A DNA stretch of 59,796 bases from contig CALCGD010000016.1 in NCBI GenBank assembly GCA_937900875.1, forward strand, positions 1 through 59,796. Reading direction: 5' to 3'. The DNA is from an uncultured Flavobacteriales bacterium (GTDB taxonomy: Bacteria; Bacteroidota; Bacteroidia; UBA10329). The position numbers and the translations under genes were made by a program. Every line of letters starts with the position of its first letter. Positions within the stretch are counted from its first letter, which is position 1. Under the pieces are notes generated by a model that saw only the letters and a list, made by a program, of their open reading frames with translations, had not been told where the DNA came from and made no database searches. Positions 1-59,796 of the stretch are shown here, piece by piece.

Positions 1-1031
1 TTGACGCAACATTGGCGCTTCTTGAAGAAGTGATGATGAAGCCAAAATTCACCGAAGATGAGTACAATCGTTTGAAATTTTCTCAGCTTGAGTCTATTGC
101 AAACCAAGTAAACGAACCAACCACATTGGCAAACAATCAGTTTGACAAAGTTCTTTACGGAGAAGGTCATATCATGGCTATTCCTTCTGCTGGAACCGAA
201 GCAACGCTTGGCGGAGTTACTCTTACCGATGTTCAGGAATTTTATGAGGCGAATTTCGCTCCAAACATCTCCAACCTTGTAGTTGTAGGAGATATTGAAA
301 AAGATGCCATTCTCAGTAAACTAGCTTTCCTTCAATCTTGGGAAAAGAAAGAAGTTACTTACCCAACCGAGCCTGCTACACCAGCGGCTGGAGCAACCAA
401 AATCTACTTGGTAGACAAACCAGATGCAGCACAAAGCGAAGTGAGACTTGGATACCTTTCTATGCCATTTGATGCCACTGGAGATTATTACAAGGCTAAG
501 CTGATGAACTTCAACCTTGGTGGAAACTTCAATAGCCGAATCAATCAAGATCTTAGAGAAAACAAGGGTTGGACCTATGGTACCTACACATATTTCAGCG
601 GAAGCGAGCACGTAGGAGCGTTTGCTGCTGTTGGCGGATTTAAGCGTGAAGCCACTGATAGTGCTGTTGCAGCATATATCGATCACCTAAAGAATTTCTC
701 AGAAAATGGAATTACAGATGACGAATTAACGTTCTTGAAAAGTTCAATCGGACAGAAGGATGCGTTGAAGTACGAAGCTGGATACCAAAAAACAGGTTTC
801 CTAAACACCATTCTTCGTTTCGGGTTAGATGCTAATTACACTGACAAGCAGAACGAGATTCTTAAGAATTTGACCAAAGAAGAAGTCAATGCATTGGCTT
901 TCAAATACGTTGATGCCGAGAATATGGCCATTGTAGTTGTGGGCGATAAAAAGACCATCTATGAAGGACTAAGCAAATTGCCTTACGAGATTGAGGTTGT
1001 TAACCTTAGTGTTGATGTAGCGACAGACTAA
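1..1031 (+). CDS. M16 (pitrilysin/insulinase) family zinc peptidase, C-terminal part; 5' end lies outside the window
   Basis: Frame is open from the window edge. Typical M16 C-terminal motifs: LVVVGD, LGGNFNSRINQDLRENKGWTYG, final IVVVGD. Confidence 0.85.
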   Translation, partial: DATLALLEEVMMKPKFTEDEYNRLKFSQLESIANQVNEPTTLANNQFDKVLYGEGHIMAIPSAGTEATLGGVTLTDVQEFYEANFAPNISNLVVVGDIEKDAILSKLAFLQSWEKKEVTYPTEPATPAAGATKIYLVDKPDAAQSEVRLGYLSMPFDATGDYYKAKLMNFNLGGNFNSRINQDLRENKGWTYGTYTYFSGSEHVGAFAAVGGFKREATDSAVAAYIDHLKNFSENGITDDELTFLKSSIGQKDALKYEAGYQKTGFLNTILRFGLDANYTDKQNEILKNLTKEEVNALAFKYVDAENMAIVVVGDKKTIYEGLSKLPYEIEVVNLSVDVATD

Positions 1032-1054
1032 AAACGTTGAAGTAAATTATTGAG

Positions 1055-1086
1055 AAAGCCGTTTGGGAAACCGAGCGGCTTTTTTT
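1055..1086 (+). terminator. Intrinsic terminator, possibly bidirectional, between the convergent M16 peptidase and tadA
   Basis: AAAGCCGTTTGG-GAAA-CCGAGCGGCTTT hairpin with a GNRA loop, followed by a T run. Confidence 0.8.
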
Positions 1087-1531
1087 ATTTGCGTTTTTTC
1101 TGAAAAAACAGTCTGAGCAGATCTGCACAATCATCCGCCATTATGCCATTCTTCACCTTTGTTTTCGGGTGAAGCAGATTTCCGATTGTGGAGAAACCCC
1201 GCTTTTCATCGCTGGCGCCATAAACCACCGCATCTACCTGACTCCAGAATAAAGCTCCTGCACACATTACGCAGGGCTCAAGCGTCACGTAAACAGTACA
1301 CCCCTTCAGGTATTTACCACCTACATAATCAGCAGCCGAGGTAATAGCTTGCATTTCTGCATGCGCGGTCACATCATTCAACATTTCCGTAAGATTATGA
1401 GCACGAGCAATAATCCGTTGTTTGGCTACAACTACAACACCAACTGGCACTTCATCTTTATCAAATGCTTTTTGCGCCTCTTTCAAGGCTTCCTTCATAA
1501 AATGCTCGTCAGAAAACACACTTAACTCCAT
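1085..1531 (-). CDS. tadA: tRNA-specific adenosine deaminase / nucleoside deaminase
   Basis: HAE...EPCVMC zinc deaminase motif and EVPVG. ATG at 1531 preferred over the upstream TTG. Confidence 0.85.
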   Translation of the reverse strand: MELSVFSDEHFMKEALKEAQKAFDKDEVPVGVVVVAKQRIIARAHNLTEMLNDVTAHAEMQAITSAADYVGGKYLKGCTVYVTLEPCVMCAGALFWSQVDAVVYGASDEKRGFSTIGNLLHPKTKVKNGIMADDCADLLRLFFQKKRK

Positions 1532-1705
1532 GAGGTAAAAATAGTAAGCCGTGAGCAATTGTCTTTGCGACTGAGGAACGAGATTGGCAATAGCTCCAAT
1601 AGATTAATTCCCTTAGACAAACTCTGGGTAGGTTCTCATTCTGCCCTCTTAATCGTGATACCTGTTTTATCGTTTTTCCTTTTCTCTTTTTTCCCTTTAA
1701 CCCAT

Positions 1706-1713
1706 TACCTTTG
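1706..1713 (+). promoter_or_regulatory. Bacteroidota sigma-70 -7 box (TACCTTTG) for aspS
   Basis: Matches TAnnTTTG, 21 nt upstream of the ATG at 1735. Confidence 0.6.
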
Positions 1714-1734
1714 CGCCCTCAAAATCAAGCACAA

Positions 1735-3492
1735 ATGCATCGTTCACACACTTGCGGAGAATTAAGATCAGAACACATTGGTTCTGAAGTAACATTAAGC
1801 GGTTGGGTCCAAAAAGGGCGCGACTTAGGCGGAATGACCTTCATTGACCTTCGCGATAGATATGGCATTACACAGTTGGCATTTAACCTTGATGTGAACA
1901 AAGAGCTTTGCATGCAAGCACGTGCTTTGGGGCGCGAATTCGTTATCAAAGTAAAAGGCAATGTTGCTGAGCGCGAAAGCAAGAACAGCAAAATGGCAAC
2001 AGGCGATGTGGAGATTATCGTTAGCTCGCTCGAAGTATTGAACGCTGCCAAAACACCTCCTTTCACCATTGAAAACGATACCGATGGTGGCGAGGAAATA
2101 AGAATGAAATACCGCTATTTAGATTTGCGCAGACAGAAAATGCGCGCCAACATGGAGTTGCGTCACCGTCTTTCTATCGAAACCAGAAAGTTTATGGATG
2201 AGCAAGGGTTCCTAGAAGTGGAAACACCTTACCTCATCAAAAGTACGCCAGAAGGAGCACGAGATTTTGTTGTGCCATCGCGCATGAATGCAGGGCAGTT
2301 TTACGCCTTGCCGCAAAGTCCGCAAACCTTCAAGCAATTGCTCATGGTTTCTGGGTTTGATAAGTATTACCAAATCGTGCGTTGCTTTAGAGATGAAGAT
2401 TTAAGAGCAGATAGACAGCCAGAATTCACGCAATTGGATTGCGAAATGGCGTTTGTAGAGCAGGAGGATATTCTGAATGTGTTTGAGAAGCTAACGCGTC
2501 ACCTTTTCAAAACCGTTAAAAATGTTGAGTTAAAAGAATTCCCACGGATGGAATATGCCGATGCGATGAAACTTTACGGTTCAGACAAGCCCGATATCCG
2601 TTTTGAAATGCAATTCGTAGAACTGAACCATGTGGTTCAAGGCCAGGGGTTTGGAGTGTTTGACAATGCCGAATTAGTGGTTGGCATCAATGTAAAAGGC
2701 GGAAACGAATTCACCAGAAAGCAGATTGACGGTTTTACAGATTTCGTAAAGCGTCCGCAGATTGGGGCCACAGGGTTAATCTATTGTCGCCACAATGAAG
2801 ACGGAACCTTCAAAAGTTCGGTAGATAAATTCTTTGCTGAGGATAAACTGGAAGGTTGGAGCAAAGCCTTCGGTTCCGAAGCCAACGACCTCATGTTTGT
2901 AATGGCTGGAACAGAAGAAAAAGTGCGCAAGCAACTTTCAGAGCTTCGCCTGCATATTGCAGAACTGCAAGGCTTGATGAATCCGGAGCAGTTTGCTCCG
3001 CTTTGGGTTGTTAATTTCCCGCTGTTGGAATGGGATGAAGACACCAACCGTTTCCACGCTATGCACCACCCTTTTACTTCGGCAAAGCCAGAAGATTTAC
3101 ACTTAATGGACAAGGAGCCCGGAAAGGTGAGAGCTAATGCGTACGACCTTGTTATTAATGGAACCGAATTGGGTGGTGGTTCAATTAGAATTCACGATAA
3201 AGGGCAGCAAAAACGCATGTTCGACTTGCTTGGGTTTACCGAAGAAGAAGCTAAAAACCAGTTTGGATTCTTGATGGATGCCTTTGAGTTTGGAGCACCT
3301 CCACACGGTGGTATTGCGTTTGGGTTTGATAGACTATCTGCCATTTTCGGTGGTCAAAAAGACATCAGAGACTTTATCGCGTTCCCAAAAAATAATTCTG
3401 GAAGAGATATGATGATAGACTCTCCATCAATCATTGATAAGGCTCAGCTAGATGAGTTGAACATCAAGGTTTTAGCCAAAGAAAAGGCCTAA
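1735..3492 (+). CDS. aspS: Aspartate--tRNA ligase
   Basis: [10 protein letters not shown] start, [45 protein letters not shown]. Confidence 0.97.
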
Positions 3493-3513
3493 CTATTAGG
3501 TGATTTTAAGACT

Positions 3514-3521
3514 TATATTTG
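3514..3521 (+). promoter_or_regulatory. -7 box (TATATTTG) for wza-wzc; 4 nt before the ATG, so possibly leaderless
   Basis: Perfect TAnnTTTG match. Confidence 0.6.
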
Positions 3522-3525
3522 CGCC

Positions 3526-4287
3526 ATGAAATTTCGCCCAGCAATTCTGCTGACTTTGCTTGTCTCAGTTCTTTTTCTTTCTCAGTCTTGTATGACTAGA
3601 AAGGATATTTCTTACTTCCAAGACATTTCGGATACGTTAAGCGTGCAAAAAATTACTCGTGACTTTGAAGCGATTATTCAAGGAGGCGATATTCTATCAA
3701 TTCACGTAACGAGTTTGAGCAAAGAAGCAAGTAGCTTCTTTAATGTAGTAGGAGAAACCACCGACCAACAAGTGGCAAATACCTACCTGGTAAATGCTGC
3801 CGGCAATATTGAAATGCCATTGATAGGTACCGTTCAGGTTTCGGGAAAAAGCACACAAGAGGCCAAGCTAGCTGTTAAAACAAAGCTTGAGCAGTACTTG
3901 GTTGACCCGACCGTCAACCTAAGAATTAGAAATTTTAAGGTTACAGTGTTGGGAGAGGTAAAAACACCAGGCGTTTACACCATTCCAAACGAAAAAATAA
4001 CACTTGTAGAGGCCATTGGATTGGCTGGAGACCTTACAATTTTCGGAAAACGAATTGATGTTTTGGTAATAAGAGAAGAAAATGGAGAACGCAAATTTTT
4101 TAAAATTGACTTAAGGTCAAAAGCGTTCTTTGAATCTGACTTTTACTACCTACATAGTAATGATATTGTGTATGTAGAACCAGGCAAGGGGAAAATAGCT
4201 TCGGCCGATGCTTGGTATAGAATAATCCCGATGGTGTTGAGCGGACTTACCGTAATCGGACTATTCATTTCTCGAATTAACTTCTAG
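3526..4287 (+). CDS. wza: Polysaccharide export outer-membrane lipoprotein (Wza/OPX)
   Basis: Lipobox-like SQSC, Poly_export segment (GDILSIHV...GNIEMPLIG), SLBB segment VTVLGEVKTPG. Confidence 0.88.
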   Translation: MKFRPAILLTLLVSVLFLSQSCMTRKDISYFQDISDTLSVQKITRDFEAIIQGGDILSIHVTSLSKEASSFFNVVGETTDQQVANTYLVNAAGNIEMPLIGTVQVSGKSTQEAKLAVKTKLEQYLVDPTVNLRIRNFKVTVLGEVKTPGVYTIPNEKITLVEAIGLAGDLTIFGKRIDVLVIREENGERKFFKIDLRSKAFFESDFYYLHSNDIVYVEPGKGKIASADAWYRIIPMVLSGLTVIGLFISRINF

Positions 4288-4288
4288 G

Positions 4289-6697
4289 ATGACTGAAAAT
4301 AAGGACCACCGAGATTCCAATGCGGATGAGATTGATGTTTTAAAAATTGGCATCCTTCTTCTGGAAAATTGGTACTTCTTTGCCGCATCAATTATTCTTT
4401 GCCTGACCATTAGTTACGCATATACTTGGTATGTGCATCCGGTGTACGAAATGACCACAACCGTTTTGGTAGAAGATGATGGAAACGACATCTCACAAGG
4501 CATTTTAGATGAGGTTGGGGTTATTGGAAAAAAGAGAAACATTGAGAATGAAATTGCCATTCTTAATTCTCGAAGCTTGGTAGAAAAAGCAATGACCCAG
4601 CTTGACATCAACGTCAGTCATCTTGTCCATTTAGGACCACGGCAAAGGGTTTTGTACCAGAACACGCCAATTAAACTAGAATACGCGCTTACCAACCCAA
4701 CCCAAAAAGCATTTGCATTTCATGTTACATTGAATGAAAATGGGAAAACAGCGATTGTTGAATATGATTTTGAGGACGAATCGTACGAGCAAACCATTGA
4801 ACTTAGTCAGCCCTTTGAAAACAAACTGGGTACGTTTAATCTTGTGCCTACAGGCGTCTTTGATGAGTATGTAAATGCTGATGATCCGATTAGCTTAGAA
4901 TATACCCTTATCTATCAAAGCAACGAGCAATTAACCACCAACTATTTGATGCAACTAATAGTTGGAGAAGCAAGAGAAAAGGCAAGTATTTTAAGGCTAA
5001 CACTTAGAGATGAAAGCGGTCAGCGCGGGGTTGACGTGCTTAATGCATTATTGAATGTCTACATCCAAAACAACATTGAGAAAAAGAATCAATTGGCTTC
5101 GAACTCTTTGAAGTTTATTGATAATCAATTGAGCTTAATAACTACCGACCTCAGTTCGTTGGAATCTGAGATTAAGGCATTTAAAACCAAGCATGGCGTA
5201 TCTGACGTAAGTGCCGAAGCTAATTTCTTTCTAACCCAAGTAGGCACACTTGACCAAACTATTTCAGAACTGGATGTTAAGTTAAGTATCATCAATTATT
5301 TGGAGGAGTACGTGGCCAACGATAGAGATTTGAAAAATGCTTCTCCTTCGAGCCTTGGGATAGAGGACCCGCTGTTGCAGCAACTTATCGTGACGTTAAG
5401 TCAGCTTGCATCAGAGAGAGAAAGCATGCTTCGTTTTACCAAGCAAGACAACCCATTAATTACTTCGATTGATGCAAAAATTGAGGATGCCAAGCAATCT
5501 CTTACCAATAACATGGCTAGTATCCGAAATGGACTAGAGGCTTCAAAAAGGGAGGTTAAAGATCAGCTTGATTTGGTGGAAAAAAAGGTGAAAACCTTGC
5601 CCAAGGCTGAATACGAATTACTCGCACTACAACGTCAGTACACAATTAAGGAGAGTTTGTATTTGCTGCTTCTAGAGAAGAAATCGGAAAACTCCATTAT
5701 GCTTGCTTCTACGGTTTCGGACAATATGATTATTGACCGAGCACGGGCATCTGAAGAACCAGTGAAACCGAAGAAAAGCAAGATTTATCTGATGGGACTT
5801 GCTGTTGGCTTGGCCATTCCATCACTCTATATTTTATTAATTCTGTTTTTCGATAACCGAATTAAAGGAACAGACGATTTAAATAAAGCAACCAATATTC
5901 CTTTTCTTGGAATCATTCCTCACTATGACAGTTCTGACTATCTAGTAGTTCAGGATAAATCGAATTCGGCCATTGGCGAAGCATTTAGATCAGTTAGAAC
6001 CAACCTTTCGTTTGTTATTAGGCGAGAGACGTTGCCCGAAGGTGTATCTCCAAAAGTGGTGCAACTAACTTCTGCCGTTGGTTCTGAAGGAAAATCGTTC
6101 AGCTCAATAAACCTTGGTGCTTCCTTAGGGTTGGGGGGTGCGAAAACCATTGTTGTTGGTTTAGACCTCAGAAAGCCTAGACTAGCCGACTACTTTGCCA
6201 TTCCAAATGATGTAGGGTCTAGCTCCGTCTTAGCAGGAATTAATACGCTGGATGAAGCTATTCGTGGAACAGAAAGCCCTGGGCTAGATGTTCTTGTTGG
6301 TGGCCCAATTCCGCCAAACCCATCGGAACTCCTAATGAGTCAGTCGTTACCCAACATGCTAAAAGAACTTACTGATCGGTACGACTATGTTGTTTTGGAT
6401 ACGCCACCAATTGGTTTGGTAACAGACAGCCTCATTATTTCAGAACATGCCGCCACTACCATTTATGTGGTTCGTCAGAATGTTACAAATGCTTCTAGCC
6501 TCGGTTATGTAAATGACCTTTACAATGGCGGCAAAATTAAAAGCCTATCCATTCTCTTTAATGATGTGAAAATGTCTCGTTTAGGAAGCAATTATGGATA
6601 TGGCTATGGCTATGGTTACGGGGGTGGATACTACTCAGAGCCAGAGGATTCTGGGTCATTACTGAATAAAGTGAGAAGATTTTTTGGCAGGTATTAA
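4289..6697 (+). CDS. wzc: Polysaccharide co-polymerase / BY-kinase (Wzc)
   Basis: Two TM segments flank a coiled-coil periplasmic region. Walker A EGKS, DLRKP, VVLDTPP, and a C-terminal YGYGYGYGYGGGYY tyrosine cluster. Confidence 0.92.
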   Translation: MTENKDHRDSNADEIDVLKIGILLLENWYFFAASIILCLTISYAYTWYVHPVYEMTTTVLVEDDGNDISQGILDEVGVIGKKRNIENEIAILNSRSLVEKAMTQLDINVSHLVHLGPRQRVLYQNTPIKLEYALTNPTQKAFAFHVTLNENGKTAIVEYDFEDESYEQTIELSQPFENKLGTFNLVPTGVFDEYVNADDPISLEYTLIYQSNEQLTTNYLMQLIVGEAREKASILRLTLRDESGQRGVDVLNALLNVYIQNNIEKKNQLASNSLKFIDNQLSLITTDLSSLESEIKAFKTKHGVSDVSAEANFFLTQVGTLDQTISELDVKLSIINYLEEYVANDRDLKNASPSSLGIEDPLLQQLIVTLSQLASERESMLRFTKQDNPLITSIDAKIEDAKQSLTNNMASIRNGLEASKREVKDQLDLVEKKVKTLPKAEYELLALQRQYTIKESLYLLLLEKKSENSIMLASTVSDNMIIDRARASEEPVKPKKSKIYLMGLAVGLAIPSLYILLILFFDNRIKGTDDLNKATNIPFLGIIPHYDSSDYLVVQDKSNSAIGEAFRSVRTNLSFVIRRETLPEGVSPKVVQLTSAVGSEGKSFSSINLGASLGLGGAKTIVVGLDLRKPRLADYFAIPNDVGSSSVLAGINTLDEAIRGTESPGLDVLVGGPIPPNPSELLMSQSLPNMLKELTDRYDYVVLDTPPIGLVTDSLIISEHAATTIYVVRQNVTNASSLGYVNDLYNGGKIKSLSILFNDVKMSRLGSNYGYGYGYGYGGGYYSEPEDSGSLLNKVRRFFGRY

Positions 6698-6736
6698 ATA
6701 GTACCTGTATTTATTGGATAAAAAGAGACAGTACGG

Positions 6737-8422
6737 TTAATAACCGATAGTCAATCCAAGAGATAAGTGATGCGGCCCACTAGCTCCATAAGCAGCAGGC
6801 AAAAACGTATAAGCACCGCTTCCAGTCTCCTTTAAAAACTGGTAACCAACAGCTACGTTTACATCTTGTGCAACGGAATAAGAGACCCTCAATCTAGCGT
6901 CATACCTTCTTACTGTTTCGGTATTAATAAACGGTAAACCGGTTCCGTCCTTGCCCTCATTATAGGCATAATCAGTCCCTTTTCTAACGAGGCCAAAAGA
7001 AGTTCGCACGTGTAGTCTAGAAATTGGTTTGTAAACTAGAGACACAAAAAACTCTTCAGCATTATCGCCTAAATAATGTCCTATTCCGTAAGAATTAGAC
7101 GCAAATGTGGTAGTAGACACAAAATGCTTGTATGCCATTGGATTGGTTCGTGTATACTCTAGTATTAGGCTCAGATTTACATTACCGGGAGCCGTGAATC
7201 TAGCACCAACTTTATAACTCATATGATTGCGCGAATTATTCTTATCCGTAGCGGTAGAAAGCCTTACTTCATCTACAAAAAAGCTAAAATAGAGTTGTAG
7301 ATACTTGATGTTTCGAGACATCAAATTGAGGAACATTTGTGAGTTCTGTCCTCCAAAATTACTGTTGCTACTAGTGCTGTTAAGGGTATGATCTACCGAT
7401 TTATAGAATAGGAACGGAATTAAGTAAACAGGATTAAACCTATCTGAGTAAATGACGCTATTGCCAGCAGAAAAGTACAAGCCCTTCACTGGACGAATGG
7501 TAAACATGTTGGCAGCCATGTATTTAGATCGCATTATTTCTCGGTAACCTCCGCCAGAATTATAACTAGCAGCAGAATCAACTTCATCAGAAATTAGCCA
7601 GGCATGGATGTAGTGAAACGAAAACCAATCCAATGGATTCAAGTCCAATTTTATCATTGGAAATGAAGGGGTTCTACCTGAAATAATATTTGAACCATTA
7701 TAATTACTTCCCCACTGTATGTGGTCTTTTACTAATGAAAGAGACGCCCATTTTACACTGGCCGATATTCCCGCACGCATTTCACTGTAATCAAGTCCTG
7801 TTTTGTAATTGACTCCCATTCTTTGGGTAAGAAAGGTCTCGTCACTCATTACTTCGGTATCCGAATTATCTCGTATCTCGGCATAAAAAGAGAAATACTT
7901 AGAAATGTTACCATACATTCTGGCGCCCAATGAATATTGGTAATTGAACTCTGAGCCAGAAAGAACCCCCTCACCACCAAATATTGGGTTAACTGTAAGG
8001 TTGAAAAGTGAGTCTTTGTAATGAACTAAATCGTACCTCTTTTCTCGTTTTCTAAGAGGAAAAACATCGCCACGTTTTAATCCCTTTCCTAAAAAATCAA
8101 ATCCGTAATAGCTTGGAGATTCTTTGATGAAGTCTTGTAAATAGAACTTAAGTTCCTTTTGCTGACGCGAATTAAGCGACTCTGATTTTTCTTCAGCTTC
8201 GTGTAAATAACTGTAAATCTGCAATCGAGAAAGTGGCAGAACTACGTTATTCAACTGTATTGCTTTTAAAGAAGACAATTCTTCTAAAAACTCGTAAACC
8301 CTATCGTTAGAAACGTGATAAGGAACGTTTTGGGCAAATGCCGTCAGCGCTATGCAAACCCCGAATAGCAGACTCAACAGCGCCTTGGTAACTCTCTGCA
8401 TAAGTTGATTGTCTTTTTTCAC
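6737..8422 (-). CDS. Outer-membrane beta-barrel, capsule assembly Wzi-like protein
   Basis: Signal peptide (ALTAFAQ), alternating beta-strand pattern, terminal aromatic residue (LTIGY), last gene of the polysaccharide locus. Start is uncertain (GTG 8422 or ATG 8401). Confidence 0.6.
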   Translation of the reverse strand: MKKDNQLMQRVTKALLSLLFGVCIALTAFAQNVPYHVSNDRVYEFLEELSSLKAIQLNNVVLPLSRLQIYSYLHEAEEKSESLNSRQQKELKFYLQDFIKESPSYYGFDFLGKGLKRGDVFPLRKREKRYDLVHYKDSLFNLTVNPIFGGEGVLSGSEFNYQYSLGARMYGNISKYFSFYAEIRDNSDTEVMSDETFLTQRMGVNYKTGLDYSEMRAGISASVKWASLSLVKDHIQWGSNYNGSNIISGRTPSFPMIKLDLNPLDWFSFHYIHAWLISDEVDSAASYNSGGGYREIMRSKYMAANMFTIRPVKGLYFSAGNSVIYSDRFNPVYLIPFLFYKSVDHTLNSTSSNSNFGGQNSQMFLNLMSRNIKYLQLYFSFFVDEVRLSTATDKNNSRNHMSYKVGARFTAPGNVNLSLILEYTRTNPMAYKHFVSTTTFASNSYGIGHYLGDNAEEFFVSLVYKPISRLHVRTSFGLVRKGTDYAYNEGKDGTGLPFINTETVRRYDARLRVSYSVAQDVNVAVGYQFLKETGSGAYTFLPAAYGASGPHHLSLGLTIGY

Positions 8423-8477
8423 GAGGGGGTGTATTGTATGACTGTCTTATCCGTTAAGCTCAGATAAGTTTCTCTAA

Positions 8478-9572
8478 TTATACTGAATACTTGGCACAAA
8501 GAATTTCAGCTATTCTATCGGAAGTATTACCATCCCAAAGCGCTGGAATTTCGCCCTTTTTCCACTGTCCTTGCAGCATTTTCTCAATCCATTGCCCAAC
8601 GTTGGCAGGATTTGCTCCAATTAATTCGTTCGTTCCTACTGTAACAGTTTCTGGTCTTTCGGTAGAATCACGCAATGTGATGCAAGGAATTCCAAGCACT
8701 GTAGTTTCTTCCGTAATTCCACCCGAATCAGTTACAACTCCTGCAGAATTCTTTATCATATAGATGAACTCAAGATAGCTTAAAGGACCTGTCATAATTA
8801 ATCTCGAATCAGAGAAGTTTGCTTTTTCCAACACTTTTGCTGTACGAGGATGGACAGGGAAAATGATTGGGTAATCTCCAGCACTGGCTAGAATATTTTG
8901 GACCAATGAAACAAGCTCATTCTCCTTGTCTACATTAGAGGGGCGGTGCAAAGTCAGAACCAAATAACCCTTAGACTTTAGATTGTTTTCTGCATACAGG
9001 TCTGGCTCAATCAAATGGTCTAACCGATGATAAAGTGTATCAATCATGGTGTTACCCACAAAATGAATATTCTCTTTCGAATGACCTTCTTTCTGTAAAA
9101 TCTCTCCAGCCAAGGTGGTTGTGGTAAAAAACAAATCGCTTATAGAATCGGTTACCATCCGGTTAATTTCTTCAGGCATAGTTCTATCGCCTGACCTAAT
9201 ACCAGCTTCAACATGGGCTACATCAATACACAGCTTTTTGGCAGTAACACTGCAGGCCATGGTAGAAGTTACATCTCCAACTACAAGCACAATGTCTGGT
9301 CTATTTGCTATTAACTCAGCCTCGAAACCAACCATAATGGCGGCTGTTTGTTCGGCTTGAGTGCCACCTCCTGCTTCTAAATTCACATCTGGTTCTGGGA
9401 TTTCTAATTGCTCAAAAAAATCTCCACTCATCTTTTTATCGTAGTGCTGACCGGTATGAACTAGTCGTCCAATAATGTCCTTTCCTTCGCTCCTTTTTTT
9501 TCTAATAGCCCGAATGATGGGGGCAATTTTCATGAAATTAGGTCGAGCTCCAGCTACGATAGTAATTTTCAT
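8478..9572 (-). CDS. wecB: UDP-N-acetylglucosamine 2-epimerase, non-hydrolysing (WecB/WbpI-like)
   Basis: GARPNFMK, HTGQHYD, HVEAGIRS, PEEINR, TDSGGITEE, TERP. Confidence 0.92.
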   Translation of the reverse strand: MKITIVAGARPNFMKIAPIIRAIRKKRSEGKDIIGRLVHTGQHYDKKMSGDFFEQLEIPEPDVNLEAGGGTQAEQTAAIMVGFEAELIANRPDIVLVVGDVTSTMACSVTAKKLCIDVAHVEAGIRSGDRTMPEEINRMVTDSISDLFFTTTTLAGEILQKEGHSKENIHFVGNTMIDTLYHRLDHLIEPDLYAENNLKSKGYLVLTLHRPSNVDKENELVSLVQNILASAGDYPIIFPVHPRTAKVLEKANFSDSRLIMTGPLSYLEFIYMIKNSAGVVTDSGGITEETTVLGIPCITLRDSTERPETVTVGTNELIGANPANVGQWIEKMLQGQWKKGEIPALWDGNTSDRIAEILCAKYSV

Positions 9573-9617
9573 TTTTTATCCGTCAATTAGAATTTGCTTT
9601 ACCTGTTGGTTCATTTA

Positions 9618-10721
9618 TCAAACGTTGAAAAAAGAGCGAACCGATTTTACAACATGCTCAATTTGAGCATCGGTCAATTCTGGGAACATGGGTAATGACA
9701 GGATTTCGTTTTGTGCTTTATACGCTACCGGAAAATCTCCTGGCACATGATTAAGGTAGGCATATGCTGGTAGTAACGGTAAAATTCGTGGATAATGGAT
9801 GGCAGTAGACACTCCATTTGCCTCTAAATGCGCGGCTAACTCATCACGTTTTTCTGTTCGTAATACAAACAGGTGAAACGAGTGTTTACTATTAGGTCTA
9901 ATAACTGGAAGTGCTAGGCCAGGAATACCAGACAAACCATCGGTATACTTCTTTGCGTTACTAATTCGCATATCAGTCCATTTGTTTATGTACTGAAGCT
10001 TGACTGTTAAAACTGCAGCCTGAATACCGTCTAACCTGCTGTTTATCCCTTCTATTTCGTGTGCGTGTTTTTTAAGAGAGCCGTGGTTGGCATACATTCT
10101 CATTTTCTGAGCCAACTCATCGTCATTGGTAACGATACATCCGGCATCCCCATAAGCACCAAGATTTTTCCCAGGATAGAAGCTAAATGTGCCAGCATTT
10201 CCGGTAGTTCCTGCCAACACTCCGTTTAGGGCAGAAAAATGAGATTGCGCACAGTCTTCTACCAAAAAGAGCGAATGCTTATCGCATATAGCTTTAATCT
10301 TAGCTATCTCACTCATTTGTCCGTGCAAATGAACAGGAACAATGGCCTTCGTGCGAGACGTGATTTTCCCTTCAATTTGAGCAACATCAATACTAAAGAA
10401 CTCGTCCATATCAACGAAAACTGGAGTTGCCCCTGTCTGTGTAATAGTCTCCGAAGTTGAAATCCAACTGTTGGCTACAGTTATCACTTCATCTCCTTGC
10501 CCTACACCTAACATCTTAAGAGCAATGTAAATGGCATCGGTTCCGTTAGCTACAGAAACACAATTTCTTACACCATACTCCTTTTCGAACGCTTGTTCAA
10601 AATCCTTTACAACCTGGCCTCCAATAAAAGCGGTTTCTTCAAGCACATTGCCAATTGCAGCGTCCATTTCTGGCTTGATTGATAGATACTGCGCTTTAAG
10701 GTCAACAAACGGTACTTCCAT
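9618..10721 (-). CDS. DegT/DnrJ/EryC1/StrS PLP-dependent sugar aminotransferase (WbpE-like)
   Basis: VPFVDLKAQY, EDCAQS, SFYPGKNLGAYGDAG (PLP lysine), NSRLD. Confidence 0.92.
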   Translation of the reverse strand: MEVPFVDLKAQYLSIKPEMDAAIGNVLEETAFIGGQVVKDFEQAFEKEYGVRNCVSVANGTDAIYIALKMLGVGQGDEVITVANSWISTSETITQTGATPVFVDMDEFFSIDVAQIEGKITSRTKAIVPVHLHGQMSEIAKIKAICDKHSLFLVEDCAQSHFSALNGVLAGTTGNAGTFSFYPGKNLGAYGDAGCIVTNDDELAQKMRMYANHGSLKKHAHEIEGINSRLDGIQAAVLTVKLQYINKWTDMRISNAKKYTDGLSGIPGLALPVIRPNSKHSFHLFVLRTEKRDELAAHLEANGVSTAIHYPRILPLLPAYAYLNHVPGDFPVAYKAQNEILSLPMFPELTDAQIEHVVKSVRSFFNV

Positions 10722-10729
10722 GTATTTGA

Positions 10730-11191
10730 TTAAATTTTGCGTAATAGTTTGGCAGGGTTTCCTGCGTATACACCTGGTTCTGTAATATTCTTAGTAACTA
10801 CTGATCCTGCTCCAATCACTGCATTATCGCAAATTAAAACAGGCAATATGGTGGCATTGCTTCCAATAGAAACGTGATTGCCGATTTGAGTTTCCATCCA
10901 AAGTGTTTTATCTCCTTGTGCGGGTCCGCCCTTGGCGAATAGGTCGTTGACAAACATTACCCCGTGACCAATAAAGCAGTTGTTGCCGATGGTAACAAGC
11001 TCACAAATGAAGCTATGAGACTGAATTTTGCAATTGTTGCCAATTGTAACGTCCTTCTGTATTTCCACGAAAGGGCCTACAAATGTTTTATCTCCAATTG
11101 TGCAGCCGTAAACATTACACGGCTCTACTATGGTAACATCTTCACCTAGCTGAACATTAACTACCCCAACCGACTTTCGATTAAACTGCAT
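10730..11191 (-). CDS. Hexapeptide-repeat N-acetyltransferase (WbpD/WlbB-like)
   Basis: Left-handed beta-helix repeats, FIGHGVMFVND, GNPAK. ATG at 11191 avoids overlap with the upstream gene. Confidence 0.85.
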   Translation of the reverse strand: MQFNRKSVGVVNVQLGEDVTIVEPCNVYGCTIGDKTFVGPFVEIQKDVTIGNNCKIQSHSFICELVTIGNNCFIGHGVMFVNDLFAKGGPAQGDKTLWMETQIGNHVSIGSNATILPVLICDNAVIGAGSVVTKNITEPGVYAGNPAKLLRKI

Positions 11192-11201
11192 TTTTGGATG
11201 G

Positions 11202-12212
11202 CTAATTTTGGCCTGCAGCAGTGTAAATCTTATCAATAATCTCCACGGTTTTTAGCCCTTCGTAGGCGTTGGTAGAGATAGTAGCCTGATTAGTAAGAAC
11301 ATCCACCAAATTCTCGTACACCTTATCGTGGTTTGACATTGAACCTTGGTACTGACCGTAATTATTTGCGGTATTTCCTTTTGGTAAATCTTTAAATTCG
11401 AAGCCTTCAATGTTCTGATATTCAAGCTCATTGAGGTATTGGCCACCAATTTTTACGGTTCCCTTTTCACCAAAAATGGTGAGAGAGCCTTCCATGTTCT
11501 TTTGGTAACTGTTGACTGTATAATTAACGGTTCCGATAACGCCATTGTGAAATTCTAACGCCACCACCCCTGCATCTTCGAATTCAATAATTCCTTGGTG
11601 CGAAAAGTTTCGCATAATGGCGTGTGCTCGCTTTACATCTCCAATTAACCAATATAAAAGGTCTATGAAGTGGCTAAATTGCGTGTAAAGGGTTCCACCG
11701 TCTAAGTCTTTCGTTCCTTTCCAGGAATTGGCGTAATAATCTTCGTTTCGGTTCCAAAAGCAGTTTAACTGTATACTGTAAAGCTTTCCGAAAACACCTT
11801 GTTCTATTGCTTTTTTAAGGGCTGCAATTGGTGGATTAAACCTGTTTTGCTTAATGGCAAATAGACGTTTATTCGCACTTTCAGCCGCCTTTATCATCTC
11901 ACCGCAATCGTGCACATTGATTGCCATAGGCTTTTCGCAAAGCACATGAAATCCTGCTTTGAGTGCTTTAATAGAATGTTCTGCATGCAAACCGTTCGGA
12001 GTGCAAATTGAGATTACATCAATTTCTTTTTCCGCAGCTAACAAATCATCGATATTGCTATAAGCCTTAACGCCATATTGCTTAGCTAAACCCTCCGCTT
12101 TTTCAGAATCAACATCGCAAACTGCCTGTAATTGACCAAAATGCTTAATGTGCTCTGCGTGTCTATTGGCTATTCTCCCACAACCTACCAGTCCAAATTT
12201 AATCTGCTTCAT
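11202..12212 (-). CDS. Gfo/Idh/MocA oxidoreductase (WbpB/WlbA-like nucleotide-sugar 3-dehydrogenase)
   Basis: GCGRIA, CTPNGLH, CEKPM, KQNRFN, DGGTLYTQFSHFID. Confidence 0.88.
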   Translation of the reverse strand: MKQIKFGLVGCGRIANRHAEHIKHFGQLQAVCDVDSEKAEGLAKQYGVKAYSNIDDLLAAEKEIDVISICTPNGLHAEHSIKALKAGFHVLCEKPMAINVHDCGEMIKAAESANKRLFAIKQNRFNPPIAALKKAIEQGVFGKLYSIQLNCFWNRNEDYYANSWKGTKDLDGGTLYTQFSHFIDLLYWLIGDVKRAHAIMRNFSHQGIIEFEDAGVVALEFHNGVIGTVNYTVNSYQKNMEGSLTIFGEKGTVKIGGQYLNELEYQNIEGFEFKDLPKGNTANNYGQYQGSMSNHDKVYENLVDVLTNQATISTNAYEGLKTVEIIDKIYTAAGQN

Positions 12213-13283
12213 TTATGAGCTTCTTATTTTATTGCTGAGAATATTGTACACGGCTTTGAAGAAATATTTGGTGTCCGTTGTATACGGATTTGCCTCTTTT
12301 TCATTCAAATACGTTCTCTCAGATTCAATGTATTCGCTTACTTCTTGTTTCAGCAAAGCTACATAAGGCGGAACACATCCGGGCTTATGTTTCAATCTTA
12401 ATTTCTTCATGTCTTCTGGATATTCTTCCAAAAAACGCTGACTAACAGGTCTAATACCCACCAGCTTCATTTCTCCTTTTAAAACGTTAAGCAGCTGAGG
12501 TAGCTCATCTAACCACAATTTACGCATGCTTGCTCCCCACGATGTAAGTCTAAAATCGTCTGCAGGTTTACCAATTTCTGAATACCCGTTTTTACGAATA
12601 ACGTAGTCTTGCAGATATTCAGAATATGGGTGCATTGTTCTGAATTTGTACACTCCGATGATCTTTCCATCCTTACCAACCCGCGGCATTTTGTATAGCG
12701 GGCCATATGACGGGTTCTTATCTCTAATTGGTTCTCCAGTTTTTCTAGCAACGAAATAGATGAGACCATCTACGGCTCTATCGTCCAAAATTTCAAACCC
12801 ACAAGACACAACTCTACCAAGTGCTTCCGCTTTAGAAAGTGCTCTGTTTCTACCGTGTGCGATAAAAAAGTACAGTTTCTGCGTAAGCTTCAACTTTGGG
12901 AAAATCCGCTTAAAGATGAAGTCGAACAGATAGTATATCTGACGAATTACCGGGGGAAATTTTCGATGTATGCGCTGATGTCTTAACAGGTAACTCTCCA
13001 CGCAACCTACATGATACCCACCCAACGGCAACAGATGGTTTACAGCGTTAAAGAATTTATTGATTCTTTGAATATCATTTATCCGCTTTAGGTTAATGAG
13101 GTTGAAAGAATCGAAACCATCTGCAATGGCATTTTCCTCAAGACTTCGAATATTAAAGGGTGACGAAGTCTTTACAATAGTTGTGCGTGAACTCGGGTCC
13201 TTGCTATCTAGATCGATATATTGACCGATGAAGTCCCTGAGCTCTGATTTGATTTCTTTTGAAATACGATTGGACTCCTTCAT
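12213..13283 (-). CDS. Sugar transferase (monotopic phosphoglycosyl transferase core) with an extra N-terminal domain
   Basis: C-terminal RVGKDGK...YKFRTM, LDELPQL, GEMKLVGIRP and KPG motifs of the bacterial sugar transferase family. Confidence 0.8.
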   Translation of the reverse strand: MKESNRISKEIKSELRDFIGQYIDLDSKDPSSRTTIVKTSSPFNIRSLEENAIADGFDSFNLINLKRINDIQRINKFFNAVNHLLPLGGYHVGCVESYLLRHQRIHRKFPPVIRQIYYLFDFIFKRIFPKLKLTQKLYFFIAHGRNRALSKAEALGRVVSCGFEILDDRAVDGLIYFVARKTGEPIRDKNPSYGPLYKMPRVGKDGKIIGVYKFRTMHPYSEYLQDYVIRKNGYSEIGKPADDFRLTSWGASMRKLWLDELPQLLNVLKGEMKLVGIRPVSQRFLEEYPEDMKKLRLKHKPGCVPPYVALLKQEVSEYIESERTYLNEKEANPYTTDTKYFFKAVYNILSNKIRSS

Positions 13284-13299
13284 CCCAGTTTCAGAGGCA

Positions 13300-13307
13300 C
13301 AAATATA
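13300..13307 (-). promoter_or_regulatory. -7 box (TATATTTG, minus strand) for the sugar transferase to Wzi-like sub-operon
   Basis: Reverse complement of CAAATATA, in the 123-bp intergenic gap. Confidence 0.55.
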
Positions 13308-13406
13308 TCGTTTACAAGCGTGTTAAATTGGTCATCTAGTGGCCCATTAAGAACAATTTGCAAAGTGTTTTGCTGAGGTAATCAGCTTATTAAGCTTAGA
13401 TGAGAA

Positions 13407-14447
13407 TTAGGCTCGCTTCGCTTCTTCGGTAATCACGTCTGCAAAGAATTCTGCTACGTTAATCTTTTGAGCAAGCATGGTCGCCTTTCGTCTCTGCATT
13501 TCGCCATCAGGCAGGTTGAGATAACCTTTAATCACTTCAATCAATAAGTCTTCTTTGTCAGTTTCTACTCCTCTAGTAAGACCAAGATCTTGTAACTCAT
13601 TTAGGTAGCCAAGTTTGCCAACAAAATCGTTGAATCGTACGGAAGGAACGCCAAGAACCGCTGCTTCTGCGGCCATCGTCTGACTATCGCCAATAAACAT
13701 AGATGCTCCAGCCATTACTTGATGGATGTGTTCGGGTGGCACGGGCATTCTGTACTTATCCAGGTCTGGTCTCAAGGGTCTTTCAGAAGTAATATAAACC
13801 GACCCATGAGGCAAAAGAAGGCTAATAATATTCAGTGCCAATTCATCATTTATACCTGTTTTACCATCATCATGATGAGCATCTAATCCTGAAAATCGAA
13901 GTATGAAGTACTTCTCAGCCAGCCCGAATTTTGTTTTGATAGTTGGGTCAAATTGAAAATGGTCTGGATGCAAATAAGCCAGCTCATGATAGCCTTCGTA
14001 TTGGGTAGTCTTGTGTCCCCACTTTCCAACTCTGCAACTTACTGGAGCCAGTAATCGGGTCATAAAAGGATATCCTAATTTGGCAAAACGAGGTACTTGA
14101 TCGGCATCATCTTCATTTAAGACAATGCTTGTTATGCCGAGCAGTTTGCCAACATGCGTAATCTCTACGGATGTGCCTACTAACACATCGGGTTTGTTCT
14201 TTCTGCACCATTTGAAAATTTCCCAATCGCGCTCTGCAAGGCCTTTGATAATGCCAAATGTGGTCGATTTTCTTCCTTCCGGCTGAATGTTGGTATATGG
14301 AAAGCCAGAAGCCTTAAGCAGCGTTTCCAAAACATCCTTTTTCTTGATAAGTATGTGTGTTTCTATACCACGCTCGTTTAAGACAGGAAACACATTTTTA
14401 AGCATGTGAAAATGGGCGGGATGCCCAAGGTAGAACATGGCTTTCAT
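13407..14447 (-). CDS. DUF354-family protein (GT-B-like / lipid-A-disaccharide synthase-related)
   Basis: HPAHFH N-terminal motif, GYHELAYLHP, FIGDSQTMAAEAAVLGVP. Confidence 0.75.
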   Translation of the reverse strand: MKAMFYLGHPAHFHMLKNVFPVLNERGIETHILIKKKDVLETLLKASGFPYTNIQPEGRKSTTFGIIKGLAERDWEIFKWCRKNKPDVLVGTSVEITHVGKLLGITSIVLNEDDADQVPRFAKLGYPFMTRLLAPVSCRVGKWGHKTTQYEGYHELAYLHPDHFQFDPTIKTKFGLAEKYFILRFSGLDAHHDDGKTGINDELALNIISLLLPHGSVYITSERPLRPDLDKYRMPVPPEHIHQVMAGASMFIGDSQTMAAEAAVLGVPSVRFNDFVGKLGYLNELQDLGLTRGVETDKEDLLIEVIKGYLNLPDGEMQRRKATMLAQKINVAEFFADVITEEAKRA

Positions 14448-15616
14448 TGGCTAGGAGTGTTTCGTTTAAGCGCAACTTGGTAGTACGAAAGTGCAAGAAA
14501 CATCCAAGCTTGAGACCACCTCATAAAAGGAATTTTATTGGTGTGACTTTTAAAAATTCTATAGTAGAAATAGCCTTTTTTGTCTTGCATGTTGGCGATA
14601 GTCCAGTTGGTAATCTTTTCCATCAATTCTACGCTATCTGTTCTGTATTCACTCATCATAGCCAACGTTATAATTCCTTGGCTTTGATTATGGATTTCTG
14701 CTGGATATAGCTTTGGCAATCGCCAGTAGCTTCTTCCACTTTCGTGGAACTGTTGGTCGCAGTAAAAATCAATTCCACTTTTTATGGATGATTCCCACTT
14801 CGGATCTGAATAATTCAGTGCTTTTTTAATTTCAAAAAGGCTCTCTAAAATATAGCCTTGGTGAAAATCTACCTGTTTCTGCTCCTTACCCGTTTTTGGG
14901 TCCCAATTGTAGTTCCAGCGTCCATCTTTTTGCTGATGTGCTATCACAAAATTGCCGCATTTTATCGCCATATCGCGGTAGCGCTCTTCCTTTGTAATAC
15001 TGTAAGTCTTAGCAAGCGTTTCGGCTGCTAGCAAACTTGCATTGTAGCAGATATCTGCTTTTGCTGGGGTATAACTAATGCTTAATCCTGTTTCATCCTC
15101 ATACTTCTCAAGCTCTGTATCCATAAATACAGATGCGCCCTTCAGCAACTCAATTACTTCATCTTTTTTAGTGACTAGGTAATACTCGTAAAGCCCTTTT
15201 GCAACAGTGCCAGTAACTACAGATGATGGAAAAAATGGGGGAATTTGTTTTTGCGGACTCGCCCAAGAAAAATTATACCCCCAACAAGTTCCTTGGTAAC
15301 CTTTGGATGCGTTTTCCTTGAGCCAGGTGTAGAAATAATCTGCTTTTTCTAAATCTTCTTTCTTCCCGAACTCCTTGTAAAGGATAGAATATGCATGCAA
15401 AAACAGACCAAATGCCTTTGGATTTATCTCTTTTTTAATTCCTAAAAGCGGGCGAATATTAATTGGATTTCGTTTCTGAACCTGAGTGGCCAAAACAGGG
15501 CCCCATTTACCCAACCAATGAAACGGAACCCAAGAATTTAGCGTGTCATACGGATCGTATCCTTGATATTTCTCTTCAGAAATGTAGGCTTCTAGTTTCT
15601 CGAAAGAGGCTAGCAT
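14444..15616 (-). CDS. Conserved polysaccharide-locus protein, probable (alpha/alpha)6 barrel
   Basis: GYDPYD N-terminus, WGYNFSW, QQKDGRWNY and MQDKKGYFYY turn motifs, MRWSQAW. Function unknown. Confidence 0.6.
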   Translation of the reverse strand: MLASFEKLEAYISEEKYQGYDPYDTLNSWVPFHWLGKWGPVLATQVQKRNPINIRPLLGIKKEINPKAFGLFLHAYSILYKEFGKKEDLEKADYFYTWLKENASKGYQGTCWGYNFSWASPQKQIPPFFPSSVVTGTVAKGLYEYYLVTKKDEVIELLKGASVFMDTELEKYEDETGLSISYTPAKADICYNASLLAAETLAKTYSITKEERYRDMAIKCGNFVIAHQQKDGRWNYNWDPKTGKEQKQVDFHQGYILESLFEIKKALNYSDPKWESSIKSGIDFYCDQQFHESGRSYWRLPKLYPAEIHNQSQGIITLAMMSEYRTDSVELMEKITNWTIANMQDKKGYFYYRIFKSHTNKIPFMRWSQAWMFLALSYYQVALKRNTPSQ

Positions 15617-15619
15617 GAA

Positions 15620-17758
15620 TTACAGGGTGATTTTTCTATTCTGAGAAATGCTCTCCAGTGCTTTAAGCGTTGCAAGGGTAGATAGGTAACTGTCTTCAAA
15701 CGAAATCGGCAATGGTTTGCCAGTTTTAATTGCTTCTAGCATCAATTCCACCTCTTTTGCGTGGCCTTTATCTTGCCCTCCAAATTTTATTTTTTTGGTG
15801 GTTTTGCCGTAAATAGTCATCTGCTTAAAATCATCAATTATGGCTACATCTCCTCCGCAGAAAACTTCCATGTATTCCTTGCCCAACGTCTTATTTCCAT
15901 TCGAAAAATAGTTCACCGTGGCAATGCTTCCATTGGCAAATTCCATGTTAATGACTACAGAATTGTTGAGTCCATTGGCGTCTTTCAACGTGTTGGCACT
16001 CACAGTTGTAATGTCTGCTCCTGCCAAATACATGGCTAAATCAACAAAATGGCAGCCTTCACCAATAATTCTACCTCCTCCGACTTTAGGGTCATTTACC
16101 CAATGGTCTGGTGGAACCAAACCCGCATTTACACGAATATTGATTGACTTTGGAAGCTCATCAGCAAAACGCTTTTTCAGTTCTTGAACTGCTGGCGCAA
16201 ACCTTCGGTTGTAACCAACCATAACTTGTGTTGCGCTTCCAGCCGCTTTGGCTTCATCATATTTTGCTTTAATCTGCTCCAGTTCTTCAACCGTAAGTGC
16301 CATTGGTTTCTCAACAAACACATTTTTTCCACTTTCAATTCCGCTTAGCACATAACCAGCATGCGAATCGTGACGAGTTGTAATGATTATTGTGTTGATT
16401 TTATCATCTGCAAACAACTCTGCAGGAGACTCTGCGCAGTAATTAAAGGCATATTTTTCTCCAACATAGCGTGCTGAATTACCTGTGTTTGTGGCAATTC
16501 CAATCAGATTACAATTCCCTTTCATTTTTGGAAGCAACATTCCTTGAGCAAACGATCCGGCACCAACACAACCAATATTAGGTTCGCTTGCTTTAACAGG
16601 GGTTGAGTTGAGCGCAACACGCTTGCTAAGCTCTTTTTCGGTGTTGTATCTCACCACCACACCGTTAAATGGTTCTTGCCTAGAAAGAATCATATCATAG
16701 GCCGAGGGTGCATTCTCTAAATCGTATGTATGCGAAATGAGCGATTCAATGGCAAGTGTTTCGTTGGCCAAAAGCTTCACAAAACTTTGCATGTTCCGAT
16801 TCTCTGTCCATCGAACATAGCCGTACGGATAATCGATTCCCTTGTCTTCATAATTAGGATCCTGACGGCCAGGGCCGTAAGACATAGACATTCTCAGGTC
16901 CAATTCTTTCTTGTAATAATTAGCGCGGTTAAAACCCGTTGGAACGGCTCCAACAATTACAACTTTGCCTTTTTTTCGGGCCATTTCTCCCGAAAATTCG
17001 ATTGGATCTAATGATGGTGTTCCAGCTGTAATCAGCACCGCATCAACTCCGTAACCATCAGTAAAATTCATGATGATTTCGTTGATTCCTGCCTGATTCC
17101 GATTGTAAACGTTGTCAATTCCGCAAGCCTTGCAAAGTTCAATTTGCTTATCAGAAACATCTACAGCAATAGCATTTACACCTGAAGCTTTCAAGATTTT
17201 AGCGCTTAGTTGACCAATGATTCCCATTCCAATAATGAGACAGTTTTCGCCAAGCGTAAGTTCTGCTTGTCTAATGCCTTGAATGGCAATGGAGCCAATG
17301 GTGGTAAAAGCCGCCTCGTTTAATTTCACGTTCTCAGGCACTTTCACACAGAGATTCATAGGCACAGAAACAACATCGGCATGGCAGGCAGATGCGCCAC
17401 CACAGGCAACAAAATCACCAACCTTAAAGCCTTTTACGTCTTCGCCTACGGCAATTACTTCTCCGGCAGAGCTGTAGCCCAAAGACGCTTTTGCCTCCAA
17501 CTTGTTCATCACAAAATTGTAGGTGGTTAAAGGTCCTTCCAACTTCACTTTTTCAATAACCTGCTTTACCTCTTTCTGTCGGCTTCTGGCTTTCGCGATG
17601 TAGCCCTTTCTAGCATCGGTAACTGTTTTTCCCTCGGTGCCTGCGCTTATAACAGAAAAATGATTTCTAACCAGCAATTGGCCTTTCCCGAGTGCTGGAA
17701 AAGGCACTTCAAGAATTTCCATTTTTCCCGATTTAAGCTCTTGTGTCAGTTGCTCCAT
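15620..17758 (-). CDS. Bi-domain oxidoreductase (MDR/zinc-binding ADH-like domain plus Gfo/Idh/MocA domain)
   Basis: ISAGTE and LGYSSAG in the MDR domain, GMGIIG. Second Rossmann GAGSFA, VFVEKPM, GYNRRF, GEGCHFVD. Confidence 0.88.
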   Translation of the reverse strand: MEQLTQELKSGKMEILEVPFPALGKGQLLVRNHFSVISAGTEGKTVTDARKGYIAKARSRQKEVKQVIEKVKLEGPLTTYNFVMNKLEAKASLGYSSAGEVIAVGEDVKGFKVGDFVACGGASACHADVVSVPMNLCVKVPENVKLNEAAFTTIGSIAIQGIRQAELTLGENCLIIGMGIIGQLSAKILKASGVNAIAVDVSDKQIELCKACGIDNVYNRNQAGINEIIMNFTDGYGVDAVLITAGTPSLDPIEFSGEMARKKGKVVIVGAVPTGFNRANYYKKELDLRMSMSYGPGRQDPNYEDKGIDYPYGYVRWTENRNMQSFVKLLANETLAIESLISHTYDLENAPSAYDMILSRQEPFNGVVVRYNTEKELSKRVALNSTPVKASEPNIGCVGAGSFAQGMLLPKMKGNCNLIGIATNTGNSARYVGEKYAFNYCAESPAELFADDKINTIIITTRHDSHAGYVLSGIESGKNVFVEKPMALTVEELEQIKAKYDEAKAAGSATQVMVGYNRRFAPAVQELKKRFADELPKSINIRVNAGLVPPDHWVNDPKVGGGRIIGEGCHFVDLAMYLAGADITTVSANTLKDANGLNNSVVINMEFANGSIATVNYFSNGNKTLGKEYMEVFCGGDVAIIDDFKQMTIYGKTTKKIKFGGQDKGHAKEVELMLEAIKTGKPLPISFEDSYLSTLATLKALESISQNRKITL

Positions 17759-18857
17759 AACCTACTTCTTGATATATTTTTTCAAGTCGCTGTAGGACTT
17801 GAGAAGAGTAAAAATTCTGTTTGGCAAAGTTGCCATTGATAAATGACATTTCCTTCCTTAAAGCAGGATTATCCACCAATTGCTGTAAAAATTCGGCAAA
17901 AACAGCTGGTTCTAAGGAATCAGAAAGAAATCCATTCTCTGTTTTTACAATTTCAGGTATTGAACCAACCGGCCGAGATATGATTGGTAGTCCGAAGGCC
18001 ATGGCCTCCAAAATGGAATTGGGCATTCCTTCTCTGTACGTAGGAAATAGGTAGCAGTCGGCTGCCAAATATGCGTCTCGCTTTGTTGCTCCTTGCACAT
18101 GACCCAATATGGAAACGTTTTTCACTTCCATTTCGGCAACCAATTGAGTAATCTCTTCTTCGGCACGGCCAGAACCAGCTAGTGTGAATGAAATATTTTG
18201 TTCTGGATTTTTTTCTTGCAATGTTTTAATGGCCCTTATAGCTTCAAATATTCCTTTCTCTTTCTCTACTCGGGCCAGAAATAAAATGTTGAACCCATTC
18301 TTTTTACTGTTGAATTTACTGCTCAGATGCTGATCTATATCTATTCCATCAAGCAAGGATTCGTCAAACAAAGTCGTTTCCACATGAATCGGTTTCTTAT
18401 AGCCCCAATCCAGAAGTTTTTGTTTCACTTCGTTTGAAAGTGTTAGAGTTGCATCGGTTTTAAAAAAAGCGATTTTAAAAAGGCCAAGACCTCTTTTTTC
18501 AAGCTTAACGCGCACCTTATCGTTCCATCCTCGATAGAAAACAACGGTTTTAACGCCCAAGCTTTTGGCAATCAAAATGAAAATACCATCCCTAAAAAGT
18601 GCTGCCCAGCCGAAAGATGTACTGGTTTGAATCATGCAGTATTCTCCCGTTTTCAGCTTCCGATAAAACGACAAATAATCTGTAAAAATGCGCTTTGTCT
18701 CGGCAAACTTGCCCTCATGATACGGCCAATTTCTAGCCCCTCTATGAACGTATTCTACCGGAAGAGTAAACTTAGATTTGAGCACCTGGTAGTAGTGCTT
18801 AATTCCGCCACTAGCAGACTCTGCAGGCACAAGAAGCAGAATTTTCTTTTTACTCAT
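17733..18857 (-). CDS. Glycosyltransferase family 4
   Basis: LFLARVEKEKG, EGMPNSILEAMAFGLPII. Confidence 0.88.
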   Translation of the reverse strand: MSKKKILLLVPAESASGGIKHYYQVLKSKFTLPVEYVHRGARNWPYHEGKFAETKRIFTDYLSFYRKLKTGEYCMIQTSTSFGWAALFRDGIFILIAKSLGVKTVVFYRGWNDKVRVKLEKRGLGLFKIAFFKTDATLTLSNEVKQKLLDWGYKKPIHVETTLFDESLLDGIDIDQHLSSKFNSKKNGFNILFLARVEKEKGIFEAIRAIKTLQEKNPEQNISFTLAGSGRAEEEITQLVAEMEVKNVSILGHVQGATKRDAYLAADCYLFPTYREGMPNSILEAMAFGLPIISRPVGSIPEIVKTENGFLSDSLEPAVFAEFLQQLVDNPALRKEMSFINGNFAKQNFYSSQVLQRLEKIYQEVGYGATDTRA

Positions 18858-20713
18858 TTCTTTAGCACTCCATCTAATACTGACAAGCTCCAGATGAGAT
18901 TGCCGTTATCGCTTTTTCCGGTTGCATTTTCGTTCACAATATGCTTCAACACGCTTTGGTTGAATAGTCCAGTTCCCGTTCCCAAATTGTTCAATTTGTC
19001 TTGCAATGCGGGGTCTTTAAACCATTCTCTTACAGGTACTCTAAAGCCTTTTTTTGATGCCCCCAAAAGCTCTTTTGGAAGTTTTTTTCCAATGGTTTTT
19101 CTCAGGACGCTCTTCCGCTCCCAACCCTGCATTTTTACTTTTTTATCCACCGTGGCCATAAATTCAATTAGCCGGTGGTCGAGGAAGGGCAATCTGGTTT
19201 CTAACGATGCAGCCATGCTCATCCGATCAACCTTTACCAAATAATCATTGGGTAAATCAAACTTGAAATTCAAGTACATCTGCTTATAAAAATCATCCTT
19301 GTACGGGGATTTTGCCATAAACTCTTGAATGTAATCTTCTATACCCCAAGTTTTGATTTCGGGATTAATCAAGGATTTGACGACCTCTATTTCTGGCTTT
19401 GCTCTTTTATGTAATAAACGTGTATTGTAGTCTTGAGACGATGAGGTAAGCAGGTTGCCGTACCTGTTTAGTTTGTACCGCAGTCCTCCTTTAAAAACGC
19501 CTGCCGTGGCGTTAAGAATTTTGGGAAGTCCTTGCTGAACACCCTTAGGCATTCCTTGGTATTTCTGGGCAAATTTAACCCCTTGATATGTTGAATAACC
19601 AGACAATACTTCATCACCACCGTCTCCTGTTAAAACCATTTTCACCTTCTCCGCTGCAAACCTTGAAACTTGCCCCGTTGGAATGGCAGACGAATCTCCA
19701 AATGGTTCATCATAATGATGAACTATCCTATTCAAATTCACCTCAAAATCTTCTTGGGTCACTGTTCCAAGATGATGTTCTGTATTGTACTTTTTGGCCA
19801 CCAACTCAGCCAATTTACTTTCGTCAAACTCACTCTCACTATACCCAATTGTGAAGGTTTGAACTGGATATTGGGTTTGACCAGACATAATTGCAACAAT
19901 GGAAGCTGAGTCTAGTCCACCGCTCAAAAAAGCTCCAAACGGCACATCACACCGCATTCTAATTCGAATCGAATCTGTAAAAAGCTCTTCAAACTTTTCA
20001 TAAATCTGTTTCGTATTGGTGTTCATATTTCCTTCGTCAATTGAAGGAAGGTCCCAGTACTTCTTTTCTTTTATTCCATCTACCGTTGCAAGGATAAAAT
20101 GACCTGGCATCAACTTCTTTATGTGCTTGAAAAATGTATTTGGAGCTGGAATGCTTTTAAAAACAGCATACACCTCTAATAATTCGAATTGAGGTTCGCG
20201 CGGTACTCCATACGCTAAAATGGATTTGATTTCGGAACCGAATATTAACGTGTTATCCCATATAGCGTAATGAACGGGCTTTTCTCCAATTCTATCTCGT
20301 GAGACGAACAATTGCTGTTTCCGCTCATCCCATAGGGCAATTGCCCACATACCATTAAACTTAGATTGGCATTCTACACCCCATTGCTCGTATGCCTTTA
20401 TCACAACTTCCGTATCTGAAGTTGTTTTGAAAGTGTGGCCTAACTGAACCAACTCTTCCTTTAGTTCTATGTAATTGTAGATCTCTCCATTAAGCACAAC
20501 CACAATTGACCTGTCGTCACTGTACATCGGCTGGTCGCCAGAAGACAGGTCAATAATGGATAACCTCCGGTGGCCTAGACCCACGTTTTGCTTCACATAA
20601 AAACCTTCTCCATCGGGTCCTCGATAATCTATTAGGTCAGTCATCCTTTTAAGACGCTGACCTTCTACCTCTCGGTCCTTTTCAAAATGAAATATTCCAG
20701 TTATTCCGCACAT
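18854..20713 (-). CDS. asnB: Asparagine synthase (glutamine-hydrolysing)-like amidotransferase, likely polysaccharide amidation
   Basis: MCGITG (Ntn cysteine), RGPD, GHRRLSIIDL, NGEIYN, LSGGLDS, TGDGGDE. Confidence 0.92.
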   Translation of the reverse strand: MCGITGIFHFEKDREVEGQRLKRMTDLIDYRGPDGEGFYVKQNVGLGHRRLSIIDLSSGDQPMYSDDRSIVVVLNGEIYNYIELKEELVQLGHTFKTTSDTEVVIKAYEQWGVECQSKFNGMWAIALWDERKQQLFVSRDRIGEKPVHYAIWDNTLIFGSEIKSILAYGVPREPQFELLEVYAVFKSIPAPNTFFKHIKKLMPGHFILATVDGIKEKKYWDLPSIDEGNMNTNTKQIYEKFEELFTDSIRIRMRCDVPFGAFLSGGLDSASIVAIMSGQTQYPVQTFTIGYSESEFDESKLAELVAKKYNTEHHLGTVTQEDFEVNLNRIVHHYDEPFGDSSAIPTGQVSRFAAEKVKMVLTGDGGDEVLSGYSTYQGVKFAQKYQGMPKGVQQGLPKILNATAGVFKGGLRYKLNRYGNLLTSSSQDYNTRLLHKRAKPEIEVVKSLINPEIKTWGIEDYIQEFMAKSPYKDDFYKQMYLNFKFDLPNDYLVKVDRMSMAASLETRLPFLDHRLIEFMATVDKKVKMQGWERKSVLRKTIGKKLPKELLGASKKGFRVPVREWFKDPALQDKLNNLGTGTGLFNQSVLKHIVNENATGKSDNGNLIWSLSVLDGVLKK

Positions 20714-20715
20714 TC

Positions 20716-21312
20716 TTACTTATCCCTTGAGGCTTTAAATTGTTGGAGCACTAGCTGCGGGGTTAAGTTTGATTCTATTGCTGGTAGGTGGATTTCTAAC
20801 TCCTTTTCTGTGAACCTTAATTTTAGCGGTTTTGCGGGGTTGCCTACGCAAACCGAATAAGGCGGAATAGATCTTACTACCACCGAACCAGCTCCAACCA
20901 CAGCACCTTCCCCAATTTTCACTCCTTTTAGGATGGTGACATTGCTCCCAATCCAAGCGTTTTTTTCGATTACAATTGGCTCATTTTTACCTCCAGTTTT
21001 TACAAATCTCATTGGGGTTCCTACCTCGCTTATGTTGTGGTCTCCACCCATTATAGTTACCCTTTTTCCAAACATCACATTATCATGTATTTGAACCGCA
21101 ACGGTAGTATTAATCGTGGTGTCCAAACCCATAAAAACGTTATCACCAACTTCGATGAGGCGATGGTCAACAAATTCAGAATTATAACCAAACCTGAAAT
21201 TTTTGCCTACTTTTTTCAATGATGACTTGAGAATAAACCACCTGACGGGCCACAAAAAGTTAGGCAGCGCTCGTAAAATAAAACGTAGATACTTAGGGGA
21301 CATGTTGGTCAT
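20716..21312 (-). CDS. Hexapeptide-repeat O-acyltransferase
   Basis: WIGSNVTILKGVKIGEGAVVGAGSVV, GNPAK. Confidence 0.85.
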   Translation of the reverse strand: MTNMSPKYLRFILRALPNFLWPVRWFILKSSLKKVGKNFRFGYNSEFVDHRLIEVGDNVFMGLDTTINTTVAVQIHDNVMFGKRVTIMGGDHNISEVGTPMRFVKTGGKNEPIVIEKNAWIGSNVTILKGVKIGEGAVVGAGSVVVRSIPPYSVCVGNPAKPLKLRFTEKELEIHLPAIESNLTPQLVLQQFKASRDK

Positions 21313-21328
21313 TCCAGTACCAAAGGTA

Positions 21329-22312
21329 TTACTCCATTTTGGAGTCTGATTCTATTGTGTCTTTAAGCTCCTGCTTCTTCCAAGATACAAACTCGGCTAT
21401 GCCTTCTTCTTTAGTGTAAGCGGGGTTGTACCCCAGCATTTTCTTTGCCTTAGAAATATCAGCAAAGGTTATATCAACATCTCCAGTTTGCTTACCCTGT
21501 CTATCAATAATTGCCTCGGTTCCAATGTGGCGTTCTAGCGAGGAAATCAATTCTGACAATGTGATGGTTTTGGACTCTCCTAGATTGATAATATCGAAGC
21601 CATTTAGATTATTCAATGCTGCAGTTACCCCGTCTACAATATCAGACACAAATGTGTAATCGCGGGCAGAATCACCTGCCCCGAACACTGGAATAGGCAT
21701 TTTTTTAATGATTAAATCTGTGAACTTATGAATTGCCAAATCTGGTCGTTGTCTAGGGCCATACACAGTAAAAAAACGTAAACATGTAATATTGAATCCG
21801 TAGAGAGAATGCATTGTTCGACAGGCTAGTTCTCCGGCAACCTTTGAGGCCGCGTATGGCGAAATTGGCGAATCAACTCTATCGGCCTCCGCAAATGGCG
21901 TTTTTTTATTATTTCCGTAAACGGAAGAGGAAGAAGCAAACACCATGTTGAACAAACCTAGCTCTTTCATTATTTCGAGTAAATTCAGTGTTCCCATCAC
22001 GTTCACATCGAAATACTCCTTGGGATTTTTTATAGAAGGCCTTACCCCGGCTTTTGCAGCTAAATGCACAACCACATCGGGCATATGTGTGCCGAATATT
22101 TTGCGCATTTCATTCTCGCTTCTTATATCTGCTTCAATAAGGGTATAGTTCGGGTTTTTAAGTGCTTCTTCAATGTTTCGCTCTTTGATAGCCCTATCGT
22201 AAAAGGGGTCAAAATTATCAATGGCTATTACCGAGTTTCCCTGTTTCAAAAGGCTGTCGGCCAAATTTGAACCTATAAAGCCCGCGCCTCCGGTTATCAA
22301 TATCGTTTTCAT
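21329..22312 (-). CDS. NAD-dependent epimerase, UDP-glucuronate 4-epimerase-like
   Basis: TGGAGFIG, HLAAKAGVRPS, ASSSSVYG, YAASK, RFFTVYGPRQRPDLA. Confidence 0.88.
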   Translation of the reverse strand: MKTILITGGAGFIGSNLADSLLKQGNSVIAIDNFDPFYDRAIKERNIEEALKNPNYTLIEADIRSENEMRKIFGTHMPDVVVHLAAKAGVRPSIKNPKEYFDVNVMGTLNLLEIMKELGLFNMVFASSSSVYGNNKKTPFAEADRVDSPISPYAASKVAGELACRTMHSLYGFNITCLRFFTVYGPRQRPDLAIHKFTDLIIKKMPIPVFGAGDSARDYTFVSDIVDGVTAALNNLNGFDIINLGESKTITLSELISSLERHIGTEAIIDRQGKQTGDVDITFADISKAKKMLGYNPAYTKEEGIAEFVSWKKQELKDTIESDSKME

Positions 22313-22319
22313 TCAATAA

Positions 22320-23411
22320 TTATTTAAAGAGCTCTTTATACGTTTTATAAAAGCTGTCTATCATTTGTTGAATACTGAACTTGTTCTGTACTAATAGTTG
22401 CCCTGCCTTTCCGAATTGCTCTCTCTTGTTTTCATCTCCCAACAAATCTGTCAACCTTTCGGTTAAGTCAACGGAATCGTGTGTTTTCAAGAGATATCCC
22501 GTTTGATCGTGTTCAATAATCTCAGGGGTACCTCCATTATCCGTTGCAAGTACGGGAATTCCTAGGGCACAGAATTCGAGCAGCGCATTAGATATTCCTT
22601 CTCCGTGTAGGTGTGTGTTTGTACAAAGTACTCCTATATCACATACGTTCATAATGGACTCAACCCCACTCTGACTGCCGAGGAATAATATGTTGGACTT
22701 CCACTTTGGATTGACCGTTGCTTTAAGTGGCTCAGCGTTTCCACCACCGATACATAAGAAGGTTACATCAGTTCTGGTTTCAAGTACTTTTTGGGCCGCC
22801 TCTAAATACGTAGCGTAGTCCTTCTTTGGATAAAACGTTGCCACCATGCCCACTACCATGGGTGTGGTAATATTGAATTTTGATCGAATTTCCTGCTTAT
22901 CAGTAAGGTTTGCCAATCGTTGAAAATCAAACCCGTTGTAAATGACTGAGCTTTTTTTTGTTGGGGCATTGTATGTTTTCAATCCAGCATAGCTGTTTGC
23001 AAGGATTTTATCGGATACAGGGAATGTCAATTTTGGCCCAAGAAGACCAAAAGACACATTTATAGGAGAATCTGTTATCTGGCTATTGATAAGAACCCCA
23101 CCAAGCAAGAGTCTTGCAGGCAAGGAATAAATAGCCACCATGTTGCCCCAAACGTGAATCAGGTCTGGTTTTACCTTTCGAACTATGTTAAAGAATTTGA
23201 AGAGAATGCGAGGATCCTTCTTCCATTTATTACGAATTGCGTAATGAATTCGCACATCTAAATCAAGAATATCAGTGTAATGAATTTCCTTGCTCATTAA
23301 CACAATCTCTATATCAATATCAGGATATTGACTCAGTTTCTTAATTAGTTCTACTAGTCTTCGCTCCTTTCCGCCAGGGCCTAAATTTTCTATGAAGTAG
23401 AGTACCTTCAT
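22320..23411 (-). CDS. Glycosyltransferase family 4
   Basis: GGKERR, IYNGFD, EGISNALLEFCALGIPVLAT. Confidence 0.88.
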   Translation of the reverse strand: MKVLYFIENLGPGGKERRLVELIKKLSQYPDIDIEIVLMSKEIHYTDILDLDVRIHYAIRNKWKKDPRILFKFFNIVRKVKPDLIHVWGNMVAIYSLPARLLLGGVLINSQITDSPINVSFGLLGPKLTFPVSDKILANSYAGLKTYNAPTKKSSVIYNGFDFQRLANLTDKQEIRSKFNITTPMVVGMVATFYPKKDYATYLEAAQKVLETRTDVTFLCIGGGNAEPLKATVNPKWKSNILFLGSQSGVESIMNVCDIGVLCTNTHLHGEGISNALLEFCALGIPVLATDNGGTPEIIEHDQTGYLLKTHDSVDLTERLTDLLGDENKREQFGKAGQLLVQNKFSIQQMIDSFYKTYKELFK

Positions 23412-24577
23412 TCAGCTAGCATTGATGTTAATCTCTCTGAATAGACCTTATAGTCAAAAAGCTTTCTGCCCAACTTTTGTCCTTCTTTGCCAATATTCGC
23501 TGCCATTTCTTCATTTGAATTGACCTCTGTCAATTTTTGTGCGAAACTAGAAGGACTTGCGGCACTTGAGACAAAAGCGGTCTTTCCATCCTCAAAATAT
23601 ATTTTCACTTCTCCAATGGCGGTTGTAACTATTGGGTTTCCCGTTGCTAGGTACTCAGATATCTTGTGAGGGAATCTGGCCTTGTCTGTGACGGTGTCTC
23701 GCAAAGGAATAAGTAAGGCAGTGGCGCATTTGTAGCAGTTGATTAACTCGTCAAACGGAAGATCTGATTTAAGCGTTATAAGGTGAGCCTTTTTGCTTTC
23801 GCGTATTTTTTCGTTCACACGTTTCATTTGATCTGCCCTACCATGAATGACAAGCAACAGAGCGGTATCAGCAACTTCAGATTGATCAAATGCCTCTATA
23901 ACCAGCTCTAAGGCCTCTGAGTAACTAGCACCAGCGCAATAGAGAAAGTACTTTTCGGGTAATAGACCTCTTTCACCGGCACCTTCAAAGAGCTGAAAAT
24001 CGGTTAGAGGTAATACTTTCAGTTTTGGATTATCCCAAGATTGTTTGAGCACGTTTCCGTTAAGCACATCACTTATGTAGGTAATCCGGCTACAATATTT
24101 CGCAAAATTCTCGTCAAACTTCTTGTCAGTTCCCTTAGAAGACTTCATTGAGTCTATTTGTTCTACATAGTCGAATACGAGATCAATGCCTAAAATTCTG
24201 GATAGTGTTGAATAATACTTAAGCTCTACGAAGGAGTTGGTGTTCACAAATAGATGATTTAACCTACCCGTAATCCTCCGCCAAAAAATGAAAAGAAACT
24301 CTCCAATTAATCCAATGAATTTTAGCGTATTTCGGATAACAAAATTCGGATTATAGTAAGCCGTACCAGAACAGTACAAATAGTCTATTCCTCTAAAACA
24401 ACCATTTGATGGAATGCGTTCTGAACTAAGATTAGTGTTTCTATGATTGCCTCTTCTGTTACAAACAGTTACATGATGCCCTGCAGCAACCAAGGCCAAA
24501 CTAATGTACAACTGCCGCTGTACTTGAGCCATTCCATGCGGAAAACCATTTGAACCTACGTATACTATACTTCTCAA
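23408..24577 (-). CDS. Glycosyltransferase family 4 (divergent)
   Basis: FPHGMA N-terminus, RFPHKISEYLATGNPIVTT. Confidence 0.8.
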   Translation of the reverse strand: MRSIVYVGSNGFPHGMAQVQRQLYISLALVAAGHHVTVCNRRGNHRNTNLSSERIPSNGCFRGIDYLYCSGTAYYNPNFVIRNTLKFIGLIGEFLFIFWRRITGRLNHLFVNTNSFVELKYYSTLSRILGIDLVFDYVEQIDSMKSSKGTDKKFDENFAKYCSRITYISDVLNGNVLKQSWDNPKLKVLPLTDFQLFEGAGERGLLPEKYFLYCAGASYSEALELVIEAFDQSEVADTALLLVIHGRADQMKRVNEKIRESKKAHLITLKSDLPFDELINCYKCATALLIPLRDTVTDKARFPHKISEYLATGNPIVTTAIGEVKIYFEDGKTAFVSSAASPSSFAQKLTEVNSNEEMAANIGKEGQKLGRKLFDYKVYSERLTSMLAE

Positions 24578-25215
24578 ACCTCGATTTCTTTAATCACTTT
24601 GGCAGGGTTACCTCCTGCAATAACATTTGCAGGAATATTAGTTACAACAACGCTATTGGCAGTTATAACACTATTCTCTCCAATCGTGACGCCCTTCAGA
24701 ACAACAGCTCCGTATCCGAGCCAAACATTTCGTTTTATGTGTACAGGCTTCGATTTAGATCGACCAGACAGATGCCTTTCTTTCGGATTGACAACATGCC
24801 AATCGAAATCGGTGACCAAAGAATTCGCACCAAACAATACGTCATCATCAATGGTGATCAACTCAGAGCATCCAATAACAGCTCCGCTTAATCCACACCT
24901 ATTTCCAATCTTTATTTGTGCGCCCTGCTTGTGTGTAGCAATGGTACATTTCCTGTTAAGCCCAATTAAGTTCGAACTTGGACTAGATCTAAATCTGCAA
25001 TTATTCCCTATCTCAATGCTACTATTATAAACCCGTTGGGTGATTGGTATTCCGTAAAAATCACAACCTGAACCAAACCTAATTCCTGAAGCCTTCCATA
25101 CGGTTTTAGTGATTAAACCAGATGCCATTCTGTTAATCTTGAATGACCAAGCCGTTAATCGCGCAAAGACTAATGCAGGGAAATCGTTTCTCAGTTTCTG
25201 CAGCCGACTACCCAT
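24574..25215 (-). CDS. Hexapeptide-repeat acyltransferase
   Basis: DFDWH, VWLGYGAVVLKGVTIGENSVI, GNPAK. Confidence 0.85.
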   Translation of the reverse strand: MGSRLQKLRNDFPALVFARLTAWSFKINRMASGLITKTVWKASGIRFGSGCDFYGIPITQRVYNSSIEIGNNCRFRSSPSSNLIGLNRKCTIATHKQGAQIKIGNRCGLSGAVIGCSELITIDDDVLFGANSLVTDFDWHVVNPKERHLSGRSKSKPVHIKRNVWLGYGAVVLKGVTIGENSVITANSVVVTNIPANVIAGGNPAKVIKEIEV

Positions 25216-26485
25216 TTGCGTTAATGTTAGTTTGTGGCATTGTAAACCTTCTTGGCCTACTCATTGCATTTACAAAACCAATTAAAAGCAGACACCAAAA
25301 CACAATATTAGACTGCAGTGGATTCGAAAAAACGGGCAGCAAAATCACTACCGAAATAAGAAGTCTTTCTATCACAGAAGCGTTGTATTCATATGGGATA
25401 AAGCCCGATAAACAGAACCCTAAAAAAAGCATTCCAACTAGACCAAATTTACCCATAAGAACCGCCAAGCCATTAGGATTGGACCACATATTTCCCAGAC
25501 CCAACATTTCGTAATCTTCATCCCAACCATAACCTAACATTGGCCTAAACTTCAACCTGTCCAGTTCGATTAATATTCCCGCAAACCTACCAATTGACTT
25601 CTTTTCGCCCACCTCTAATCTCCGCTCGTACAGAGATTTGTAATCTACATTCTTCTCTAAATACTCATCAATCTTTCCCTTCATAAACGGTAGATTATAA
25701 ACAGGAATGGCTATTACTAATCCAATCCCTAAGGCCGAAATAAGTTTAACGCTTTGCTTTTTATATTTTTTGTAATAAATAAGTGCCAAAAGCGTAAAAA
25801 GGCCAAAAAGTGTAGTGGTGGAAATTGTTGTTACTGAATAAACCATGAGAATCTTCATTTCACGGCTAAACTTCATTGCGTTTGTAACCACATACATGTA
25901 CACCAGCTGAAGCACTATCATTGCTCCAAAAGCGCCAGGTTCCCACATAAATCCGCTGTTTCTTACAACGCCATTTGAATACAGTTCTGCCAACCACGGA
26001 TTCATGTTGTAAAAGAACACGTATACACCCCCTTCTATGGCCTGAACATGATAGGACATATTGAATGGAGAGAGTACCGCTTTAAGGGTTGACTCACTAA
26101 TAAGATGTACTACGTAAAACGGAATCGTTATTAATGTGAGAGAATACAAATCCCTAAAAAGGGTATCTGTATAGCTGCGACCATGCTGCTTAACCATATG
26201 GTAAATTGCTATTACAACCACGTAAAACTTAATGGCCCCAACAGTGAATACGCCATTAGAAACGAGGTGCCACACCCAGACCAAGATAAAACCTCCGGCT
26301 AGCCAACCTCCTGCTTTATCTTTTATCCATTTTACGCCAGTGGTTCTTAAAAGATAACCAATGGTTACCAAAAAGAAGATTAATACTGCTTGGGGACTGT
26401 TGGCAAAATCGTTAGTAGCTGCCGCCATAAAAATGACGTACATGTTGTACAAAAACAGAAACAATCGCCTTGACGAAATTTTCAT
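25208..26485 (-). CDS. wzy: Polysaccharide polymerase (Wzy-like)
   Basis: About 10 hydrophobic segments. RNSGFMWEPGAFG, STT and RPMLGYG motifs typical of Wzy/O-antigen ligase-like proteins. Locus context agrees. Confidence 0.7.
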   Translation of the reverse strand: MKISSRRLFLFLYNMYVIFMAAATNDFANSPQAVLIFFLVTIGYLLRTTGVKWIKDKAGGWLAGGFILVWVWHLVSNGVFTVGAIKFYVVVIAIYHMVKQHGRSYTDTLFRDLYSLTLITIPFYVVHLISESTLKAVLSPFNMSYHVQAIEGGVYVFFYNMNPWLAELYSNGVVRNSGFMWEPGAFGAMIVLQLVYMYVVTNAMKFSREMKILMVYSVTTISTTTLFGLFTLLALIYYKKYKKQSVKLISALGIGLVIAIPVYNLPFMKGKIDEYLEKNVDYKSLYERRLEVGEKKSIGRFAGILIELDRLKFRPMLGYGWDEDYEMLGLGNMWSNPNGLAVLMGKFGLVGMLFLGFCLSGFIPYEYNASVIERLLISVVILLPVFSNPLQSNIVFWCLLLIGFVNAMSRPRRFTMPQTNINANG

Positions 26486-26555
26486 TTATGTAGCTTTTGC
26501 GAGTATTTCATTGTGGCTTTTCCTTCAATCGGAAAAAACGAGCATAGCGACACTC

Positions 26556-27233
26556 TCATTTCAATTCAGAGCTATTTAGAAACTCTTCCACGCTTAAGAA
26601 TTTATCCTTGTTTAATTTTATTTTTTCAACCGACCAATTCCACCATTCCAACCCTTTTATTCGTTCAATCTCGTTTTGGGTAAACCGGTACTTTAAAACC
26701 TTAGCAGGAATTCCTCCCACAACAGCGTATGGCTCTACGTTCTTGGTAACAACCGCTCCGGCAGCAATCACGGCTCCATCTCCAATTGTAAGGCCTCCCA
26801 TAATTATACTGTTGTTCCCGATCCAAACATCGTTGCCAATCTTGGTTTTTTCATACTCTTGAAAATGGTCTTTTTCCGCAAAATAATGGTCCTTCTTGTT
26901 GGTATAAAAAGCAGGATGTATTGATACTAAATCTGTTGGATGAATACCTAGACCGATTGACACGTTTGATCCTATACAACTGAATTTTCCTATGTCTGTA
27001 TTACTAATTGACGAGTTTCTATTTACATAAGAGAAGTCTCCGATGCTGCAATTGGACATTGTAATATTATCCGTGAGAAGATTGTTTAAACCAAACTTCA
27101 CTGTGCCAACCGAATTATCCTTTCCAAGCATCAGGTTTTTACCTGCGTTGCGCTTGAGCACAATTTGTTTATGTCTGAAAAAAATCAGCCATTTAACAAA
27201 AGGAATGTTTTTGATGTCTGAGAGCAACGGCAT
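26556..27233 (-). CDS. CatB-related O-acetyltransferase (polysaccharide O-acetylation)
   Basis: [31 protein letters not shown]-terminal WW. Lies between wzx and wzy. Confidence 0.85.
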
Positions 27234-28597
27234 TACTTATTCCAAATTCCAGATGCTGTCTTATTTAAATTGACGTACGCTTGATATGGCATTATTAAAG
27301 CAAAAACCCCAAGCGATATAATACTTGCTAATATAACCCCAGAGTTTCCCATGGACAAGTTCTTGGCAAAGTAAATGGAAAGTGGAATATTTAAACCAGC
27401 CGCAACCACTAGTACTATAAGCTGCACCAGCACTTTTCCAATTCCATTGATGTAATGCAGAAAAATTGAGGAAAAAGTGGCAATGCAAACAAAAATGCCG
27501 ACCAACGCTGATAGTTGAAAAGATACTGTACCCGCAAGCTTATCTCCTACCCAAAATTCAAGTAGATATGGTGATATGGCTAGAAGAAACAGTGCTGCCA
27601 GACAAAACCCGCCCCAGACACCAATCAACTTTTTAAGGGCTCCTTTTATCCAATCCACATCTCCTGTGGCATGGGCCTGAGTGAATGAAGACCACATTGG
27701 CACCATAACTATACTAAATCCGAGGGTGATTAAACTAAATACCTTCTGAGGTAAGTAATAAGTCGTAACGTGTTCTGGGCCAAGCACTTGAGTTATTATC
27801 ATATTGTCGGTGGCAAAAATGATAATGGACCCTGCCTGAAGAAAGAAAAATTTTATCCCCAGGGTTAGTAGGCTTCTAACTTTGGTTTTATCGTAAAATT
27901 TAAATGAAGGCCTTATTGCCTGATAATCTTTAGAAAAAAACCAAATTGAAGCAAGAATATAAATCAATACAATTGGAAGAGTGATAAGCATTCCAACCAA
28001 CAAAATCGAACCCTCATCATGCCACGAAATGACTGCAAAAAGTCCTAGAATGGTAAGAATATTACCTGCCGCCAAAAAGACGTTGTTCATTGATGGCCGC
28101 AAATCTGCAGTTAGTATAACACCTACCAACTTGAGTACAAAACGAACACAAAACGAAGCGAACACAAGCCATACCAACCAGTTTATTTGCGAAGTAATTT
28201 CGGCTGGAGCTTTTAAAATCGCGCTCCAATCAAGAAAAAGTGTGAGGGCAGAGAATACTACTAGCATAAGAGTAGCAATAGCTGCAATGGAAAAATAGGC
28301 CGAACTCACATAGGCCCTAGCAGATGAGTCGTCTTTCTCGGTAAATGCCTTGGCGAGATGATTTCTTAATCCGTTTCCTAAGCCGATATCTAAGAAAGAA
28401 AACCAGCCAATGACAGAGCCTAAGGTTAGCCATACACCATAGCTCGCCTCTCCAATGAAACCTAAAATCAGAGGAACCTGAATGAAGCCAATTCCAATGT
28501 TTATGCTTTTCAGCAAAAATGAAAACAAGATTTCCTTTTTTGCCTTTACGCTACGCTCATGGCCTTTAGAAAAAAACTTTTTTATCCAAGATTGCAT
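27233..28597 (-). CDS. wzx: Oligosaccharide flippase (Wzx)
   Basis: About 12 TM segments. YGVWLTL...[10 protein letters not shown] and [11 protein letters not shown] motifs. Confidence 0.85.
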
Positions 28598-28603
28598 CCC
28601 TAA

Positions 28604-29719
28604 CTACTCAAAATAATCGAGCGTTTTATAGCCGTTGTTTTTCAGCAATTGGTCTTTTTTGAAAATGGCGATATCGCCTTTCATCATGTCTTCCACCAAA
28701 GCTTGAAGATCATATTTTGGAATCCAGCCAAGCTGTGTGTTAGCCTTAGTTGGGTCGCCAATAAGAAGATCTACTTCTGTCGGCCTAAAATACTCTGGGT
28801 CTACAGCCACAATTTCTTTCCCTAATTCAATTTGGTATTCTGGATTAGTACAAGCAGAAACATAGCCTTTTTCGTTTATCCCTTCGCCCTTAAATTCAAG
28901 TTCAACACCAACCTGTTTAAAGGCCATTTTCACAAAGTCGCGAACACTAGTTGTTTTACCTGTTGCTATTACGAAATCTTCTGGCGTTTCTTGCTGAAGG
29001 ATAAGCCACATAGCTTCTACATAGTCCTTTGCATGACCCCAATCTCGCTTGGCATCAAGATTTCCTAAGTAGATTTTCTGCTGCATACCAAGCGCAATTC
29101 TAGCTGCAGCTCTTGTAATCTTTCTGGTAACAAAAGTCTCTCCTCTAACGGGAGATTCGTGGTTGAAAAGGATGCCATTGCACGCATACATACCGTAAGC
29201 TTCGCGATAGTTTACAGTAATCCAATAGGCGTACATTTTAGCCACTGCGTAAGGAGAGCGTGGGTAAAATGGCGTTTTCTCACTTTGTGGAACTTCTTGA
29301 ACTAGACCATACAATTCTGATGTTGACGCTTGATAAATCTTGGTCTTTTTTGTCATTCCAAGAAGACGAACAGCCTCAAGAATTCTAAGTGTTCCTGTAC
29401 CATCGGCATTTGCAGTGTACTCTGGAATGTCGAAACTCACTTTAACGTGGCTCATTGCCGCTAAGTTGTAAATTTCATCCGGTTGCACTTCCTGAATGAT
29501 TCTGGTAAGATTCATTGAATCTGTAAGGTCACCATAATGCAATTTGAACTGCACATTATCCTCATGTCTATCGTGATAGAGGTGGTCAATTCTGTCAGTA
29601 TTAAAAAGGGAACTTCTTCGCTTTATTCCGTGTACCTCATACCCTTTCTTCAATAGAAATTCGGAGAGATAGGCTCCATCCTGACCGGTAACTCCGGTTA
29701 TCAATGCTACTTTTTTCAT
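28604..29719 (-). CDS. gmd: GDP-mannose 4,6-dehydratase
   Basis: [42 protein letters not shown]. Confidence 0.97.
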
Positions 29720-30657
29720 ACTGAGTAATATTCTTGCTGATTAAGAAAATCAGCATAGGTCATTTCAATTCCTTCTCGTAAGGCAATCTTTCTTTTCCAA
29801 CCTAAGTTGGTCAATTTGGTCACATCCATCCACTTGCGCGGAGTTCCATCTGGCATATCGGTATTCCAGTCAATTGTGCCTTCAAAACCAGTTACATCTC
29901 TAATCAATTCCACCAATTCTTTAATAGAAACATCTTCTCCCGCTCCGATATTTACCAATTCTCTATCGTTGTAATTCTGCATAAGAAAAATGCAAGCATC
30001 GGCCAATTCATCAGCATAGAGAAATTCTCTTTTTGGGGTGCCCGTTCCCCAAACTTCTACCGATGGACTACCGTTCTCCTTCGCCTCATGAAACTTTCTG
30101 ATAAGCGCTGGGAGCACATGAGAATTCTTCAAGTCGTAATTATCGCCAATGCCGTAAAGATTGGTTGGCATAACGCTTATGAAGTTACATCCGTATTGAT
30201 CACGGTAATTTTCGCAAAGCTTAATACCGGCTATTTTGGCAATCGCGTATGGCTCGTTTGTTGGCTCCAACTCTCCGGTAAGCAGGTAGTTTTCTTTCAA
30301 TGGCTGAGGCGCCATTTTCGGGTAAATACACGATGACCCTAGGAACATAAGCTTCTCAACTTTGTGCTCATATGCAGCATGGATTACGTTTGACGCAATC
30401 ATCAAATTATCGTACAAAAAGTCTGCACGGTACGTATTATTTGCATGAATGCCACCCACCTTTGCCGCAGCCAAAAACACATATTCTGGTTTTTCCTCTT
30501 CGAAAAAGGCGTTAACCGCAGCTTGGTTTTTCAGATTAAGTTGCGATGAAGTACGGAATATTAGGTTGTTGTATCCTGCTTGTTTGAGCAAACGACAAAT
30601 AGCAGAACCGACCATTCCTCTATGGCCTGCGATATAGATTTTTGAATCGTGTTTCAT
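29716..30657 (-). CDS. fcl: GDP-L-fucose synthase
   Basis: [48 protein letters not shown]. Confidence 0.96.
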
Positions 30658-30677
30658 TGTCCTTTTGGTTCCGCTGG

Positions 30678-30685
30678 CAAAGCTA
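30678..30685 (-). promoter_or_regulatory. -7 box (TAGCTTTG, minus strand) heading the fcl-gmd-wzx operon
   Basis: Reverse complement of CAAAGCTA, 20 nt upstream of the fcl start. Confidence 0.55.
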
Positions 30686-30725
30686 GTTATTATAGAATCT
30701 TATACCCTGATGCGGTTCTAGCCGT

Positions 30726-32123
30726 TCAGCCCATCAACTCAGTTGTAGAAATTCCTTTTAACAACGGCAAAATCACTACGTTTTTAACCAAATCATTCCC
30801 AACAACTTGTTGTTTGGAGTAATCTCCACCTTTAACAAGCGTATTGGGTTGTAATGCTTTTATGAGCTCGAATGGTGTGTCTTCTTCAAATACGATAATG
30901 CCATCCACAAAAGGAAGAGCAGAAAGCGCCTCTACTCGCTGATTGAGCTTGTTTATTGGTCGTTGCGACCCCTTTAATCGCCTGATAGAATCATCAGAAT
31001 TAAGACCTACAATAAGCTTATCGCCCAACGCCTGAGCCTCCTTTAATAATTGACGATGACCTTGATGCAATACATCAAAACACCCGTTGGTGAACACAAC
31101 TTTTTGGTTCGAAACAGTTTGTTTGAAGGCCGAAATCGCTCCTTTTTCAATCAGTTTGGAGCCTTGGCTTACAAATGATGAAAGCTCGCTCTGTTTCACC
31201 ACCGCAGTACCTAGTTTGCTTACCACAATACCCGCAGCAGCATTCGCCAAAAAGGCACTTTCAGAAACGGTTTTTCCTTGAGCTAGGCTTACACCAAGCG
31301 TGGCCAAAACAGTATCTCCGGCACCGCTTACGTCATACACTTCTAGCGCTCTGGTTGGAATATTAAGCACAGAATTTTTCGAAACCACGGACATTCCGTA
31401 GCTAGAACGAGTGGCTACAATATTTTCAATCCTGAACTGGTTTCTGAGTTTATTACAGGCATCAACAATTTGATTGTCATCATTCTTCACCCCATTACCC
31501 GCAGCAGTCATTCCTAGCTCCAAAAGATTTGGCGTTACTAGAAACGCACCAGAGTAGCTAGACCAATCGGCCCGTTTTGGGTCAACTAAAACTCGTTTGT
31601 TTTCTTTTTTGGCGAGTGTAAACACCTCTTCTAAAACAGCATTTGATAAGGTTCCTTTGGCGTAATCCGACAATAGAACAATATCACACGCCTTGATTTG
31701 AGTTGAGAGAATGCTTTTTATTGAATTGAATTCAGCATCGGTCCATTCAATAAATTCTTCTTTATCAAATCGAACAATTTGCTGCCCCGAAACAACGCGT
31801 GTCTTTACAATTGTTGGTTGATTTCCTTTTACAAATGCGGTTTTGATACCAAGGTTTTCGCAACTGTTTTGAACCTCATTCGCTTGATTATCATTCCCAA
31901 GTTTGCCAACAAGAACCGTTTCGGCTCCTAAAGAAGCAGCGTTACTAGCTACGTTTCCAGCCCCACCAAGCGTACTCCATTCTCGCTCCACTTTTACCAC
32001 TGGCACAGGGGCTTCCGGACTAATTCTATCAACCTTTCCTGAGACGTAATGATCCATCATTACATCACCAATAACCAATATGCGTGGTGTGTTTTTCAAT
32101 TCCTGACTTAAACAATCATGCAA
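30726..32123 (-). CDS. hldE: Bifunctional heptose-7-phosphate kinase / heptose-1-phosphate adenylyltransferase
   Basis: RISPEAPVPV, GGAGNVA and DVSGAGDT in the PfkB kinase domain, then FTNGCFDVLHQGH, GLNSD, KGGDY in the nucleotidyltransferase domain. Start codon uncertain (TTG overlapping cysN). Confidence 0.9.
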   Translation of the reverse strand: MHDCLSQELKNTPRILVIGDVMMDHYVSGKVDRISPEAPVPVVKVEREWSTLGGAGNVASNAASLGAETVLVGKLGNDNQANEVQNSCENLGIKTAFVKGNQPTIVKTRVVSGQQIVRFDKEEFIEWTDAEFNSIKSILSTQIKACDIVLLSDYAKGTLSNAVLEEVFTLAKKENKRVLVDPKRADWSSYSGAFLVTPNLLELGMTAAGNGVKNDDNQIVDACNKLRNQFRIENIVATRSSYGMSVVSKNSVLNIPTRALEVYDVSGAGDTVLATLGVSLAQGKTVSESAFLANAAAGIVVSKLGTAVVKQSELSSFVSQGSKLIEKGAISAFKQTVSNQKVVFTNGCFDVLHQGHRQLLKEAQALGDKLIVGLNSDDSIRRLKGSQRPINKLNQRVEALSALPFVDGIIVFEEDTPFELIKALQPNTLVKGGDYSKQQVVGNDLVKNVVILPLLKGISTTELMG

Positions 32124-33400
32124 GCACCAACAGTATTGTTGGTTGCTTCATCAATTAACACCATTGAACCTGTATTTCGGTTTTTTCTGTAGCTATCTAA
32201 AAAGATTGGAACCGTAGTTCTAATGGTAATTCGAGCAATGTCGTTAAGGCCAATGTTATTATCGTCCTCAATCTTGGTCATGGTGTTGATGTTCATTTTG
32301 TACTTCACATCTTTGATAATGCATCTCGCATCCCTAGAAGTGTGCTTGAGCGCGTACTTCCCGCCAAGCTGCATTGACTTATCATCCAACCAACAGACCA
32401 TTACATCAAATTCTTGCTTGGCCTCTGGCTGATTATTGACTTTAACAATCATATCGCCACGACTAATATCAATATCGTCTTCGAGCGTAATTGTAACGCT
32501 CATTGGTGGAAACGCTTTCTCAATCGGTCCGTTCATCGTATCGATTGATTTGATTCTGGAAGTAAACCCCGATGGAAGCACAGAAACTTCTTCTCCTTTT
32601 CTAAAAATACCTCCGGCAACTCGACCAGCGTATCCGCGATAATCGTGGTACTCGGTAGTCATAGGACGGACAACATATTGAACTGGAAAACGAGAATCTA
32701 TATGATTCTGGTCGCTACCGATATGCACGGTTTCTAGGTTGTGCATTAAGGTTGGGCCTTGATACCAGTCCATGTTCTTTGAGCGATCTACAACATTATC
32801 GCCAAGTAGCGCGCTTATCGGCACAAACCGTACGTCCTTGATGGCAAGTTTTGCAGAAAAGTCCTCGAAATCGTGACGGACCTTTTCGTACTCTTTTTCG
32901 CTGAAATCCACCAAATCCATCTTATTCACACACACAACTACGTGAGGTATTTGAAGCAATGATGCGATGTAAGCATGGCGTTTAGTCTGCTCAATTACAC
33001 CGTTTCTGGCGTCCACTAAAATGATGGCAAGGTTGGCGGTAGACGCTCCTGTAACCATATTTCTGGTGTACTGAATATGACCTGGAGTATCTGCAATAAT
33101 GAACTTACGTTTTGGCGTAGCGAAATATCTGTAAGCTACATCAATGGTAATTCCTTGCTCCCTTTCAGCCCTCAATCCATCCGTAAGCAAAGCAAGGTTG
33201 ACGTGTTCGTCTCCCTTTCTATCGCTTACTGCCTGAATGGCCTCCATTTGATCTTCGAAAATGGATTTGCTATCGTAGAGCAAACGCCCAATTAAGGTGC
33301 TTTTTCCATCATCAACACTTCCTGCAGTAGTAAACCGCAAAAGCTCCATATCCAGGTAGCCTTTGCTGTCGTATTTTTCTATTGTTTGTTCGTTTGTCAT
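32108..33400 (-). CDS. cysN: Sulfate adenylyltransferase subunit 1
   Basis: GSVDDGKSTLIGRLL, EREQGITIDVAYRYF, DTPGH, NKMD. Confidence 0.96.
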   Translation of the reverse strand: MTNEQTIEKYDSKGYLDMELLRFTTAGSVDDGKSTLIGRLLYDSKSIFEDQMEAIQAVSDRKGDEHVNLALLTDGLRAEREQGITIDVAYRYFATPKRKFIIADTPGHIQYTRNMVTGASTANLAIILVDARNGVIEQTKRHAYIASLLQIPHVVVCVNKMDLVDFSEKEYEKVRHDFEDFSAKLAIKDVRFVPISALLGDNVVDRSKNMDWYQGPTLMHNLETVHIGSDQNHIDSRFPVQYVVRPMTTEYHDYRGYAGRVAGGIFRKGEEVSVLPSGFTSRIKSIDTMNGPIEKAFPPMSVTITLEDDIDISRGDMIVKVNNQPEAKQEFDVMVCWLDDKSMQLGGKYALKHTSRDARCIIKDVKYKMNINTMTKIEDDNNIGLNDIARITIRTTVPIFLDSYRKNRNTGSMVLIDEATNNTVGACMIV

Positions 33401-33411
33401 GGATGGTTAAA

Positions 33412-34317
33412 TCAAAAATATCCTTGCTTTTTACGGTCTTCCATAGCCGCTTCGGAGCGCTTATCGTCCGATCTTCCGCCTCTTTCGGTTACTCTAGTTG
33501 CGGCTACTTCATCTATAATATCTTCAAGAGTTGAAGCGGATGAGAGGGTTGCTCCAGTGCATGTTAAATCACCAATGGTTCTAAAACGAACCTGCATTTC
33601 CTTTACCTCTTCACTGTCTTTGAGTTGCATGAAATCTGCGTGTGCTAAAAGGGTACCGTCTCTTTCAAAACACTTACGCATGTGAGTGAAGTACAGGTTT
33701 GGAATATCAATGTCTTCGAGCAAAATGTATTGCCAAACGTCCATTTCAGTCCAGTTAGAAATTGGGAACACACGAAAATGCTCTCCCATTTTTTTCTTTC
33801 CGTTGAAAATATTCCATAGCTCAGGACGCTGATTTTTCGGGTCCCACTGGCCAAAATCATCTCGGTGAGAGAAGAATCTTTCTTTGGCGCGAGCCTTCTC
33901 TTCGTCTCTTCTTGCTCCTCCCATTGCGCAATCGAACTTGTGTTCTTCTATTGCGTCTAAAAGTGGCGTAATCTGCAGTGCGTTTCTACTTGCATTTACC
34001 CCTTTTTCTTCCACCACTCGGCCTTTGTCTATGCTTTCTTGAACGGATGCAACAATCAATCTGGCTCCTATCTTCTCAACTAGTTTGTCTCTAAACTCAA
34101 TCGTCTCATCAAAGTTGTGACCAGTATCAATGTGCATCAACGGAAAAGGGATTTTAGCAGGCCAAAACGCCTTCCTAGCCAAGTGGGTTACTAAAATAGA
34201 GTCTTTACCTCCCGAGAAAAGCAAAACCGGGTTTTCGAACTGCGCTGCAACTTCTCGCAAGACGTACATCGACTCGGCTTCCAATTCTCTTAAATGTGTC
34301 AGTTTGTATGATTCCAT
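33412..34317 (-). CDS. cysD: Sulfate adenylyltransferase subunit 2
   Basis: FSGGKDS, GGARRDEEKARAKER, WDPKNQRPELW, RFRTIG, terminal KKQGYF. Confidence 0.96.
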   Translation of the reverse strand: MESYKLTHLRELEAESMYVLREVAAQFENPVLLFSGGKDSILVTHLARKAFWPAKIPFPLMHIDTGHNFDETIEFRDKLVEKIGARLIVASVQESIDKGRVVEEKGVNASRNALQITPLLDAIEEHKFDCAMGGARRDEEKARAKERFFSHRDDFGQWDPKNQRPELWNIFNGKKKMGEHFRVFPISNWTEMDVWQYILLEDIDIPNLYFTHMRKCFERDGTLLAHADFMQLKDSEEVKEMQVRFRTIGDLTCTGATLSSASTLEDIIDEVAATRVTERGGRSDDKRSEAAMEDRKKQGYF

Positions 34318-34320
34318 AAA

Positions 34321-34923
34321 CTACTTTCTGATAAGCGGTAACACCGCATCGAATATTTGTTTGGCGCATTCTTCAACAGAACGACCAACTGTTTCTATGT
34401 TTAAAAACGGGTTTTCGGGTGCTTCAAAAGGCGCATCCAACCCCGTAAAATTCTTGATTTCTCCAGCTCTTGCTTTGGCATAAAGCCCTTTCACGTCTCG
34501 TTTCTCACACTCCTCAAACGATGTGTTAATGAAAACCTCAACCATGTCATCACCTAAAATGTTTTTGGCTTGCTGGCGAATTGCTTTTGTCGGACTCACA
34601 AAACAGTTCAAAGTGACGACTCCACAATTCACGAAAAGTTTAGAAACTTCTGCTATTCTGCGGATATTCTCGGTTCTATCCTCATCAGAAAACCCAAGAT
34701 TGCTGTTGATTCCAGAACGAATGTTGTCTCCATCCAGTACTTGAGTTAGCACGCCTTTGCGAGCCAATAACTTCTCTAATTCTACCGCGATGGTTGTTTT
34801 TCCTGATCCTGATAAACCCGTCATCCAAACCACCATTCCTTTCTGGTTTAGCATAGCCTCCTTATCCTCTCTTTGAAGGAGACGATTGAAAGTAGTATGA
34901 ATATTCTGCGGTTGCGGGCTCAT
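34321..34923 (-). CDS. cysC: Adenylyl-sulfate kinase
   Basis: WMTGLSGSGKTT, LDGDNIR, RDVKGLY, FTGLDAPFE. ATG at 34923 lies downstream of a -7-like box. Confidence 0.95.
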   Translation of the reverse strand: MSPQPQNIHTTFNRLLQREDKEAMLNQKGMVVWMTGLSGSGKTTIAVELEKLLARKGVLTQVLDGDNIRSGINSNLGFSDEDRTENIRRIAEVSKLFVNCGVVTLNCFVSPTKAIRQQAKNILGDDMVEVFINTSFEECEKRDVKGLYAKARAGEIKNFTGLDAPFEAPENPFLNIETVGRSVEECAKQIFDAVLPLIRK

Positions 34924-34933
34924 TTTGGGCGCG

Positions 34934-34941
34934 CGAAGGTA
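34934..34941 (-). promoter_or_regulatory. -7-like box (TACCTTCG) for cysC-cysD-cysN-hldE
   Basis: One mismatch to TAnnTTTG, 10 nt upstream of the cysC ATG. Confidence 0.45.
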
Positions 34942-34981
34942 CGGAATTGCTTGTTTTTGAACGAATTGGGTCTTGATGCAT

Positions 34982-35017
34982 AAAAAGAAAGGCCGCGACA
35001 AATTGCCGCGACCCTTC
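34982..35017 (-). terminator. Intrinsic terminator of the T9SS-protein gene
   Basis: Minus strand reads GAAGGGTCGCGGCA-ATT-TGTCGCGGCCTTTC followed by TTTTT. Confidence 0.8.
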
Positions 35018-35040
35018 CACACATGGAAACACTAAGTGAA

Positions 35041-36210
35041 TTATTTCATTATTTGAATTTTCTGGGTAACAAGTTCGCCTGCTTCCGTTCTCATCGAGAC
35101 GAAATAAAACCCGTTCTCAAACTTTGAAAGATCGACATGAATATGCTCCATTTCATCCATGAATAACTCCATGTTTGAAGCCAAATTCACTATCAATCGG
35201 CCATCAATTCCGTAAAGATCGATAGAAGCTACATCGTCCAAATCAACCATTACTTCTAACTCCAATTCTCCGTTTGTAGGATTTGGATAGGCAGTAATTC
35301 CGTACTCACCATCAACTTCTTGAAACGCTAAACGTGAATTACAACCACCTAGTTGATCGCCATGATCTAGGTGCTGTTGAACACGATTTGTTCGTACGCA
35401 TCGAGTTCTTCCACGATGACAGAGATAAACCTTGTCGTTTCCGCAAGTGATGTCGTTTACCTCAACCACTACATCGTCAGTGGCTGTATATCCGTTAAAA
35501 TCGGTAATCGTAACTGTGTAAGTTGTGGTCGATGTAGGACAAACAGAATTTGAAGCCGATGTTGAACCATTGTTCCACAAGTAAGTGTAAGGCGCAACCC
35601 CATCTGTAGCAGCTGCGCTTAAAGTGGTGCAATTTGAACCAAAACCGTAAATCACTTCTACATCTTCACCTGCATCCACGCTCGGAGAAACAAGGTCAAT
35701 GGTCAAATCGGGATCTCCATTACAACCGTAAGGAGCAACGCCAACACCTCCACCTTCAGCACCCATCAACTCAATCGAATTAGGCAATCCTGTGGTTGTA
35801 AAAGTGAAAGTGATGCAGTGCTGAGCTTGTGCCCCACACTCAAATTCAATGCAGGCCCAAGCATCTAACCAATCATACAAGTCATTATCATAAACCAAAA
35901 GACCAGGACCGTAAAGGTTATCATATCCCGTAAATACCGAGCCTGTTGCCGGGCTAGTTAACGTTGCTGGAAAACTGGAAAAACTTGAGCCATTATCCAA
36001 TAATACAGCCCAAGTTCCCGTATAACTGGCAGCACCATATCCAGCGGCATCACGACCGCTTCCAACGCAGAATTCTACTGTAAACTCATATTGGTTTCCT
36101 CCAAGGTCCACCATTGAAACAAGGTTGAAATTAGAGTAGTGACATGCCTGAGCATCGTTCCATCCGAAGGCTAAAAAAGCCAACATTACTAATGTGTAAA
36201 TCTTCTTCAT
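35041..36210 (-). CDS. Secreted protein with T9SS type A C-terminal sorting domain
   Basis: Signal peptide MKKIYTLVML...AQA. SprB/PKD-like segment (APYTYLWNNG...YTVTITD). C-terminal domain YPNPTNG...GFYFV...KIQIMK. Confidence 0.85.
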   Translation of the reverse strand: MKKIYTLVMLAFLAFGWNDAQACHYSNFNLVSMVDLGGNQYEFTVEFCVGSGRDAAGYGAASYTGTWAVLLDNGSSFSSFPATLTSPATGSVFTGYDNLYGPGLLVYDNDLYDWLDAWACIEFECGAQAQHCITFTFTTTGLPNSIELMGAEGGGVGVAPYGCNGDPDLTIDLVSPSVDAGEDVEVIYGFGSNCTTLSAAATDGVAPYTYLWNNGSTSASNSVCPTSTTTYTVTITDFNGYTATDDVVVEVNDITCGNDKVYLCHRGRTRCVRTNRVQQHLDHGDQLGGCNSRLAFQEVDGEYGITAYPNPTNGELELEVMVDLDDVASIDLYGIDGRLIVNLASNMELFMDEMEHIHVDLSKFENGFYFVSMRTEAGELVTQKIQIMK

Positions 36211-36398
36211 GATTTTTATTTTAAGGGGTTTCTGATTCAAATCTACCTGGGCTAACGCGGTTGTTCCAACACAATTGAACCCGCTAGATGTCTTGAGAAA
36301 CAACCGTAGACAATTGACGCATAACTGTCGTTTAAGTTGAGTACTGGCAGCCCCAAGCACAAATCCGATTACTTACTTTAGCATCTTCATTTTAGAGG

Positions 36399-37301
36399 AT
36401 GACAAATAATCAACTGAAAGCATTAAGGCGGCCCATCGACCAAGTTGGTGTGGAAGAACGCGTAGCGCGATTTCAAACACGTAGTATCAAGTCGGAGGCG
36501 AAAATTCAAGGCTTGAAAATGGTTTTGAATATGATTGACCTTACCACTTTGGAAGGGAAAGACACGGAAGGAAAGGTGCGACAAATGTGCTACAAGGCCA
36601 TGCATCCGCATGATGCGTTGCCCGATTTACCAAGTGTTGCTGCAGTTTGTGTTTACCCTACCTACGTTGCAATTGCGAAGGATGCGTTAAAAGGAAGCGA
36701 TGTGAAAGTTGCCTCAGTAGCAACTGCATTTCCTTCTGGAAATTCGTCTCGAAAAATCAAGTTGGCAGACACGAAAATTGCGGTTGATGCGGGTGCAGAT
36801 GAAGTAGATATGGTGATTTCAAGGGGAGAATACCTCTCGGGGAATTACAGTTTTGTGTTTGATGAAATAGCGGCTATCAAAGAAGCTTGCGGCAAAGCAC
36901 GATTGAAAGTAATTTTGGAAACAGGCGAACTTTCCACCTTAGACAATGTGAGACATGCAAGTGACATTGCCATGTTGGCCGGTGCCGATTTCATCAAGAC
37001 TTCTACGGGAAAAATCAGCCCAGCGGCAACAATGCCCGTAACCTTGGTTATGCTGGAAGCCATTCGCGATTTCTATTACGAAACAGGAAAAATGGTGGGC
37101 ATGAAACCCGCTGGCGGTATCAGCAAAAGCAAGTTGGCATTACACAATTTGGTGATGGTAAAAGAGACTTTAGGCGATGCTTGGTTGAGCAATGAATGGT
37201 TCCGATTTGGGGCCAGCAGCTTAGCGAATGACGTGTTGATGCAGTTGGCGAAACAAGCAGAAGGACGATATCAAGGATTAGATTATTTCAGTAAAGACTG
37301 A
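36399..37301 (+). CDS. deoC: Deoxyribose-phosphate aldolase (long type)
   Basis: IDLTTLEG, VASVATAFPSG, GADEVDMVI, LKVILETGEL, FIKTSTGK, KPAGGI, RFGASSL. Confidence 0.93.
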   Translation: MTNNQLKALRRPIDQVGVEERVARFQTRSIKSEAKIQGLKMVLNMIDLTTLEGKDTEGKVRQMCYKAMHPHDALPDLPSVAAVCVYPTYVAIAKDALKGSDVKVASVATAFPSGNSSRKIKLADTKIAVDAGADEVDMVISRGEYLSGNYSFVFDEIAAIKEACGKARLKVILETGELSTLDNVRHASDIAMLAGADFIKTSTGKISPAATMPVTLVMLEAIRDFYYETGKMVGMKPAGGISKSKLALHNLVMVKETLGDAWLSNEWFRFGASSLANDVLMQLAKQAEGRYQGLDYFSKD

Positions 37302-38773
37302 TGGCAAAAAAGACAGAAACTAAGCTCGATTTCGGTTCTAAATGGGACTATTCTTCGGCACCTGAAAGCGCAGGTCATGCCGAGATAAAGAAGGAATACG
37401 GGTTATACATTAATGGCAAATTCGTAAAGGCTGAAGACGGAAAGAAGTTCGCTTCTATCAGCCCAAGCACGGACGAACACATTGCTTATTTCGCGGAAGC
37501 ATCTGACAAGGATGTAGACAAAGCGGTAAAAGCTGCACGAAAAGCCTACAACGAAGTTTGGGGGCCCATGGCTCCAAAAGAACGGGCGAAGTACATTTTC
37601 AGAATTGCACGATTGATACAAGAACGAGCACGCGAATTTGCCGTGCTGGAAAGCATTGATGGCGGCAAACCAATCAGAGAAAGCCGCGATGTGGATGTTC
37701 CGATTGCGGCAAACCACTTCTTCTATTATGCTGGTTGGGCGGATAAATTAGAATATGCTTTTCCTGGAAAAACGGCTAAGCCAGTTGGTGTAGCGGGGCA
37801 GATTATTCCTTGGAATTTCCCATTGCTAATGGCCGCTTGGAAACTTGCACCAGCATTGGCTTGCGGCAATACGGTCGTACTAAAACCAGCCGAGACTACT
37901 CCACTGACGGCTATGAAATTAGCAGAACTCATTCACGATAGCGGATTGCCTGCTGGGGTTGTGAATATCGTGACTGGTGCGGGAGCAACAGGTGCGGCCA
38001 TTGTCAATCACCCGGACGTAGACAAAGTAGCATTCACAGGTTCGACTGGAGTTGGGAAAATCATTCAGAAAGCTATTGCTGGAACGAATAAAACGGCCAC
38101 TCTAGAACTTGGAGGAAAGGCCGCCAACATCATTTTCGATGATGCCCCAATTGATCAGGCGGTCGAAGGAATTATCAACGGTATATTCTTCAATCAAGGG
38201 CATGTTTGCTGTGCGGGCTCTCGGCTTTTTGTTCAGGAAAATGTGAAGGACATCGTCATCAAGAAATTGAAAGACCGATTGAGCACATTGATTGTTGGTG
38301 ACCCGATGGACAAGAACACGGATGTGGGAGCCATCAACTCAAAAGAGCAGCTTGACACCATCAATAAATACCTGAAAATTGGCGTGGAAGAAGGTGCTGA
38401 GATTTATCAGCCGAATTGCACACTTCCAAAAAAAGGAAATTGGTGCAAACCAACTTTGTTTTTAGAAGCTTCGCAAAGCCATCGAATTGTGCAGGAAGAG
38501 ATTTTCGGACCCGTACTTACGGTTCAGACTTTCAGAACTATTGATGAGGTAATAGACAAGGCGAACAACACTCCATTCGGTCTATCGGCAGGTGTTTGGA
38601 CTGATAAAGGATCGAAGATTTTTAACCTGACAACCAAGTTGAGGGCTGGGGTTATTTGGGCAAATACGTTTAACAAGTTTGACCCTACTTCACCATTCGG
38701 AGGATATAAGGAAAGCGGCTACGGTCGTGAAGGTGGATTGCAAGGATTATCACCCTACGTGAAATTGAGCTAA
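37301..38773 (+). CDS. Aldehyde dehydrogenase, catalytic subunit (ALDH16-like N-terminal part)
   Basis: IIPWNFP, LKPAE, FTGSTGVG, LELGGK, FNQGHVCCAGSR (catalytic Cys), EEIFGP, FGGYKESG. Confidence 0.93.
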   Translation: MAKKTETKLDFGSKWDYSSAPESAGHAEIKKEYGLYINGKFVKAEDGKKFASISPSTDEHIAYFAEASDKDVDKAVKAARKAYNEVWGPMAPKERAKYIFRIARLIQERAREFAVLESIDGGKPIRESRDVDVPIAANHFFYYAGWADKLEYAFPGKTAKPVGVAGQIIPWNFPLLMAAWKLAPALACGNTVVLKPAETTPLTAMKLAELIHDSGLPAGVVNIVTGAGATGAAIVNHPDVDKVAFTGSTGVGKIIQKAIAGTNKTATLELGGKAANIIFDDAPIDQAVEGIINGIFFNQGHVCCAGSRLFVQENVKDIVIKKLKDRLSTLIVGDPMDKNTDVGAINSKEQLDTINKYLKIGVEEGAEIYQPNCTLPKKGNWCKPTLFLEASQSHRIVQEEIFGPVLTVQTFRTIDEVIDKANNTPFGLSAGVWTDKGSKIFNLTTKLRAGVIWANTFNKFDPTSPFGGYKESGYGREGGLQGLSPYVKLS

Positions 38774-38805
38774 CCGCAAAGACGCAGAGATTTCGCAAAG
38801 GGCGC
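38771..38805 (+). repeat. Left imperfect inverted repeat of the GxxExxY cassette
   Basis: TAACCGCAAAGACGCAGAGATTTCGCAAAGGGCGC matches the reverse complement of 39217-39251 at 26/35 positions without gaps. Confidence 0.8.
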
Positions 38806-38813
38806 AAGAAATA

Positions 38814-39212
38814 ATGATTGAGAATCCGGCAATATTGACAGAAAATGAACTCTCAAAGGAGGTTATAGGCTGTGCTATAACGGTACATCGATCTTTAGGA
38901 CCCGGTCTTTTGGAAAATGCATATCAGCAATGTTTGGCATACGAACTGAGAAATCTGGGTTTAAAGGTTGAAGTGGAAAAATCGATGCCCTTGATTTATG
39001 ATGACGTAGAAATGGATTGCGGATATCGGATAGATATTTTGGTTGAAAACAAGCTGATTATAGAGTTAAAGGCGGTTGAAGAAATAAATGATGTTCATCT
39101 GGCGCAAACACTTACTTATTTGAAATTGAGTGGTTGTAAACTCGGCCTATTGATGAATTTCAATGTTGCTATTCTTAAGAATGGCATCAAACGAGTAGTA
39201 AATGGATTATAA
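38814..39212 (+). CDS. GxxExxY protein (PD-(D/E)XK nuclease superfamily)
   Basis: VHRSLGPGLLENAY (GxxExxY), RIDILVENKLIIELK (D...ExK), QTLTYLK, GLLMNF. Confidence 0.92.
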   Translation: MIENPAILTENELSKEVIGCAITVHRSLGPGLLENAYQQCLAYELRNLGLKVEVEKSMPLIYDDVEMDCGYRIDILVENKLIIELKAVEEINDVHLAQTLTYLKLSGCKLGLLMNFNVAILKNGIKRVVNGL

Positions 39213-39216
39213 CTCC

Positions 39217-39251
39217 GCGTTCTTTGTGCAAACTTTGCGACTCCGCGGTTA
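39217..39251 (-). repeat. Right imperfect inverted repeat of the GxxExxY cassette
   Basis: Reverse complement reads TAACCGCGGAGTCGCAAAGTTTGCACAAAGAACGC. Confidence 0.8.
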
Positions 39252-39261
39252 AACGATTAAG

Positions 39262-40134
39262 ATGAGCAGATTGGAAGTTCAAAAAACATACAAAATCTAC
39301 ATTGGAGGAGCATTTCCCCGAACAGAAAGTGGTAGATTTTATCCTGTAACGCTGAAAGACGGAACGGTAACTAACATCTGTTTAAGCAGCAGAAAAGATG
39401 CAAGAAATGCTGTGGTTGCAGCTCGAAATGCTTTTGAAGGTTGGAGCAGTCGGGCAGCGTTTAATCGTAGCCAAATTCTCTACCGAATTGCCGAAATGTT
39501 GGAAGGCAGAAAGGCACAATTCGTTGAGGAATTAATGGCGGTTGGCGCTTCAAAACCAAACGCGATTAAAGAAGTAGAAGCATCCATTGACCGTTGCGTT
39601 TATTTCGCTGGTTGGTGCGATAAGTACACGCAACTTTTCGGTTCGATAAACCCGGTTGCATCTTCACACTTCAATTTTAGTGTTCAAGAACCAACTGGTG
39701 TTGTTACGATAGTTGCTCCAGAAAGCCCATCACTTTTGGGCCTTGTAAGCGCCATCATGCCAGTAATTGCTGGAGGTAACACATGTGTTGTGTTGGCTTC
39801 TGAAAACTCTCCGCACGTAGCTGTAACGTTTGCAGAAGTGTTGAATTCGTCAGATGTTCCAGGAGGGGTTATCAATATCCTCACAGGAAAAGAAGATGAA
39901 TTGGTAGAGCATTTCAGCAGCCACATGGATGTAAACGCCACCATTTACTGCCGAGAAAAGCACCTCACAAAAATCAAAGAGAACGCATCTTTGAACGTGA
40001 AACGTGTTTCTGATTGGAGTAATAAAGACTGGTATACGGAAGGTGACGATCCGTATTTACTACTCGAAACCCAAGAGGTAAAAACCACTTGGCACCCTAT
40101 TGAAAATATTGCTGGAGCCAAATCTGGCTACTGA
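39262..40134 (+). CDS. Truncated aldehyde-dehydrogenase-family protein (NAD-binding-like domain only; ALDH16 C-terminal-like)
   Basis: KTYKIYIGGAFPRTESGR start, EPTGVV, GNTCVV, PGGVINILTG, KTTWHP. Lacks ELGGK and the catalytic Cys domain. Confidence 0.85.
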   Translation: MSRLEVQKTYKIYIGGAFPRTESGRFYPVTLKDGTVTNICLSSRKDARNAVVAARNAFEGWSSRAAFNRSQILYRIAEMLEGRKAQFVEELMAVGASKPNAIKEVEASIDRCVYFAGWCDKYTQLFGSINPVASSHFNFSVQEPTGVVTIVAPESPSLLGLVSAIMPVIAGGNTCVVLASENSPHVAVTFAEVLNSSDVPGGVINILTGKEDELVEHFSSHMDVNATIYCREKHLTKIKENASLNVKRVSDWSNKDWYTEGDDPYLLLETQEVKTTWHPIENIAGAKSGY

Positions 40135-40160
40135 TTCTACCATTCACATAAGAGAAAATC

Positions 40161-40403
40161 ATGAGCGCTGTAAGTCACAAAAGGCACGTAGCAAAAACGA
40201 TAACCTGGCGAATAATTGCCTCCATCACTACGTTCATTTTAGCTTGGTTCTTCTTTCGAGACGACCCATTGGTGGCAGAAAAAGCCACGGGCGTAGCCAT
40301 CGCAGAAACCTTCATAAAAATGGCTCTATATTACTTCCATGAACGGGCTTGGTATAGCTTTGATTTTGGCGTAACCCGAGATGATGATGACGATAAGAAA
40401 TAA
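40161..40403 (+). CDS. DUF2061 small membrane protein
   Basis: RHVAKTITWRI...KMALYYFHERAW signature and two TM helices. Confidence 0.85.
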   Translation: MSAVSHKRHVAKTITWRIIASITTFILAWFFFRDDPLVAEKATGVAIAETFIKMALYYFHERAWYSFDFGVTRDDDDDKK

Positions 40404-43064
40404 TTAGTTGGTCATGTTAGGAATATTTCCCTTATCGAATGAACCGTAAAGGTCTTTTACTTCATCCTCTTTGAATTTCATTACCTGCTCTAGGGCAGCC
40501 GGCACAACATCTGAGCTCACCACAATCAAAGATCCAGGGGTAGCATTCTTAATGGCATAGGCAATTGCCTCCTCCTCCAATCGAATAACCTTTCTAGGTT
40601 TTTTCGGGTCTACAGAATTGATTCCATCCTCCAACAATCCGATTAATTCTTTCTCGCTCTTTCCGCGTAGGTTTCTATCCTGACGGATGATTATTTCGTC
40701 AAACATTTCGGCTGCGATTGCCCCAAGTTCTTTGGTGTCCTCGTCTCGTCTATCACCAACACCTGCTATAATACCCACCTTTGGCGAACCATCCATCTTT
40801 GCTATTAGTTTAGAGAGTGCTCGGAAACCAGCAGCATTGTGTGCGTAATCCAACAATATGTTGAAGTTTTTGAACTGGAAAAGGTTTAATCTCCCTGGTG
40901 TTTGAGATGGAGATGGAATGAATGATTCGAGTGCAACTTTGATATCCTCCACAGAAAATTCTCTCAAATAAGCAGTTAAAGTTGCGGGAAGTACGTTCTG
41001 AATCATGAAATCGGCCCTGCCGCCCATTGTCAAAGGCACATTCACAGCTTTAGTAATTCGAATCTTCCACTCACCTTTCATTACAGTGATGTAGCCGTTC
41101 TCATAAATGGCGGAAATTCCTCCATTGGCTGCATGCTTTTTAATTCGGGGACTGTTCTCATCCATCGAGAAAAGTGCCACATTACATTTCACATTTAAGC
41201 GCATTTCATACACGCGATCATCATCTGCGTTCAAAATCGCATGACCAGAAGGAAGCACAACCTCTGGAATAACTCCTTTTACTTTAGACAGTTGGTCAAG
41301 TGTGTGTATTCCCTTCAACCCAAGGTGATCAGCAGCCACATTAGTCACAATACCTATATCGCAACGCTTAAAACCAAGACCTGCCCGTAACAGCCCACCT
41401 CTCGCACATTCCAAAACTGCAAAGTTTACTGTCGGATCTTTGAGCACAAATTCGGCACTGGCCGGCCCTGTGCAATCTCCCTTCATGAGTAACCTATTCT
41501 GAATATAAACACCGTCTGTGGTGGTGTAGCCAACTTTAAGGCCTTTCAATCGCATCATGTGGGCAATCAACCTAGTAGTCGTGGTTTTTCCATTTGTGCC
41601 TGTTACAGCAACAATTGGAATACGAGATGTTGCTCCTTGCGGATAAAGCATGTCCATAACATGCGATGCGACATTTCTGCCCAATCCACTGCTAGGTGCC
41701 AAGTGCATTCTGAAACCAGGAGCTGCATTTACTTCGAGCACCGCTCCGCCAGTTTCATTCAACGGAATATCAATGGCCGAAGTCATTACATCTATACCAC
41801 AAATGTCTAATCCTATAATGCGGCTAATGCGCTCAGCCATAAAAACGTTGTACGGATGCACTATATCCGTTACGTCTTCGGCAGTGCCGCCCGTGCTCAA
41901 ATTCCCAGTGTCTTTGAGCTTGAGGTATTCATCTTTTGGAACTATTGTTTTGAGCGTATAATCTTTCGCCTTCAGAATAGCCAAAGTCATGTCGTTCACG
42001 GTGATTTCGGTAAGCACATTTTCGTGGCCATAACCTCTACGTGGGTCCTTATTTGTCTCGTCAATTAATTGCTGAATAGTGCTTTTTCCGTCACCGATTA
42101 TATGAGCGGGAGTTCGTTTTGCTGCTGCCACCAATTTGTGGTCAATCACCAATAATCGGTAATCATCTCCAGTAATGAATTTTTCTACAATTACTGAACG
42201 GCTAATCTCCTTTGCGGCTTCAAAAGCCACCACCGCATCTTCTTTTGTTTGGATGTCGGTTGTAATTCCTCGTCCGTGATTTCCATTAATCGGTTTCAGC
42301 ACCAACGGAAAACCAATTCTATCGATTGCCTCTTCCAATCCTGCCACACTTCGCACAATATCTCCTTTGGGAACTGGAACTTCTGCCGCTTCCAGCAAGA
42401 ATTTTGTGTCTTCTTTATCGCAGGCTATTTCGACTCCAATGCTCGAAGTATCGCTTGTTACCGTTGCCTGAATTCTTTTCTGATTTGCTCCATAGCCCAA
42501 TTGGCAAAGCGAATATTTGTTTAAACGTATCCACGGAATACCACGACTTTGGGCTTCCTCGACAATTGAACCGGTGCTTGGTCCAAGTCGCTCGCCCTCG
42601 CGCAATTCTCGCATTTCACGAATGTCTTTTTCTAAATCATATTCTTCTCCAGCAACAAGAGCTTCAGCAATACTCACAGCAGATTTGGCTGCATATCGGC
42701 CAACCTTTTCTTCCATGTAGCTAAACACCACGAAATAAACCCCGTCTTCACCATATGTTCGTGTTCGGCCAAAGCCAGTATCCATACCCGCTAGGGTTTG
42801 AATTTCCAATGCAATGTGCTCAATCACATGACCCATCCAAGTGCCTTCTTTCACTCTCATAAAAAATCCGCCCTCCACACTTTCTGAACAACGATGTGAG
42901 AACATGGTAGGAAACATGGCTTCCAACCTTTCTGCAAACCCTGGAATCTTGTCCGTTGGTTGTTGTTCCAATTCTTCAAGATCCAAGACCATTACAATCA
43001 ATTTATCCCTATTCACAGACCAATAATTTGGTCCTCGCATTGCATTGATCTCTCTAATTCTCAT
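40404..43064 (-). CDS. cphA: Cyanophycin synthetase (CphA1)
   Basis: RGPNYWS N-domain, LGPST, ATP-grasp domain (KPINGNHGRG, NLSTGG, EVNAAPG), Mur-ligase domain (VTGTNGKTTT, DYAHN). 886 aa. Confidence 0.96.
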   Translation of the reverse strand: MRIREINAMRGPNYWSVNRDKLIVMVLDLEELEQQPTDKIPGFAERLEAMFPTMFSHRCSESVEGGFFMRVKEGTWMGHVIEHIALEIQTLAGMDTGFGRTRTYGEDGVYFVVFSYMEEKVGRYAAKSAVSIAEALVAGEEYDLEKDIREMRELREGERLGPSTGSIVEEAQSRGIPWIRLNKYSLCQLGYGANQKRIQATVTSDTSSIGVEIACDKEDTKFLLEAAEVPVPKGDIVRSVAGLEEAIDRIGFPLVLKPINGNHGRGITTDIQTKEDAVVAFEAAKEISRSVIVEKFITGDDYRLLVIDHKLVAAAKRTPAHIIGDGKSTIQQLIDETNKDPRRGYGHENVLTEITVNDMTLAILKAKDYTLKTIVPKDEYLKLKDTGNLSTGGTAEDVTDIVHPYNVFMAERISRIIGLDICGIDVMTSAIDIPLNETGGAVLEVNAAPGFRMHLAPSSGLGRNVASHVMDMLYPQGATSRIPIVAVTGTNGKTTTTRLIAHMMRLKGLKVGYTTTDGVYIQNRLLMKGDCTGPASAEFVLKDPTVNFAVLECARGGLLRAGLGFKRCDIGIVTNVAADHLGLKGIHTLDQLSKVKGVIPEVVLPSGHAILNADDDRVYEMRLNVKCNVALFSMDENSPRIKKHAANGGISAIYENGYITVMKGEWKIRITKAVNVPLTMGGRADFMIQNVLPATLTAYLREFSVEDIKVALESFIPSPSQTPGRLNLFQFKNFNILLDYAHNAAGFRALSKLIAKMDGSPKVGIIAGVGDRRDEDTKELGAIAAEMFDEIIIRQDRNLRGKSEKELIGLLEDGINSVDPKKPRKVIRLEEEAIAYAIKNATPGSLIVVSSDVVPAALEQVMKFKEDEVKDLYGSFDKGNIPNMTN

Positions 43065-43163
43065 TTGGTGTTGTTCAAATTCTTTGGGTAATTAACAAAA
43101 AAGAAGGGTCGATTGGACGATTTAAATGAGGAATATTGAAGTCTTGAAATTTCAACGACCAAA

Positions 43164-44027
43164 ATGAGCAGTCATTCGAAGCCAAGGGGGGTTCTCATTC
43201 CAATAGGAGGAGGAGAAGATAGGGGGGAAGAAACGACACCGCGCTTGCCATATGAGCAAAAAGGTGTGCTCAAACACGTGCTGGACAAAGCCAAAGGTTC
43301 CAATTCAAAAGTGGTGTTGGTTACCTCCGCTTCTAGCGTTCCTGATGAAGTCTGTGCCACTTATAAATTCGGTTTCAATCGTCTTGGATGCATAAGCCTC
43401 ATTCACTATCACATCACCGAGAAGGAAGAATGCAATCAAGAGACCTTACTTAAAGATTTTGCAGAAGCCGATGTGGTGATGTTTAGTGGTGGAAATCAGG
43501 CCAAAATCCCAAAACGTATTCGAGAAACCAAGTTACACGACTTGCTTAAGGAGCGCTATTGGAACGAACCATTGGTAATTGCTGGGACGAGCGCGGGCGC
43601 CATGGCTATGTCAGAATTTATGGTGGCTGGCGGTAGCGCTTCAGAAGCGTTTTATAAAGGAGCGGTGAAGATGAAAACAGGCCTGGGGTTCATTCCTGAA
43701 TTGATCATAGACACACATTTTGTACGCAGGGGACGATTTGGAAGATTGGCTGAAGCGGTAGCGGTTCATCCTCAATGTGTAGGTATTGGTTTAGCTGAAG
43801 ACACGGGCGTGATTATCGAAGACGGAGACCATTTCACGGTAATTGGTTCGGGAATGGCGATAGTGATGGATCCGCGCGGGATAACCCACAATAATCATTC
43901 AGTTTTAAAAAACGGAACACTGATGTCAATGACCAATCTCACCACCCATCTTCTATCAAATGGTGATAAATTCCGATTATCTGACCACAGCACTAAGGTG
44001 CTGCCAATGGGACAATCGTTTATCTAA
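43164..44027 (+). CDS. cphB: Cyanophycinase (peptidase S51)
   Basis: IGGGED, SGGNQ, GTSAGA (nucleophile Ser), IDTHF, RGRFGRL, GLAEDT. Divergent from cphA. Confidence 0.92.
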   Translation: MSSHSKPRGVLIPIGGGEDRGEETTPRLPYEQKGVLKHVLDKAKGSNSKVVLVTSASSVPDEVCATYKFGFNRLGCISLIHYHITEKEECNQETLLKDFAEADVVMFSGGNQAKIPKRIRETKLHDLLKERYWNEPLVIAGTSAGAMAMSEFMVAGGSASEAFYKGAVKMKTGLGFIPELIIDTHFVRRGRFGRLAEAVAVHPQCVGIGLAEDTGVIIEDGDHFTVIGSGMAIVMDPRGITHNNHSVLKNGTLMSMTNLTTHLLSNGDKFRLSDHSTKVLPMGQSFI

Positions 44028-44034
44028 AACGGAG

Positions 44035-44964
44035 TTACTTGTATATGGCGAGGTTTATCTCTTCGCCTTCTTTCACAAAGCCGCGATACATCCCAGCCGT
44101 GTTAAATTCCATGCTCAGGTTTCCTTTCTGATCGACTGCAATAAGACCGCCATCACCGCCAATTTCTAGAATTCGCTTCTGAATGACTTCAGAACAAGCT
44201 TCTGCCAAGCTCAAACCTTTGAATTCCATCAAAGCCGAAACTTCATAGGCGACCACACCGCGAAGGAAGAATTCGCCACTTCCTGTGCATGAAACGGCAC
44301 AAGTGCTGTTGTTTGCGTAGGTTCCTGCACCAATAATTGGAGAATCTCCCACTCGTCCATATTTCTTATTGGTCATCCCGCCAGTTGAAGTGGCTGCCGC
44401 CAAGTTTCCGTCTTTATCAAGCGCCACAGCGCCAACCGTACCAAACTTCCTGTCTGGATTGAGGTTATGATCCAGTGCTACTTGGTCTGTTCCTCGAACA
44501 GAAAGCCACTGCTTTCGTCTCCATTCTTCGTCAAAATAGGAAGCTGGTTCAAAGTCTACATTCATCTCTTTCCCGAACTCTTCAGCGCCTACACCAGCCA
44601 ACAAAACGTGCTCCGATTTCTCCATTACTAATCGTGATAAAGAAACAGGGTTTTTTACGCCCGTAATGCCGCAAACTGCCCCAGCCATACGGTCCTTTCC
44701 GCTCATTATAGAAGCGTCCATTTCATGCGTTCCATTGGCCGTAAAAACCGAACCTTTTCCAGCATTAAAAAGCGGACTGTCTTCCATCGATTTTACAGCC
44801 ATTTCTACAGCATCTAATGCAGTGCCACCATTAGAGAGAATCATGTTTCCTTCTTCCAAAGCAACTTTAAGAGCAGCCAAATAGGCTACTTCTTTCTCTG
44901 CGCTCATTTCGCTTTTTATCAGCGTTCCTGCTCCACCATGAATGACCAATGTTGTCTTGTACAT
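44035..44964 (-). CDS. iaaA: Isoaspartyl peptidase / L-asparaginase (Ntn hydrolase)
   Basis: IHGGAG, FNAGKG, EMDAS, GTVGAVA (autocleavage Thr), TSTGG, RVGDSP. ATG at 44964. Confidence 0.92.
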   Translation of the reverse strand: MYKTTLVIHGGAGTLIKSEMSAEKEVAYLAALKVALEEGNMILSNGGTALDAVEMAVKSMEDSPLFNAGKGSVFTANGTHEMDASIMSGKDRMAGAVCGITGVKNPVSLSRLVMEKSEHVLLAGVGAEEFGKEMNVDFEPASYFDEEWRRKQWLSVRGTDQVALDHNLNPDRKFGTVGAVALDKDGNLAAATSTGGMTNKKYGRVGDSPIIGAGTYANNSTCAVSCTGSGEFFLRGVVAYEVSALMEFKGLSLAEACSEVIQKRILEIGGDGGLIAVDQKGNLSMEFNTAGMYRGFVKEGEEINLAIYK

Positions 44965-44981
44965 TTCTCTAGAATTTGAGG

Positions 44982-44989
44982 CAAAGATA
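44982..44989 (-). promoter_or_regulatory. -7 box (TATCTTTG, minus strand) for iaaA
   Basis: Reverse complement of CAAAGATA, 17 nt upstream of the ATG. Confidence 0.55.
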
Positions 44990-45029
44990 ACGTGCTTTGA
45001 AGGTTGGTTAGGCTTGCTAACTTCGCCTG

Positions 45030-45821
45030 ATGATTGAGCAAGCAATAAAAGGAGCGTACGAAGGAGGATTAGAAATTCTCAAGGTCTATGGAACGGAGTT
45101 TACCGTTGATGTGAAGGCCGATAAAAGTCCTTTGACCGAAGCCGACAGAAGAGCACACAACAAAATCATGGAATTGTTGGAAGGAACTGGAATTCCAATC
45201 TTAAGTGAAGAGGGAAAACATCTTCCTTTTGAAGAACGAAAAGCTTGGAATGAATTCTGGTTAGTTGACCCTTTAGATGGCACCAAAGAATTTGTAAAAC
45301 GTAATGGTGAATTCACAGTAAACATTGCGCTTATAAGAAATGGCGTTCCTGTTTCAGGAGTCATTTACGTGCCCGTTAAGGACGAAATGTATCTGGGAAT
45401 TGAAGGAAAAGGTGCTTTCAAAATTGACAACTACTCAGCAGTTCATGTTTCACATTCTGACTTAGCCGACTTGCTTTCTAAAGGAGATAAACTTCCCAAA
45501 GAAGGCGATAAAACGAAGTTTAAAATGGTTGGAAGTCGCTCGCATATGAGTGATGAAACACTTGAATATTTCGAAAAAATGAAGCAACAACATGGTGATG
45601 TGGAGGTGGTTTCGATGGGGAGTTCTCTGAAACTTTGCCTGGTTGCCGAAGGTGTTGCAGACGTTTATCCGCGCTTTGCGCCAACCATGGAATGGGACAC
45701 GGGTGCTGGCGATGCCATTGCGCGAAATGCAGGATGCGTTGTCACTGAAAAAGATGAGGTAACTCCCCTACTATACAACAAGGAGAATCTGCTTAACCCC
45801 TGGTTTATTGTTAAGCGTTAG
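45030..45821 (+). CDS. cysQ: 3'(2'),5'-bisphosphate nucleotidase
   Basis: SPLTEAD, LSEE, WLVDPLDGTKEF, GSSLK, PTMEWDT. Confidence 0.95.
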   Translation: MIEQAIKGAYEGGLEILKVYGTEFTVDVKADKSPLTEADRRAHNKIMELLEGTGIPILSEEGKHLPFEERKAWNEFWLVDPLDGTKEFVKRNGEFTVNIALIRNGVPVSGVIYVPVKDEMYLGIEGKGAFKIDNYSAVHVSHSDLADLLSKGDKLPKEGDKTKFKMVGSRSHMSDETLEYFEKMKQQHGDVEVVSMGSSLKLCLVAEGVADVYPRFAPTMEWDTGAGDAIARNAGCVVTEKDEVTPLLYNKENLLNPWFIVKR

Positions 45822-46411
45822 GTGGTCCAGACCAGCATAGCATTTTCCAACTTTTTCCAACCCAAATTAAGGTCGGTTTTTACCTCCTGATAAACGAAAC
45901 TGCTAGGCAGAAATTCGGGTTCGATAGCGTGCACGGTAATTGAGTCGCGGAAATCTAAACTTGGCTTTGCATTAAACTTATAGATGGCTTCTTTGGCCGC
46001 CCAGAATAGCGTTGTGGTTTCTATGTCTTGCGCTATTTTTTGTTCGTTTTCATCCAAAAATCGGTCGCGGACTTTTAGCACATTGGGTTTGTAATGTTGC
46101 ACATCTACACCCAACTTTCCTGTACCCAAAAGGATGGCTGCGTACCCTTCTGTATGCGAAATGGAAAGATTTAGTGTATGGTTTGTCAAAAGCGGTTTTC
46201 CGTTTGGGTCTTTCGTCACTTCCGGCAACTCACCTAGCATTTCTGCCAGCAATAACCGAGACGCATAACGTTGTAGTTGTGTGCGTGGATGCTTAACCGA
46301 AAGTTGCTCTGCTAGTGCAGGGAATTCCGATTCAAACCGAGTTTCTGTACCGTCAATTTTCCAAAGACCGAGACGGTTTTCACCAACAATTATGTCTTCA
46401 ACAAGTGGCAC
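45818..46411 (-). CDS. 4'-phosphopantetheinyl transferase superfamily protein
   Basis: GKP, SISHT, GVDVQ, WAAKEAIYK. Confidence 0.85.
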   Translation of the reverse strand: MPLVEDIIVGENRLGLWKIDGTETRFESEFPALAEQLSVKHPRTQLQRYASRLLLAEMLGELPEVTKDPNGKPLLTNHTLNLSISHTEGYAAILLGTGKLGVDVQHYKPNVLKVRDRFLDENEQKIAQDIETTTLFWAAKEAIYKFNAKPSLDFRDSITVHAIEPEFLPSSFVYQEVKTDLNLGWKKLENAMLVWTT

Positions 46412-47319
46412 TATTTGTATTTAGCGAGATGTGCTGCAATTGGATTATAGCAATCCTCAAATGCCTCTTGCATCAACCAATGGCCTGCGTCCAAATCAAC
46501 TCGTTCGTAAGGGCCTTTCATGTACTGCGCGGTTCCATCAATTCCAACAGGACCAATAGCAATGTCTTTCTTTCCCCAAAGAAGCAATGTTGGGGTTTTC
46601 ACCAACGCATATTCGTCCCCTCCCTTCCCTTTTTTTAGTGTCTTGTAATTAGCACGATAATATCCCAACGAAGCCTTTAATGCAGGTTTATTGCCGATTA
46701 CATCTAAGTAGTCTTGAAGCTCCTCTGGTGAACTTTTCTTCCATGTTTTTCGCAAATTCAATCGGTCTTTCTTCAGTAAGAACCATTCTGGAATGCCGCG
46801 CCATTGAAAGAACGCCATGTATTGGCTCATCTTCTTTTGCTTTTTATCAAACCGCAGCGCATCGCTAAAAGCCTTAATGTGCGGAACACTCATAGCCGTC
46901 CAACTTTTGACCCTATCAGGATAAAAAGCTACCACTGCCCAACCAATGGCCGAACCCCAATCGTGGCCAATTAGTTGGAAGTTTTTGACACCAAATGCAT
47001 CGGCAATTCCGATAACATCACTCGCCAAAGCCCCGATTTCATAATCCTTCACTTTCTCTGGCCTAGCCTTCGGACTAAAACCGCGCTGATCTGGCGCAAT
47101 GCAGTAATAACCTTCCGAGGAAAGTTTCTCCATCAATTTGGTCCACATATGAGATGTTTCTGGCCAACCATGAAGTAGAATTACCGGTTCATCAGCAGGA
47201 TTTCCAGCTACCCGACACTTGAAAGTGAGGCCGTTAACTTCCTTGTTTACAATATCAATAGTTGCCATCGCGTTCAAAATTATGGTCGTAAAGACCAGTG
47301 ACATAAAAAGTCGTTTCAT
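46411..47319 (-). CDS. Alpha/beta hydrolase, epoxide hydrolase/dehalogenase type
   Basis: LLHGWP oxyanion loop, PDQRG, GHDWG (Asp nucleophile), AGHWL. Confidence 0.88.
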   Translation of the reverse strand: MKRLFMSLVFTTIILNAMATIDIVNKEVNGLTFKCRVAGNPADEPVILLHGWPETSHMWTKLMEKLSSEGYYCIAPDQRGFSPKARPEKVKDYEIGALASDVIGIADAFGVKNFQLIGHDWGSAIGWAVVAFYPDRVKSWTAMSVPHIKAFSDALRFDKKQKKMSQYMAFFQWRGIPEWFLLKKDRLNLRKTWKKSSPEELQDYLDVIGNKPALKASLGYYRANYKTLKKGKGGDEYALVKTPTLLLWGKKDIAIGPVGIDGTAQYMKGPYERVDLDAGHWLMQEAFEDCYNPIAAHLAKYK

Positions 47320-47347
47320 TCATACAATACTACTCTTTTTCAACTCC

Positions 47348-47917
47348 ATGAAAGCACTCTTTACGCTCATCTTTTGTTCCCTAATTCTCTCTGTCTCTTC
47401 TCAGAACTTAGCGCTTTCCAATGCCGCTATTAAACTTACGGAACAGCAAGTAACCTACGACCCGAGTTACTTCAAAATTGATTACCCGAATGGGGATGTT
47501 CCAAGTGGAAAAGGCGTTTGTACCGATGTGGTCATTCGGGCTTATCGAAAGCTTGGAATAGACCTACAAAAACTGGTGCATGAAGACATGAAAGCCAACT
47601 TCAGTATCTATCCCAAAAACTGGGGATTGAAATCTACCGACAGGAACATTGACCACCGAAGAGTGCCAAACCTCATGAGGTTTTTTGAACGCCACGGAAC
47701 GGTTTTACCCAAGTCGCAGAACGCTGATGATTACCAGGCTGGCGATATTGTGACGTGGAATTTAGGCGGAGGAATTACGCACATTGGAATTGTGGTCAAC
47801 AAAACTTCGCTTTTGGGAAATCGGCCTTTAATTGTACACAACATTGGCGCTGGACAGGTGCTGGAAGATTGTCTTTTCAGATATACAATAACGGGGCACT
47901 ACCGTTACTCTAAATAG
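47348..47917 (+). CDS. DUF1287 (YijF-like) secreted protein
   Basis: Signal peptide, YDPSY...YPNGDVP, GVCTDVVIRAYR, IDHRRVPNL, HIGIV, HNIG. ATG at 47348. Confidence 0.85.
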   Translation: MKALFTLIFCSLILSVSSQNLALSNAAIKLTEQQVTYDPSYFKIDYPNGDVPSGKGVCTDVVIRAYRKLGIDLQKLVHEDMKANFSIYPKNWGLKSTDRNIDHRRVPNLMRFFERHGTVLPKSQNADDYQAGDIVTWNLGGGITHIGIVVNKTSLLGNRPLIVHNIGAGQVLEDCLFRYTITGHYRYSK

Positions 47918-47919
47918 CT

Positions 47920-48081
47920 TTAGGCGCAGCCTTTTAGCGGGCAAGAACCACAGCGTTTTCCTTTACGCTTATACTTCTCGCAGCAAATCTTCTTTTTCTT
48001 CTTCTTGAATTCGAAGACAGGAAAAGTAGAAAGCAATTGGGGCTCTCGAATTTCTTTAGCTGGTTGTGGGGTGACTTGCAC
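47920..48081 (-). CDS. Small Lys/Cys-rich protein, 53 aa, not in the ORF track
   Basis: GTG start. Translation: MQVTPQPAKEIREPQLLSTFPVFEFKKKKKKICCEKYKRKGKRCGSCPLKGCA. Fits the intergenic gap without overlap. Confidence 0.6.
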   Translation of the reverse strand: MQVTPQPAKEIREPQLLSTFPVFEFKKKKKKICCEKYKRKGKRCGSCPLKGCA

Positions 48082-48149
48082 GTTTCAAATATCCTACAAC
48101 TCTGTTCTGCAGGCAATACCCTATTTGGGCTATTCGTCATATTTGTAGC

Positions 48150-48668
48150 ATGAAGCATGCGGATATATTTCTTGAAACCGAACGACTGGCTCTTAGAAAG
48201 CTGAAACTGGAAGATCTCGACCTGTTTGTGGATTTGGACAGCGACCCTGAAGTGATGCGATATCTGACAGGAGGAAAGCCGCAATCGCGCGAGCATTACG
48301 AGAAACGTATTCCGGAATTATTGAAATATATATCCGAAAACCCAGGTCTTGGGCTTTGGCCTACATACCTGAAGGAAACCAATGAGTTTATTGGCTGGTA
48401 CATTCTAAAGCATTTGCCAGATGGTGGAGAGGTGGAAATTGGCTTCCGTATCAAGAAAAAGTTTTGGGGTAAAGGTTACTCTACAGAAGCTGGCTTAGCA
48501 TTGCTAAAACACGGCTTTGAAACCGTTGGCCTAAATAGAATTGCAGCTATCGTTCGTCCAGACAATTTGGCCTCTCAAGCAGTCATCAAAAAGATTGGGT
48601 TAAAGGAAGAAGGAACAGGCACTTTCTACGGAATTCATTGCCTGTATTTTGGGTTGAAGAAAGCCTAA
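48150..48668 (+). CDS. GNAT N-acetyltransferase (RimJ/RimL family)
   Basis: LETERLALR, EVEIGF, WGKGYSTEA, NLASQAVIKKIG. Confidence 0.9.
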   Translation: MKHADIFLETERLALRKLKLEDLDLFVDLDSDPEVMRYLTGGKPQSREHYEKRIPELLKYISENPGLGLWPTYLKETNEFIGWYILKHLPDGGEVEIGFRIKKKFWGKGYSTEAGLALLKHGFETVGLNRIAAIVRPDNLASQAVIKKIGLKEEGTGTFYGIHCLYFGLKKA

Positions 48669-49714
48669 ACCAACTTCTCCTCAGGCAATCTTGCCAACCT
48701 TGTTTTCAAGAAGGCAATAACCTCTTCTTCAGTCTGAAGTGAGTCGTCCAGCCGCACAAAACATTTTGCAAGCGCTTTGTAGTTATGCGTCATGGCAAAA
48801 AACCAAACAATGAAGAAGTCAATCCCTTCAAAAACAATGGCTTTTTCGCGTTTGTAATCTTCTAGGTTATCACGGAATTCCTGCGCCATATCGGTGTAAT
48901 GCATGGCTGGTTTGATATGATGGATAATGTGATAGCCATCGTTGAAACACTTCTTGTTGTACGCAACTTCAATGCACGTAATGCTGTTTCGGTAGCAGTT
49001 TGCAGGAGCATCGGCATCCACAAAAGCATGTTGCCCCCAATTGCCAGCCATCATTGCAAAACGGGTGAAAAAGAATGGGATGATGAAAACCGCAAGCGTT
49101 GCTTGCCAATTCACAAAGCTCATGGCAATGACAAATGCGTACCAACTCAGCTCACCCACAACCGTATTCTTCCGCAGTTTGAAGCGCTTTTTACGCGTGA
49201 AATAATTGGTCAAATCAACCATCCCAAGGGTGATAAACCGTAGGAAATATTTCATAAAATCTCCGAGGCTGTCTCGCTGATATTCGATGGTGCTACTCAG
49301 GTCTTCACGCAAGTTGTTTTCTGGGTGGTGCATGCCCATATGATGTCCGAAATAGGTTTCAGGAGTTTCGCCAAAAAACGGACCTAAAAACCAAGGAATA
49401 ATCTTGTTCATCCAATCATATTCGCGTTTGAAAAGCGGTCGGTGACTGGTACAATGCAACATCAAAATGTAAGGTGGCGTGAAAAAAGCCCAATTGAGAC
49501 CAAGATAAATGGCAGCAACCCACCAACGGAATTGCCCAGGAATATAGAGGAACACCGCAATTGGGATAATCACCAAAAACGTTTTTAGAATTTGATGAAT
49601 GAACACGATATCGCGCTCATCACGAATAAAACGCTGTATAAACTGCGTAAAAACAGAACTAGGTCTGTTTTTGTAAACAGGGTCGGTAAACGGTATTTCG
49701 GCTACGTGTCGCAT
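48665..49714 (-). CDS. Membrane fatty acid desaturase family protein
   Basis: Three His boxes (HCTSH, HHMGMHH, HIIHH) with TM segments. Confidence 0.85.
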   Translation of the reverse strand: MRHVAEIPFTDPVYKNRPSSVFTQFIQRFIRDERDIVFIHQILKTFLVIIPIAVFLYIPGQFRWWVAAIYLGLNWAFFTPPYILMLHCTSHRPLFKREYDWMNKIIPWFLGPFFGETPETYFGHHMGMHHPENNLREDLSSTIEYQRDSLGDFMKYFLRFITLGMVDLTNYFTRKKRFKLRKNTVVGELSWYAFVIAMSFVNWQATLAVFIIPFFFTRFAMMAGNWGQHAFVDADAPANCYRNSITCIEVAYNKKCFNDGYHIIHHIKPAMHYTDMAQEFRDNLEDYKREKAIVFEGIDFFIVWFFAMTHNYKALAKCFVRLDDSLQTEEEVIAFLKTRLARLPEEKLV

Positions 49715-49820
49715 TTTGGGTTGGCGAAATTAAGGAAATGCAATCGTCAGGTTTGATGACACTACTCAGTTCGGTCTTTATTCAGACACAAACTGCATTG
49801 GATTGACTACGTGATTTTCT

Positions 49821-49828
49821 TAGCTTCG
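49821..49828 (+). promoter_or_regulatory. -7-like box (TAGCTTCG) for the MMPL operon
   Basis: One mismatch to TAnnTTTG. A divergent TAATTTCG box at 49725-49732 may serve the desaturase. Confidence 0.4.
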
Positions 49829-49873
49829 CACCCCGTTTTTAACCAAGCAAATAGCTGATTTTCAGCAACAATC

Positions 49874-52270
49874 ATGTGGCAAACCGTTGCACGCATCATT
49901 CTTAGAAACCGCATTGCCTTTTTGGTTGCAATTGGGTTGATTACCATTTTTATGGGTTACAAGGCCACATCGGTTAAAATTCGATATGATTTTGCGGCCC
50001 TACTCCCAGCAACCGATAGCACGTTAATCAATTACAAAGCGTTCAAAGAAAAGTTTGGAGAAGATGGAGATGTTCTAATTGTAGGTATCGAGCAAGAAAA
50101 TCTTTTCAGGAAAGACATCTATGATGCTTGGTTTGACATGGGCGAAGAGTTACGCCTGTTGGATGGTATTGACCAGGTTATTTCTGCAGCCCGATGCTAT
50201 CATTTAGTAAGAAACGACAGTTTGAAGAGGTTTGACTTCAAGCTTCTTTCAGCAACGAAACTTCAAACACAAGCCGAACTCGATTCGATAAAGGCGGAGA
50301 TTATCAAACTCAAGTTTTACGATAAGCTGATGTGGGATGAAGAATCTCACATTTCCATCATGGCAATTACCATGAACGCCAAGGTTTTGGATAGTAAAAA
50401 ACGCGTGGCCTTAACGGATAAAATCGTGGGCATTGGCAACAAATACGAAGCAAAGCTTGATACCAAGTTGCGGTATTCAGGAATGCCCTATATCCGAAGC
50501 TTGCTTGCCAAAGTAGTAGCGAGCGAAATGGTGTTGTTTATACTCTACGCCATTTTAGTTACGGCACTTATTATGTTCATCTTCTTCCGATCATTTAAGG
50601 TGGTGATGGTGGCAATGCTTGTGGTTGCAATTGGCTCGCTTTGGTCAATCGGATTGGTTTCTGTTCTCAATTTCCAGCTTTCAATTCTTACAGGGCTAGT
50701 CCCTCCGCTTATTATCGTAATTGGGGTGGCTAACTGCATTTTCTTGTTGAATAAATACCATACAGAATATCGTTCTCACGGCAATAAGATAAAGGGTCTT
50801 CAACGAGTGGTTAGGAAAGTTGGAAAGGCAACGCTGCTTACCAATGCTACGACTGCAGCGGGTTTTGCAACTTTCACGGTAGTTGAGAGTTCGGTTATGC
50901 GAGAATTCGGGGTCGTTTCTTCGGTTTCTATCATGTTCATTTTTGTGCTTTCACTTCTGCTAGTTCCTATTGTGTTTAGCTTTTTAAATGAGCCAAAAGC
51001 ACGCCACGTAAAGCATTTAGACCGTAAGTATTCTCAAACATTCGTGTCTAAAATTGTTGAAATAGTTCTTTCATACCGAACCCGGGTTTATTGGTTCTTC
51101 GGAACCGTAGTGGTGGTTGGTCTTTATGGAATTACCCTCATCACATCAAACGGAAATATCGTTGACGATTTCCCAGAAGATAGCCCCGTTCTTTCTGATT
51201 TAGCTTTTTTCGAAAAACACTTCAATGGCGTTATGCCTTTCGAGGTGCAGATAGATGCCTTAAAACCAGACAAAGCCTTGTCTCCAGCCACACTTAAGCG
51301 CATCGACAAACTGCAAGAAACCATTTCGGCATACCCTCAGTTTTCTAAAGCCGTAAGCATGGCCGAGGTAGTAAAGTCCTTAAAACAGGCCTACTACGGT
51401 GGAATGGAATCTAAGTACAGCCTGCCAAATGGTAGCGAGCGTGGATTTATACTGTCTTATGCCAACCAAGGCGGTGCTGAAAATGGAAATGAACTAATTA
51501 ATAGCTTCATCGATTCTGCTAGACAGGTAACCCGAGTAAGCTTTCAGATGAAAGACGTTGGCACAGACGAAATGGATCGTTTGTTGGCTGAATTGCAACC
51601 CAAAGTTGATAGCATTTTCAGTCCTGAAAAGTATAAAACCATTCTTACTGGAACCTCAGTAGTGTACCTCCGCGGAACCGATTATTTGGTCAAAAACCTC
51701 TTTGTGAGTTTGAGTATTGCAGTGGTACTTATTGCGCTGCTAATGGCATATATGTTCAAATCTTGGAGAATGGTAATGGTCTCTCTTATTCCCAACATTA
51801 TTCCGTTAATAGTAACAGGTGCTTTAATGGGCTATTTGGGTATTACCATAAAGCCTTCAACTATCTTGGTATTTAGCATCGCCTTCGGGATTTCGGTAGA
51901 TGATACAATCCATTTCCTGGCAAAATACCGGCAAGAATTGGAAGCGAACGATTGGAAAATAAAGCGGAGTGTAATTCTGGCTCTACACGAGGTTGGATTG
52001 AGCATGGCATATACCTCTATCGTGCTGTTTTTCGGGTTCTCTATTTTCAACATGTCAACCTTTGGCGGAACCAAGGCATTAGGGATGCTTGTTTCAATCA
52101 CATTGTTAGTGGCAATGTTCTCAAATCTGATTCTTCTACCATCTCTATTACTTACATTAGAGCGTTCGTTAACTACAAAAAACTTCAAAGAAGCGGACTT
52201 GGATTCTTACGATCCAAATGACGAAAAACAGGTTCAGAAGGAACTTAGCGCTCAAAATACATCCGAATGA
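49874..52270 (+). CDS. MMPL/RND-family transporter
   Basis: Duplicated 1+5 TM topology with two periplasmic loops. IGVANCIF and [12 protein letters not shown] motifs. Confidence 0.88.
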
Positions 52271-53127
52271 AAGGAATAATATTAGCTGGCGGCTCGGGAA
52301 CGAGATTGCACCCTCTTACACTTGCAGTAAGCAAGCAATTGATGCCGGTTTACAACAAACCAATGATTTACTATCCGCTAAGCGTTTTAATGCTTGCTGG
52401 TATTCGTGAAATACTCATCATTAGCACACCGCATGATCTGCCACATTTTGAAAGATTATTCGGAACTGGAGAAGCAATTGGTTGCAATTTCTCTTACAAA
52501 GTGCAAGAAATTCCTAACGGACTAGCTCAGGCATTTGTAATTGGAGAAGAGTTTATTGGAGACGATAAGGTTGCGTTGGTTTTAGGCGACAATATCTTTT
52601 ACGGACATGGCCTAGAGCAGGTTATGAAGTCGAACAACGATCCTGAAGGTGGCGTTGTTTACGCTTACCACGTAAGTGACCCAGAACGCTATGGAGTGGT
52701 GGAGTTTGATTCCGATTTTAATGCAGTCACTATTGAGGAAAAGCCAGCAAATCCTAAATCTAATTACGCAGTTCCAGGATTGTATTTCTACGACAACTCT
52801 GTAGTAGAGGTGGCAAAGAATTTGAAACCAAGCGCCCGTGGCGAATATGAAATTACGGACGTAAACAAGCACTATTTAAAGGAAGGAAAGCTAAAGGTTG
52901 GTTTGCTAGGTAGAGGAACTGCGTGGCTAGATACTGGCACTTTTGCCTCGTTAATGCAAGCTGGTCAGTACGTACAAACCATTGAGGAGCGACAAGGCTT
53001 GGCTATTGGCTGTATTGAGGAAATCGCCTATCGGCAGAAATTCATTAATGCCGATCAACTCAGAAAAATTGCTGAACCACTTCAAAAAAGTGGTTACGGA
53101 GATTATTTAATGAAACTGCTGAAATAA
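52267..53127 (+). CDS. rfbA: Glucose-1-phosphate thymidylyltransferase
   Basis: [48 protein letters not shown]. Confidence 0.96.
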
Positions 53128-53128
53128 A

Positions 53129-54091
53129 ATGAAGTACCCATCCGAAATTAAAAACAAGATTCTTGTTACCGGAGGTGCGGGTTTTGTAGGCAGCGCCATA
53201 GCTGCCAAACTTGCATCAAACCCAGAGAACTATGTGGTCATCGTTGACAATCTTTTAACGGGTTCCCTTAAAAAAGTTCCTGAATCTGATTTCAATAACA
53301 TCCGCTTTATTAAGTGCGATGCTAATGATTACAAAGACATTTCGAGCGTATTTTTTGCTTACACTTTCGATTATGTTTTTCATTATGCAGCGGTAGTTGG
53401 CGTTAAGCGTACACTTCAGAATCCTGTAATGGTTCTTAACGACATTACGGGCATAAACAACATTCTTTCGCTGAGCAAAAACACAGGTGTAAAGCGTATC
53501 TACTATTCAAGTTCTTCTGAGGTTTATGGAGAACCAGTTGAATTTCCACAGAACGAAGAAACTACACCGCTCAACTCTAGATTACCGTACGCTATTGTGA
53601 AAAATGTTGGCGAGGCTTATCTGAAATCTTACGAGCGTGAGTTCGGTTTGGAGTACACTATTTTCCGTTTTTTCAACACCTATGGTCCCAAACAAAGTAA
53701 GGAGTTTGTGATCTCTAGATTCTTGGCAATGGCCCTTCAAAACCAGGATATTACCATTTATGGAGATGGTTCTCAAACAAGAACTTTTTGCTTCATAAAC
53801 GACAATGTTGATGCCTGTGTATCCGCGTTTTACAACGATTTGTACGTGAATGATGTGGTTAATATTGGTGGAAATGTTGAAGTACCAATTCTTCAATTGG
53901 CAAAAAGCATCATCAAAATTACAGGCTCAAAATCAAGCGTAATCCATCTACCTGCTTTGGAAGAGGGAGACATGACGCGAAGGCTACCAGACACAAGCAA
54001 AATGCGCGATTTACTTAAGCGAGACGTAACTTCGTTTGAAGACGGTCTAGAGCAAGTCATACAGCACGGTCAGTTTATTTCCCTTTTGTAA
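53129..54091 (+). CDS. NAD-dependent nucleotide-sugar epimerase/dehydratase
   Basis: TGGAGFVG, SSSEVYG, YAIVK (YxxxK), RFFNTYGP, GDGSQTR. Confidence 0.88.
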   Translation: MKYPSEIKNKILVTGGAGFVGSAIAAKLASNPENYVVIVDNLLTGSLKKVPESDFNNIRFIKCDANDYKDISSVFFAYTFDYVFHYAAVVGVKRTLQNPVMVLNDITGINNILSLSKNTGVKRIYYSSSSEVYGEPVEFPQNEETTPLNSRLPYAIVKNVGEAYLKSYEREFGLEYTIFRFFNTYGPKQSKEFVISRFLAMALQNQDITIYGDGSQTRTFCFINDNVDACVSAFYNDLYVNDVVNIGGNVEVPILQLAKSIIKITGSKSSVIHLPALEEGDMTRRLPDTSKMRDLLKRDVTSFEDGLEQVIQHGQFISLL

Positions 54092-54094
54092 AGA

Positions 54095-55063
54095 ATGAAC
54101 CCAATTCAGGATCTATTAAAGCAATTCAATTATGCACTTGGTTTGCTTGAATTACCAGATGGGCCCAAAGAACTTTACGACCCAATAAAATACACGCTGG
54201 ATAATGGCGGCAAACGCATGCGTCCGTTGTTGGTATTGCTTGGCTGCAAGGTTTTTTCTGAAGATGTTAGTCAAGCCTTAAGACCTGCTATAGGTATAGA
54301 GTTGTTCCACAATTTTACGCTACTACATGACGACATTATGGATGAAGCACCTTTACGAAGAGGCAATCCAAGTGTGTACAAAAAATGGAATTCGAACATA
54401 GCCATTCTCTCGGGCGATGCCATGATTATTAAAGCATACCAACTTTTGGTAGAAACAAGAACAGGTGCTTTGTCAGACGTTTTAATTGAATTTAATCGAA
54501 CGGCATTAGAAGTTTGCGAAGGACAGCAATTGGATATGAATTTTGAGAGCAGAGATGACGTTTCGTTAGAAGAATATCTGCAGATGATCGGTCTTAAAAC
54601 CGCAGTTCTATTAGCAACATCTCTAAAAATAGGCGCCTTAATAGGCGGAGCTAATGCTGAGCAAGCAAACCTGCTTTACAACTTCGGATTGAACACAGGA
54701 ATAGCCTTTCAGCTGCAAGACGATATTCTAGATGTTTATGGCGAAAGTGCCAAAGTGGGTAAGCAAAAAGGAGGCGACATCATCTCTAATAAGAAGACAT
54801 TCTTGCTACTTAAAGCGCTTGAATTGGCCGACAAAGAAAAGTCTCTGGAACTTAACCAATGGCTGACATCCAATGCGCCCACACAAAAAGTAGCGGCAGT
54901 TACCGCCATTTACAATCAGTTGGGTGTGCGCCAATTGGCAGAAGAAAAGATGTGGGATTACTACAACTCAGGAATTGCCAGTTTGGAAAAAGTAAAAGGA
55001 AGTGCCGCGTGGGTTACAACGTTAAAACAGTTTTCAAACGACTTAATGCATCGAGAACATTAG
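54095..55063 (+). CDS. Polyprenyl diphosphate synthase
   Basis: GGKRMRP, LLHDDIMD...RRG, GQQLD, KT, FQLQDDILD. Confidence 0.92.
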   Translation: MNPIQDLLKQFNYALGLLELPDGPKELYDPIKYTLDNGGKRMRPLLVLLGCKVFSEDVSQALRPAIGIELFHNFTLLHDDIMDEAPLRRGNPSVYKKWNSNIAILSGDAMIIKAYQLLVETRTGALSDVLIEFNRTALEVCEGQQLDMNFESRDDVSLEEYLQMIGLKTAVLLATSLKIGALIGGANAEQANLLYNFGLNTGIAFQLQDDILDVYGESAKVGKQKGGDIISNKKTFLLLKALELADKEKSLELNQWLTSNAPTQKVAAVTAIYNQLGVRQLAEEKMWDYYNSGIASLEKVKGSAAWVTTLKQFSNDLMHREH

Positions 55064-55064
55064 C

Positions 55065-55436
55065 ATGGACCTACCACTGGCCAAATCAGATTTCGAACGA
55101 TACGAGCGGAGTGTTGATCTGCTCAAAGATGTAGTATCTCAACTCAATAAAGACTTTCAATTAACTGGCTTTGAAGTTGAGTTTTCAGGTGAAGGAGAGT
55201 CCGCATATCAAGAATTAACAGAGCAATTGCTACCCGTAATTGAGTACATGCTAGAAAATCAGACCGAGCGCTTTTGGAATCTTCTTTACAGTATAGACCT
55301 CAACGAGACTAAGGTGAAGAATGCCCTTTTTGGCGAAGACACCAACAGTTTACAGCTTCTAACCGACCTCATTCTCAAGCGAGAATTACAAAAAGTAGTT
55401 ATCAGATATTTCTTTGCTGGCAAACATCTGCCTTAA
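55065..55436 (+). CDS. Hypothetical protein
   Basis: 123-aa ORF 1 nt after the previous stop. QLNKDF, LLYSIDL and RELQKV segments look like a conserved helical protein. Confidence 0.65.
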   Translation: MDLPLAKSDFERYERSVDLLKDVVSQLNKDFQLTGFEVEFSGEGESAYQELTEQLLPVIEYMLENQTERFWNLLYSIDLNETKVKNALFGEDTNSLQLLTDLILKRELQKVVIRYFFAGKHLP

Positions 55437-55483
55437 ATGTGTGTTTTCCTTTAAATTACGTCCTTAAGGCTATTCGATAATCT

Positions 55484-55491
55484 TATCTTTG
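55484..55491 (+). promoter_or_regulatory. -7 box (TATCTTTG) for sucAB
   Basis: Perfect TAnnTTTG match upstream of sucA. Confidence 0.6.
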
Positions 55492-55523
55492 CCCAAACCT
55501 AAAGAACACCCCGTCCTTCACTA

Positions 55524-58259
55524 ATGGATAAGTTCTCGTACCTCTCAAACATGGATGTTTCCGCTGTGGAACATCTTTATCAATCTTTTAAATCCGACCC
55601 AAGCTCTGTAAGCGAAGACTGGCAGCAATTTTTTGCTGGCTTCGATTTTGCGGAGCAGCTCTATGATCAGGATGATGTAGAATTCGGAATACCAGCAAAT
55701 GTTAAAAAGGAATTTGACGTTGTAAACCTTATAGAAGGTTACCGGAAAAACGGGCATCTTTTTACTGATACCAACCCAGTTAGAGCAAGGAGAAAATATA
55801 CTCCCACCCTAGATAAAGAGAATTTCGATTTAACCGAAGCCGACTTAGAAACCACCTTCAGGGCGGGTACTATGATTGGAATTGGGCCTGCTAGTTTAAA
55901 GGAAATTATTGCTCATTTAGAAGCAACTTATTGCCAAAGTATTGGGGTTGAGTATATGTATATGCGCAAACCAGAAGTGATTGACTGGATGCAGAAAATG
56001 TTGGAAAACAACCGCAATCAGCCAGATTTCTCTTTGAATGAAAAAAAGCAGGTACTTAAGAAATTGAGCCAGGCTGTTCTATTCGAAGAGTTTTTAGGCA
56101 AGAAATTCACTGGTCAAAAAAGGTTTTCGTTAGAAGGTGCAGAATCGCTCATTCCTGCAATGGATATGGCTGTAGAAGAAGGCGCCATTTTGGGTATAGA
56201 AGAGTTTGTAATAGGAATGGCGCATAGAGGTCGACTTAATGTGTTAGCCAACATCCTGAACAAAACATACAAGCAGATTTTTTCCGAATTTGAAGGAAAA
56301 GATTATGAAGATGCAGATGTAGAAGGAGATGTGAAATACCATATGGGCTACACATCTTACATGACCTGCGATAGCGGAAAAGAGGTAAAAATGAACCTCT
56401 GCCCAAACCCATCTCACTTGGAAGCTGTTGGACCGGTGGTGGCTGGAATATCTCGAGCTAAAATTGACCGAAAGTTTAAGGGTGACGACAGTAAGTTATG
56501 CCCAATTCTAATCCATGGCGATGCAGCAATTGCGGGCCAAGGTGTTGTTTATGAAGTTGTTCAAATGGCCAAATTAGATGGCTATAAAACGGGTGGAACA
56601 ATTCATATTGTGATTAATAATCAGGTCGGTTTTACGACCAATTATACAGACGGCCGATCATCGACTTATTGCACCGATGTGGCTAAAGTGACCCTTTCGC
56701 CTGTTTTCCATGTGAATGGAGACGATGCAGAAGCCGTTGCTCATACCATGCGTATAGCAATGAGATTCAGACAGACTTACAAGAGCGATGTTTTTGTGGA
56801 TCTTTTGTGCTACAGAAAATACGGTCATAATGAGGGTGACGAACCTCGTTTTACCCAGCCAAATCTATACGACCTAATTGCCAAGCACGAAAATCCGTTA
56901 GCTATATACTCTAAGAAACTTACTTCTTCAGGTATTGTAGGAGCCGACATTGTAAAAGAAATGGAGCAAGACTTTAGTCAAATGCTTCAAGAGCGATTAT
57001 TAGAGGCTAAAGAAATTCAGAAAGCAACCGTTACTCAATTCTTGGAGGACACCTGGAAAGGTTATCGATTTGCTAAAAAAGAAGATTTTGAAAATTCGAT
57101 TGATACTGGCGTCAATCAGTCTGTATTGAAAGAGATTTCAAAGGTTCTCACCCATATACCAAGCGATATCAAGGTCTTCAGAAAAATGCAAAAGATTTTG
57201 AAGGACCGTGAACGAATGGTCTTTGAATCGGACGCGCTAGATTGGGGAATGGCCGAACTTTTGGCGTACGGCACCCTACTCAAGGAAGGACATCAAGTTC
57301 GAATTTCAGGTCAAGATGTAGAAAGAGGTACTTTTTCTCACAGACACGCAGTTCTTAAGATTGAGGACTCTGGTCAGGAATATGTTCCACTTGACCACAT
57401 CAGCCCAGACCAAGGAGAATTCAATATTTTCAACTCTTTTCTTTCTGAATATGCCGTATTAGGATTCGATTATGGCTATGCCTTTGGATTGCCTAACTGT
57501 CTTCCAATCTGGGAAGCTCAGTTTGGCGATTTCAACAATGGAGCACAAATTATCATCGATCAATTCATTTCATCCGCTGAGGAAAAATGGAAAGGAATGA
57601 ATGGTATTGTGATGCTACTTCCGCACGGATACGAAGGTATGGGAGCGGAGCACAGCAGCGCTAGAATGGAACGTTTTCTGATGCTTTGTGCTGACGATAA
57701 TATGCAAATTGTGAATTGCTCTACACCAGCAAACTTCTTTCATGTTTTAAGACGTCAAATGAAGCGTGAATTCAGGAAACCTCTAGTGGTATTTACTCCT
57801 AAGAGTTTGTTGCGTCATCCAAGATGTGTTTCTACCCTTAGCGATTTATCCGAAGGCGGATTTAAGGAGGTTATTGACGATGCAACTGTAAGCGCAACTA
57901 AAGTGGAACGTGTTCTACTTTGTAGTGGCAAGGTTTACTACGATCTGCTCGAGAAGAAAGAAGAAGACAAACGAGATGATGTTGCCATTGTTCGTTTAGA
58001 GCAACTAGACCCGCTACCAAGAAAGCAGCTGGCTGTGTTACAAGAGAAATACAAAAAGGCAGCGTGGGTTTGGGTTCAAGAAGAGCCTTCAAACATGGGA
58101 GCATGGGCGCATCTTCTTCGCAAGCTTCGTCAGATTAATTTTGAGCTAGTTTCAAGACCGTCTTCTGGTGCTCCTGCAACAGGATCTGGCCAACGCCATA
58201 GAATAGAACAAGCAAAACTGATAGAACGAGCATTTGCCGATATTGCAGTAACTGCTTAA
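55524..58259 (+). CDS. sucA: 2-oxoglutarate dehydrogenase E1
   Basis: KRFSLEG, GMAHRGRLN, DVKYHMG, NPSHLE, HGDAAIAGQG, GHNEGDEP, WEAQFGDF. Confidence 0.97.
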   Translation: MDKFSYLSNMDVSAVEHLYQSFKSDPSSVSEDWQQFFAGFDFAEQLYDQDDVEFGIPANVKKEFDVVNLIEGYRKNGHLFTDTNPVRARRKYTPTLDKENFDLTEADLETTFRAGTMIGIGPASLKEIIAHLEATYCQSIGVEYMYMRKPEVIDWMQKMLENNRNQPDFSLNEKKQVLKKLSQAVLFEEFLGKKFTGQKRFSLEGAESLIPAMDMAVEEGAILGIEEFVIGMAHRGRLNVLANILNKTYKQIFSEFEGKDYEDADVEGDVKYHMGYTSYMTCDSGKEVKMNLCPNPSHLEAVGPVVAGISRAKIDRKFKGDDSKLCPILIHGDAAIAGQGVVYEVVQMAKLDGYKTGGTIHIVINNQVGFTTNYTDGRSSTYCTDVAKVTLSPVFHVNGDDAEAVAHTMRIAMRFRQTYKSDVFVDLLCYRKYGHNEGDEPRFTQPNLYDLIAKHENPLAIYSKKLTSSGIVGADIVKEMEQDFSQMLQERLLEAKEIQKATVTQFLEDTWKGYRFAKKEDFENSIDTGVNQSVLKEISKVLTHIPSDIKVFRKMQKILKDRERMVFESDALDWGMAELLAYGTLLKEGHQVRISGQDVERGTFSHRHAVLKIEDSGQEYVPLDHISPDQGEFNIFNSFLSEYAVLGFDYGYAFGLPNCLPIWEAQFGDFNNGAQIIIDQFISSAEEKWKGMNGIVMLLPHGYEGMGAEHSSARMERFLMLCADDNMQIVNCSTPANFFHVLRRQMKREFRKPLVVFTPKSLLRHPRCVSTLSDLSEGGFKEVIDDATVSATKVERVLLCSGKVYYDLLEKKEEDKRDDVAIVRLEQLDPLPRKQLAVLQEKYKKAAWVWVQEEPSNMGAWAHLLRKLRQINFELVSRPSSGAPATGSGQRHRIEQAKLIERAFADIAVTA

Positions 58260-58278
58260 CCAATAATAAGATAAGAGC

Positions 58279-59532
58279 ATGCCAATTGTAGAGATAACAG
58301 TACCAAGTCCGGGAGAATCGATTACCGAAGTAGAAATTGCATCTTGGTTAAAAGAAGATGGCGATTACGTTTTTCTTGATGAGGAAATCTGCGAAGTAGA
58401 TTCAGATAAGGCCACTCTTGCAATTCCTGCCGAACAAGCAGGTATAATAAAGCGGGTAGCTGCTGAAGGAGATGTGGTAGCAGTGGGTGCGGTAATTTGC
58501 ACTATTGATACTGACGCAAAGGCCCCTGAGGGCAAACCAGCTGTGGCGGCAAAGAAACAGGAAGAGCCTGCTCCTACGGCAGCTCCAGAGGTTAAGAATG
58601 CAGAACCAGCGGCCAAAGACAATAGCTCTTATGCCGCGGGAACACCATCACCAGCAGCTAAAAAGCTGATGGCAGAAAGTGGAGTTTCAGCTAATCAGAT
58701 TAAGGCTACGGGCAAAGACGGACGCATTACAAAGCAAGATGTTTTGGCCGCACTTTCTTCTGGGTTTAGTTTAGGAGATGCTGGTCAAAGTTGGACTGGC
58801 GGACGAGAGCAGAGCAGAGAAAAGATGAGTTTGCTACGTAGAAAAGTAGCAGAGCGTCTAGTATCCGTTAAAAACGATACGGCAATGCTTACCACATTCA
58901 ATGAGGTAAACATGAAGCCAATAATGGACCTTCGCGCCAGGTACAAGGGCAAGTTTGCAGATTCACATGGAGTAAACCTTGGTTTCATGGGTTTCTTCAC
59001 CAAAGCAGTAACCGAGGCCTTATTTCATTACCCAGCGGTGAACGCAATGATTGATGGACAGGAAATGATCTTTCATGATTATTGCGACATCGGCATAGCC
59101 GTTAGCTCTCCAAAAGGGCTTATGGTGCCCGTTGTAAGGAATGCTGAGCAAATGAGTCTGGCAGAAATTGAGGCCGAGATAAAGCGTTTAGCTATCAAGG
59201 CTAGAGACGGTAAAATTTCGGTTGATGAAATGACTGGAGGCACATTTACCATAACCAATGGTGGTGTATTTGGCTCAATGATGAGCACACCAATTATCAA
59301 TCCACCTCAAAGTGCCATTTTAGGAATGCACAACATTGTAGATCGAGCGGTGGTTGAAAATGGAGAAATTGTAGCCCGACCAATGATGTACTTGGCACTT
59401 AGCTATGATCATCGCATTATTGATGGAAAAGAGTCTGTTTCTTTCTTAGTTAAGGTTAAAAACATGCTTGAGAATCCAGAAACCATGCTCTTTGGCGGAA
59501 AATCTTCTGAGGAAGTTTTGTTAGGATTATAA
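58279..59532 (+). CDS. sucB: Dihydrolipoamide succinyltransferase E2
   Basis: Lipoyl domain EVDSDKA, E3-binding [25 protein letters not shown]. Confidence 0.97.
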
Positions 59533-59622
59533 ATTTCGTCTTAGGTCGTTTGGCGATTTAGTCGAACAATAGCCGCTCAATTCTCGTACTCAGTTCTGAG
59601 TTTATTGACCAGAATTGAAGCG

Positions 59623-59796
59623 GTGACTGAAAACCAATCTCTTGAGCATGCTCTTAATGAGAAGCTATACACAGCGGAAAAGCGTATTTCCATGCTGCGA
59701 ATGCTTCTTGTTGCATTCAACTCGTTGGTTTATTTACTCTTTATGGAGGTCTCGGATTATCCGTTATTGGCCAATTGCATTATTGTGTTTGCAAAC
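59623..59796 (+). CDS. 5' part of a probable membrane protein; runs off the window
   Basis: Open frame from GTG: MTENQSLEHALNEKLYTAEKRISMLRMLLVAFNSLVYLLFMEVSDYPLLANCIIVFAN, with hydrophobic segments. Confidence 0.5.
   Translation, partial: MTENQSLEHALNEKLYTAEKRISMLRMLLVAFNSLVYLLFMEVSDYPLLANCIIVFAN

What the first reader, a model, noticed from the sequence alone, without database searches (positions are those of the whole stretch)
38771..39252. GxxExxY nuclease gene in an inverted-repeat cassette inserted at a stop codon: candidate transposase-less mobile or intervening element
Seen in sequence: the left flank TAACCGCAAAGACGCAGAGATTTCGCAAAGGGCGC (38771-38805) and the reverse complement of the right flank TAACCGCGGAGTCGCAAAGTTTGCACAAAGAACGC (39217-39251) match at 26/35 positions without gaps. 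Four of the nine mismatches would be G-U pairs in the + strand RNA, giving 30/35 paired. The repeats fill almost all the non-coding space on both sides of the ORF. The left end starts at the TAA stop of the ALDH gene and a second TAA lies at 39250-39252. Deleting 38774-39252 leaves TAA-ACGATTAAG-ATG, a normal 9-nt operon spacer. Established: GxxExxY proteins belong to the PD-(D/E)XK nuclease superfamily and lack a defined role. Inference: this is a minimal selfish element whose nuclease recognises its own ends or which homes to stop codons. The IR stem may loop the ORF out of the mRNA so the host operon is not disrupted.
Basis: partly seen in the sequence, partly recalled or inferred. Interest (0 to 1): 0.85.

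Follow-up and report, generated by a model that had tools for sequence, protein, structure and literature searches.

The report
Mobile hairpin cassette carrying small nuclease
A small nuclease gene wrapped in inverted repeats sits exactly between two genes of an operon, is present in some sister species and cleanly absent in others, and belongs to a widespread, apparently undescribed class of selfish hairpin cassettes that resembles the mysterious intervening sequences of ribosomal RNA genes.

Summary
The 35-nt arms (38771-38805 and 39217-39251) pair at 26/35 positions; 0 of 5000 shuffles reach this.

The ORF is a GxxExxY / PF13366 PD-(D/E)XK nuclease with an intact catalytic core.

- Congeners have clean empty sites, with stop and start 1-2 nt apart. 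Other congeners carry an unrelated GxxExxY cassette with different arms at the same junction.
- 78 of 110 GxxExxY genes from several phyla have significant flanking inverted repeats built from CRCRRAG-type heptamers, mostly reaching from the upstream stop codon to the downstream start.
- ORF-less hairpins with the same arms exist and are themselves present or absent between species.

Paralogous cassettes about 90% identical lie at unrelated loci in one genome.

Unrelated four-helix-bundle ("23S rRNA IVS protein") genes use the same architecture (27/30).

How it moves is unknown. There is no sense-strand G:U excess, so RNA-level looping is unsupported. The true empty site shows the A-rich tail belongs to the element.

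Best reading: a REP/RAYT-like or IVS-like mobile palindromic cassette, not found in the paper library searched.

The parts
37301..38773 (+). Upstream host gene: full-length aldehyde dehydrogenase (490 aa). Its TAA stop (38771-38773) forms the first three bases of the left arm.
   Evidence: PF00171, profile positions 1-457 of 461, E 3.5e-159; ORF list.
38771..38805 (+). Left arm of the inverted repeat. It holds three heptamer sub-repeats (CGCAAAG, CGCAGAG, CGCAAAG) within 38775-38800.
   Evidence: The same arm family occurs elsewhere in the own genome and in relatives.
38806..38813 (+). Short A-rich leader between the left arm and the cassette ORF start.
   Evidence: Sequence; aligned across 9 orthologous cassettes.
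38814..39212 (+). Cassette ORF: 132-aa GxxExxY protein, a PD-(D/E)XK nuclease. Invariant residues are E34, D74, E84, K86, Q98 and Y102. GC is 36.6%, against 43-46% in the neighbouring genes.
   Evidence: pLDDT 94; Cas4 / lambda-exonuclease / Hjc-like fold.
39217..39251 (+). Right arm of the inverted repeat. The heptamer complements form a cluster at 39213-39247.
   Evidence: 82.9% of cells paired across 9 orthologous cassettes, against 36-50% when the partner is slid.
39252..39261 (+). A-rich tail that ends at the ATG of the next gene. It is part of the insert and is absent from empty sites.
   Evidence: Empty sites read TAAGATG. Similar tails follow ORF-less hairpins at other loci. Similarity between paralogous cassettes runs up to the downstream ATG.
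39262..40134 (+). Downstream host gene: a conserved 290-aa ALDH-like protein covering only the N-terminal half of the family.
   Evidence: PF00171, profile positions 18-232 of 461. Relatives have the same 291-codon frame.

Best explanation
Bases 38771-39261 are one copy of a mobile, or at least repeatedly gained, lost and replaced, palindromic intergenic cassette. Its layout is: the stop codon of the upstream gene, a left arm of 3-4 heptamer sub-repeats (CRCRRAG, about 9 nt apart), a short leader, an optional roughly 125-aa GxxExxY PD-(D/E)XK nuclease gene, the complementary right arm, and an A-rich tail ending at the ATG of the downstream gene. It sits in the same orientation as its neighbours. 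No promoter signal above chance and no terminator was found by a sigma-70-type scan, which does not cover other promoter types, so it is presumably read as part of the host operon (inferred). By supplying a stop codon and an A-rich leader, it leaves both neighbours intact. ORF-less hairpins with the same arms are its non-autonomous relatives. The most likely mechanism, which is inferred and not shown, is that the nuclease binds the iterated heptamers of the arms (as duplex or as extruded hairpin DNA) and makes the breaks that let the cassette and the ORF-less hairpins be copied into new stop/start junctions. This would parallel the way RAYT enzymes serve REP/REPIN hairpins.
For: Shown:
- The inverted repeat is real and is kept across 9 orthologous cassettes: 82.9% of cells paired against 36-50% when slid, 7 pairs with changes on both sides, covariation score reached by 3 of 500 shuffles.
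- At the ALDH junction, 17 loci examined gave 6 empty, 8 with this cassette type and 3 with an unrelated GxxExxY cassette with perfect 29-nt arms of another sequence. These states are interspersed on the flanking-gene trees.
- At a second junction (acs/polA), 3 loci are empty and 6 filled, and the stop codon is part of the repeat.
- At a third junction holding an ORF-less hairpin, 5 genomes are empty (stop and start overlap as ATGA) and 9 are filled, with two hairpin types and up to three tandem copies.
- In one genome, cassette pairs 89.6% identical over 483 nt and 84.8% over 513 nt lie between unrelated flanks.
- 78 of 110 GxxExxY genes have significant flanking repeats. They come mostly from Bacteroidota, with some from Chloroflexota, Cyanobacteria, Acidobacteriota and Desulfobacterota. 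A control shifted 800 nt gave 0 of 102 with score >= 30, against 66 of 109 for the real flanks.
- 62 of 78 have co-directional neighbours on both sides. The left repeat end lies within +/-10 nt of the upstream stop in 39 of 70.
- The catalytic residues E, D, E-x-K are invariant in 19 diverse members. The fold is like Cas4, lambda exonuclease and Hjc.
- Cassette ORFs have lower GC than their flanks in 105 of 107 cases.
- Arm-motif counts per genome (0-77) track GxxExxY gene counts in 22 congeners (rho 0.67) but not four-helix-bundle gene counts (rho 0.21).
Against: - No biochemical or sequence evidence links the nuclease to the arms.
- Four-helix-bundle genes, which are not nucleases, sit in the same architecture (27 of 30), so the vehicle does not need a nuclease in cis. 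G001, G006, G018 and G020, with no GxxExxY gene detected (70-84% complete), all carry four-helix-bundle genes. All but G001 have arm-motif hits, though in G006 and G018 these barely exceed the reversed-pattern control, and G001 carries an ORF-less hairpin at a fourth junction.
- The rho of 0.67 is partly circular, because each cassette contributes its own arms, and it is not corrected for phylogeny.
- No consistent target-site duplication could be defined.
- Arms of ORF-less copies in the own genome differ from the cassette arms at 4-9 of 35 positions, so there is no sign of a recent burst.
- The closest relatives of this ORF all sit at the same ALDH junction. That also fits vertical descent plus allelic exchange.
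- 32 of 110 GxxExxY genes showed no significant repeat.
- No excision junction was seen in the contigs of four metagenome runs.
Confidence: 0.55

Rival explanations
1. IVS-like element that acts at the RNA level. The arms form a long double-stranded RNA stem in the operon transcript, which RNase III cuts or which sequesters the insert, as in ORF-bearing 23S rRNA intervening sequences. The nuclease or four-helix-bundle ORF is a passenger, and spread depends on host processes. This is not exclusive of the best explanation.
For: Size and layout match the ORF-bearing 23S IVS: 428-444 nt, a 28-bp terminal stem and an S23p ORF, cut by RNase III in vitro (passages of PMC4990558). Genes of that same four-helix-bundle family in relatives lie in the same cassette architecture between protein-coding genes (27 of 30 with repeats, 27 of 30 with co-directional neighbours). 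The minimum-free-energy RNA fold of 38765-39265 pairs the two arms (z = -4.0). No terminator was found inside the cassette.
Against: There is no excess of G:U over A:C in the sense strand (72 against 91), and recurrent A:C mismatches occur at fixed positions of the stem. The heptamer sequence is conserved across phyla, which a mere stem would not need. No RNA data exist for this organism. No Rfam family matches.
Confidence: 0.2
2. Free-standing homing endonuclease gene. The nuclease cuts the empty stop/start junction of the same operon in cassette-less cells, and the cassette is copied in by repair from a filled allele. The repeats would be incidental.
For: A nuclease ORF lies between conserved genes with clean empty alleles. 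The closest relatives of this ORF all occupy the same ALDH junction in eight genomes. The unrelated type-B cassette occupies the same junction in two separate host clades. The last ALDH codon differs systematically between empty and filled alleles.
Against: It does not explain the conserved heptamer arms, the ORF-less hairpins at other junctions, the four-helix-bundle cassettes, or the near-identical cassettes at unrelated loci. A tree of the 240 nt on each side of the junction does not group alleles by state with good support.
Confidence: 0.12
3. A host regulatory hairpin with a resident gene. It would be ancient, vertically inherited and simply lost in some lineages, not a mobile element.
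For: Copies within one genome are diverged. The cassette is syntenic in eight genomes. REP-like hairpins can serve host functions (recalled).
Against: It would require several exact losses that restore an identical TAAGATG junction, replacement by an unrelated cassette in two clades, tandem multiplication, paralogues at unrelated loci and systematically low GC.
Confidence: 0.06

Closest known systems
REP / REPIN hairpins and their RAYT genes (REP-associated tyrosine transposases)
   Same: Short palindromic repeats are dispersed between genes. A small enzyme gene is itself flanked by inverted copies of the same repeat. ORF-less hairpins outnumber the gene, with up to 77 arm-motif hits against 3-5 genes per genome.
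   Different: The enzyme is a roughly 125-aa PD-(D/E)XK nuclease, not a Y1 HUH transposase. The arms are 35-45 nt and built of iterated heptamers. There are several cassette lineages per genome, whereas RAYTs are typically single-copy (abstract of PMC5581495, listing). The element spans exactly from stop codon to start codon.
ORF-bearing 23S rRNA intervening sequences (IVS with an S23p / four-helix-bundle ORF)
   Same: A 430-550-nt unit in which a roughly 120-aa ORF lies in the loop of a long terminal inverted repeat. It has low GC, is scattered in occurrence, and was long suspected to be a mobile element of unknown origin (passages of PMC4990558). The IVS protein family occurs in the same cassette layout in this genus.
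   Different: This copy lies between protein-coding genes, not in helix 25 or 45 of 23S rRNA. Its ORF is a nuclease. RNase III processing was not tested.
MITEs and their parent insertion sequences
   Same: Terminal inverted repeats, presence/absence between relatives, ORF-less derivatives and tandem arrays.
   Different: No DDE, HUH, serine or tyrosine transposase is present. No clear target-site duplication was found. The loop of an ORF-less copy shows no remnant of the ORF.
Free-standing homing endonuclease genes of phages (recalled: Seg and Mob genes of T4; the PD-(D/E)XK enzyme I-Ssp6803I)
   Same: A small nuclease gene is wedged between conserved genes, with clean empty alleles.
   Different: Those genes have no inverted-repeat arms and no ORF-less copies. 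GxxExxY was not found in 50,697 phage records.

Membership tests
GxxExxY protein (TIGR04256) / PDDEXK_3 (PF13366) | Profile score above the curated cut-off over the full length | tested here: met
   TIGR04256: 153.1 bits (cut-off 35), profile positions 1-116 of 116. PF13366: E 5.1e-43, positions 2-117 of 117.
GxxExxY protein (TIGR04256) / PDDEXK_3 (PF13366) | G-x-x-E-x-x-Y motif and the PD-(D/E)XK core (D ... E-x-K) | tested here: met
   G31, E34, Y37, D74, E84 and K86 are invariant in 19 diverse members.
PD-(D/E)XK nuclease fold | Restriction-endonuclease-like alpha/beta core | tested here: met
   AlphaFold2 model with pLDDT 94.2. Best Foldseek matches are Cas4 SSO0001 (E 1.9e-4, TM 0.53), lambda exonuclease, RecE and Hjc. 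No solved relative was found by sequence.
REP/RAYT (REPIN) system | Enzyme gene flanked by inverted copies of a repeat that is also dispersed as ORF-less hairpins | tested here: met
REP/RAYT (REPIN) system | The enzyme is a Y1 HUH (IS200/IS605-like) transposase | tested here: not met
   The only Pfam and NCBIfam hits are PF13366 and TIGR04256.
REP/RAYT (REPIN) system | GTAG or CGTC tag at one end of the palindrome (from the title of PMC3733652, listings) | tested here: not met
   The arms start TAACC and contain neither tetranucleotide at their ends.
23S rRNA intervening sequence | ORF in the loop of a long terminal inverted repeat, unit of about 0.4-0.8 kb | tested here: met
   The span from repeat to repeat is 481 nt, with 35-nt arms.
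23S rRNA intervening sequence | Inserted in a 23S rRNA helix | tested here: not met
   It lies between two ALDH genes. There are no Rfam hits in 38500-39500.
23S rRNA intervening sequence | Excised from the transcript by RNase III | not testable with these tools
   No RNA run holds this stretch.
Insertion sequence / MITE | Terminal inverted repeats, plus presence/absence at orthologous sites | tested here: met
Insertion sequence / MITE | Target-site duplication of fixed length | tested here: inconclusive
   TAA or TTAA at both ends may be part of the repeat. One site-3 copy has ATGA on both sides. No rule holds across sites.
Insertion sequence / MITE | A recognised transposase family | tested here: not met
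Homing endonuclease gene | Cleaves the cassette-free allele of its own site | not testable with these tools
   This needs an enzyme assay.
Anti-phage defence or phage gene | Match to a PADLOC or PHROGs family | tested here: not met
   PADLOC gave only E 0.005 over 40 residues; PHROGs gave none.

The most novel reading that the evidence does not exclude
GxxExxY proteins are a new, minimal (about 125 aa) class of mobility nuclease. They recognise iterated heptamers in hairpin arms and spread both their own cassettes and ORF-less hairpins into stop/start junctions of operons. Together with the four-helix-bundle cassettes, they form the free-living population from which the ORF-bearing intervening sequences of 23S rRNA genes are derived.
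Probability: 0.3. Interest if true: 0.9.

Novelty: new variant of a known kind. Interest (0 to 1): 0.8.

Why it matters
PF13366 / TIGR04256 is a large family listed as function 'Unknown' (PMC3424549, passage seen). Only 5 papers in the searched library mention it at all. Placing its genes, and those of the equally obscure four-helix-bundle '23S rRNA IVS protein' family, inside one recognisable kind of gain-and-loss cassette gives both families a testable role. It also offers a source population for rRNA intervening sequences, whose origin and function were still called unclear in 2016 (PMC4990558). In addition, it describes a selfish element that lands between the stop and start codons of an operon and brings its own stop codon and leader, so that neither neighbour is damaged. 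If the nuclease proves to be the mobilising enzyme, it would be a transposition or homing chemistry carried by a far smaller protein than known ones.

Tried and rejected
- Chance repeat: rejected.
- Known RNA family or ribozyme: 0 Rfam matches at E <= 10 in 38500-39500.
- Own promoter or terminator: sigma-70-like sites are at the chance level and there are 0 terminators. This scan does not cover other promoter types.
- Sense-strand RNA stem inferred from wobble pairs: no G:U excess.
- ORF-less hairpin as an internal-deletion derivative: the loop of the own-genome copy on contig C245 shows no likeness to the ORF ends (p = 0.89).
- Co-conversion of flanks with the cassette state: the tree of the 240-nt flanks is largely unresolved.
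- Defence or phage origin: no convincing PADLOC or PHROGs match. There were 0 of 50,697 phage records and 8 of 72,556 plasmid records with a relative.
- Four-helix-bundle genes in the own genome: none.
- Solved structure by sequence: none at E <= 1.
- Expression and excision: no RNA holder is listed. Contigs of four DNA runs show the filled form and one diverged relative with other letters in its place, but no excision joint. Contigs cannot show rare forms.
- Site 4 was read from the table only; its junctions were not extracted.
- At site 2, 11 of 20 loci held only one anchor and were not analysed. Several genomes have 1.6-2 kb of extra DNA there that I did not examine.
- One of the 80 named loci (L088) was dropped for a short flank.
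- Literature: searches found no description of these cassettes. The library lacks most subscription journals, and supplements were not consulted.
Full report
**1. The observation**

The window carries, all on the + strand:
- deoC at 36399-37301;
- a full-length aldehyde dehydrogenase at 37301-38773;
- a 132-aa ORF at 38814-39212;
- a 290-aa ALDH-like gene at 39262-40134.

My own count is 26 Watson-Crick, 4 G:U, 2 A:C and 3 other pairs. None of 5000 shuffles of the two short spacers reaches the observed score.

The ORF is a GxxExxY / PF13366 protein. Glutamate 34, aspartate 74, glutamate 84 and lysine 86 are invariant in 19 diverse relatives. A confident model (pLDDT 94) matches Cas4, lambda exonuclease, RecE and Hjc, all PD-(D/E)XK nucleases.

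**2. Empty, filled and differently filled sites**

I searched 40 relatives with the ALDH locus and cut out the junction wherever both anchors were found, which gave 17 loci including the window's own.
- Six are empty. Four read TAAGATG (stop, one base, start). The two more distant ones have two bases between a TGA stop and the ATG.
- Eight carry this cassette type. One of them has CAC in place of CGC in the sub-repeats of both arms. Another has a left arm of one kind and a right arm of the other.
- Three carry a different GxxExxY protein between perfect 29-nt arms made of TACGAAT-like units.

On trees of the flanking genes the three states are interspersed. The window's genome, which is filled, groups with three empty genomes, and both cassette types occur in each of two well-supported clades. 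At least four or five changes of state are needed at this single junction.

The true empty site shows that the A-rich 10 nt after the right arm belong to the insert.

**3. Other sites**

The own genome has one more GxxExxY gene, between acs and polA. Its arms have a different sequence but again begin with the stop codon of the upstream gene. Among the congeners where both anchors were found, three are empty and six are filled, including the window's own genome. The arms in the other genomes use CGCGGAT units where the own genome has CACAGAT, changed in both arms alike.

ORF-less hairpins with the window's arm family lie at five more places in the own genome, plus two solitary arms. That makes 13 motif clusters in total, counting the window cassette's two arms, against 0 in a shuffled genome.

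One of these hairpins lies on contig C208. Five congeners are empty at that junction, and there the stop and start overlap as ATGA. Nine genomes, including the window's own, are filled, with two hairpin types, one 262-nt compound form and one array of three tandem hairpins.

In a relative with 20 GxxExxY matches, three cassette pairs are 83-90% identical over 447-513 nt while their flanks are unrelated. In the pair whose alignment runs that far, the likeness ends at the downstream ATG. The unit therefore multiplies as a whole.

**4. Generality**

I tested 110 GxxExxY genes for a local inverted repeat between 200 nt upstream and 250 nt downstream. Thirty-one came from relatives and 79 from named public genomes; an 80th was dropped for a short flank. 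Of the 110, 78 are significant at p <= 0.01. Seven of the 31 are the same ALDH-site cassette and are not independent. A control shifted into the neighbouring gene gave 0 of 102 with score >= 30, against 66 of 109 for the real flanks.

The arms are built of heptamers, with a modal 3 per arm and a modal spacing of 9 nt:

| Heptamer | Count |
|---|---|
| CGCAAAG | 114 |
| CACAGAG | 55 |
| CACAAAG | 50 |
| CGCAGAG | 46 |

This holds in Bacteroidota, Chloroflexota, Cyanobacteria, Acidobacteriota and Desulfobacterota.

Context of the 78 significant cases:
- 62 have co-directional ORFs on both sides.
- The left repeat end lies within +/-10 nt of the upstream stop in 39 of 70.
- The next start lies from 20 nt before to 35 nt after the right repeat end in 50 of 68.

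In four cases the arms are in the reverse order, with the pyrimidine-rich arm first. Cassette ORFs have lower GC than their flanks in 105 of 107 cases. The family is rare on plasmids (8 of 72,556 records) and was not found in phages.

**5. A second protein family in the same vehicle**

Genes of the four-helix-bundle family TIGR02436 are absent from the own genome but number 0-12 per relative. This family is known from the ORFs of 23S rRNA intervening sequences.

Of 30 such genes examined, 27 have significant flanking repeats. These repeats are again made of 3-4 sub-repeats of 7-8 nt, but with other sequences. Also 27 of the 30 lie between co-directional genes, and all 29 testable ones have lower GC than their flanks.

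The described ORF-bearing IVS is a 428-444-nt unit with a 28-bp terminal stem around an S23p ORF. It is cut out by RNase III, and its origin is unclear (passages of PMC4990558). The layout is the same. The difference is that the cassettes here lie in operons, not in rRNA.

**6. DNA or RNA?**

The minimum-free-energy RNA fold pairs the arms, and pairing is conserved across nine orthologous cassettes, with modest covariation. However, over 74 independent repeat pairs, sense-strand G:U (72) does not exceed A:C (91), and fixed A:C mismatches recur. The heptamer sequence is conserved far beyond what a stem alone would need.

In one paralogous pair the ORFs are about 93% identical by my reading of the alignment, yet nearly every sub-repeat of both arms differs by CAC against CGC. 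The arms therefore change in concert or are exchanged as modules.

These facts favour recognition of the arms as sequence (DNA or RNA, by a protein) over a simple sense-RNA stem. They do not decide the matter. No RNA data exist for this organism.

**7. Mechanism**

Shown: this is a discrete unit that is gained, lost, replaced, multiplied in tandem and copied to unrelated loci. It fills stop-to-start spacers in the orientation of the operon, and it has ORF-less relatives.

Inferred: the nuclease serves the arms. Support for this inference is indirect:
- the catalytic site is intact;
- the association with the heptamer arms is kept across phyla;
- arm-motif counts correlate with gene counts in 22 congeners (rho 0.67), while four-helix-bundle gene counts do not (rho 0.21). 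This correlation is partly circular and not corrected for phylogeny.

Against it, non-nuclease cassettes share the architecture, and genomes without a detected GxxExxY gene still hold hairpins.

I give about 0.55 to the REP/RAYT-like reading, 0.2 to a mainly RNA-level IVS-like reading (the two can coexist), 0.12 to site-specific homing and 0.06 to a non-mobile host feature.

**8. Comparison and novelty**

By profile, motif and fold, the ORF is a member of PF13366 / TIGR04256. The element works like a REP/RAYT pair and looks like an IVS. It fails defining features of each:
- it has no HUH enzyme and no GTAG or CGTC tag;
- it is not in rRNA;
- it has no recognised transposase and no fixed target duplication.

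Six searches of the paper library found no description of these cassettes. The only functional statement found for the family is 'Unknown' (PMC3424549). The library is incomplete and supplements were not read.

I rate the finding as a new variant of a known kind, namely palindromic intergenic mobile elements with an associated nuclease. There is a real chance that it is more than that.

Noticed in passing
window 39262-40134: The second 'ALDH' is only 290 aa and matches just the N-terminal half of the family (profile positions 18-232 of 461). The same 291-codon frame is kept in relatives, so it looks like a conserved half-ALDH protein rather than a broken gene. A DUF2061 membrane protein follows at 40161-40403.
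   Followed up: partly
L231 and L233 (two loci of relative G029): Two paralogous cassettes have ORFs about 93% identical, yet nearly every heptamer in both arms differs by CAC against CGC. The arms therefore change in concert or are swapped as modules. The same CGC/CAC contrast separates cassettes at the ALDH and acs/polA junctions.
   Followed up: partly
L192 (relative G009, junction orthologous to own contig C208:8629-8712): Three nearly identical hairpins of about 100 nt lie in tandem (312 nt) in a junction where other species have an overlapping ATGA stop/start.
   Followed up: partly
L152-L181 (relatives): Four-helix-bundle ('23S rRNA IVS protein') genes lie in inverted-repeat cassettes between co-directional genes (27 of 30). 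Their arms are made of 7-8-nt sub-repeats that differ from locus to locus.
   Followed up: partly
L090, L098, L120, L127: These are 'inside-out' cassettes. The pyrimidine-rich arm plus the A-rich tail precedes the GxxExxY start, and the purine-rich arm begins at its stop, as if the nuclease gene took the place of a host gene between two half-elements.
   Followed up: no
all cassettes examined: The purine-rich arm, with units ending in AG, is almost always the 5' arm. The pyrimidine-rich arm lies just before the A-rich leader of the next gene. No explanation was found.
   Followed up: no
acs/polA junction in G003, G008, G012, G013, G015: These genomes have 1.6-2 kb of extra DNA between acs and polA, or between acs and the GxxExxY gene. 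I did not examine it.
   Followed up: no
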